A stretch of 64,000 nucleotides of DNA from Macrostomum hystrix (GCA_950097015.1 CATNEN010000024.1:1550001-1614000); one strand, 5' to 3'; positions 1 through 64,000 are shown, numbered from the stretch's first letter. Numbers and translations: made by a program. The notes: generated by a model from the sequence alone, not told the origin.

Positions 1-20
1 TGCATCAAAGTGCCAAGCGA

Positions 21-275
21 ATGCGCCACGGCTCTATTGAGAGCGGCTGCAGCAGCACTGGCACTTCAGAGGCCGCATTGTCCGATCCGTTGTGTTCCAG
101 TCAGCAGCGGCAGCTGGGCCAGCTCAGGGCGACCTCAGGAGGCAGCGGCGGCGGTCTGATGCCAGCCGCGGCTGCGGACGCGCACAAGGCCTTCCTATCG
201 CTAGCCTCCAGTCTGGGGATGTCCTATCCGGCATTTTTTCCAAATTCCCTGCCAGCTGAGTCAATGCTTCAACAG

Positions 276-309
<34 letters not shown>

Positions 310-749
310 TGCATCGTTTACAACAGCAACACCAACAGTTGCAGCAGCAGCAGCAGCAGCAGAGTAGCTACCAACCCATTAACAGCCATCTGAGTGCCAG
401 CAAGTCCTACCATTCAATATTCAACCCGCCACCGCAGCCCGCTCTGCCGTCACTGGCGCATCAGCCGAGGCTGCATCCGACACAGCAGCCGCCGGTTGAA
501 GTGACCGCCTCGCCTTTGAAAGAGGCCCTGTCCCAGGTCGACAATTATCAGCTGCAGCGGCAGCTACGCCGACTCGATGGCTACTTTCGCTCGGGCATTG
601 TTGCCCTAGCTGACAGCCTGACGGTGCGGCACAGCGCCGCTGCCAACGACGCTGAGTTTGTTGCCTGGGAGCGCGACAGCATGAGCCGCCTATTCGCCTA
701 CATGGACGGGCTGGAACGGGTGCAGAAGCTGGCCAGTGAGCTGGTCTGA
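21..749 (+). CDS. Glutamine-rich (polyQ) protein of unknown function; whole gene or terminal exon
   Basis: ATG-to-TGA ORF of 242 aa, GC-rich with (CAG)n tracts and a non-repetitive, helical-looking C-terminus (LKEALSQVDNYQLQRQLRRLDGYFRSG...SELV). Composition switches to AT-rich right after the stop. No family recognised. Confidence 0.65.
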
Positions 750-2121
750 GCACAGACGCTATTCCCTAATGAGAAATCTTGGTTCGCACACGAATCACTG
801 CGCCAAGCTGTAGAGATAAGTTACTGTGGCTCAATTATCGTTTGTTCGGGTGCTCCTTCAATCAACTGCTCATATCTTGAGTGTTTTCTATTAACTTGTT
901 AACTATCAATTTAGTTATTAAGTTTTCTACCCTATTTATTGTATAAACATAGGCATTTCCTTTTTGATGATCTTTGGTTTATAAAACTGCGTTTAAGTCC
1001 TGCTAATTATTACTTCAGTTTTTTAAGTAAGTCAATCTGTTTCTTCTCATATTACTTAAGTTTACATAAGATAGTAAATTTTTTGCTTACTACTAATGCT
1101 GAAAATCAGTAGTATAATATGCAAAGTAGCTTAAACAGTTTTTTGCTGTTTTTACTAATCACATTAGCTGTTGGGTCGTCGTAATTTGAAAGCAGCTCAA
1201 TTCATCGCCAACAGTTTATCTGCACTAATTTGCAGCTAGAATTTATGCAGCAATTTTCCCCACTATTGTCACTTCTATTCTCGTTAGTTTTTTGCCTTTT
1301 GACCCGAGTGATTCTGTTTCAGAGAAGCGCTGAAACTGTGCTCAAATTCGCCAATCAAGTGTTTCTTATTTTACAAAGTAGTCTTTGCAAGTTATTCAGC
1401 TAATCTATACTCTTGAACATACCCGCCTTTATTTGCAACCATACCTAATTATTTCACTTTAAATGGCTGTCGGAGTGCATATCAACCGGTTAAACAGATC
1501 AGTCTTCTGCTTTTTGCCAAAATGTCAGCTCCCTTGAATGAGTCCATCATCACAGACTGCTCGGCTAGTAAGCTTGCTAAAATGTAGTTTTCTATTGACA
1601 AGATCATGTGCCACAATTCCCCGTTGCAGGCATCCGAAATGATTGTACACCCGCTGCTGGATCCACGCTCGGTGTTTAATGAAAATCAAGAAACAATGTT
1701 TATTACTAAATTTTAAACTCATTATTCACTGCCGCGCGGAACCATAAATATCAATAACTGATTATTGATTAAGTGAAAATCTAACCCTGGTTGGGTGATT
1801 TCTGACAGTGAAAACTGCTGCGCCCAAAGTGCTTTTCCTGCCTGTACTCCTGTTGCAAGCTTCATCAACAGCCAGAACTCCCGTCCTGAATGACATGGGA
1901 CTTATTCAGAAATATATATGTAGCTGTACGAGAGTTGGCATTAGGTAACACTGGTCAGTGCAGCTGTACCATACGTGCTATGAATTTGACATGAAGAACA
2001 CGTTTCTTCTGTCTTTGGTCTATTTTATTTATAGAAAGTCTGTTGCGACAATTCATTTGGTTTAGAACCCTGTATGAAAAAAATCAATCAACTAACCTTA
2101 AGTGTTGGTGCAAGCAAGTTT

Positions 2122-2485
2122 ATTACCCACAGACAGTGCTGGTGTAAGTTCAGTACCAAAAAGCAGTGCTAGTGCAGGCTCATTACCCACAGACAGTGCT
2201 GGTGCAGGTTCAGTACCCACAGACAGTGCTGGTGCAGGTTCAGTACCCACAGACAGTGCTGGTGCAGGTTCAGTACCCATAGACAGTGCTGGTGCAGGTT
2301 CAGTACCCACAGACAGTGCTGGTGCAGGTTCAGTACCCATAGACAGTGCTGGTGCAGGTTCAGTACCCATAGACAGTGCTGGTGCAGGTTCAGTACCCAC
2401 AGACAGTGCTGGTGCAGGTTCAGTACCCACAGACAGTGCTGGTGCAGGTTCAGTACCCATAGACAGTGCTGGTGCAGGTTCAGTG
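2122..2485. repeat. 30-bp minisatellite, ~12 copies
   Basis: Unit AGACAGTGCTGGTGCAGGTTCAGTACCCA(C/T); accounts for the periodic ORFs at 2098-2627. Confidence 0.95.
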
Positions 2486-3615
2486 ATACCACGGACAGTG
2501 ATATCCATAATATTATGATACTATGATGAGAGCACACGGTCTTAAATTGAACAAAAAATCTCTTAGCGCATTCGATAGTAACAAATATGGAACCACACAA
2601 GAAGCTTTGTTCTCTGTGATGCATCAAATTTGTATTATTTTTAGTTCAATTTGGATTAGAGCAGCTAAACTAGAACAGTACAACATTGAGTAAGAGGTTA
2701 AATATGCCTTGAGCTTTGAGCTTCAGGGAAAATGTGAGAAACTGATGTTTGTCCTTCATGGATTAAAACTGTAGGCAAAACAGACTAAGACAGACTAAGA
2801 ATCTCAGGCCCTCCATGTCGAGCCCAAAGGCGTTCTAATTAGTACAAAAATATATTAAAGTATACTAATAGTAGTGTATATAAAGCTGATAATAAATAAA
2901 TCTAGTAAAAATACATCGCACATCTAGACCGTAGTTATGCCGAGTGTGACAGCAAGCAGATCTGCTTGTTTACGCTAAACTGAAAGCAAAAAACGACACA
3001 ACATTCGATGATCCGCTGTGAGCAACACAAGATCACAATATAATTAAATAATAAAAACAGCCGCATTTTATAATTGTATTGCGATAACTAAGACGCTAGT
3101 TATCGCAATTTATGCGCTAATAACGAATAAAAATCCTGAAAAAACGAAAAAAGGACAAGAAATCTTAAAACCCAAGGACAAAAGACAACGGTGAAAGAAA
3201 GAAGTTTCAGCGAAACTAAAGCCAAGCTGAGAATAGTGGATATAATTATTCTCTACAAAAAATCCACAGGCTGAAGCAGGGATCTCTGGATAAACGTGCA
3301 ATAGGAAGAAATGGCTGTTGAACCCGCTAAAGTTTTCAAAGTAGATTTTTAACGGCCGATGGCATTAGAGAATGTTAGTTGGTTTCTTTTTAGGAAAAAT
3401 AGAAAATTTTCTTGTTGCCAACCGTATTTCTTTTGGTCTAGGATTCAATAGCTAAAGTTAAAATGATTCGAAGAGTGTGGGCTTCAGAGTGCAGGACAAC
3501 AAAACTCACCACAAAAGTAGATTTTCTCCAAACTTAAAACAAAAATCATCGCCAAAAGTATCAGAACAGCTCAGAGATCATCTAAGATCCTAAGCAAGAG
3601 CACACAAAGCCGCGA

Positions 3616-6600
3616 TCAGAAAGGCTTGGCGTGATCATCCGGCCACTGATAGGGGTCCGGCACAATTTCCGGATAGTCGGTGCGGTACATCCGTTCGGAG
3701 ATGTAGGCGCGCAGGTCATCAGGGGCCTGGCCAATGCCGGCTAGGCCGTGTCTCAGGGCGTGCTCGGCCACCTTGACGGCGATCTCCAGGCTGACGGACT
3801 GGATATCGGACAGTGGCGGGTAGAGACGGCCCTCGGCCAGGTGAGCATCTGTCACCAGGCCGGCCAGGGTCTGGGCGGCCCGGAGGAACACCTTGTCAGT
3901 GATTGGCCGGATGCCGCAGGTGACAATAGCCAGTGCGACGCCGGGGAAGATGTAGGCGTTGTTGCCCTGGCCGGGATGTAGGACGGTGCCATTGGGCAGT
4001 GTCACCGGTTCGAATGGGGAGCCTGTGGCGGCGGGCGGAGCGTCACACGTTTATAAAGCTTAAAAAACAACTATTTTTGTTCTATGGAAGCAAACTGGGG
4101 ATCTGGAACTGAGGAGGCAAAGCTGGGGATCTGGAACTGTGGAGGTAAAGCTGGGGATCTGGAACTGAGGAGGCAATGCTGGGGATCTGGAACTGAGGAG
4201 GCAAAGCTGGGGATCTGGAACTGTGGAGGCAAAGCTGGGGATCTGGAACTGTGGAGGCAATGCTGGGGATCTGGAACTGAGGAGGCAAAGCTGGGGATCT
4301 GGAACTGAGGAGGCAAAGCTGGGGATCTGGAACTGAGGAGGCAAAGCTGGGGATCTGGAACTGTGGAGGCAATGCTGGGGATCTGGAACTGAGGAGGCAA
4401 AGTTGGGGATCTGGAACTGAGGAGGCAAAGCTGGGGATCTGGAACTGAGGAGGCAATGCTGGGGATCTGGAACTGAGGAGGCAAAGCTGGGGATCTGGAA
4501 CTGTGGAGGCAATGCTGGGGATCTGGAACTGAGGAGGCAAAGTTGGGGATCTGGAACTGAGGAGGCAAAGCTGGGGATCTGGAACTGAGGAGGCAATGCT
4601 GGGGATCTGGAACTGAGGAGGCAAAGCTGGGGATCTGGAACTGAGGAGGCAATGCTGGGGATCTGGAACTGTGGAGGCAAAGCTGGGGATCTGGAACTGT
4701 GGAGGCAATGCTGGGGATCTGGAACTGAGGAGGCAATGCTGGGGATCTGGAACTGTGGAGGCAAAGCTGGGGATCTGGAACTGTGGAGGCAAAGCTGGGG
4801 ATCTGGAACTGTGGAGGCAAAGCTGGGGATCTGGAACTGAGGAGGCAAAGCTGGGGATCTGGAACTGAGGAGGCAAAGTTGGGGATCTGGAACTGAGGAG
4901 GCAATGCTGGGGATCTGGAACTGAGGAGGCAATGCTGGGGATCTGGAACTGTGGAGGCAAAGCTGGGGATCTGGAACTGTGGAGGCAATGCTGGGGATCT
5001 GGAACTGAGGAGGCAATGCTGGGGATCTGGAACTGTGGAGGCAATGCTGGGGATCTGGAACTGTGGAGGCAAAGCTGGGGATCTCGGACGATGGAGGCAA
5101 AGCTGGGAATTTAAGGATCTAGAACTGTGGAGGCACAGCTGGGGATTTAGGGATCTGTAACTTTGGCGAAGGCGAAGACAGCTTACCCGAGACGAACACA
5201 GCTCTGCCGTCGGTGTACTTGTAGGCCTCCTCAGCCGTGCACTCGGCCTGTGATGTCGGGTTGCTCAGCGCGAACACAATCGGCTTATCGTTCAGCTGGC
5301 CCATCTCGCGGAGCAGCTCCGGCGTGAATGCGCCGGGGACGGCCGCTGCGCCAATGATGCCTGTGGGCTTAATAAGCCGGACGCACTCCAGAAGGCTCTG
5401 GGTGTCAGGCAGGTCCTTGGCGAACTCCTGCTTGTGACCAGATAGGCCGGTGCGAGTCTTGGTGATCAGACCCTGTTGGGATAACACACTTTGGCAATGA
5501 ACAGGTGCTGAGTCTTCTCTGAAAATACTCAATGGGTAGTCTAAGCTCTCAGATTAAACACCTGAAATCCCACAGTGAAACACTCAGATTAAACACCTGA
5601 AATCCCTCAGTGAAACACTCAGATTAAACACCTGAAATCCCACAGTGAAACACTCAGATTAAACACCTGAAATCCCTCAGTGAAACACTCAGATTAAACA
5701 CCTGAAATCCCACAGTGAAACACTCAGATTAAACACCTGAAATCCCACAGTGAAACACTCAGATTAAACACCTGAAATCCCTCAGTGAAACACTCAGATT
5801 AAACACATGAAATCCCTCAGTGAAACACTCAGATTAAACACCTGAAATCCCTCAGTGAAACACTCAGATTAAACACCTGAAATCCCTCAGTGAAACACTC
5901 AGATTAAACACCTGAAATCCCACACTGAAACACTCAGATTAAACACCTGAAATCCCTCAGTGAAACACTCAGATTAAACACCTGAAATCCCTCAGTGAAA
6001 CACTCAGATTAAACACCTGAAATCCCTCAGTGAAACACTCAGATTAAACACCTGAAATCCCATAGTGAAACACTCAGATTAAACACCTGAAATCCCTCAG
6101 TGAAACACTCAGATTAAACACCTGAAATCCCACAGTGAAACACTCAGATTAAACACCTGAAATCCCACAGTGAAACACTCAGATTAAACACCTGAAATCC
6201 CATAGTGAAACACTCAGATTAAACACCTGAAATCCCACAGTGAAACACTCAGATTAAACACCTGAAATCCCACAGTGAAACACTCAGATTAAACACCTGA
6301 AATCCCTCAGTGAAACACTCAGATTAAACACCTGAAATCCCTCAGTGAAACACTCAGATTAAACACCTGAAATCCCTCAGTGAAACACTCAGATTAAACA
6401 CCTGAAATCCCTCAGTGAAACACTCAGATTAAACACCTGAAATCCCACACTGAAACACTCAGATTAAACACCTGAAATCCCTCAGTGAAACACTCAGATT
6501 AAACACCTGAAATCCCTCAGTGAAACACTCAGATTAAACACCTGAAATCCCTCAGTGAAACACTCAGATTAAACACCTGAAATCCCATAGTGAAACACTC

Positions 6601-9600
6601 AGATTAAACACCTGAAATCCCATAGTGAAACACTCAGATTAAACACCTGAAATCCCACAGTGAAACACTCAGATTAAACACCTGAAATCCCACAGTGAAA
6701 CACTCAGATTAAACACCTGAAATCCCTCAGTGAAACACTCAGATTAAACACATGAAATCGCACAGTGAAACACTCAGATTAAACACCTGAAATCCCTCAG
6801 TGAAACACTCAGATTAAACACCTGAAATCCCTCAGTGAAACACTCAGATTAAACACCTGAAATCCCTCAGTGAAACACTCAGATTAAACACATGAAATCG
6901 CACAGTGAAACACTCAGATTAAACACCTGAAATCCCTCAGTGAAACACTCAGATTAAACACCTGAAATCCCTCAGTGAAACACTCAGATTAAACACCTGA
7001 AATCCCACACTGAAACACTCAGATTAAACACCTGAAATCCCTCAGTGAAACACTCAGATTAAACACCTGAAATCCCTCAGTGAAACACTCAGATTAAACA
7101 CCTGAAATCCCACACTGAAACACTCAGATTAAACACCTGAAATCCCTCAGTGAAACACTCAGATTAAACACCTGAAATCCCTCAGTGAAACACTCAGATT
7201 AAACACCTGAAATCCCTCAGTGAAACACTCAGATTAAACACCTGAAATCCCTCAGTGAAACACTCAGATTAAACACCTGAAATCCCTCAGTGAAACACTC
7301 AGATTAAACACCTGAAATCCCACAGTGAAACACTCAGATTAAACACCTGAAATCCCTCAGTGAAACACTCAGATTAAACACCTGAAATCCCTCAGTGAAA
7401 CACTCAGATTAAACACCTGAAATCCCACACTGAAACACTCAGATTAAACACCTGAAATCCCTCAGTGAAACACTCAGATTAAACACCTGAAATCCCATAG
7501 TGAAACACTCAGATTAAACACCTGAAATCCCTCAGTGAAACACTCAGATTAAACACCTGAAATCCCACAGTGAAACACTCAGATTAAACACCTGAAATCC
7601 CACAGTGAAACACTCAGATTAAACACCTGAAATCCCTCAGTGAAACACTCAGATTAAACACATGAAATCGCACAGTGAAACACTCAGATTAAACACCTGA
7701 AATCCCTCAGTGAAACACTCAGATTAAACACCTGAAATCCCTCAGTGAAACACTCAGATTAAACACCTGAAATCCCACACTGAAACACTCAGATTAAACA
7801 CCTGAAATCCCTCAGTGAAACACTCAGATTAAACACCTGAAATCCCTCAGTGAAACACTCAGATTAAACACCTGAAATCCCTCAGTGAAACACTCAGATT
7901 AAACACCTGAAATCCCATAGTGAAACACTCAGATTAAACACCTGAAATCCCTCAGTGAAACACTCAGATTAAACACCTGAAATCCCACAGTGAAACACTC
8001 AGATTAAACACCTGAAATCCCACAGTGAAACACTCAGATTAAACACCTGAAATCCCACAGTGAAACACTCAGATTAAACACCTGAAATCCCTCAGTGAAA
8101 CACTCAGATTAAACACCTGAAATCCCTCAGTGAAACACTCAGATTAAACACATGAAATCGCACAGTGAAACACTCAGATTAAACACCTGAAATCCCTCAG
8201 TGAAACACTCAGATTAAACACCTGAAATCCCTCAGTGAAACACTCAGATTAAACACATGAAATCCCACAGTGAAACACTCTGATTAAACACTTTCAAAAA
8301 TGAAGATTTCCATCGTGACTTCGAGAACCTGAAATTAAACGCCTAACCTTGCTATCCACCATGAAAATCTTCTTCAGACCCTCCTCTCGCGCCGTGCCCT
8401 CCTCCTGCATGGCCTCCAGAATGAGTTTGGCGATGCCGATGTTAGCCTCGCCGGCGCCCTGGAACAGGAAGACGTTCTCTGAGACGCGCTTTTTCGTGAC
8501 GCGAACTGCGGCCAACAGGCCCGCCACTGCCACGGAGGCCGTACCTGAGGGAAATGAGATAGACTATTATGAAAAATAATAAAGGAAGTTACTTTACTTG
8601 TGAGTAGGATTATCCTCACCCTGAATGTCATCGTTAAACACGCAGTAGTCGTAGCGGTACTTCTCCAGAAACCTAAAAGCGTTGGCATTGCCAAAGTCCT
8701 CAAACTGGATGAGGCAGCTGCGACCGTAGGCTTTAACAACGGCTTGAATGAAGGCGTCAATGAACTCATCGTACTGGGCGCCGCGCACCCGCGGCATGCG
8801 TAGGCCGCTGTACATCGGATCGCTGACTAGTTCCTTCCTGTTGCAGCCAACATCCAGTGCGATTGGCAGGCAGGTGCTCGGATTCACGCCGGCCAGAGCG
8901 GTGTACAGGCTCAGCTTGCCAACCGGGATGCCCATGCCATTGGTGCCGAGGTCTCCAAGGCCCAGGATGCGCTCCCCGTCTGTCACCACAATGGCGCGAA
9001 TGTCAGTCTCTGGCCAGTTGCGGAGGATTCTTTCAATGTTGTCCTTGTCGAAAATGGTGATGTAGAGGCCGCTGCAAACGAAAATCGAGAACGACAAAAA
9101 CCTTATTCAATAGCGATGAGTATTACGGGAACGGGAATGCAGCCTAATGGCTAGAGCTTGGGACTCCTCCTCATCGAGTGTTCTGGAGTTCAAATCTTGG
9201 CCGAGAGGAATATACAAAATAATACTTACAGGAGGGCAGTGGACAATGGCACATCTTTTCGTGACACTAGACCCGCAACCAGCGAGGAGTCAATACTGCC
9301 CATTCTGCTTACGCCTGAGCACACACGCACACAGATACCTCAAGCACACTCACACAGGTGTACATCTGCCCTGACTTTCTCATCGACCCAACTCAATGTG
9401 GCCTCGCCACGCAATCTAGATCATGGACTTTGGTGCGAGAGACAAACGTGTTAAACCGCTTCGCCACTCACTACCTAGCCAAAGGGAAACAACTCGGGCA
9501 ATAGAGCCATACACTCTTATTCCCTTAGCTTCAGTTTACCGAGAAATAGGTCCATGGACTGAACAGCTACGGGATTGGCAAGATTATTATAGGGAGATTT

Positions 9601-10069
9601 CATTGTTTGAAGAGTTAAACAATGATTAATAATCGATTGTTACTCACCGGGGCCGACGAAAGATGTGGCCAAACTTCTGGCAGGCCAGGCCCACGGTAGG
9701 CGTGTAAATTAGCGGCATGGCCTCTTCTACACTCTCGGATAGGTAGCGGTAGAACAGGCGCTCGTTTCTGTCCTGCAGCGACATGAGGTAGATGTACTTA
9801 TTTAGCGGATCCTTGTAGCGATCCAGATTGTAACGGATGCGATCCAGCTGGCTGTCCTGAGTCTTGACAGACGGCGGCAGCAGGCCGTGAATGTTCAGCA
9901 GCTGGCGCTCGCGTAGAGTAAAGGCCTGGCCCCGATTGGTTCGCGGATCGCGCAGTACATCAATGCCCCTAGCCCGGCGGGCCAGGCTGACGAATGGATC
10001 GTGGCCGCCAGACTTCCGAGAGGGGCCGCTCAGGGCGCGCCGACTCAGGTGGCTAATAATGGACTGCAT
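3616..10069 (-). CDS. ME1/ME3: Malic enzyme, NADP-type, probable mitochondrial presequence; 5 exons, 587 aa
   Basis: Exons 10069-9648, 9071-8620, 8544-8348, 5472-5187 and 4022-3616, all GT-AG and phase-compatible (1764 nt). Motifs [71 protein letters not shown]-terminus [19 protein letters not shown] is Arg/Ser-rich and acid-free. Confidence 0.96.
4086..5160. repeat. 28-bp minisatellite (~38 copies) filling malic enzyme intron 4
   Basis: Unit GCTGGGGATCTGGAACTG(A/T)GGAGGCAA(A/T). Confidence 0.97.
5548..8292. repeat. 35-bp minisatellite (~78 copies) filling malic enzyme intron 3
   Basis: Unit CACTCAGATTAAACACCTGAAATCCC(T/A)CAGTGAAA. Confidence 0.97.
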
Positions 10070-10949
10070 CTTTCCAATTAGACTCTGGTGACTGAGCGGC
10101 TGCGGGCTTGTGAGTAAAACAATACTTAACACTTTAGAAACACTGAAAACTGTCTTCGCCAGTCACTTATTCCTAGGAAACGTGATTCCATCAAACTATG
10201 GTATGCTCTAATAACAATGCCTGCTAACTGCCTTATAATGTCTGATAACAGGACAAACAAAAAACTAACTGTCTAGTAAAATGGATTTAGATATTTGAGC
10301 TGAAATTTAACATGCACTAGTCCAAGAGCAACAACAGTATTACCAACATTTTACAATGATAATGATGATTGACAGATGATAAATCTCATTAAAGAACCAC
10401 TGTGTGGGTAAAAATTGGTTAAATTATTTTGCACTATACTGTAATTCTTGTGGCTGGTCAATGTAGCATTTTTACAAAGAAGTGCATTTAATAATCCATA
10501 TAAAAGTAGGCATAACCTAGCCACAATTTCTGTCATATTTTAAGTTTCAAAACTAAGTTACACTACATGCCAATTTTTGTCCTTAACTTAAGGCTTGTTT
10601 CCATTGTTGAACAGACAAGACAAAAACAAACTATTTTGCTTTGTCTTTCTGAATAGGGAAAATGGGGAAAAACTATTCTAATTCTTTTGCATAGCCACTA
10701 TTTTTAGCCCCTTTTGTTATTATAGTAATTCAAAAGTAAGTACTTCAATTCAGTAAGTACTTAATTCAAATGAAGTACTTCAAAACAATTTTAGCAACAA
10801 ATCAACTAAAATGTAAGCTTCATGGCAATAATTGTGTCATTGTTGAGTTTTGTTATTTTCATGATGCCTAATGGTTTCTATTCACATTATTTTTGTGGTA
10901 CCTATCCACAAAACCCTTAAGCCTTTATGTAAAAAATAGGATTGATATT

Positions 10950-12971
10950 CAACAACAACAACAACAACAAAGTACGCTGTCAGGTGGAAAAGGCAGCGTC
11001 ACAGTGCACGCTTCAGAGCCTGGGCGCGAACAAAGGCCGCACCGCCGGCAGTGTCCGGGGCGCCAGCATCGGCCAGCAGGCAGTCGACGAAACGCCGAGT
11101 TCGGGCCTGGCCGCGCCGGTAGGGTGCCTGCAGCGTTAGCAGCAGCACCTCCTGCACCGGCTGCGGGCAGTAGGACTCGGCGCGGATGATGTGGCCTGCC
11201 AGCTGGAGTCGCCGAAGTCGCAGCAGCTCACTTGGACGGGCCAGGCCGGCGCGGCGATAGAGTACCGCGTTAGTGATCCGCTCGTCGCTGATCTTAAAGG
11301 CGGCACGCAGCAGGCCAGCGTGCGCCGCGTTGACTTGCTGTTCTAGCGAATCCGTCAGCGTCCACGTCTCGGCGTTGTACAACAGGACGGTCTCGACCAC
11401 CGCCTGGAACAGCGCCGCCCTCTGGCGATCAGGTAGGGCCTCGGACTGCAGGACCGCCCTCACAGAACGAAAGGCAGCCCAAGCGAGCCCGCGGCGACGC
11501 CGCAGATCTTCGCGGACGTCAGGTACCAGACCGCCGAGGTAGACGAACTGCTGAAAGCGCGGAAGTTCCGTTACCTGCCCGTCAGCGCTTCGGCAGAAAA
11601 TTGCGGCCTCGATGTCGCTCGGCACGCAGAGCACAACGGTCTTCTTCGTGTTGACCAACAGCCCGACGCTCGCTGCAGCGCTAACCAGCTTATCCAGCTG
11701 GCGCTGGGCGTCCTCTACGGTCGAGGACAGCAGGGCGAGGTCATCGGCGTAGCCAAGCACGCTGAGCCGCTTCTCCGGTTGACGTCGACCCACGCGTCGC
11801 CGCAGTAGGAAGCCGTCTTCGTCGGTAGGAAGAGCAGTTCGTAGCACCCAGTCAAGCACCAGGACGAACAGGAACGGCGCTAGAGTGTCCCCCTGGAGCA
11901 CCCCGGAGGATGTCTCGAAGGGGTCCGACAGGCCGTCCGGCGTCATCACAGCTGCTCTCGTAGCACAGTACAACGCCATGATGGCGGAGATCAGCTGTTC
12001 TGGCGCATGGTACGCGCGGAGCACATGTGGGAGCGCAGCCCTCGCAACCGAGTCGAAAGCCTTCATGAAGTCAATGAAGACAACGATCAGGTCCAACTGG
12101 CGCGGCTCCTCGATGATTCGGCGAAGAGCTAGGATCTGTGTCACTGTGCCACGGTGGGGCCGAAACCCGTGGCCCACCCGTGGCAGAACCCGTGGTTCTG
12201 CTCAGGTCGCAGGTAGGGATCCAGCACGGGTTGCAACCGCGATAGCAGCATCCGGTTGAACAACTTCGCAGCACAGGATTGCAGGCAGATGCCTCGGTGC
12301 TCGTCTAGCCGCGTAGTGCCCGGCTTCTTTGGAATGGCGATGATGTGCGCCATGGTTCACTCAGTGGGTGCCACCTCACCGGAGAGCACGCGGTTCATCA
12401 CACGGGCGACCTCACTGGCCACACAGTGGATGCGCAGCGCCTCGATGGGCACCTCGTCCGGACCCAGCGCCTTGCCGCCCGTCGTCTTCTGGGCGAGCAT
12501 TACGACTTCAGCCATGGTGACTGGTGCAACGTTAAAACTGTCCTCTGACGGCAACGGCGTCTCTGGCGGCAGCGTCAGGATGTTGGGCGGCGGGGGTGGC
12601 GGCGCGTTGACAATGGCGGCGAAAAACTCGCGTAGCTCGTTCCTGCGCTCATCTGCAGTGTCGCCTGCCAGATTCAGTTGGATGCGCCGCTTCCGCCCTG
12701 TCAGAGCATTAATGGCGGACCAGGCCACGCGCCCTCTGGCGTCGGGCCCAGCGGCAGAGACGGCCCTGACAACTTCATCAACTGCGGCCTGCTGCCGCTG
12801 CAGATAGACAGTCGCCAGAGCCTCCTCCGCCTCGCGAGTAGGTCGCCTGCTCAGACGGAGCTTTTCCAGATCTTCCCTCGCTTGCTGAATCGCGGGGTCG
12901 TCTTGCCAGACCGGCTGCCCACGCTGGGCCGGTCGCATCAACGGGACCGCTTGTTCCGCGGCGGCTCGTAC
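10950..12971 (-). mobile_element. 5'-truncated RTE-clade non-LTR retrotransposon with disabled reverse transcriptase
   Basis: RT motifs QN..GFR, FIDFMKAFDS, GVLQGDTLAPFLF, YADD, LLYNAETWTL and RTE-type C-terminus RLQLAGHIIR. (TTG)n tail at 10950-10968. TGATATT flanks both ends (10943-10949, 12972-12978) as a TSD. TGG>TGA nonsense at 12357-12359 and a 26-nt frameshifting insertion at 12169-12194. No endonuclease domain present. Confidence 0.92.
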
Positions 12972-13104
12972 TGATATTTAATAGGTCCCTATGCATTTAT
13001 TGAGTTTAATCAAGTTAATTATTCACATACGTAATTTAGTCTAGCCAGCTACCCAAAACCTTTAACCCTATATGGTTCACTTGTATCTTAGCTTTTCCCA
13101 TATA

Positions 13105-13912
13105 TGAGGGGTGTTCAATAAGTTTGTGGACTGTATGAAACAACTTAATTAGGTCTGCACACAATGTACTTAACTAAAAGTTGTACATGTCCCAAGCTTA
13201 CTCATCAAATATAAAGGCTCCACTTTCAACCCTGCAACTTAGAATTTTATTTCAGTCACCTACTTCCCCATTATCAAAGCTATCTGTATGGAACCATTGT
13301 GCACTGACTGGAGAGCAATGATTTACTATGACTACAAAAGTGGTCCAACATAGTTTCAGAGATTGGAACAGCTTCACCAGGCCTTTGGCAACACAGCGCC
13401 TTCCAGAACAACTGTTTTTACTGGTTTGCCAAATTTAATTAGGGTCAGCTGTCATTTGAGAGACCAAGTTTGAGAGAGACAACCTCCAAGCTCAACAACC
13501 AATGAAAATGTTGCTGCAGTGCAAGCACTGATTGAAGAAGATCCATGAATGACAGTTCAGCAACTAGCCACATCTAAGTAGCCTGTTGCTCTACCAAGAC
13601 AATGCCTTAGCCCACACAACCTGACACTGTCAACATCTACCTTACAGTCTAGACCTGGCCCTATGCAACTTTTCTATGTTCCCTCAGGTTAAGTGCCTGC
13701 TCAAAGAAGTTTGGTTTGAGTTGCCAGAGTTGGCTATCAAGGCCTTCTGGTCACCTGTACAACATCCCTCAGTACAAATGGACTGGCTGCTTTACTTGGT
13801 TTCAGAGGATAAAGAAGTACATCAAAGCTGCTTGGGAGTACTTTAAAAAGACCTAATAGTATTTTTTACATTTTTTATTCGATATATCTAGAAGCTTATT
13901 TAATATCCCTCA
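13105..13912 (+). mobile_element. Decayed, internally deleted mariner (Tc1/mariner) transposon
   Basis: Imperfect TIRs TGAGGGGTGTTCAATAAGTTT / AAGCTTATTTAATATCCCTCA flanked by TA (13103-04, 13913-14). Broken transposase remnants DWRAMIYYDYK...LHQAFGNTAPSRTTV (HTH) and HLPYSLDLALCNF (YSPDL motif). Confidence 0.85.
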
Positions 13913-16276
13913 TATTTGGGTACCCACAAAAGCCATTAAGCCCACACTAGAATAAATAGGATTATTATTCAATAGGTCCCATTGCCTCTATTGAAGATAA
14001 AGCCTATTTATTATTCTCCTATATTGAATTTACTGCACCCAAACCCCTGATTACATATGTCCAGCTTAGTATGGTCAACCTGTGATGTGATGGGGTAGTC
14101 ATTTGGCATTTGATATTAAGTGGCAAGAGATAGAAAAAATGGGTTGTTTATTTTAAATTCAGCATGTCAGAAAACCTATATAGCTACAGATTTATGACCC
14201 AACTAGAACTAGAAGTATTTTATTGGACTATGGTTCAAAAAGCTGCCATGTATTCATACAAAGCAGCAAAAACCAAAAATTAATATAAAAAATAATAATA
14301 AAGTCTAGATCTCGTAATTAAAATGTGGAGGGGCCAGATAGGTAGGCCCTACCATTCCTAGCCCTCTGTCCCCCATTCCTATCCCTATGTATAGACTGAA
14401 ATAGGCCCTACTGGTCATACTATACACTCTGTATGATACAGAGACATACCCTAGTCATAGATCTTAGAGATTTACTCTATAGACTGAAATACCAGTCAGA
14501 CAGACAGATCTTAGAGATTAATTATAGTATGTGTAGACCTATACTCTGATGTCATAGACTTATAGTAGTGTCACGACTTGTAGAGGTAGAGGGTTTCAAA
14601 GCAATTATTGATAAAGGAATTTTAAGGCATGGACAGGTTAGTAGGCCTATTTGATTGAAAACAATAGAAAAAAAACAAGAATAATATATTTAGGATTTAT
14701 TAACCTAACGGATTTGGTAAAAAAGCACTAAAAAAGACTAGGGCCTACTCACTACTGTCTAGATGAAAGAAGTCATAAAATTATTGTCTGGCTAGATGGC
14801 AATAAAGGGCACGTAGGCCATTTGCTGCTCTGCTTTAATAGCATCTACTACGGTTGTTAAACACTTTATCAAATTACGCACACTTAGGGCCTAATGTCAT
14901 TCGAAAGAGCTTTCTAAGCAATTGAAATTCATCATTCCATTACCATTCCTAGGCGCCCTTGATCGACAGTGATTGGGTTTTTGCTAATATAAAAATTAGA
15001 AAATAAGCCTAGGGTGCCTGCGTTGAAATTCAAGCGTGCAGGTGCATCAGAGCCTAGGTCAAAATCTTATGCATATGAACCAGGCTGGTTCAAAGCGCCT
15101 TACGACTCTAAACTATAGGCCTATAGTGCGGCCCTACATAAATGAGTTAGGCGGAGGGCGCTATAGAGACATAGACTCATAGAGCATTAACAATTAATAG
15201 GCCTAGCTAACGAGTTAGACCATGCATTGGTCTGCTTTGTCGAAGGCTATGGCCAAATCCGATTCTCTATATTCTTACGATTAAGCATTGACTTGTTTAT
15301 TTTATTTGGCATATTATATAGGCCTACAGCTAAATGTATTTATTCTTTAGTAGGGGCTAGCATGATACCTAGTTGGATTGATTCTTTGATAAATCATTTT
15401 TACCTATTAAAATAGGCCTATCTGCCAAGGGTATTGCTCAGGCTAACCTGTTTTGGTTTGCTAAAGTCCAAAAAACGTTTTCCATGTTGTAAAAAACGTT
15501 ACAAGTTCCTGTCTTGCTAGTAGGCCTACAGTTGTAGGCCTAGTGAAAATCAGCCTTTAATAAATTTTTCAAGAAACAAAGTGTCCTGTCCTTCTTCTAA
15601 TGGTCCTTGGTTAAATCCTGCCTGATGTGATGTGCATATTGGAAGTTTTTATGGATAACTTGTTGGAGCTTCATATGTTTTGATTGAGAAATAGGCCCTA
15701 TGCTAGGCCTAGGCCTACCTTTCATATGCATATGCATGTATGCATGTAACAACTAGGGGCCTATTCAAAGCTTGCTAGGTCTACTATATTAGTAGTACAA
15801 TTGGAATTATAACAGTTGCAAGCTCAACAAAAAAAGCTTGATACATTGAAAAAAACAAAGCAACAGGACAGACATATTGCTAATATTGGTTTTTAAACTA
15901 AGTAACTTCACTTTTGCCTGGCTACTCTTCAGCTAGCATTTGTAAATTAACTTTGATTTTGACTGTAGGGAGGGGATGCTCGTGTGTACCCAATTAGTAA
16001 TTTTGTATTGGATTTTTTATCTGGCATCAAACACTAGGCCTAATATAGGTCATAATAGGCCAACTTTCCATATATATATTTGATGTTTCAGGCAAGACAC
16101 CAAGTAGGAGACAAACAACAAAAAGAGCTTGTATTTTTCACTCCAATAAGATTAAAGCTTCAAGAGCAGCTAGATGTGAACTAGCAAGTTTTGCCCCCCC
16201 CCTTTGGGGAGCAGAAATATTTTTAATTCATCTATTATATACTTTTTAGCAGCAGAATTTACAGCTTTTTAATTCT

Positions 16277-17416
16277 ACAATGATCCCCCAGTTGACAATG
16301 ATCCCCCAGTTGACAATGATCCCCCAGTTTACAATGATCCACAGTTGACAATGATCCCCCAGTTGACAATGATCCCCCAGTTGACAATGATACCCAGTTG
16401 ACAATGATCCCCCAGTTGACAATGATACCCCAGTTGATGATGATCCCCCAGTTGACAATGATCCCCCAGTTTACAATGATCCCCCAGTTGACAATGATTC
16501 CCCAGTCGACAATGATTCCCTAGTTGACAATGATCCCCCAATTGATGATGATCACCCAGTTGACAATAATCCCCCAGTTGATGATGACTCCCCATTGATG
16601 AAGATCCCCAGTTGATGATGATCACCCAGTTGACAATGATCCCCAAGTTGACCATGATCCCCCATTTGATGATGATTCCCCAGTCAACAATGATTCCCCA
16701 GTTGACAATGATCCCCCAATTGATGATGATCACCCAGTTGACAATGATCCCCCAGTTGATGATGACTCCCCATTGATGAAGATCCCCAGTTGACAATGAT
16801 CCCCCAGTTGACAATGATCCCCCAGTTGACAATGATCCCCCAGTTGACAATGATCCCCCAGTTGATGATGACTCCCCATTGATGATGACCCCCAGTTGAA
16901 AATGTTCCCCCAGTTGACAATAATCCTCCAGTTGACAATGATCCCCAGTTTACAATGATCCCCCAGTTTACAATGATCCCATAGTTGACAATGATCCCCT
17001 AGTTGACAATGATCCCCCAGTTGACAATGATCCCCCTGTTGACAATGATACCCAGTTGACAATGATCCCCCAGTTGACAATGATACCCCAGTTGATGATG
17101 ATCCCCCAGTTGACAATGATCCCCCAGTTTACAATGATCCCCCAGTTGACAATGATTCCCCAGTCAACAATGATTCCCCAGTTGACAATGATCCCCCAAT
17201 TGATGATGATCACCCAGTTGACAATGATCCCCCAGTTGATGATGACTCCCCATTGATGAAGATCCCCAGTTGATGATGATCCCCCAGTTGACAATGATCC
17301 CCCAGTTGACAATGATCCCCCAGTTGACAATGATCCCCCAGTTGACGATTATCCCGCAGTTTACCATGATCCCCTATTTTATGAAGACTCCCCAGTTGAC
17401 AATGTTCCCCAGTTGA
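16277..17416. repeat. 18-bp minisatellite (~63 units, many variants)
   Basis: Unit TGACAATGATCCCCCAGT with internal block duplications. Confidence 0.95.
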
Positions 17417-17577
17417 ATTTTTTATTAGCTGCTATTGTAGAAAATTGAGAAGAACAACATTAGTTGAATATCAGACAAAATTATTTTCATACAAATGTAT
17501 ATCATTATGACGTTATATGATAACAAAAGCTAAATATAGAGAATTCATCAATGGCAAAAAATTTTGCTATGATTCAC

Positions 17578-17868
17578 ACCCTGGTTTAGCCATGATTCAA
17601 ACTCTGGTTTAGCCATGATTCAGACTCTGGTTTAGCCATGATTCAAACGCTGGTTTAGCCATGATTCAAACTCTGGTTTAGCCATGATTCAAACTCTGGT
17701 TTAGCCATGATTCAAACTCTGGTTTAGCCATAATTCAAACTCTGGTTTAGCCATGATTCAAACTCTGGTTTTGCCATGAATTAAACTCTGGTTTAGCCAT
17801 GATTCAGACTTTGGTTTAGCCATGATTTAAACTCTATTTTTGCAATGATTCAAACTCAGGTTTGCTAT
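17578..17868. repeat. 23-bp minisatellite (~12 copies)
   Basis: Unit CTCTGGTTTAGCCATGATTCAAA. Confidence 0.95.
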
Positions 17869-17919
17869 GATTTATGATATTTTATTTATGATATGAAAAA
17901 ATAAATTAAAAAAAGCTCC

Positions 17920-19149
17920 CAAATCTGGCCCGTTATAGTATCTTGTTTCATCTCCTGTGTCTCATCTCTCCCGTGTCTCATCTCTCCCGTGTCTCATCTC
18001 TCCCGTGTCTCATCTCTCTCGTGTCTCATCTCTCCCGTGTCTCATCTCTCTCGTGTCTCATCTCTCTCGTGTCTCATCTCTCCCGTGTCTCATCTCTCTC
18101 GTGTCTCATCTCTCCCGTGTCTCATCTCTCCCGTGTCTTATCTCTCTCGTGTCTCATCTCTCCCGTGTCTCATCTCTCTCGTGTCTCATCTCTCCCGTGT
18201 CTCATCTCTCCCGTGTCTCATCTCTCCCGTGTCTCATCTCTCGTGTGTCTCATCTCTCCCTTGTCTCATCTCTCCCGTGTCTCATCTCTCTCGTGTCTCA
18301 TCTCTCCCGTGTCTCATCTCTCCCGTGTCTCATCTCTCTCGTGTCTCATCTCTCCCGTGTCTCATCTCTCTCGTGTCTCATCTCTCCCGTGTCTCATCTC
18401 TCTCGTGTCTCATCTCTCCCGTGTCTCATCTCTCCCGTGTCTCATCTCTCCCGTGTCTCATCTCTCTCGTGTCTCATCTCTCCCGTGTCTCATCTCTCTC
18501 GTGTCTCATCTCTCCCGTGTCTCATCTCTCCCGTGTCTTATCTCTCTCGTGTCTCATCTCTCCCGTGTCTCATCTCTCTCGTGTCTCATCTCTCCCGTGT
18601 CTCATCTCTCCCGTGTCTCATCTCTCCCGTGTCTCATCTCTCGTGTGTCTCATCTCTCCCTTGTCTCATCTCTCCCGTGTCTCATCTCTCTCGTGTCTCA
18701 TCTCTCCCGTGTCTCATCTCTCGTGTGTCTCATCTCTCCCTTGTCTCATCTCTCCCGTGTCTCATCTCTCTCGTGTCTCATCTCTCCCGTGTCTCATCTC
18801 TCCCGTGTCTCATCTCTCGTGTGTCTCATCTCTCTCGTGTCTCATCTCTCCCGTGTCTCATCTCTCCCGTGTCTCATCTCTCGTGTGTCTCATCTCTCCC
18901 TTGTCTCATCTCTCCCGTGTCTCATCTCTCCCGTGTCTTATCTCTCTCGTGTCTCATCTCTCCAGTGTCTCATCTCTCTCGTGTCTGATCTCTCCCGTGA
19001 CTTATCTCTCCCTTGTCTCATCTCTCGTGTGTTTTATCTCTCCTGTGTCTCATGTCTCCCCTATCTCACATTTCTACAATCAATGCAGCCCGCTGTCGTC
19101 TTTTACGTTTTCTATTTGGCCCGCTAGCTAATAAGTTTGCCGACCCCTG
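17920..19149 (-). mobile_element. hAT (Charlie-like) MITE with one intact TIR, carrying an internal satellite
   Basis: The minus strand begins CAGGGGTCGGCAAAC (19149-19135), then GCGGGCCAAATAG. The far side has the subterminal GGGCCAGATTTGG (~17920-17932) but no second TIR. Flank CTGTAGAC has a central TA. Family assignment is from recalled hAT MITE termini. Confidence 0.6.
17946..19066. repeat. 16-bp satellite (~70 units) with 400-bp higher-order period
   Basis: Unit GTGTCTCATCTCTC(C/T)C; the variant CTTA recurs at 18137, 18537 and 18937. Confidence 0.96.
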
Positions 19150-19487
19150 CTGTAGACAAACAAAAGCACTTGGCTTTTGACAAGTTTGCAGAGCAATCAT
19201 TTTCAGTGGTCTTGTGTATCAGTCTTTTGGCATTGATGCATCAGTTCGTACAAAGCCTGTTAACTTAGACAAACCTCTTGTATTTGTGCTAGTGACTTTG
19301 CTGCAGTTCTTGCTGCGCGCATCTCTGCAGTCCTAGGTGATGGTGTTGCTGCAGTTCTTGCTGAGTGCTATTGTCTCTTCGCCTAGAGTGATAATGTTTC
19401 TATCAAGCTCAAATGACTGATTAAAACCCTACCCTCGACCCTGAACACTGCTAGCACAAATCACCAGGTTAATGAGCATGCATCTCC

Positions 19488-20174
19488 ATGGGATTTAATA
19501 ACAATTATCTTAGCCCACTAAAATGCTTGCAGGGTGCTGTAAAGCTTCTGCTGCTGGCCCTGGTGCCAGTAGTTCTATGCCTGCAGCTGCAGCACCTGCT
19601 CCTAACTGCCCAGCCAGCCATTAATGAGGCTCAGCTTCACGCTGTGGCCAGGAAGCATGCAGTTCAGTTGCTAAGCATTGAGCGGGCTTACAAAGCTGTA
19701 GTTGCTGACCTGGAGGCCAACTTCCCGTCTGTGAAATTCCTGCCACCGGAGCGGCGCGAATGGATCTTCATCAACGCCGGCGGCTGGATGGGTGCAGTGC
19801 ATCTGCTGTACGCCTCCTTCACCGAGTACGTGCTGCTGTTTGGCACCGCTGTGGACACCAGCGGACACTCGGGTCGCTACTTTGCCAACGTGTCGGACAC
19901 TCTGCTCTCTGGCAGCTTTATCCAGTGGAAGGAGGGAAGCCTTGACACCAATAGTTACAAGGCTGGCGACACTGTCTATCATGCCTGGGGCGAGGCCACT
20001 GCCGTACAATGGTCCGGCGGTACCTGGATGGTGGAATATGGCCGTGGACTGCTGCCCACAACCCTGCCCTTTGCCCTGGCCGATTCAGTGTTCTCTACTC
20101 TGGACTGGTACTCGGCCTATAAACTGGTGCGGCTCTACTCTCTTGCACTGTTGCGCTGCTATGGCATTATTTAA
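19488..20174 (+). CDS. SIGMAR1: Sigma non-opioid intracellular receptor 1 (ERG2/sigma-1 family), single exon, 228 aa
   Basis: N-terminal TM segment; motifs EWIFINAGGWMG, YASFTEYVLLFGTA, GHSGRY, SDTLLSG, WMVEYGRG (ligand-binding Glu) and FALADSVFST. Confidence 0.95.
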   Translation: MGFNNNYLSPLKCLQGAVKLLLLALVPVVLCLQLQHLLLTAQPAINEAQLHAVARKHAVQLLSIERAYKAVVADLEANFPSVKFLPPERREWIFINAGGWMGAVHLLYASFTEYVLLFGTAVDTSGHSGRYFANVSDTLLSGSFIQWKEGSLDTNSYKAGDTVYHAWGEATAVQWSGGTWMVEYGRGLLPTTLPFALADSVFSTLDWYSAYKLVRLYSLALLRCYGII

Positions 20175-20720
20175 ACTATTCCCGCTGGTTGCTATGGCAT
20201 TATTTAAACTATTCCCACTGGTTGCTATGGCATTATTTAAACTATTCCCACTGGTTGCTATGGCATTATTTAAACTATTCCCACTGGTTGCTATGGCATT
20301 ATTTAAACTATTCCCACTGGTTGCTATGGCATTATTTAAACTATTCCCGCTGGTTGCTATGACATTATTTAAACTATCCCCCGCTGCTGGTTGCTATGGG
20401 ATTATTTAAACTATTCCCACTGGTTGCTATGACATTATTTAAACTATCCCCCGCTGCTGGTTGCTATGGCAGTATTTAAACTATTCCCGCTGGTTGCTAT
20501 GACATTATTTAAACTATCCCCCGCTGCTGGTTGCTATGGCATTATTTAAACTATTCCCGCTGGTTGCTATGACATTATTTAAACTATCCCCCGCTGCTGG
20601 TTGCTATGGCATTATATAAACTATTTCCGCTGCTGGTTGCTATGACAGTATTTAAACTATCCCCCGCTGCTGGTTGCTATGACATTTTGGATATATTTTC
20701 AGTGGTTGCTTTGGCATAAT
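20156..20720. repeat. 33/36-bp minisatellite (~16 copies) overlapping the SIGMAR1 stop codon
   Basis: Unit GTTGCTATGGCATTATTTAAACTATTCCC(A/G)CTG; 36-bp variants occur in the distal half. Confidence 0.93.
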
Positions 20721-21636
20721 TAAAACTATCTGCTGGTTTTTCAGGTATAATTTAACCGTTGTGAATTAGACCCCTACCTGTCTGTCGCCATGAATATAAA
20801 CCTTTACTGTGTCGTGTCTGCTAGCAGTAAATTATCAAAACCGCTGTGATTAGCTGTGTCATGGAATTAAGTTTAACTTACAAATGGGCATTGCTAAGAT
20901 TATTATTTTTTTTCTTTCGTTGTAAGTCAGAGAATGATTTTTCAGTCACAATTTTATCAAAAACTACAAGGCGCATAATCTAAATGCAGATAATTTAAAT
21001 GTTTTTAGTAAAAATAGTTTTTCTTCTTAACATTCGTCGGTATATTGTTGTGCATTCTATCGAATTATATCGAAGAGTTATACCAATAAATAATTGCTCT
21101 ACTTCATAACATGCAGCACATTAGTCAACCTCTTTCTGGTCAAGGCTATATTGCATTCGGAAATCGTTAAAGTACTACTGAAGTCATATTCAATTGCCTG
21201 CTAAATCTAAATCCATGTTGCCCAAGGCCGGTTGCACTTAGACCATTTTCAGATTTCTCTGATGAAAATTATTGCTTTTGCTTATTTGTCTAGAATTATT
21301 TTCATGTTTTTTTCAGGTACTTATATTGATCAATGCGATGGCTGGCTCTTCATGGCTATCAGTCACACTTCCTTATTTGCAATCCAATCATTTATTTTTA
21401 TTAAAATTTAATGCCCCCATCACCATTACTAAAAAAGGTAACAAAATGGAGACTATAACAAACAAGTATAGAAGTTCCTGAAAATGTTATGCATAAGCAA
21501 TTTCAGAGTTGCATTAATTATTTTATTTAGTAAAAAAATTAACCTAACCACATACAGCCAATGATCCAGGTCCGGTTTTGTTGCATCTCACTCACAATCA
21601 AGCGGGCCATTATGAATTGTGAGCAGATTCTCAAAA

Positions 21637-22008
21637 CTATTCATTCTTTCCGTACCACATTGCGTACTTGTCACTGAACTGGTGATAGTGATAGTGCGGA
21701 ATCTTCTCCGGCTGGCTGAACTCCATCCGCTTCAACTTGTAGATGGGCTGGTTGCTCTGGAATTTTTTTATTACCGCCTGCAGTCTCCACAGCTTGGCTA
21801 AGGGCCCTTCAACACTGACTTTCACATAGTACTTGTAGTAGAGCTCTTCGAATTGGATAGCGCCTCGCAAGGCCAATTCGCTGGCGTGTTTAAAAAACAC
21901 CTTGCTGAAGCACTCCTGCAGCCAGTGGGCCGCCTCTTTCGAGCTGTCCTCAAAACTGACATGGATCCTCATTCGGTACAGGTTTCTAGAGTCTGTGCTG
22001 GTCTTCAT
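21637..22008 (-). CDS. Small orphan protein (123 aa), possible acylphosphatase-like/ferredoxin-like fold
   Basis: ATG at 22008, stop at 21639-21637, AATAAA about 115 nt downstream on the minus strand, and an acceptor-like GTGCAG just upstream. The fold guess rests only on the pattern KHASELALRGAIQ...VKVSVEGPLAKL. Confidence 0.55.
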   Translation of the reverse strand: MKTSTDSRNLYRMRIHVSFEDSSKEAAHWLQECFSKVFFKHASELALRGAIQFEELYYKYYVKVSVEGPLAKLWRLQAVIKKFQSNQPIYKLKRMEFSQPEKIPHYHYHQFSDKYAMWYGKNE

Positions 22009-22719
22009 TTGGCCCTGCACGCTCGATCGCAAAAGCGTGCATGAAGTAAAGAAAATCGATGCCTCGTCCCAATAATTTATTTTTCTCTGCGCATGGTGTG
22101 TAACATTTTGCCTACTTTATTCTTCCTTGTTTCGCTATAATTGTCGTATAGAACAAGCACACTGCTCTGACGCATGTGATTGTCTAACGATTAAAGAGGA
22201 AAACTTTACCATAGACTATTGGTCATTTTTTGTTTCGTACTGCGTGCAGACATTTTTTCTGACAGGGATTAAGCACAAAACGGGCTCGAAAATAGAACAG
22301 TGCATAAATAAGCGCACGGTACATATAACAAGTGATAATCGTCACAATGGTACAACAACAAGAGGTATCATCAAAGATTTGCTCCTTTTAGGCCATAGCG
22401 ACAGCAAAGTATAATGCTAATTGTTTAACCGTAAGTTTGGTTAACAATAATTCTTCAGTTTAGATCGCCATCTATTTTATATCGAATCGACAGCATGACA
22501 ATCTTCTCGGCACTGTAATAAGTCGGAGAAAAATCATGCCTTGCCACGTATACACTGTTTCTTGAGTGCTGTTACGTCAGTGTAACTTGACGTTTGTTGC
22601 TAAAACTTAGCCTCAAGAGACGATAAATATGAGGTTGGCATTCGAGTTTGATTCATAAATTACATCTATAATGGAACTATACTATTGGGGGTTGTAGTCT
22701 AGTCGTTAGAGAGTCCGTG

Positions 22720-22802
22720 GATTTGGGAACTCGACCGTACGCAGCCTTCAGATGTGCGCATTGCAATAGCTGCGGCTCTGCTCTCGGCTGCACATCAGAA
22801 AA
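22720..22802 (+). mobile_element. SINE 3'-tail fragment
   Basis: CCGTACGCAGCCTTCAGATGTGCGCATTGCAATAGCTGCGGCTCTGCTCTCGGCTGCACATC matches the tail of the SINE at 28300. Confidence 0.75.
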
Positions 22803-25800
22803 AACCATGAAACTGCAGCTATACCTTTGTATCCTTGTTTTTTTCTTGTCGAATCCACCGATGTTTACGAAATTGCTGGCTTTTTTTTCAACCGATTCCA
22901 ATTCCATTCTGCTGAAAGTTGTGGCGAAAATATGTTTATTAACGCTGCTTCAAAGGCCATACAGCAGTTGATTGCGGAGGTGGTACAAACGGATTGCCCG
23001 GCAGACCTTCCCCATTTAGGTGAGAAAGTTCACGTCGTGAAGATGTGTCTGGAACAACCGCTAAAGGACAGTTACATGCGGCCTGTCATTCAGTGGAATT
23101 TTCGCTCCCTCTAGATTATCTGGTTATCTATCGGTCGCACAGACAGCATGCAGCGACAACCAATGCTTTGAATCAATGTGCCCATAGCATTGTGGCCAAG
23201 CTACTGTGGCTGATTTAATCAGATTCTGTCCATGTCCAAACAGGTTTCCTGCCCACCCACCATGCGGCAGGCTCAACTGTGCTGGGCCCCAGCTGTATAT
23301 TCCCCTTGGCTTTTTCCACTTCCCCAATCCGACTGGACCGGCTCAGACCGTTACGGAGGCTGCAAAAGTTGACAAGCCGCGTGATGGCGAGGCGAAGAGA
23401 CAGTCGGCAAGCTGGCTGCATGCACATTATAATGATTTACTGCAGTCTCTAAGCCATCTAGCCCCTGTCCTAATGCACATTTTATTCATTGTACTCCCAA
23501 AGACGAATATTGAAAAATAAGTTTTACCTAAAGAGTATTGAGGTGGCCTAGTATAAAGTGTCAATAAGAACGAAAATATAAAGCCGATTTTTTTTAATCC
23601 ACCCACCCCCTCCGGTCACCAAGCTTTTGTCTATATGGCACAAGTTGTGGCCAATGCTCAAAAATACGAGTACACATAGAAAAATACAAGTAGCTAATGT
23701 AGCTAGACTAATGCCATGTATGCTTAAAACGTCCTCAAGACTTTATTTCTGCATCTATACTGTAACCGTACGTACATTGATTGCATTGTGTAAGTAGAAA
23801 AGTAGTTGAGCAGGATTCTTGCAGCAGTCGGAAAGCAAAAGAACAGAAGTGATAAACAGGCAGAGTGAAGGTGCAGCAGTGGGAAAAGCAAAAAACATTA
23901 GTTTAAACTTAGTTTAAGCTCTGAAATGCATTGCGCTCAGCGCTAAGCAAGCTGTGGTTTGGCCATAGAACAATAAGAGAGGCTATTGGAATTGAGATAA
24001 CAGTTTTTCTTATTTCAAAGGCTCATAGCTAATTTGAGACAAAAATCTGTCAACATTAAGTGTGTACATTTGTGTAACTATCGATGAATAGAACTCCCCA
24101 ACTCAAAGATACGATCGTATAGTAGTCCTATTGCGTTCTTCTCGTTTTTGCCTAAATTAATCTCTTTCCATTCCAGGAGACTTTCCAGAAATTTTATCTC
24201 TATTCTCATAATACACCTTTACTTGATTAGAAAGTGACTGTAAAATTGAGTTGGTCACTAGATAGCTATTGACTAGCTGTTGTGCTTTATGATAAATCAA
24301 CGAAATTCGAAAATGTAATGAAGATCGATTATTCATAAATGAATTAGCTTTCTAAAATTCGGTGAAGCAGCTTGTTTTGCAAGATATATTAAAAGAGCAG
24401 CATTGGATCTGCTTCCAGTAAAAAGTTATCAATATTTTTATGTGAAAACGTATAAAGTTCCTATCTAGCCAGTGCATTTTCCCGTGAAAATCTGCCTTCA
24501 ATAAATTTTCCAAGAAACGAAGTGGTCCGTCCTTCATCTTCGAGTGGTCCTTGATTTGACATTCAAGTCCCACAATATTTTGCGCAATTTCTGGGTTTCT
24601 CCGTATTTAATATGCATAGCGATTGGTCCTAATCTCGGCCGAGATCCCAAATCCCAAACAGAGGTGTCGCGTATGATGTGAATTGATACAATGATGGCGT
24701 GTTAAAAGCTGCGCCGTGTTCGATCGTACCCCTGCACAATGTCCCAAAGCCAATGCGCTATGTACCAAGCACCAATCACCATGTAATGCACAACTTACCA
24801 AGCAATATCGCCAAGTATCTTTCCTCACTATGAGCAAGATAATCCAGGCTGTTTTTCTCACCGACAGATGTTATTTTTGTTATTTGGCTCTTCCTCTTTC
24901 TCTCGCACTGCAGTTCTCCTGTCTTGCATTTCGGCGAAAATAAAGTTTTGAGTTTTTTGGTTGCTTCAGTAATATAGTCCTTTCTCACGCGAGTAACTAT
25001 TCCTTTTGCATTTCCCATCTCGCTTTACCAAGTGAGTATATTCTCTGCACTTAAGCGCAAACCCCGCGCTGTGGAGGAGGCTCGCCTGGCCATTCCGTGC
25101 TGCAAGACAATGGCGCTCGCCCACGCAACACTCGATCCAATGGTCCCGCCACGCCGAGCCGAGGTCCGCCTACCCAGCTAGGCTCCGCAGTTATAAAGGC
25201 CGGGCGGGTAGCAATCGTCGGGCTGCTGGCAAGGGCTTGCCTGGAAGCGGAGCAATAATCAGTTTAGTATCTGGGGGGCTGTAAAAGCGGACTAGCGCTG
25301 TTTGCGCTGGGTGAGCTGTGCTTGGCTTGCCTATAACCGCTAATCGAATAAGCGACTCGGCTGTTGATCGGAGCTAGGCCTCTGGTGTCTATGCTGGCCA
25401 TACACAGGCCAGCCAAATCCCCATGTATGCGTGTATGCTGAAATTCAAAAGAGGAGCTTAGATACTTCTGCGTCAGACGTGTGCCATTCGCAATGCTACA
25501 GGAATCGGGCCCTTGGGATTTTGTTGTATGCGAGGCTATAGGCCTATTCCTTTCTTGGTTACTGTACAGCTATAGCTCATAAACTGTCGTAAAGAGTAGA
25601 GCTCGCATTATGACAGTCTGTACTTGTAATAATTTGCTCTCTTGTTTGGCCATTGCTTAGAGTACGACTCAAGCTCAGCTGTGGGGCGGGGACAATTGCA
25701 CAGTATAGAGTGGCTTATTCAACTAAAATCCTAATTATGCTGCAATGCGTATAAAGTCCTTTTCGATCCTAGAAATAGCAGAGAAAGTCAGCACTCCCTA

Positions 25801-25851
25801 ATCAAACAGTCCAAAAGTGCGCTTTGAGGGCCGCCAACCCCTGCTTGTCCT

Positions 25852-27410
25852 ACTGTGAGCTATCCTGTGACCAGTCAACTCTTCCGTGTCCTTCTGTGAG
25901 CTGTCCTGTGACCAGTCAACTCTTCCGTGTCCTTCTGTGAGCTGTCCTGTGACCAGTCAACTCTTCCGTGTCCTTAAGTGAGCTGTCCTGTGACCAGTCA
26001 ACTCTTCCGTGTCCTTCTGTGAGCTGTCCTGTGACCAGTCAACTCTTCCGTGTCCTTAAGTGAGCTGTCCTGTGACCAGTCAACTCTTCCGTGTCCTTCT
26101 GTGAGCTGCCCTGTGACCAGTCAACTCTTCCGTGTCCTTAAGTGAGCTGTCCTGTGACCAGTCAACTGTTCCGTGTCCTTAAGTGAGCTGTCCTGTGACC
26201 AGTCAACTGTTCCGTGTCCTTAAGTGAGCTGTCCTGTGACCAGTCAACTGTTCCGTGTCCTTCTGTGAGCTGCCCTGTGACCAGTCAACTGTTCCGTGTC
26301 CTTAAGTGAGCTGTCCTGTGACCAGTCAACTCTTCCGTGTCCTTCTGTGAGCTGCCCTGTGACCAGTCAACTGTTCCGTGTCCTTAAGTGAGCTGTCCTG
26401 TGACCAGTCAACTCTTCCGTGTCCTTAAGTGAGCTGTCCTGTGACCAGTCAACTCTTCCGTGTCCTTAAGTGAGCTGTCCTGTGACCAGTCAACTCTTCC
26501 GTGTCCTTCTGTGAGCTGTCCTGTGACCAGTCAACTCTTCCGTGTCCTTCTGTGAGCTGTCCTGTGACCAGTCAACTGTTCCGTGTCCTTAAGTGAGCTG
26601 TCCTGTGACCAGTCAACTGTTCCGTGTCCTTAAGTGAGCTGTCCTGTGACCAGTCAACTGTTCCGTGTCCTTAAGTGAGCTGTCCTGTGACCAGTCAACT
26701 CTTCCGTGTCCTTCTGTGAGCTGTCCTGTGACCAGTCAACTCTTCCGTGTCCTTAAGTGAGCTGTCCTGTGACCAGTCAACTCTTCCGTGTCCTTCTGTG
26801 AGCTGCCCTGTGACCAGTCAACTCTTCCGTGTCCTTAAGTGAGCTGTCCTGTGACCAGTCAACTGTTCCGTGTCCTTAAGTGAGCTGTCCTGTGACCAGT
26901 CAACTGTTCCGTGTCCTTAAGTGAGCTGTCCTGTGACCAGTCAACTGTTCCGTGTCCTTCTGTGAGCTGCCCTGTGACCAGTCAACTGTTCCGTGTCCTT
27001 AAGTGAGCTGTCCTGTGACCAGTCAACTCTTCCGTGTCCTTCTGTGAGCTGCCCTGTGACCAGTCAACTGTTCCGTGTCCTTAAGTGAGCTGTCCTGTGA
27101 CCAGTCAACTCTTCCGTGTCCTTAAGTGAGCTGTCCTGTGACCAGTCAACTCTTCCGTGTCCTTAAGTGAGCTGTCCTGTGACCAGTCAACTCTTCCGTG
27201 TCCTTCTGTGAGCTGTCCTGTGACCAGTCAACTCTTCCGTGTCCTTATGTGAGCTGTCCTGTGACCAGTCAACTCTTCCGTGTCCTTCTGTGAGCTGTCC
27301 TGTGACGAGTCAACTCTTCCGTGTCCTTCTGTGAGCTGTCCTGTGACGAGTCAACTCTTCCGTGTCCTTATGTGAGCTGTCCTGTGACTAGGCAACCCCT
27401 TCATGTCCTT
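25852..27410. repeat. 41-bp minisatellite (~38 copies) with a 697-bp (17-mer) duplicated block
   Basis: Unit GTGAGCTGTCCTGTGACCAGTCAACTCTTCCGTGTCCTT(CT/AA); GCCC variants at 26108/26805 and 26272/26969. Confidence 0.97.
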
Positions 27411-28299
27411 CTGTAATCTGCCCTCAGATCTGGCAAGATTGAGCTGAATCAGGGAGACTCACTATCACACACACAGATTGAGCTGAATCAGGGAGACTCA
27501 CTACGGAAGCAACAGCAATGAACTGGAGTCAAATCAATTCACGCACCTGTGCACTCAGGTTGAAAGAAATAGTCAAGAACGAATGAGCTAATTTACACTT
27601 CGCTCTGAGTGGAGTTTGTGAACTCAAGCCTAGCCTGTAATGCCAGGTGCAAGTAATCTCAAGCATTCCACTTAATGAATTGCCGTCTGTACTTTTAGCT
27701 ATGCCTAGCGCGGGCATTGTTCCCACGCCCGTAGTCCAAGCCTGGAGCAGACGCCGATTCCCGTAAAACAGCTGGGATTGGTCCGGCCGGAAGTGGCCAC
27801 CTGATTGGTTGGGAGGGCAGGCATGCAGCCAGGCTAAAACGAGACCTGGTCCAGCACTGGACTGAGCTTCAGATTAGGGCGGCCCCAAAAAATACAAAGC
27901 TGCTCACACGCTGAGCACTCAGTCACTCTTCTGAGTTCTAGCGAGAAATTGGAGCCTTCTTTAATATTAACCGATTGATTAGCGCGCAGGTAAGACTCAA
28001 TACTATCATATTTGTGAGCAATCCATTTCTTGTGCCTTTCTCTAGCTTTCTGCCTAGCCGTGCCATCCCGACCCATATGACTAGTTATCCTGAGTTGCGA
28101 ATATGGCGGACATAATATCGTTGGTCAATCTGAATTGTCACCTCTTACAGGCGACTTTTTAATTTAAGTCAACTCAAATGAGTTGCAACTCATTTAATCT
28201 AATGATTCGATTCAGACTGTTGTGCTACAGCTAAATATCCAACAGCCCAAACTACTCTAATCTACTCCACTTGACTATCCTATATACTCTAGTAGAGAT

Positions 28300-28593
28300 G
28301 GGGCTTGTAGCCTCATGGTTAGAGCGTCGGACTCACGACTTGAAGGTCGGGGGTTCCAGTCACGACTCCACTGAAACAATTTGAGTCCTTTAGCAAGACG
28401 CTTAACTCTGCATTGCTTGAGTTTAGCCAGCTAGCTCGTACTAGATGGCTACCAGCATTAGCTGGGGTAATTGAGGGTGGGTGTGGCGTCCCCCCAGTCC
28501 ATGGACTGAACAGCCGTACGCAGCCTTCAGATGCGCCGCGCAATAGCTGCGGCTGTGCTGTCGGCTGCACATCTGGCCTAATCGGTTCAATTA
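28300..28593 (+). mobile_element. tRNA-derived SINE, best-preserved copy (tRNA head, CORE-like body, hairpin tail)
   Basis: Head GGGGCTTGTAGCCTCATGGTTAGAGCGTCGGACTCACGACTTGAAGGTCGGGGGTTC (A/B boxes). Body GAGTCCTTTAGCAAGACGCTTAACTCTGCATTGCT. Homologous copies at 22720, 39720, 41375, 44770, 47005 and 49080. Confidence 0.85.
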
Positions 28594-28743
28594 GGTAAAG
28601 AATCAATATTCAGAAAAACGTTACATTTACTTTTAATACAGTATACTCGAATTGCTCTACTCTCATCAACAGTACTCTTGATCGACTCCCAAATTTTGGA
28701 ACTAAAGCCATTGTGAAATTTTCTTGTCTTAAAGACACGTTTT

Positions 28744-28810
28744 CCCTTCGGCAGAGATTCGAACTGCCGACCTCTCAGTTAAGAAGTCCGAAGCTGTAAC
28801 CATGGGCTAA
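28744..28810 (-). mobile_element. tRNA-like head (second SINE family or tRNA pseudogene)
   Basis: The minus strand reads TAGCCCATGGTTACAGCTTCGGACTTCTTAACTGAGAGGTCGGCAGTTCGAATCTCTGCCGAAGG, with A and B boxes and a T-arm; the acceptor stem is not intact. Confidence 0.55.
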
Positions 28811-30305
28811 ACGGTACTTATTCAACTCAATGCCAATCTAAAGATAAAATGGAGTGAGCATAGCAACCAAGTTATTGCTGAACACGATGCATATTTTACC
28901 TTGAGAAGCCTTATTAACGAAGCGTGACATGGTGCGTTCACAATCCCCTGCTCTAAACGATATTAGAATATAGCAGCAACCCCCGAGCTTAAATCTTCCG
29001 TCTGCTCTAAATCGTCCCAGACCCGACCCGACCCCACCCAAGCAGTGAGCTCTGAGCACACCCATGGGGTGGAGCTGCCGCGCTACAGTCAATAAGCATT
29101 AGCGGCGCCCTGTCACGCAACCGCTGACAGGCTTTCTGACGGCAGCAGTGTTCTCGTCTCCGCGGCGAGTGGAATTCAACTGCTCCCGGGAAAAAAGAAC
29201 TGGCAATGCAGCCATCCCAGGGCTGGACAGGGCACCAAATCCCCCCCTAAGCAGCTGTGTTTCGCTGAGACACGGATTTTTGCCGGATTTGCTGTTGGAG
29301 AAAATAATCTATTTCCTTTAGCATTTGGGGCTGCGAAAACGGCCCAGAAACTGGAGCCGTGAGAGAGTGCCAGTTTCTTAGAAACTTGTACAGGCGCCAA
29401 CTACTGCTGCAGCGGCCGCACTTTGCCCTAGAATCAATGCCTGACGACTGCTCCTATTTCACTTAGCTGACAAGGCTGCCACTCAAGGCTGCCTTTAGCC
29501 TTACTACTGGGCTGCAGATGTACTTAGCACTTTTGCCCATCAAAATTGTAGAATTGTCGAAATCGTTGATTTTTCGAAATTTTAGACAGAATTTTTTGGC
29601 GCATTTAAAAGGTCCACCTGAGTGCCCAGTAACAATTTATTCGACTTGAAAGCCGGATGAAATACTCGCAACTGTATCGATCTGAAGGAAGGGAAAAGAA
29701 TGCTTGGAAATTGTGGGCAGTAAGAGGTGTCCAACTCAAGATGAAGATCGCGGTGGATGGCCACTCCCATCCAGCCAGGTGTACACGCCACACCTGCTGC
29801 TCCATAGGCTCAGGGGCCGGATCGCCGTTCCGCTATCAAGCTATTTTCATCTGCGGAATATTAGGCATCAACCCGTTGTGTTCTTTTTTCTCCCGATCTA
29901 TTTATCCTCGTCCCATGTCCGATGTCTCCAGCTGGCTCCTGCAGATCTCGCACTAGGCTGTGGGCTAAAGTGCACTCCAGAGACCCTCACCAAAACTCAA
30001 ATTCAAAACATGTTTGCTCTGCCACACTGTCACTCTCGTCTCAAAATTTTGCATCTCAAACTGTTCAGCTACAATAGCCTGCCACGTCTGCCTGCAGCGT
30101 TTGACACGCGAGCTACCTGCGGCTACCCGAGTAAGGCACCCAGTTTCCGCCAGTTCTTTCTAGTTGAAGCTCAGCTTCTTGCTGGCCTCTCTATCTGTAA
30201 TGTATTGTTTGAGCAGAGGAACTCTCAAAATAAGCTGTGAGACACGTGCCAGTCTTGTGTAAGACCCGTTTCAGTGTTTTGTGAGGCGCATACCTTTGTA
30301 TTGAA

Positions 30306-31465
30306 CTACAAGATTCGTGAAACACAAGATTCGTGAAACACAGAGATTCGTGAGCCACAAGCCAGTCTTTCGTGAACCACAAGATTCGTGAACCACAAGA
30401 TTCGTGAGCCACAAGCCAGTCTTTCGTGAACCACAAGATTCGTGAACCACAAGATTCGTGAAACGCAAGATTCGTGAAACGCAAGATTCGTGAAACACAA
30501 GATTCGTGAAACACAGAGATTCGTGAGCCACAAGCCAGTCTTTCGTGAACCACAAGATTCGTGAACCACAAGATTCGTGAGCCACAAGCCAGTCTTTCGT
30601 GAACCACAAGATTCGTGAACCACAAGATTCGTGAAACGCAAGATTCGTGAAACGCAAGATTCGTGAAACACAAGATTCGTGAAACACAGAGATTCGTGAG
30701 CCACAAGCCAGTCTTTCGTGAACCACAAGATTCGTGAACCACAAGATTCGTGAGCCACAAGCCAGTCTTTCGTGAACCACAAGATTCGTGAACCACAAGA
30801 TTCGTGAAACGCAAGATTCGTGAAACGCAAGATTCGTGAAACACAAGATTCGTGAAACACAGAGATTCGTGAGCCACAAGCCAGTCTTTCGTGAACCACA
30901 AGATTCGTGAACCACAAGATTCGTGAGCCACAAGCCAGTCTTTCGTGAACCACAAGATTCGTGAACCACAAGATTCGTGAAACGCAAGATTCGTGAAACG
31001 CAAGATTCGTGAAACACAAGATTCGTGAACCACAAGATTCGTGAGCCACAAGCCAGTCTTTCGTGAACCACAAGATTCGTGAACCACAAGATTCGTGAAA
31101 CGCAAGATTCGTGAAACGCAAGATTCGTGAAACGCAAGATTCGTGAAACACAAGATTCGTGAACCACAAGATTCGTGAGCCACAAGCCAGTCTTTCGTGA
31201 ACCACAAGATTCGTGAACCACAAGCCAGTCTTTCGTGAACCACAAGATTCGTGAAACACAAGATTCGTGAGCCACAAGATTCGTGAACCACAAGATTCGT
31301 GAAACACAAGATTCGTGAGCCACAAGCCAGTCTTTCGTGAACCACAAGATTCGTGAAACACAAGATTCGTGAGCCACAAGATTCGTGAACCACAAGATTC
31401 GTGAAACACAAGATTCGTGAGCCACAAGCCAGTCTTTCGTGAACCACAAGCCAGTCTTTCGTGAA
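30306..31465. repeat. 16/22-bp composite satellite with a 173-bp higher-order repeat
   Basis: Units ATTCGTGAACCACAAG and CCAGTCTTTCGTGAACCACAAG; the marker CAGAG occurs at 30341, 30514, 30687 and 30860. Confidence 0.96.
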
Positions 31466-32067
31466 CGCTTCATCAATATCTTTTGAAAACTATCTATTTA
31501 TTGTCAATAACTATTGACAATAAACAGGCACATTGCGGTGCATTTCAAGATGTCGTGACTAATTGATATTTTATTAGAATAGTCATCTTCCTTAAATGTC
31601 CCTGTTTCTCCCTGACCTCATCATGCACAATGTACAGGGCTGAATAGTGCAAACTCTCATCTCAAAGAGCTCCATCAACTATCCAGCCTCCCCTCCTTCA
31701 TCCAATGCAACCTGTACGGCTCATCTCAGCTTTCACACCTATTGCGGCACGCTTCATCAGTTGCTGATGAGCAACTCCGCATGGCCAGCCTCCGATGCGA
31801 GAATGACCGATGGATGTGGAGATGTGCTCAAAGAAGTTCGGAGCACAGCTCCGGGCTTGACTAAATACACCAGTTCTTGTTGGCAAGCATAATGCTCAAC
31901 AACTTCTATATAGGTTCTATCTTTAGATGTCCTTGTACTAGGATTACCGGTGCTATCAATACAATTTAGTATGCTAAAGTGCCTCAATTAGATGTCTCTA
32001 GTCAAGCCTCGCAAGCTCAAAACCTGCTGTTAACTTTTCGTTACCATTTTATTATTCTATCGAACTT

Positions 32068-32500
32068 AGGCATGCACTGAAGGCCTGAGGGTAGATTGGG
32101 ATGCACTGAAGGCCTGAGGGTAGATTGGGATGCACTGAAGGCCTGAGGGTAGATTGGGATGCACTGAAGGCCTGAGGGTAGATTGGGATGCACTGAAGGC
32201 CTGAGGGTAGATTGGGATGCACTGAAGGCCTGAGAGTAGATTGGGATGCACTGAAGGCCTGAGGGTAGATTGGGATGCACTGAAGGCCTGAGGGTAGATT
32301 GGGATGCACTGAAGGCCTGAGGGTAGATTGGGATGCACTGAAGGCCTGAGGGTAGATTGGGATGCACTGAAGGCCTGAGGGTAGATTGGGATGCACTGAA
32401 GGCCTGAGGGTAGATTGGGATGCACTGAAGGCCTGAGGGTAGATTGGGATGCACTGAAGGCCTGAGGGTAGATTGGGATGCACTGAAGGCCTGAGGGTAA
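32068..32500. repeat. 29-bp minisatellite (~15 near-identical copies)
   Basis: Unit GGGATGCACTGAAGGCCTGAGGGTAGATT. Confidence 0.97.
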
Positions 32501-33239
32501 TGGGGATGTTGGAGTCCTGAACAATCGGGACAAGAGCTCTTGGCCAAAATGCCCACATGGAACAGCTCGCATGAGCACGGGAGCAGCTCCAGAATAGCCT
32601 GGGGCTTGTTCGGTGCCTGCTAAATGCAGCAGCAGCCTGGTCTCCAGATGGGGTGGGGCAGAATTCAGGAAGCAGCTCTGAATGGCCGCAGCAACCCATT
32701 GTGCCCCACCATGCAAGAAGTGAAAGGCAGATTGAGCAAGCTGATTGTTACCCAGCGGATTAAGCGGTCACCCCCCCCTGCTCGGATGGAACGGAAAAGA
32801 TTAGCCCCGCTCCTCCTCCCGCCAGTCTCCCATTCAATCATTTTTTCAAATCGCGGCTCATTTTCGTTGTTGAAAATTTTCTAGCACGATTTTGAACCAG
32901 CGTTCCCGTCTGGCCATCATCATCGATCAGGCCCTGGGATGCACATCCATCGATCACGTGCGATAACAATGTTTTCTCCGCACTGCCTGTTTAAAAATAA
33001 CACTCCGAGTCTGAACTCGCATCTCTACTTAGAGTAGCGCTGTAAGGAGGCTAAACTTGTTTTTAAGCATTAATTATTATTATGAAACTCAAAACATCGA
33101 ACTGATTATCATAAACTGTTTACGAATACTTTTCAGAGTAGAGTACATTTACATTCTCCGATTTAGCAGGTGCAACAGGTGCTTGACTTTCTGAATTTAC
33201 CAGCTCATTGCTTTTATTTCTAAGAATCATTGCTTTCTT

Positions 33240-33757
33240 TGTCTCATCTCTCCCCTGTCTCATCTCTCCCCTGTCTCATCTCTCCCCTGTCTCATCTCCC
33301 CTGTCTCATCTCTCCAGACCCATCTCTACACAGTCTTATCTCCCCTGTCTCATCTCTTCTGTCTCATCTCTCCAGACCCATCTCTACAGTCTTATCTCCC
33401 CTGTCTCATCTCCCCTGTCTCATCTCTCCAGACCCATCTCTACACAGTCTTATCTCCCCTGTCTCATCTCCCCTGTCTCATCTCTCCAGACCCATCTCTA
33501 CACAGTCTTATCTCCCCTGTCTCATCTCCCCTGTCTCATCTCTCCAGACCCATCTCTACACAGTCTCATCTCCCCTGTCTCATCTCCCCTGTCTCATCTC
33601 CCCTGTCTCATCTCCCCTGTCTCATCTCCCCTGTCTCATCTCCCCTGTCTCATCCCCTGTCTAATCTCTCCAGACCCATCTCTACACAGTCTCATCTCCC
33701 CTGTCTCATCTCTTCTGTCTTACCTCCCCTGTCTTATCTCCCGTGTCTCATCTCTCC
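33240..33757. repeat. 14-16-bp composite satellite related to the 17946-19066 array
   Basis: Unit CTGTCTCATCT(CT)CCC interspersed with CCAGACCCATCTCTACACAGT. Confidence 0.92.
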
Positions 33758-34208
33758 AATATCAACCCAGCCCAATGTCGCCTATTGGATTTTCTCTCTA
33801 TTCTCTTGACGAGGTAAACAAAGGTTTCGTCGATCACTGATCGTAAAAAAATTTTTTTTAAATAATCTGACAATAAATTTCACAGCCACAAAAATATGCA
33901 TGCCATTGGCTGCCAAAGTTAACACCCAACTGCAAGGCAAGCTCTCTTAGATACCAGGGGGTGGTAAGATAAACCCGTCGCTATTAGAGAGGCCTCTTCT
34001 CCAGGGGAAGCAAAACCCCAACAGATTCGTGCTCCCCGCTGGCGGCCCAACTAGAATCACAAACACTCACGCCTACCGCTCGCGCATGAAGCGCCTACTC
34101 CGTCCCGACTATTGCTCACCGAGCTTAAGCCGCCTGGACAACTGCTGGCCCACCGCTTCAGCTGGCACTCGCTCCGGTTTTGCTTGCAGACGATCGGCCG
34201 GAAACCGG

Positions 34209-43749
<9,541 letters not shown>

Positions 43750-44769
43750 GGGTGGATAATACAGTTTTTTGCATTCTACTTAAAAAAGCTGCGTTCATCA
43801 CCCCCTGACCTCGTTATTGTCTATGGCATTTTCGACTGGAGCTGCGTTCATCAAATTAGCCGAAAATCCATGTCATTCTTTCGGACGTCGTTCATTGTCT
43901 ATGGCACATTCTAAATGAAGGGACCCTCGTCTGCATGACACCTCGAATGTCTCCCGTGGGGTATAAACAGTTTTTGCATTCGCTTCAAGCATTTCATCTC
44001 TACAGTGGCATTGTCTAGCTATGGCTGTATCGATACTTCTATACTTATAACGATTAAATTGAATTGAACGCAGCTTTTTAACTATACAATGCAAAGCTGT
44101 ATTGCGGGAAACTGTATACTATTTTTCTGTTAATAATACAGTTACTTACCGAAGACACCCAACTATACAGTTGATCCTTAGGCTGCATCGTTAGGCGACA
44201 GCTTGTCATGTCTGCCATGTCAGTAAATATCGTTATTAACGTTATTTATTAAACAATTACTCTGTGAATTGTCACTGTATCAGACAAAATGCTTCTACTG
44301 ACACTATGCTCTTTTCTGTGAATTTATTAATTGCGTAGTTACAATAGCTTTGGCTTATTAACTATCTGAAAGCTGTTGTGATTGTAAAACTAATAAATGG
44401 ATACTGTGGTATTCCATAAACTCCTGAATATCCTAATTGAATGACCCTTGTCCTTTGGTTCGCAAAGTCGAAATAAATAAATAAATATTATATATATATA
44501 TATACGCGTATAAAGTAATACCTTATTTTACTCTTAGTCTTGTTTTCTGCTGCAACGAGATTTCAGGGCGATGCGAGCACTTAATAGTACATATCATACA
44601 ATAGAGCTAAGCTAAACAAGTTGCTATTAGCTGCAATGTTAAGCCACATCTGTGAAGTAGTTGAATAGTCCCTAAAAGTCAAGAGCTTCACTTTGTGTCA
44701 CATAATACAACTGATTCTCATATTTCTAGATAGAAGACAAAAGATAGAAATGACACCTAATCGGATATA

Positions 44770-44930
44770 CTGACAAGCCGCCGCGATTGCACGCGGTGCT
44801 TAAAAAGGCTGCATACAGAGGGAGACACACAGTCCATGGACTGGGCTGCCACCTGGATACTGGTACCTACCTACAGCTGGGTAAATTAAAGCAACGGGGA
44901 ATTAAGGGGTCTTGCTCCATGACTCTAATA
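44770..44930 (-). mobile_element. Degenerate SINE body/tail fragment
   Basis: AAGGCTGCATAC...CAGTCCATGGACTGGG...CAGCTGGGTAAATTAAAGCAA matches the reverse complement of the SINE body. Confidence 0.6.
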
Positions 44931-45109
44931 GCTTTCTTTTGGCTGAAATCCACCTGAACATAAACACATTATTTTACATATTTTTACTTTTTAAACATGG
45001 CAAGTTTGCAAAGGTACACACGTATTTTCGTTAAAAAAGTAAACATTTAGACACTAAACACCGCATACAGTTGTCATGGTAACTACTCGCTTCTAGGGGA
45101 CTCAGCGCC

Positions 45110-46049
45110 TCAGCTCCAGTCGCCGTGCCTCACAGCCCAGGCGAACTCATCGAAGCTGAGCAATCCGTCCCTGTCTGCGTCGGCCATGTGCACCATCTGC
45201 ACCGCCTCATCCACGGTGAGCCGCACCCCCAGACGGCCCATGACCTGGCAGAGGTCTCCGGGCGTCAGGAAGCCGTCAACATCGGCGTCGAACAGTTCAA
45301 AAGTGGCCAATAGATCTTTATCCTCATCAGAAGTGCGCCAGAGCTGCGTCAGCAGGTCCAGGAAGTCGGCTCTGCCAATGTTCTCCCTTGGCGCGGAAAA
45401 AATTCCTGAGAGTAGATCCTGCAGGTGATGACGAATCGGTTGTCTCGATGGTCTGCATGGTCTCCATGGCAATGGAACCTACCTATACCTATAACCTAGC
45501 AGATTAACTGACTGGTTCAAGGATAGCTTTACAGCCTGTGTTGATCGATAGTAATAATATTTGGTGGATGGCTGTGGTGACTAGTGATTGTCGTTTGAAA
45601 AATTCTCAAGGAAGTAAAGTTCACGTCAAGCACCCAAGCCTTCTGTCAACGGCTTCGCCCCCAATAAATGTGGCCTCGCCGCGGAATCGAGCTCTGGGAC
45701 CTTAGTGCGAGAGGTGCCTTTTCAGGTGCCTTGCCTGTAGTGCCATAATCGTATATGAGAATGGTAAAAACACTATCTGCGGCACCTGTAAGTACAATGT
45801 AATTACCTGCAGCTGAGCCTCAGACACGATAAAGCCCATCATCTGCAGAACGCTGGGCAGCTCCTTGACCGGGATGCGGCCGCGCGCCTCCTTGTCAAAG
45901 ACGGCGAACGCTTCGAAAAGTTCGTCCTGCTGATCTATGCTGAGCGTGCGCAGCTGATTCTGGACGGTCTCGACGGGCTCGGCAAAGAGCTCTGCCTGCT
46001 CCGGCTGCTGCAGCTTTGATTTTGCACCGGGCTCGTCAAATGAAGACAT
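45110..46049 (-). CDS. Calmodulin-like EF-hand protein, 2 exons, 183 aa
   Basis: Exons 46049-45807 and 45418-45110 (CAG|GTAATT ... CTGCAG|GAT, phase 0). EF loops: DKEARGRIPVKE (non-canonical), a degenerate EF2, DADVDGFLTPGD and DADRDGLLSFDE. About 35-aa N-terminal extension. Confidence 0.9.
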
Positions 46050-47004
46050 CACAGTGCAAGCACAATCTTGGGCCTGTTAAACCTCAGATACGAGAGACTG
46101 CGGAGTAGCTGAAGTAGGCTCTTTCGAGTTTACCTGTGTAGTCGTCTTGTCCTCATGCTGATATGCATTTAAGCGTCTATATGTGCACTCAGTTTGCAGA
46201 CGGAAGGCCGGCCGGTAGCGACCTCATTACAGCGGCAAGTCCTCCACCTTCTCGCTTGGTGGTGGCGGCCGCCTGTGGTGGTGCATGGCATGTCTCTCTC
46301 TCTCATTATGTGCTCGCGGCTTGTTTGCGTCAGTCAAACTTTCGCTTTCATTTCTCATTTCTCTTTCTCTCCTTGTCAGTAATTTCTCTATTAACCTGGG
46401 GGCGCGCAATTCGGAGCTAACATTGGTCTTCAATGTTCTTAAAAAGCAGAGAAAGTGCAGGAAGAAACTGCAGCAAATGAAGAAAAACTCCTGTTCTGCA
46501 ATCTACCGAACTTATCAAAACGTTGTTATGCCAATTTTAGATTTGTAAATGACTCCTGTGTTAGGCATAAAATTATGCAAGCTAATATGCGCTTAATGTA
46601 TTCAGAGGCCAAGGCTAGAACTCACGATTTGTGCATTCTATTTTGAACACCAACTTTATTCTGGTAAATAAGAAAATGGTAAATGAGAAAAATATAATCA
46701 CTTTTAGTTCTTCGACGGGCTCAATTAGCTACGACTTTTGCTACTTTAAGATATAGAAAATAGAAATTGAGAAATAATCATTTTTAGTGCAAAAACGGGT
46801 GTATATTCGGCTGTCCGGCTGCTGTGTGTCTCCCTGCTGGATGCTTTGTCGGTGCACTTTTGCACGCTGCTCGGCAAGGTTTGCACCATCGTGGCAGCAA
46901 GTGCTCGGCACAATGGCAGGGTTTTACTGTTTTGAACTTGACAATGTTTTTATCCAAGACACAATAAGTATGATAATAATTTTAAGCATTTTTTGCCCCA
47001 ACTG

Positions 47005-47260
47005 GGCCAAATGTGCAGCCGCCAGTGCAAAAGCAGCTATTGCGCGGCGCATCTAAAGGCTGCGTACATCTGTTCAGTCCAAGGACTGGGGGATGCCATT
47101 GCCAAACCCACCCTCTATTACCCCCAGCTAGCACACATTTAACAGCTGGGTGATCTGAAGCAATGCAGAGTTAATTAAAGTGTCCTGCTAAAGGACGGAA
47201 ATCGAACTCCCGACCTTTAAGTCGTGAGTCCAATACTCTAACCACATGGCAACAAACCCC
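47005..47260 (-). mobile_element. tRNA-derived SINE
   Basis: The reverse complement has the head, body (CTTTAGCAGGACACT...CTCTGCATTGCTTCAG) and tail of the 28300 element. Confidence 0.85.
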
Positions 47261-47932
47261 AGATCATAAAAAGTAGAATCCGTGAAATGTTATGCATTAG
47301 TTGTGAGATACAAGTTACACTTTTGGTCTGGTTTGGTAAAGATGAAACTAAAAAGCCAAATATTTTCTATTTCTCGCATGCCAGAGTAAAAAATTCTAGG
47401 AAATTTTGAGATTTTAGCAAGTACAATCTCTCAAGGCTTGCTTTGTGAATTCTCTGACTTCTCTTTCAATGCGTGACCATGTACGCAAATATCATCACCC
47501 CACAAAGTGTACATTGCCTTTTCTCTCCGCTTCTCTCGGCAAGGGTGGGACGGGTTAGAGAATGTACCCTGGTTCTATCGATCCGTTGAAAGTTCCACTC
47601 ATGCCCCCTCTATTACACCCCGCCCATTTCTCAAGGCCGTGGATTTTTTAACTGTGCCAGTCTGGACCCTGCTAGCTGTACTTGCTCTTGGTCTGACTAC
47701 AACAATAAGACAGCGGCAGAAAAAGCTGGTCCCATCGTGTAAACGTCGCCTGTGCTCTTAACTGCATCTGCTAATTGTCTTCTAAGCGCACTAATCTCTC
47801 AACACTACAGGTAAATGCTTTCGTTCCTTTGTTTCAAGTAATAATATGGAATTAAAAATTCAAATGAACGAACTAGATCCGAATATTTAGCTTAATTCTA
47901 ATGTTTTTCATGCACACTCTTCAGCATCAGAG

Positions 47933-48475
47933 ATGGCAACCTACGGCATGCCTTATCCTAGTTACCCACCCACGCAGCCGCCACCATACGGCAATCAGTC
48001 AAGCCGGCCGGTTCAGGTATGCCTGAGCTGGGTGCCGGCCTCCAGTGGCCAACTTCCGCAACGGGCTTTGCAGGCCGGGGTGCAGCAGACGGGCGGCACC
48101 CTGAGCGTGTTTATCAGCCGAGCCCGCTTCGGAAACGAGCTTATCCCGGCCAAGTTGGTCCAGAGTCATCCGCACGTGTGCGTGCCATACGGCGGCAAGG
48201 AGCATTGCATCCAGCAATACGAGGTACTGTGCGACACTGGCCTGCCCTGCTTCGGCTGCGGCTTCGCTTGGGCCCCCTGCCAGGGCTTCAACATTCCGCC
48301 AAATGCCATTGTTGGCGGCCACACCGCCAATAATGAGCCGCTGTACATTGCCAAGGGATTTGTGAATGGTGACGCTGTGGTTGGCAAAGTGTACGGGCCG
48401 CACCAGTGCGCCTACTTCCCCTGGGGCGGGGTTGAGCACACCAGCAAGCAGTTCGAGATTCTAGTGGCCCAGTGA
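47933..48475 (+). CDS. DM9-repeat (DUF3421) lectin-like protein, 180 aa
   Basis: Two DM9 repeats (WVPASSGQLP..A..G...FISRA...LIPAK...VPYGGKE..YEVL; WAPCQG.NIPPNAIVGG..NEPLYIAK...VGKV...YFPWGGVE..FEIL) and a Pro/Tyr-rich N-terminus. Probable 5'UTR intron (donor GTAAAT at ~47811, acceptor just before the ATG). Confidence 0.9.
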   Translation: MATYGMPYPSYPPTQPPPYGNQSSRPVQVCLSWVPASSGQLPQRALQAGVQQTGGTLSVFISRARFGNELIPAKLVQSHPHVCVPYGGKEHCIQQYEVLCDTGLPCFGCGFAWAPCQGFNIPPNAIVGGHTANNEPLYIAKGFVNGDAVVGKVYGPHQCAYFPWGGVEHTSKQFEILVAQ

Positions 48476-49079
48476 GACGGTGCAGCTGCTCACAGTTGAG
48501 CTGCACATTGTTTACTGTTTAAAGAAACTGATTCAGCTTAAACTATTCAATCTGTGAGCTTCATAGCTACAAAAACGGATGGGTTTTTATGTTATTTTAA
48601 AGCAACTAAACAAAGCTCCAATCTTCGAGCTACTACGTATGAAGCAATCGATATTTTATGCTCTTATTCAAGCTTATCAAATCTATAACATTCTGTTTAA
48701 CTAAATCATAGCAATCTCAACTTCTAACTTTTCTTTTTCTCTTGTTTGTGAGCAGTAACTTTTATAAAATTTCAATAAACGAGAATTTTATGCCGTAAAA
48801 AACGGTCTAACAATGCTCTCAGACTGTCGTCTGCTGTTAGGGTGTTGCTTGTTACGCCATCCGGTACAGAGCATACATGAAATGGCATGAGTTGCATGAG
48901 TTTATTTGTCGTTTTGTGTACTACAAACATTTGTGTCTCGAACATTTTTGAGCAATTCGTAGCTAGGTGTCAAACTCGAGGAAAAAAACTGTAAAAACGA
49001 TTGGACAGCGTATTTGAAGAAAAGTGTCATTTTAAAATTACGATTTTTAACGAATTTTTAGTTCTTTATTTTAAGTACT

Positions 49080-49352
49080 AGGGCTTGCAGCGAAGTGGTT
49101 AGAGCATCGAACTCACGAGTCACGACGTCAAGATCGGGGCGGTTGATTCCCGACTGGAAGAATTTGTGACCTTTAGAAGGCACTTAACCCTGCATTGCTT
49201 CAGTTACCCAGCTGCTAATTAATGGGTATACCAGCAATAGCTGGGGCAATTGATGGTGCGTGTGGTTGGTTGTCCATCTTTGGCTTTCAGATGCGCCACG
49301 CGATAGATGCGGCTGTGCTGTCGGCTGCAAATCTGACTAAATTTGAGCAGGT
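49080..49352 (+). mobile_element. tRNA-derived SINE
   Basis: GGGCTTGCAGCGAAGTGGTTAGAGCATC...GACCTTTAGAAGGCACTTAACCCTGCATTGCTTCAG...CAGATGCGCCACGCGATAGATGCGGCTGTGCTGTCGGCTGC. Confidence 0.85.
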
Positions 49353-49929
49353 GTAATAGGTGTATAGATATAGATCTATAGGTGTAATAAATTGAAACTT
49401 TAATGAAATATCGCAAATACTTATGCATTGCATATATATATGACTCTAACTTTCCTTAACGATTTTCTCAAAACATCGGCAGAAAAGAGGCAAAATTTAT
49501 TTTCCCCTTATATAAAAGGATGTCAATATTTACGTCAAGGACAGGTGCACTCGTACACTTCAGGACAGATTGAAATACTACAATATTTATTGAGACACTT
49601 CATTTCAAAGTTAATGCGCTGATGCCAACACTACAAATTCGCAAAGCTAGTGCTTAAAGCAAGCAGCAAAAGTACACGTGCTATAAATGTGCACTTTTGT
49701 ACTATGATAGTACATACGAATAATTTCCCGTTGAACTGGCACAGCAGTGCTACTGCGAAAAAAATCGAAGGGAATTCGATATCACTAAATTGTAACAGGT
49801 GTATCTAAAAGGAAAAAATATCTCACTTCTAATTTGCTAGATACTCGTACAATGTATCATGTCGTCAACTGGAAAAAATGTTAAAAATTTCCCGCCAGTG
49901 GGTCTCGACTATCGCATGCTCAGCTTGGA

Positions 49930-51897
49930 TTCGTAACATATAAGCACCCCGACAGGTGGTTCAGGCGCACCAGCAGGAGGCCGCCATCGTTCAATGAATT
50001 CCCGCCGGACGTAGCGCTGCACTAGACCCCGGAGCAGATGGAGCCGCCGCCACCGCCCGCCAGAGGACTTCGGCTGCCAGCGCCTCCGCCGCTGAAGCCG
50101 CCGCCTCCGCCAGCAGTTCCCGCATTGTAGCTACCGCCACCTCCTCCGCCAAAGCCTCCAGTGGCGCGCTCGTTGGCATGTGCGGCGACGCCACCGAGCC
50201 AGCCGGCTCCCAGGCCACCATTGATGTTGAGTCCAGAAGGCCCGAAGCTGCCGGGTTGCCGGGTTGTAAGCGGCTGTGCCGACGGTGTTGGTGCCGTTCA
50301 CGCCGGCCGATCCGTTCAGGCTTTCAGTGTTGAGCGTTGATAGTTAAATAAAAAATAAACTAGCTAATCGTGTTTAACAGTACGAGTATAAAGATCACGT
50401 GTTTCAGGTATTTCAAATACCCAGATTTGTATTTTTATTTAATTGTTAATTTTCCCTTTTTTGAACTAGGGATTCGCCATAGAGGTTTAATGGCGATTCG
50501 CCATTCGCCATTCGCCATACAGAGCAATTTCAGCTGTCCTTGTCACCAGGGTCTCTGACAAGAATCGCTGAATATCTCGACGATGCTGACTCGGATGGCT
50601 TTGAAAGTTGGCTCATGGTAAAGCGCGGAAAATTTTGAATTAGATGATGGACTTTTACGAAAATCGGTCATTTGGTTTGGGAGCTATCGTAAAGTGGGCA
50701 GTGGGTATTTGAAATACCGTGGTCTTTCTATTGCAAAATACTTCAAAATAGGCTTTTCTATTGTGAGGAATTTTGAGGAATGGGGTCAATTTGACCATCA
50801 CATGATAAGGCTTCCAATCTGAATGAGATTCATGCCTTTCAAAGGGGGAGTGTTACTTTTTCTGATTAAATCTATGGCAACATATGCGTGTACTGCAGGA
50901 GCAAATGAACTTGCCATTGAATCCCTGAGAGCCACCTCCGCCACCTACAGCAGCCAGGTACAACAGGTTGTCCGATCGGTCCGGTACACAAAGGTGCCGC
51001 CACCGCCTCCAGATCCAGCGGTGGAATCCACTTGGGTGGCGTCGCCGTCTCGCTGGCCGATGACGATGCTGATCTGTGTCCCAGCTGTCAGGTTGAAGTT
51101 TCCTCCGATGTACGCGCCGAACCCGCCAGTGTAGACAGGGCTGAAGGCTGGGTTGGTGCGGCCGCCTCGAGCACCGAACGCCTCCATGCGGTAGCAGCCG
51201 GTCTGGTTCACCGTCAGGCTCTGGACGGTTCCACTCGCACCAGTGCTGGTGTCTGAATGGCATCGTATTTAACAGTTTTGTTGTCGTCAACCGGAGATCT
51301 TTCTTCGTGAATATGTGAATACACGCCCTGCTCAATCAACCAAACGCGCAATCTTACTCTTATAAGTAGAGTACGTGAAATTAAGCTGACTTCTCAAGTC
51401 AGCTTAATTTCTCCAGGTGAAAGCCACCTCGTCGCTTGAGGCATTGAATTCGTTAGATGTGCCGCAGATGGACTTAAGCAGTACACACATAGCGGTCTCA
51501 ACCCAGGCCAACCTACAGACTCCATCTTTGAAGGCTACCGCAGAGCAGCCCTCATATCTGCCCCTGTAGGCGCACTCTGAGCTGCTCCGTACTCCGTGCA
51601 ACGTCCTCACCGTTTTGCAGATGCTCTTCTCCAACACGGTGATGGTGGAGCCTGGGGACGCTTGCGTCAGTTGGAACTCCTCGCCAGAACTCGTGATCTG
51701 TTCGGCTACAGCCAGACCGAGAACTCCTATTTCATAGTGATACGGAACAGATGTTCAATGTGCAAATGTATGGTAAATATGTAAATAAAATCAATACACC
51801 ATATAATAGACGAACCGCTAACAAGCTACTATTTTTATTAAAGATAATGTAATTGGCAAGTGTTACCTAAGATAAGAAGGCCTCTCAGAAGTAGCAT
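49930..51897 (-). pseudogene. PAN + ALK/LTK-type glycine-rich-domain gene, copy A (disabled)
   Basis: Exons 51897-51867 (signal MLLLRGLLILG), 51726-51358, 51252-50915 (GC donor) and ~50321-49930. In-frame TAA at 51406-51404, +2 frameshift at ~50975, two deletions and a TAG in exon 4 relative to copy B. Confidence 0.85.
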
Positions 51898-53263
51898 TGT
51901 TATGTTGCCTTTTCTTTCTTACGGATTTTTCTCCCATCCACTGTCGCCATCTTGGCTGCTTCCTGTTTAAAGACAGGGCAAATTCCCCACTGTTTGTTGC
52001 CAGGCAAGCCAGTTTTGTCACTAGGGTGACGCCAAGACGCAGTCCTGGCAGCCACCCGTGCCTGTTCATAGTTGCATACACAGCAGCCTGAGTCCGTGTC
52101 TCAGTCAAAGATCACATGAGGTCACATGCACTTAATGCAGAAGTATAGGAAGGATGAGTCTACTCAGTAGAAAATAAGAAGTTTCTGAGAGGGGCCCAAT
52201 CCTACGGACAAGGTTCCATCGATTTTATCGTTTTTGCAGATGCCGGATCTAAGACAATTAACCTGTGGCATTTAGGTTAGCTGTGTAAGTTCTGCATAAA
52301 CTACATTTTACGAGTGTATATTAAAAAAACGAATATCAAGCTTTGAAATAAGAATTTATACATCATTCTTTGTGTGTAATTCTGAGAATTCATTGTCTCT
52401 AAGAAAAATATGAGTCGTGCTCAATTTGTTGTATATAAACACTGAGCACAATTATTTAAATGAGAATACTTAGGAACCTACAAGTTTAGGCAGGACTTCA
52501 TGACTGGATGTCAACTGCTAAGCCTGTGTTCTATTCAATTATTTGAGTGCTCAATTATTTCATTTTACTCTTCTACAATAGGCCGGCAATTGTATTTTAG
52601 GCAAGCAGTGATTCTGCGACTCATGCCCGCACAAATGACTCAGAGACCATTGTTAGAACTTTGTTACGATATCCGCGCAAATTTAGTTGCTAAAACCATT
52701 ACGTTTTATTGATTTGAATTATCTAAAACTGCAAAACTACATTTTGCAAAAACTACAGCAGAATTTAAGATAGTTACTGGCTCTACTTAATGGCTCTAAT
52801 TAATAGAAAGTACAAAGTATTATTTTTCAGCTAAGAAGTCAGGAAAACCTTAAAAAAATAATTTAAAGACTAAGGCGGAAGGCCTTTTGTTTACGAAGTT
52901 GGAGTGGCAGCGAAGTTAGTGTGCTGCATGGCACGTATATTTATATTTACAGCAAGCGCGCGAGCGAGATAGAGGGGCCTAGGGAGGTGCGAAATGGTGG
53001 CGTGACTTCTCACACCCGGCTTAGCGAGCCGGCTGGCTGGGTGCACCAACCCCCACCTCAACTAGACTGAGGTTGAGGGGTTTGGGTGCGGCTGCACTGT
53101 TGCTGGCCGGTCGCGTGTTGACTGTCCGCCACAAGACTTAATTTTCCTAACTCTACACGATTAGGCATGTTTTACTCTCGTTAATCGATACAAGTCCGAA
53201 TTTCTCTTTCAGTTTTATCTGTGCATTAAAAACTGCCTTTCAATCCCTGGACCGATGGTCACC

Positions 53264-55116
53264 TCAGACGCAGCTGCCAGTGTACATCAGGCGCAAGAAC
53301 AGCAGGCCGCCATCACTGTACGAGTTTCCACCGGACACAGCGCTGCAATCGAGCCCGGAGCAGAAGGAACCCCCGCCGCCACCCGCCTGGGGAGAAAAGC
53401 TTCCAGCGCCGCCACCGCTGAAGCCTCCGCCTCCGCCGGCTGCTCCGCTTTGGTGGCTGCCGCCGCCGCCTCCGCCGAAGCCACCGACGGCGCCTTCGTT
53501 GCCGTGTCCGGCGACACCGCCGACCCAGCCCTGGACGAGGCTGCCGCCGCGATCGCCGTAGCATGTGCTGGCCCTGGAAACGGCAGCTCCCAGCCAGCCA
53601 GCTCCGAGGCCGCCTCTGAAGGAGCTGGTCGAGGGTCCGTAGCTTCCGGGCTGACCGTTTGCTCCGCCAAATCCAACGTAGGAGGCCGTGCCGACGGTGT
53701 CGGTGCCGTTCACTCCGGCTGATCCGTTCACACCTGTAGTGTTTGCATGGGAAAACACTTTAGACTCGATGCATTAACTACTTGATCAACTCGTGTCCTC
53801 CAGAATGACTATAGGAATAGCAAGACTGCGTTCTCATTTGGGGATGAAGCTAAAAAATTCAAAGCAAAATAAAATTTCTTGTGTATGCTAATATATTAAC
53901 AGAGATGTTTGACCCCACTGGCGTCATGATTGTCTTATTAAGTAGCTTTGAGAAACACCTTACTACGAAATTTTATCTCTGCGAATCGCGGCCTTACCAT
54001 TGAATCCAAGCGACCCGCCACCGCCACCTCCAGCAGCCAGGTACAGCAGGTTGTCAGAGCTCCGGTACACAAAGGTGCCGCCGCCGCCGCCAGAGGCGGC
54101 AGTGTTGAGTGCCTGATTGGCGTCAGCGCCCCGCTGGCCGATGACGATGCTGATCTGTGTCCCAGCTGTCAGGTTGAAGTTTCCTCCGATGTACGCGCCG
54201 AACCCGCCAGTGTAGACAGGGCTGAAGGCTGGGTTGGTGCGGCCGCCTCGAGCACCGAACGCCTCCATGCGGTAGCAGCCGGTCTGGTTCACCGTCAGGC
54301 TCTGGACGGTTCCACTCGCACCAGTGCTGGTGTCTGAATGTCATAGCGAATAGAAAAGGGTTAGTAAAACAAGGCACTGATGCTGTAGCACTTCAAAATT
54401 AAAAAAAAATTGTTTCAGCGCCTACTTTTATAGACAGTGGAGGTATAGTTCAGTTGGCTCTTCCAGTCGGTCCAAATAAAGGCGGCTTCGTCATCGGTGG
54501 TGTTGAATTCGGCACAAACGGAGTGCGCCAGAAGATACATTGAAGTCTCTACCCAGGCCATCCTGCAGACTTCGTCTTTGAAGGCCATGCCGACGCAGCC
54601 TACGTAGCTGCACCTGTAGGCGCACTCGGCGCTGCTTCGAACGCCCTGCAGTGTCCGAATCCTCGTGCAGACGTTCTTCTCCAACACGGTGACGGTGGAG
54701 CCAGGGGAGCCATCAGCCAGTCGGAACTCCTGACTGGTGCTTAGAGATAAATCGGCCATTGCCAGATCAGGCAGACCTGAAGTTTTTGGGCAAACTTTGT
54801 TGAATGATATTGCGATTTGAATAAATGCCCCGCTTTGTCACCTAGCCACTATACTAGCTCGCAACCTTCTCAGCTGTAAACCCTGTCATGGCCTTTCGTT
54901 GAGTTTAGTCAATTCAATTTTTTTATAACACGTCAGCGGCTCTCAATGGTATTTTTAGAGGCAGAATAGAAAAATATCATGATGGACTTAAAGCTGACTT
55001 GAACTTATTAAATGGATCATCTATTCAGATGATAAAATTTGTTCAGAAATAAATGCGAAGGTATTCTTACCGGATAGAAGCAGACAGGACACAGTTTTCC
55101 ACAGGATCAACAACAT
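53264..55116 (-). CDS. Secreted PAN/apple-like + ALK/LTK-type glycine-rich-domain protein, copy B (intact, 400 aa)
   Basis: Exons 55116-55071 (MLLILWKTVSCLLLSG), 54776-54426, 54333-53998 and 53733-53264, all phase 1 and GT-AG (1203 nt). PAN-like SAECAYRCSYVGCVGMAFKDEVCRM. GRD motifs GCYRMEAFGARGG, GAYIGGNFNL, ISIVIGQRG, GGGGGTFV, LYLAAGGGGG, GGFGGGGG. No TM segment or kinase. Confidence 0.85.
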
Positions 55117-55988
55117 ATTGCTTTTTCCCTTTTCCAAGGTCTCACCTAGTATTTTAACCGCAGCAAAAGCCTCACTTATGTATCATAATGAAGCTAGCAA
55201 CCGTCGTCATGGTAATGCGAGTAAACAAAGCTACACAATAGCTAGCTGCCTTGTCACCGCGGGTCGGGGCATCTGGGTCTCGCTGAGTGCGCTCAGTGCG
55301 GCAGTTGCATACGAGATTTAACGTCTGCTGCCCACTTGGAAGCAATTCAAGCGAACAATGTCTTTAACAGCCAAGAGAGCCAACATAGCCTAAGCAAAGC
55401 TTTTCTTGTGAGCTGAGTTCTAGCTCTGTGAAATGCTAAATAGTTTTCGTCAGGTTCTCGGTAAGCAGCTGCTAGAAGAAGACGACACGCTTGGGAAACT
55501 GCCTTCTTGTTTTTTCTGAGCATCCGAAGACAATGGGAAACTTTTGACTGATGGGTTGAAGGAGCCTTAAAAAATAGAGGTTCTCCTGTGCCTTCTCCAC
55601 CAGTTTTACCCAGAAATGAATCGCCGACAAACAGGGAAGATCACTAGAGGGATGCCACTAGTCTATGACGTTGCAACTAAACAGGCCTTCTAAATAGGCA
55701 CCGTATGCTGTAAACTATCAGGTAGAGTCCCGCTGCGCTTGTTCCAACAGGTGCGACAGAGCTTTTACTTGACCATGAATTGAAGCCAATCGATATGAGG
55801 CCCATATAATTTTAAAATAAAGCTATACAGAAAGTTATGTTCTGTGAAGATTAATTAAAATATAGTAAACGAAGCTTCTAAAGTTTTCAGAAAAAGTCTG
55901 TATATTAAGATCCGATCCTCTGGACTACCACTGGCTTGATCAAGGCTCAGCAGTCAGCCACAGTTCATTAAAGACAACAGCTTAATCG

Positions 55989-57508
55989 TCAGTCGACCGT
56001 CGTGCGAGTCAACGTTTCCGCCAGATGTACCAGCGCACCAGCGAGCCCGGAGCAGAAGGAACCCCCGCCGCCACCCGCCTGGGGAGACCAGCTTCCAGCG
56101 CCGCCACCGCTGAAGCCTCCGCCTCCGCCGGCTGCTCCGCTTTGGTGGCTGCCACCGCCGCCTCCGCCGAAGCCACCGACGGCGCCTTCGTTGCCGTGTC
56201 CGGCGACACCGCCGACCCAGCCCTGGACGAGGCTGCCGCCGCGATCTCCGTAGCATGTGCTGGCCCTGGAAACGGCAGCTCCCAGCCAGCCAGCTCCGAG
56301 GCCGCCTTTGAAGGAGCTGGTCGAGGGTCCGTAGCTTCCGGGCTGACCGTTTGCTCCGCCAAATCCAACGAAGGAGGCCGTGCCGACGGTGTCCGTGCCG
56401 TTCACTCCGGCTGATCCGTTCACGCCTGCATTAAAAAGAAATATATAAATCTTTAATTTCAAATTTTAACTTCTTTAATAAGTAACCTGTCGAAGGCTGT
56501 ATATACTAAAAAACAAGTGAATGACAGAGTAGGGAATAAGTTAATAACCGTTGTATCCAATAGACCCGCCACCGCCACCACCAGCAGCCAGGTACAGCAG
56601 GTTGTCCGAGCTTCGGTACACAAAGGTGCCGCCGCCACCACCAGAGGCGGCAGTTTTCAACGTCTCGCTAGCGTCACCGCCCCGCTGGCCGATGACGATG
56701 CTGATCTGTGATTCAGCCGTCAGGTTGAAGTTTCCTCCGATGTACGCACCGAATCCGCCAGTGTAGACAGGGCTGAAGGCTGGGCTGGTGCTGCCGCCTC
56801 GAGCACCGAACGCCTCCATGCGGTAGCAGCCGGTCTGGTTCACCAGCATGTTGAGCACACTGCCACTTCTGCTTGTGCCTGAGCCTGGAAAAAGTTTTTT
56901 ATAGAATCTCATGAAAAAGTTGTGGAAACTGATTTTTAGTAAGTCAGTGTTAAAGCTTCGAGGTCACTGTCCATTTTTAAACCAAAAATTCACATAGTCA
57001 CACAGCCTCACTATTGAACGCAGTCGTAAGACGCGAAGCCGCAGCGACCCGACTGTCAAACTCGGTGGCACGCAGCAGCCGCTGCGTCTGATTGACTGTG
57101 AAGTGTCGGTCTTGCCAGCAGCTCTCGGTAGCAGTGGCTGCAGGCGTCAGTCGAAGCAGCTTGCAGATGCCGCTGATCATGTCGTGAGCCAGGACGTCGC
57201 AGCACGAGGAGCAGTCGACGCCGCAGCAGCTCAGGATGCAGTCGGCCTCGGACCAGACGCCGATTAGTTCGGCCAGCTGGCTGCAGCTGGAGTCGCTCAG
57301 GCTGATTTGTGAGGCTGATCGAAATGTGGCGCGGCAGTCGGACTGAGAGGTCAATGGTTCGATTTTCTCCAAAATGTGCAGGACTGAAATGAAATAGGGC
57401 AAGAACTCAAACATTTTCAAGTGAATAAACAAAATTAAAAAATTAGACAAGCTTTACACTCCAGCGCATACCAAAGGCAAGCAATACTTTGAACTCCAAA
57501 ATCTTCAT
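55989..57508 (-). CDS. PAN-like + ALK/LTK-type GRD protein, copy C (C-terminal frameshift; altered protein, young pseudogene or assembly indel)
   Basis: Exons 57508-57472, 57383-57012, 56884-56549 (weak donor GTTATT) and 56425-55989. The sequence homologous to B's C-terminus (CAGTSGGNVDSHDGRLTIKLLSLMNCG, stop at 55954) continues in another frame after ~56040. Confidence 0.72.
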
Positions 57509-58116
57509 GACAAAATGTAACAAACTCGTTGATTCCGCAATTTTTTTAACCCAAGCCGGCAAAACCGTCTGCTTTTACGAGCGTAAAGAAACCAGCAAAA
57601 CAGAAGCCTGAGCAGAAAGCCGCAGCTGCTTCAGCACAAAACTGAAAACTAGCCATCGAACCCGAGTCTATTCCAGACAGCAAACAGAGAGCAAAAACGT
57701 TTCACTGTGTCCTGACTTCTTCGTATTGCTGTCTAGAAAGTACTTTATGGTGGCAGTTTTCGCCAAGACCCATTGAATAGCCTCATGGCGCTCCGGAGGT
57801 CTGTCTATGGGGAGTCTGTGGCATCTTTGTTCCGCTGCGCTGCTGAGCCAGATGAGCCAGGTGGCAGCTGAAGTCATTTCCATTGTTTCCAGTGACTGCC
57901 CCAGCTATTGTTTGCTAATTGCTTCTCAGCTCTTCTTCAAGCTTTCCTTGTCAGGTGCCCCAACTCAACACGTGCGCATCCGATCCGACACTTAAGCCTG
58001 CATGCCTGCCTGCACAGGCTCAACGATCGATGATGGAAGGCCAGGTAAGGAGCTCAAGACTTGGCTGTCTGACAATGACAAAACTCAATGTGGGCTAAAT
58101 ACTGGATTTGCCACAG

Positions 58117-58880
58117 CTGTGGCTGTGACTGTGGCTTTGGCTGTGGCTGTGGCTGTGGCTGTGGCTATGGCTATATGGCTGTGGCTATGGCTGTGGCTGT
58201 GGCTGTGGCTGTGGCTGTGGCTGTGGCTGTGGCTATGGCTGTGGCTGTGGCTGTGGCTATGGCTGTGGCTGTGGCTGTGGCTATGGCTGTGGCTGTGGCT
58301 GTGGCTATGGCTGTGGCTATGGCTGTGGCTGTGGCTATGGCTGTGGCTGTGGCTGTGGCTGTGGCTGGGGCTATGGCTGTGGCTGTGGCTGTGGCTGTGG
58401 CTGTCTGTTTCTGTGGCTGTGGCTGTGGCTGTGTCTGTTTCTGTGGCTGTGGCTGTGGCTGTGGCTGTGGCTGTGGCTGTGGCTGTGGCTGTGGCTGTGG
58501 CTGTGGCTGTGGCTGTGGCTGTGGCTGTGGCTATGGCTGTGGCTATGGCTGTGGCTATGGCTATGGCTGTGGCTGTGGCTGTGGCTATGGCTGTGGCTGT
58601 GGCTGTGGCTATGGCTGTGGCTATGGCTGTGGCTATGGCTGTGGCTGTAGCTGTGGCTATGGCTGTGGCTGTGGCTGTGGCTATGGCTGTGGCTGTGGCT
58701 GTGGCTGTGGCTGTGGCTGTGGCTGTGGCTATGGCTGTGGCTATGGCTGTGGCTGTGGCTATGGCTGTGGCTGTGGCTGTGGCTGTGTCTGTTTCTGTGG
58801 CTGTGGCTGTGGCTGTATCTGTTTCTGTGGCTGTGGCTGTGGCTGTGGCTGTGGCTGTGGCTGTGGCTGTGGCTGTGGCT
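58117..58880. repeat. (GCTGTG/GCTATG)n hexanucleotide array, ~127 units
   Basis: Direct reading; the poly-VA, GC, WL and SH ORFs are by-products. Confidence 0.97.
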
Positions 58881-60265
58881 AAACAAAGCTATCTATCACG
58901 CTATACTACGCCGTAACCATCTAAAACGTGTCTGCCTGTCAATCTGGTATTACAGTCTACCGCCTGATCCCTGAACTGATATTTGCATATTCTATATCTG
59001 CTTTCTCGAAAAGTTCCTTGTTAGACTACTGTGAGTAGAAATAAAGATGATGCATTGCAAATAGTCCATGAAACATAAAATAAACGAAAATCAAATCGTA
59101 AGTACAACCTCCATAGCCTGATGCACGTTGCCAGTAAATGAATTAAATAGCAAACTTTTTATCATAGTTTCATCACAAACCATGATTTCACACGTAGGCT
59201 TTCGTTAATTAAAGCGATGAAATAACAGGTTTAAACTTACAAGCATATGTTAAAGTACGCATGTTCGCTCGTTCTTGTGAAAGAATCGAAGAGCAAAACA
59301 TGAAAAAACACAAATAAAAAACTTGTTTTCGCAGAAAGTTTTTTAGATTGGAGTAAAATTGAGAGTTATATTACCACTTTTTACTCTTTTTTTCTAACTC
59401 GGTCTCAGCCTTAGAATCCGCAGGTACAATTGCTACCTGGTTGTCAAGGCTTGTCAGGAAGCAAGGAGAAGGCGACAGGAAATTCCCGCACAACTGAATC
59501 GCTGGCAGGTGCGAGACAGAAACAATGAGCGGGAGCAAGCTATGATGAAAGAAGAGAGACATAGCGAGTGCATTATTGACGCAGACAACTTGTTTCCTGT
59601 TGTGCTCATGCAATGTCCCATGCAAGCCAGAAAGCACTAACAGAGGCTCTGGACAGGCTCTTCAAACTTGGCTTCCGGAAGTGTCCCGTTTTCCCATCGC
59701 CCACCAACTCGCGTTAGGCGCGCTAGCCCGCGGAGCCTATAGCGACGTCCAGCAATGCGCTCCAGCAATGCGCCAATTCAGCGCTAGAGAGTGGAGTGGG
59801 TGGAGGGGCCGGCCTGAATTATTCCCTGCTGCGACGGAAGCAGCAAGGCGCGGCAGCTTGGACGGGATGGCAAGAACCGAGAGAGGATGAAGAGAGAGAG
59901 GGACCTGAGTGGGCGATTACCAACCAGTCAAGACAATGGGGAAAGCTGGGGCTGAGGTGAGAAGAGTTGCTCATGGGTAGGCAAGAAGATGTCAAGCCAG
60001 TACTCCATGAAATTCTGGGGACCGCCGTCTGTGTCTAATGAGGCTGCAGCGGTTGTCCAGCCTCCCCTCAGTCTCACTGGTATCGTCTATTCACCAGCAG
60101 GAACCACTCCTCTTTGTCTGGAAGTCCCCCAGCATTCACAATTGATTTTGCCTCCCCGTGTCGCACTCTGCGGCCGTAGCGTCTTATAAAAGCGGCATCT
60201 CCAGGGGCTCCGACGGAACAGACGGGTCGGCTGACGGACCCCGCTTGCATCTCTTCCGTCTTCGA

Positions 60266-64000: not shown

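Follow-up and report, generated by a model that had tools for sequence, protein, structure and literature searches.

A partly decayed cluster of genes encoding putative secreted proteins with a Cys-rich head and an ALK/LTK-type TG module in Macrostomum hystrix

Three co-oriented minus-strand gene copies (A, B, and C) occupy positions 49941–57508 of the Macrostomum hystrix window (the whole 64-kb stretch of DNA analyzed here). With good confidence, they are best explained as a small, partly decayed cluster within a large family encoding apparently secreted proteins of two modules, a Cys-rich head that is probably a PAN/apple domain and a TG (TNF-like + glycine-rich) module homologous to that of the ALK/LTK receptors. 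Copy B retains an intact open reading frame (ORF), copy C carries a +2 frameshift at its C-terminus, and copy A is a pseudogene.

Results

The copies share a plan of four exons, i.e., a signal exon, a Cys-rich head exon, and two TG-module exons, with introns that are all in phase 1 and GT-AG intron borders in copies B and C. The initial annotation had described three co-oriented copies with one four-exon, all-phase-1 plan, and the exon models, phases, and splice borders bear this out; its reading of the locus as a triplet of genes does not hold, as B alone is intact, C is frameshifted near its end, and A has at least six lesions. A DM9 gene adjoins the copies: the neighbor, which had been noted as lectin-like, is real, but nothing connects it to the glycine-rich domain (GRD) genes and a tie between them is without support.

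Copy B, the only intact gene among the three, has an ORF of 1203 nt (400 aa) on the minus strand. Exon 1 (55071–55116) consists of the ATG, 15 codons, and 1 nt, encodes a hydrophobic, signal-like sequence (MLLILWKTVSCLLLS), and is followed by a GTAAG donor in phase 1. Exon 2 (54426–54776; phase 1 at both ends) encodes the six-Cys head, exon 3 (53998–54333) the first half of the TG module, and exon 4 (53264–53733) its second half with polyglycine runs and the final strand, after which the stop codon follows; the protein terminates 12 residues past the last conserved TG strand. A fourth copy, the paralogue D (L003), lies 505 kb away and has a complete ORF with canonical splice sites. The stop codon is found at the same position in B, D, and the ancestral frame of copy C.

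In copy C (minus strand), exon 1 (57472–57508; ATG, 12 codons, and 1 nt) is likewise hydrophobic (MKILEFKVLLAF), exon 2 (57012–57383) encodes a ten-Cys head, exon 3 (56549–56884) the first half of the TG module (Pfam PF12810, E = 2e−10) followed by a weak GTTAT donor, and exon 4 (55989–56425) the second half, in which the frame is shifted by a +2 insertion at ~ 56038–56042. The insertion replaces the last ~ 25 residues; 18 unrelated residues now close the product, which lacks the final Cys and the closing strand and matches the family profile up to position 327 of 350. The ancestral frame remains open until a stop at 55954–55956 that aligns with the stop of B; the loss of the C-terminal strand of copy C through the frameshift is recent. 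Copy A (49941–51897, minus strand; exons 51867–51897, 51358–51726, 50915–51252, and about 49941–50320) is a pseudogene that has accumulated at least six lesions, namely an in-frame TAA (51404–51406), a +2 frameshift at ~ 50975–50980 followed by a stop, a GC donor (50913–50914), an out-of-phase acceptor at exon 4, another frameshift near 50260, a 23-codon (69 nt) deletion, and a TAG (50022–50024). Implicit in the initial annotation was that all three copies are intact, so that these lesions would be assembly errors. Copy C, which differs by a single 2-nt change with an ancestral frame still open downstream, could be read in this way; its insertion, however, lies outside homopolymers, within a short GCTGGT repeat, and for copy A, where six or more independent lesions are present, among them two in-frame stops and the 69-nt deletion, assembly error is excluded in practice. 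We therefore regard this explanation as unlikely, and the window shows birth-and-death turnover of the family, in which C is a fresh casualty and A an old one.

The initial annotation had assigned the C-terminal exons to the ALK/LTK type of GRD, and this assignment was confirmed. Exon 3 scored 45.1 (B; E = 1.6e−11), 41.5 (C), and 39.1 bits (A) against Pfam PF12810 (ALK/LTK glycine-rich domain; gathering cut-off 24.5 bits), and that of B also matched the family profile. Exon 4 alone had no Pfam match, yet it matched the family profile at 8.6e−40. Copy B as a whole matched this profile of 58 sequences at 1e−89 (positions 12–343 of 350), seamlessly across both exon junctions, and the profile in turn matched the ALK TG structures with E = 3e−24 (residues 33–312 of the 315-residue chain), LTK with 1e−19, and C. 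elegans SCD-2 with 3e−12. Single-exon phmmer searches against PDB sequences gave no ALK match, which was found by the family profile alone. The AlphaFold model of P0013, the closest complete relative of B (51% identical over 274 aa) rather than B itself, has a pLDDT of ~ 90 in the GRD and matched ALK/LTK structures in Foldseek with E = 5e−11 and a TM-score of 0.57. Judging from these profiles and from the model of this relative, exons 3–4 of B and D encode a genuine homologue of the entire ALK/LTK TG module. The complete TG supradomain is found in B and D, the closing strand being lost in C. Compared with the ALK/LTK receptors (PDB 7LS0, 7MZY, 7NWZ, 7NX0; C. elegans SCD-2, 7LIR), the homology spans the entire TG module, with its five polyglycine runs and the strand that closes it. 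In contrast to the receptors, the genes of the window lack the MAM/LDLa region, EGF-like module, membrane helix, and kinase, have a small Cys-rich head in front of the TG module, share only ~ 21–28% identity with them in the structure alignment of that module, and belong to a flatworm family of > 100 copies instead of one or two.

No receptor parts were detected downstream of the TG module. In B, C, and D, no 19-residue window beyond the N-terminus exceeded a hydropathy of 1.3 (best values of 0.9–1.3 past residue 30), Pfam scans of the copies gave no EGF match, a tblastn search of the whole 64-kb window with a tyrosine-kinase domain from the same genome gave a best E of 1.0, and among the PF07714 matches listed (130 of 862 candidates scored) none lay in the window's stretch of the contig. 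As the stop codon of copy B directly follows the last strand of the TG module, its product would be devoid of EGF module, membrane helix, and kinase; when B is aligned with P0013 or with coral proteins, the match runs to, or almost to, the C-termini of those proteins. UniProt automatically names some M. lignano members "receptor protein-tyrosine kinase", which might suggest that the copies are the 5′ parts of a larger receptor gene with membrane and kinase exons further away. This name, however, derives solely from the GRD (a kinase domain is absent from P0157), and the immediate stop, the start of the next copy only 1.3–2.2 kb downstream, and the window free of kinase-like sequence make such a gene extremely improbable. 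The N-termini of A, B, C, and D are hydrophobic (11-residue hydropathy of 1.8–2.4), and the proteins are Cys-rich with 6–7 N-glycosylation sequons. Of the earlier description as secreted and kinase-less, the lack of kinase and transmembrane segment is thus backed by the window searches and hydropathy, while secretion is predicted from the sequence. Database searches for close relatives or transcripts of M. hystrix with P0013, the P0157 head, and whole P0157 returned only M. lignano predictions and no near-identical protein, and the expression, splicing, and secretion of the M. hystrix copies are predictions.

The head of copy B contains six Cys (C-x13-C-x3-C-x4-C-x8-C-x17-C), and that of copy C retains this framework with four more. 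The four-Cys core (C-x3-C-x4-C-x8-C in B) is invariant or nearly so in 20 heads and is common to those of the window and 16 from elsewhere in the genome, and its cysteines align with those of coral PAN_1 domains. It corresponds to the disulfide framework by which PAN/apple domains were recognized (C-x3-C followed by two further core Cys, with six Cys in apple-type domains). Against the Pfam PAN models (PF00024/PF14295), the heads of A, B, C, and D had no match at E ≤ 0.1, one of the 20 family heads reached E = 0.0043, and the M. lignano member P0003 passed PAN_1 with 23.5 bits (cut-off 21.4). The low-confidence model of the B head (mean pLDDT 48.8, core ~ 75) was compared with 48,161 chains using VIA-align, and the top eight matches were all PAN/apple domains, though weak (Z of just 4.1–4.9); Foldseek likewise placed the PAN domains of HGF and plasminogen on top, again weakly (E 0.2–1), and the nearest ESM Atlas clusters were PAN (0.92). 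The best structural matches (PAN/apple and N-domains of plasminogen and HGF, factor XI, prekallikrein, and the apicomplexan microneme lectins SML-2 and TgMIC4) would share with the B head the core strand-helix-hairpin with the C-x3-C…C…C framework, but, besides being weak and based on a low-confidence model, they are not accompanied by a sequence-profile match. A Tako8 match of the head contained no significant stretch and was discarded.

Profile comparisons of the heads gave mixed results. The 20-head profile had no match among PDB sequences; in hhalign against PAN heads, a four-sequence profile of B-type heads was not significant (P = 0.37), and the 20-head profile reached P = 4–7e−6, a value driven by the Macrostomum member P0003. 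Coral PAN heads alone matched the family head profile with P = 0.045 (reversed control 0.26), so the homology between coral and family heads is weakly supported. Taken together, the Cys framework, fold matches, and language-model matches agree, without a Pfam match for the window's heads, that the head is probably a PAN/apple domain, and the PAN-like label of the initial annotation can be kept to that extent. Copy C had been singled out for its extra Cys and barely alignable head, correctly so, as it has ten Cys and its head DNA is 0.61 identical to that of B, equal to shuffled sequence. It matched B-type heads in hhalign (P = 0.002), found no other match in the genome, and was recognized by neither Pfam nor the ESM Atlas.

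Synonymous divergence differed strongly between exons of the same gene pairs, with dS of 0.03–0.3 in the GRD exons vs. 0.85–1.4 in the heads. The lowest values were found in exon 4 of B–C (0.030) and exon 3 of B–D (0.058), and A and B do not differ over the first 198 nt of exon 3. The earlier statement that the GRD exons are near-identical applies to exon 4 of B–C and to this part of exon 3 of A–B, but not elsewhere, exon 4 of A being 77% identical to that of B. The introns aligned no better than shuffled sequence, except for intron 3 of B–D (81%), and the closest partner copy differed from exon to exon. This pattern shows largely concerted evolution, i.e., local, recent, and patchy gene conversion reaching even pseudogene A, which keeps neighboring GRD exons alike, while heads and introns diverge freely. 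GRD identity across the whole family is only ~ 40–60%, and a variable head on a constant scaffold is not supported as a design.

The dN/dS ratios (0.17–0.39 in the A/B/D heads and 0.3–0.5 in the GRD exons) suggest purifying selection on both modules. They also bear on whether the whole cluster, copy B included, is the non-functional debris of a decaying family. Damage is seen in two of the three copies, and a dead copy could look intact for some time under gene conversion; B and D, however, have complete ORFs with canonical splice sites, and their heads, although unhomogenized (dS 0.85), still have a dN/dS of 0.39, with 0.17–0.20 for the A/B and A/D heads. We thus consider debris an improbable explanation and retain a partly decayed cluster with an intact copy B as the preferred one.

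The initial annotation knew of no description of this architecture, yet it is not unique to the window, with at least 109 GRD loci in the M. hystrix genome (a head exon in 19 of 20 sampled) and database proteins in M. lignano and reef corals. The locus with the best PF12810 score (C38:10.78 Mb) has a kinase 14 kb downstream and was considered as a candidate true ALK, but was rejected: it is one more PAN-like + GRD gene, with unrelated genes and a kinase of cytoplasmic type beyond it, GRD and kinase being separate genes. The M. lignano proteins A0A1I8I3R0 (P0157), A0A1I8GEH1 (P0013), A0A1I8HRN4, and A0A1I8GD17 share family and architecture, the last two being named "Apple domain-containing". 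P0157 and B share 59% identity over 280 aa as well as a head of the same type (35% identical, E = 1.5e−11). These entries come from another species and carry only automatic names (e.g., "PE-PGRS family", "receptor protein-tyrosine kinase"), and no study of them was found. Uncharacterized, kinase-less PAN_1 + PF12810 proteins of similar size occur in Stylophora pistillata (P0189, 456 aa), Porites harrisoni (P0204, 450 aa), and Pocillopora verrucosa (P0180, 536 aa), with the same module order (signal, PAN, TG module, stop) and a GRD 46–48% identical to that of B; unlike the window's heads, theirs pass Pfam PAN_1, and EGF domains are inserted in some coral members. The "loricrin-like" EGF + GRD proteins of Acropora and Nematostella are further uncharacterized relatives. 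Bacterial proteins of ~ 400 aa (P0053, P0091, P0128, P0133) carry a C-terminal PF12810 module 50–53% identical to exon 3 of B, but are prokaryotic and have a prepilin-type (type IV pilin-like) N-terminus in place of signal peptide and Cys-rich head. A literature search found no study of the kinase-less PAN + GRD architecture and no paper on stand-alone secreted TG modules; "Gly_rich" and "PAN_1" appear only among the abbreviations of a sea-anemone proteome paper (PMC13514124), and a Nematostella matrisome paper contains nothing relevant to this architecture (PMC12549020).

Discussion

Most likely, these genes encode extracellular binding proteins and not ALK decoys. The proteins would enter the secretory pathway, become N-glycosylated (6–7 sequons), and act outside the cell. 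There, a glycan or a protein would be the target of the PAN/apple-like head, and the TG module, with its rigid polyglycine lattice, would supply a second surface for binding or self-association. Such proteins may serve in recognition or as agglutinating or adhesive parts of mucus, matrix, or gland secretions, rather than as signaling receptors. A decoy receptor was among the roles proposed in the initial annotation. That the proteins are soluble traps for whatever ligand an ALK-type receptor binds is an idea favored by the presence of the whole ligand-binding TG module without a kinase. We consider it very unlikely and without support: a decoy for one ligand would not be expected to come as > 100 paralogues whose heads differ widely, the TG module is closer to the coral PAN + GRD proteins (46–48% identity) than to ALK/LTK (~ 21–28%), the same module is found on pilin-like proteins of bacteria, which have no ALK ligand, and no ALK-type receptor gene was identified, the single GRD/kinase neighbor pair checked being two separate genes.

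Beyond extracellular binding, we tentatively put forward a broader scenario, which we see as possible though rather doubtful. The ligand-binding module of ALK/LTK could be an offshoot of an ancient and widespread group of stand-alone extracellular binding modules (on pilin-like proteins in bacteria, behind PAN heads in corals and flatworms). In Macrostomum, this group would have grown to > 100 genes that form a varied repertoire for recognition in immunity, mate/gamete interaction, or adhesion, with neighboring genes passing the effector module between them by gene conversion and their heads diversifying. If true, the ligand-binding module of ALK/LTK did not originate in receptors.

Work on the ALK/LTK TG module has come from cancer and developmental biology, where it is treated as part of a receptor. 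With over 100 putatively secreted members that lack a kinase, in a flatworm genus amenable to laboratory work, and with coral relatives, the family offers a way to ask about the role of the polyglycine fold outside receptors and about the origin of the ALK ectodomain. To this, the window contributes one clean, intact gene model (copy B), and it shows that the apparently constant scaffold reflects gene conversion.

Gene models and state of the copies

Gene models were derived by translating the sequence in three frames, aligning the three copies as DNA and scanning for phase-1 donors. Joined sequences were assembled from the window coordinates and subjected to frame checks as well as to local BLAST/HMMER comparisons with fetched sequences, while single exons or database proteins served as queries for database searches and folding. 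Copies A, B, and C all lie on the minus strand of the window, which spans C24:1,550,001-1,614,000 and in which no further family members were found besides these three. The four-exon, all-phase-1 plan described in the initial annotation (signal-like exon 1, Cys-rich head in exon 2, glycine-rich module in exons 3 and 4) was borne out by the models of B and C. Copy B (exons 55116-55071, 54776-54426, 54333-53998, and 53733-53264, minus strand; all introns GT-AG and phase 1) joins into 1203 nt with a single ORF of 400 aa and is an intact gene. Copy C (57508-57472, 57383-57012, 56884-56549, and 56425-55989, minus strand) has 393 aa as read. A fourth paralogue with a B-type head, copy D, is found 505 kb away from the cluster on the same contig, here C24 of genome G000 (locus L003, G000:C24:2107549-2110875; exons 1079-1127, 1499-1870, 1973-2308, and 2566-3031), and is intact (about 405 aa).

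Compared with B, copy C carries a net +2 nt at about 56038-56042, within a short GCTGGT repeat between the "GL" codons and the next Cys. Its last 18 residues as read are unrelated, and its match to the family profile ends at position 327 of 350 (343 in B). The ancestral frame remains open (CAGTSGGNVDSHDGRLTIKLL...) up to a stop aligned with that of B, and therefore the change is either recent or an assembly error; if real, it costs C the closing strand as well as one member of a conserved Cys pair. Copy A is a pseudogene: exon 2 has an in-frame TAA at its end, exon 3 contains a +2 frameshift with a stop after it, one donor site is GC, and exon 4, whose acceptor is out of phase, shows another frameshift, the loss of 23 codons, and a TAG ahead of the last strand. 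The description of the locus as a tandem triplet of genes was therefore overstated: three copies are present, but A is dead, C is frameshifted, and only B is intact. The locus consists of one intact gene and two damaged copies, and its architecture is real and was correctly recognised.

The C-terminal module

Exon 3 of A, B, and C passed the cut-off of Pfam PF12810, the ALK/LTK-type glycine-rich domain (GRD), and a search with exon 3 of B matched 2523 cluster representatives. A family profile (58-sequence alignment of matches from this search and from word searches) matched human ALK ectodomain chains over nearly their full length (3e-24), LTK (1e-19), and C. elegans SCD-2 (3e-12). Its match to B (1e-89) was gapless across both exon junctions, which also supports the splice model of this copy. 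The closest complete relative, the Macrostomum lignano protein P0013 (A0A1I8GEH1, 404 aa), shares 51% identity with B over 274 aa, and its AlphaFold model (pLDDT around 90 in the module) had significant matches in the PDB to ALK and LTK only (E = 5e-11, probability 1.0, TM 0.57). The profile, together with the model of this relative, thus indicates that exons 3 and 4 encode the whole TNF-like plus glycine-rich supradomain and not mere glycine repeats, and the assignment to the ALK/LTK type holds in both HMM and structure comparisons.

The claim that membrane and kinase exons are missing also stands. The stop codon of B follows 12 residues beyond the last conserved strand and is found at the same place in D and in the ancestral frame of C, while alignments to P0013 and to coral proteins reach or almost reach their C-termini. 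No 19-residue window past the N-terminus was hydrophobic enough for a membrane helix. None of the reported PF07714 kinase matches (130 of 862 candidates scored) fell in the window's stretch of the contig, and a tyrosine kinase domain of this genome had no match in the 64-kb window (best E-value 1.0).

The Cys-rich head

Exon 2 of B contains six Cys with the spacing C-x13-C-x3-C-x4-C-x8-C-x17-C, all of which are kept in C, where four more are added. B-type heads occur in the genome only in B, A, and D (C24:2,109,049), and the head of C is unique within it. When 16 heads of other loci in the family were aligned together with those of A, B, C, and D, the four core Cys were invariant or nearly so, and all of these heads are therefore of one domain type. 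The core Cys align with those of coral PAN_1 domains. Although the B head was modelled with low confidence (pLDDT 49, about 75 in the core), PAN/apple domains take the first eight places when this model is compared with 48,161 chains (Z 4.1-4.9; plasminogen, HGF, SML-2, kallikrein, factor XI, and the MANEC domain of HAI-1), in weak agreement with Foldseek. In the ESM Atlas, the clusters nearest to the head are PAN (0.92); one M. lignano family member exceeds the Pfam PAN_1 cut-off and two others are named Apple domain proteins in UniProt. The head is thus probably PAN/apple-like, as initially proposed, although Pfam PAN did not recognise the heads of the window copies.

Gene conversion and selection

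Within the same gene pairs, dS differs more than ten-fold between exons: for B-C it is about 1.4 (saturated) in the head, 0.32 in exon 3, and 0.030 in exon 4, and for B-D 0.85, 0.058, and 0.185, respectively. The nearest partner among the copies changes from exon to exon, with D and B exchanging sequence from exon 3 to exon 4. Exon 3 of A does not differ from that of B over its first 198 nt, although A is dead and elsewhere 23-30% diverged. In introns and flanks, similarity is no higher than for shuffled sequence, the exception being intron 3 of B and D (81%). Such a mosaic is characteristic of gene conversion between the four copies, and the likeness of the GRD exons does not simply reflect stronger constraint. 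The reading of the GRD as a constant scaffold is not upheld. For the heads of A, B, and D, dN/dS is still 0.17-0.39, so these have been under purifying selection, and nothing overall points to positive selection.

Family size and spread

PF12810 matched at least 109 exons in the genome (220 Mb assembly); this is a minimum, since the scored candidates did not include B and C. A two-exon GRD was present in 20/20 sampled loci on seven contigs, and 17 of them had an ORF with the motif C-x3-C-x(3-7)-C-x(6-16)-C on the GRD strand, no more than 1.8 kb upstream (controls: antisense 3/20, background tiles 8/52), with the head further upstream in two more. Dense tandem GRD arrays, with a dozen or more matches each and much larger than the cluster in the window, are located on contig C1 at about 2.03-2.11 Mb and 9.13-9.58 Mb. 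On contig C38, locus L025 (G000:C38:10777000-10786999) contains a PAN-like+GRD gene (head 2403-2828, GRD exons 3711-4151 and 4596-5105) just downstream of ORFs (92-1305) that by eye resemble a Tc1/mariner-type transposase; the tyrosine kinase 14 kb beyond it (L026) is a separate gene.

Close database relatives are all M. lignano predictions (identity ≤ 59%), so the window comes from a related species. Kinase-less PAN_1+PF12810 proteins occur in Stylophora, Porites, and Pocillopora, and EGF+GRD proteins in Acropora, Oculina, and Nematostella. In bacteria, the module is placed behind a prepilin N-terminus: P0053, P0091, P0128, and P0133 (about 400 aa; prepilin N-terminal methylation motif, pilin-like domain, and GRD) are 50-53% identical to exon 3 of B. 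Four other database proteins (P0001, P0002, P0005, and P0012; 2000-3000 aa) carry five to seven GRD copies, P0001 together with EGF modules and a weak match to the insulin-receptor membrane segment. A literature search found no paper on flatworm, coral or bacterial proteins of this kind; this is a large family already in public databases and unstudied.

Neighbouring genes and putative function

The adjacent DM9 lectin-like gene of the initial annotation is present (47933-48475, plus strand; Pfam DM9 E = 3.9e-37) as a single ORF of 180 aa with DM9 repeats, a Pro/Tyr-rich N-terminus and no hydrophobic signal-like segment, but nothing connects it to the cluster, whose pseudogene A is 1.5 kb away. 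Two EF-hand (calmodulin-like) exons (45110-45472 and 45702-46052, minus strand) and a copine exon (42166-42552, plus strand) are situated upstream of the cluster. About 0.9 kb of simple repeat (about 58050-58900) generates spurious ORFs of 170-300 aa (WLWL.../AVAV.../HSHS...) in several frames, and a 435-aa open frame at 62431-63738 (plus strand) made of an about-26-aa repeat (KLSSSRLENYPPPDRKIILLQTG) represents a minisatellite or else a repeat protein.

With an ALK/LTK-type module and no kinase, the protein could be read as a decoy for an ALK ligand, as was suggested initially, which we judge very improbable. PAN/apple domains have a record of glycan or protein binding. Because of this record, the secretory features, the bacterial pilin-like use of the module, and the birth-and-death turnover of the family's tandem clusters, we tentatively favour extracellular binding as the most likely role, in which the proteins may act in recognition or adhesion, or as agglutinins, within mucus, matrix or gland secretions.
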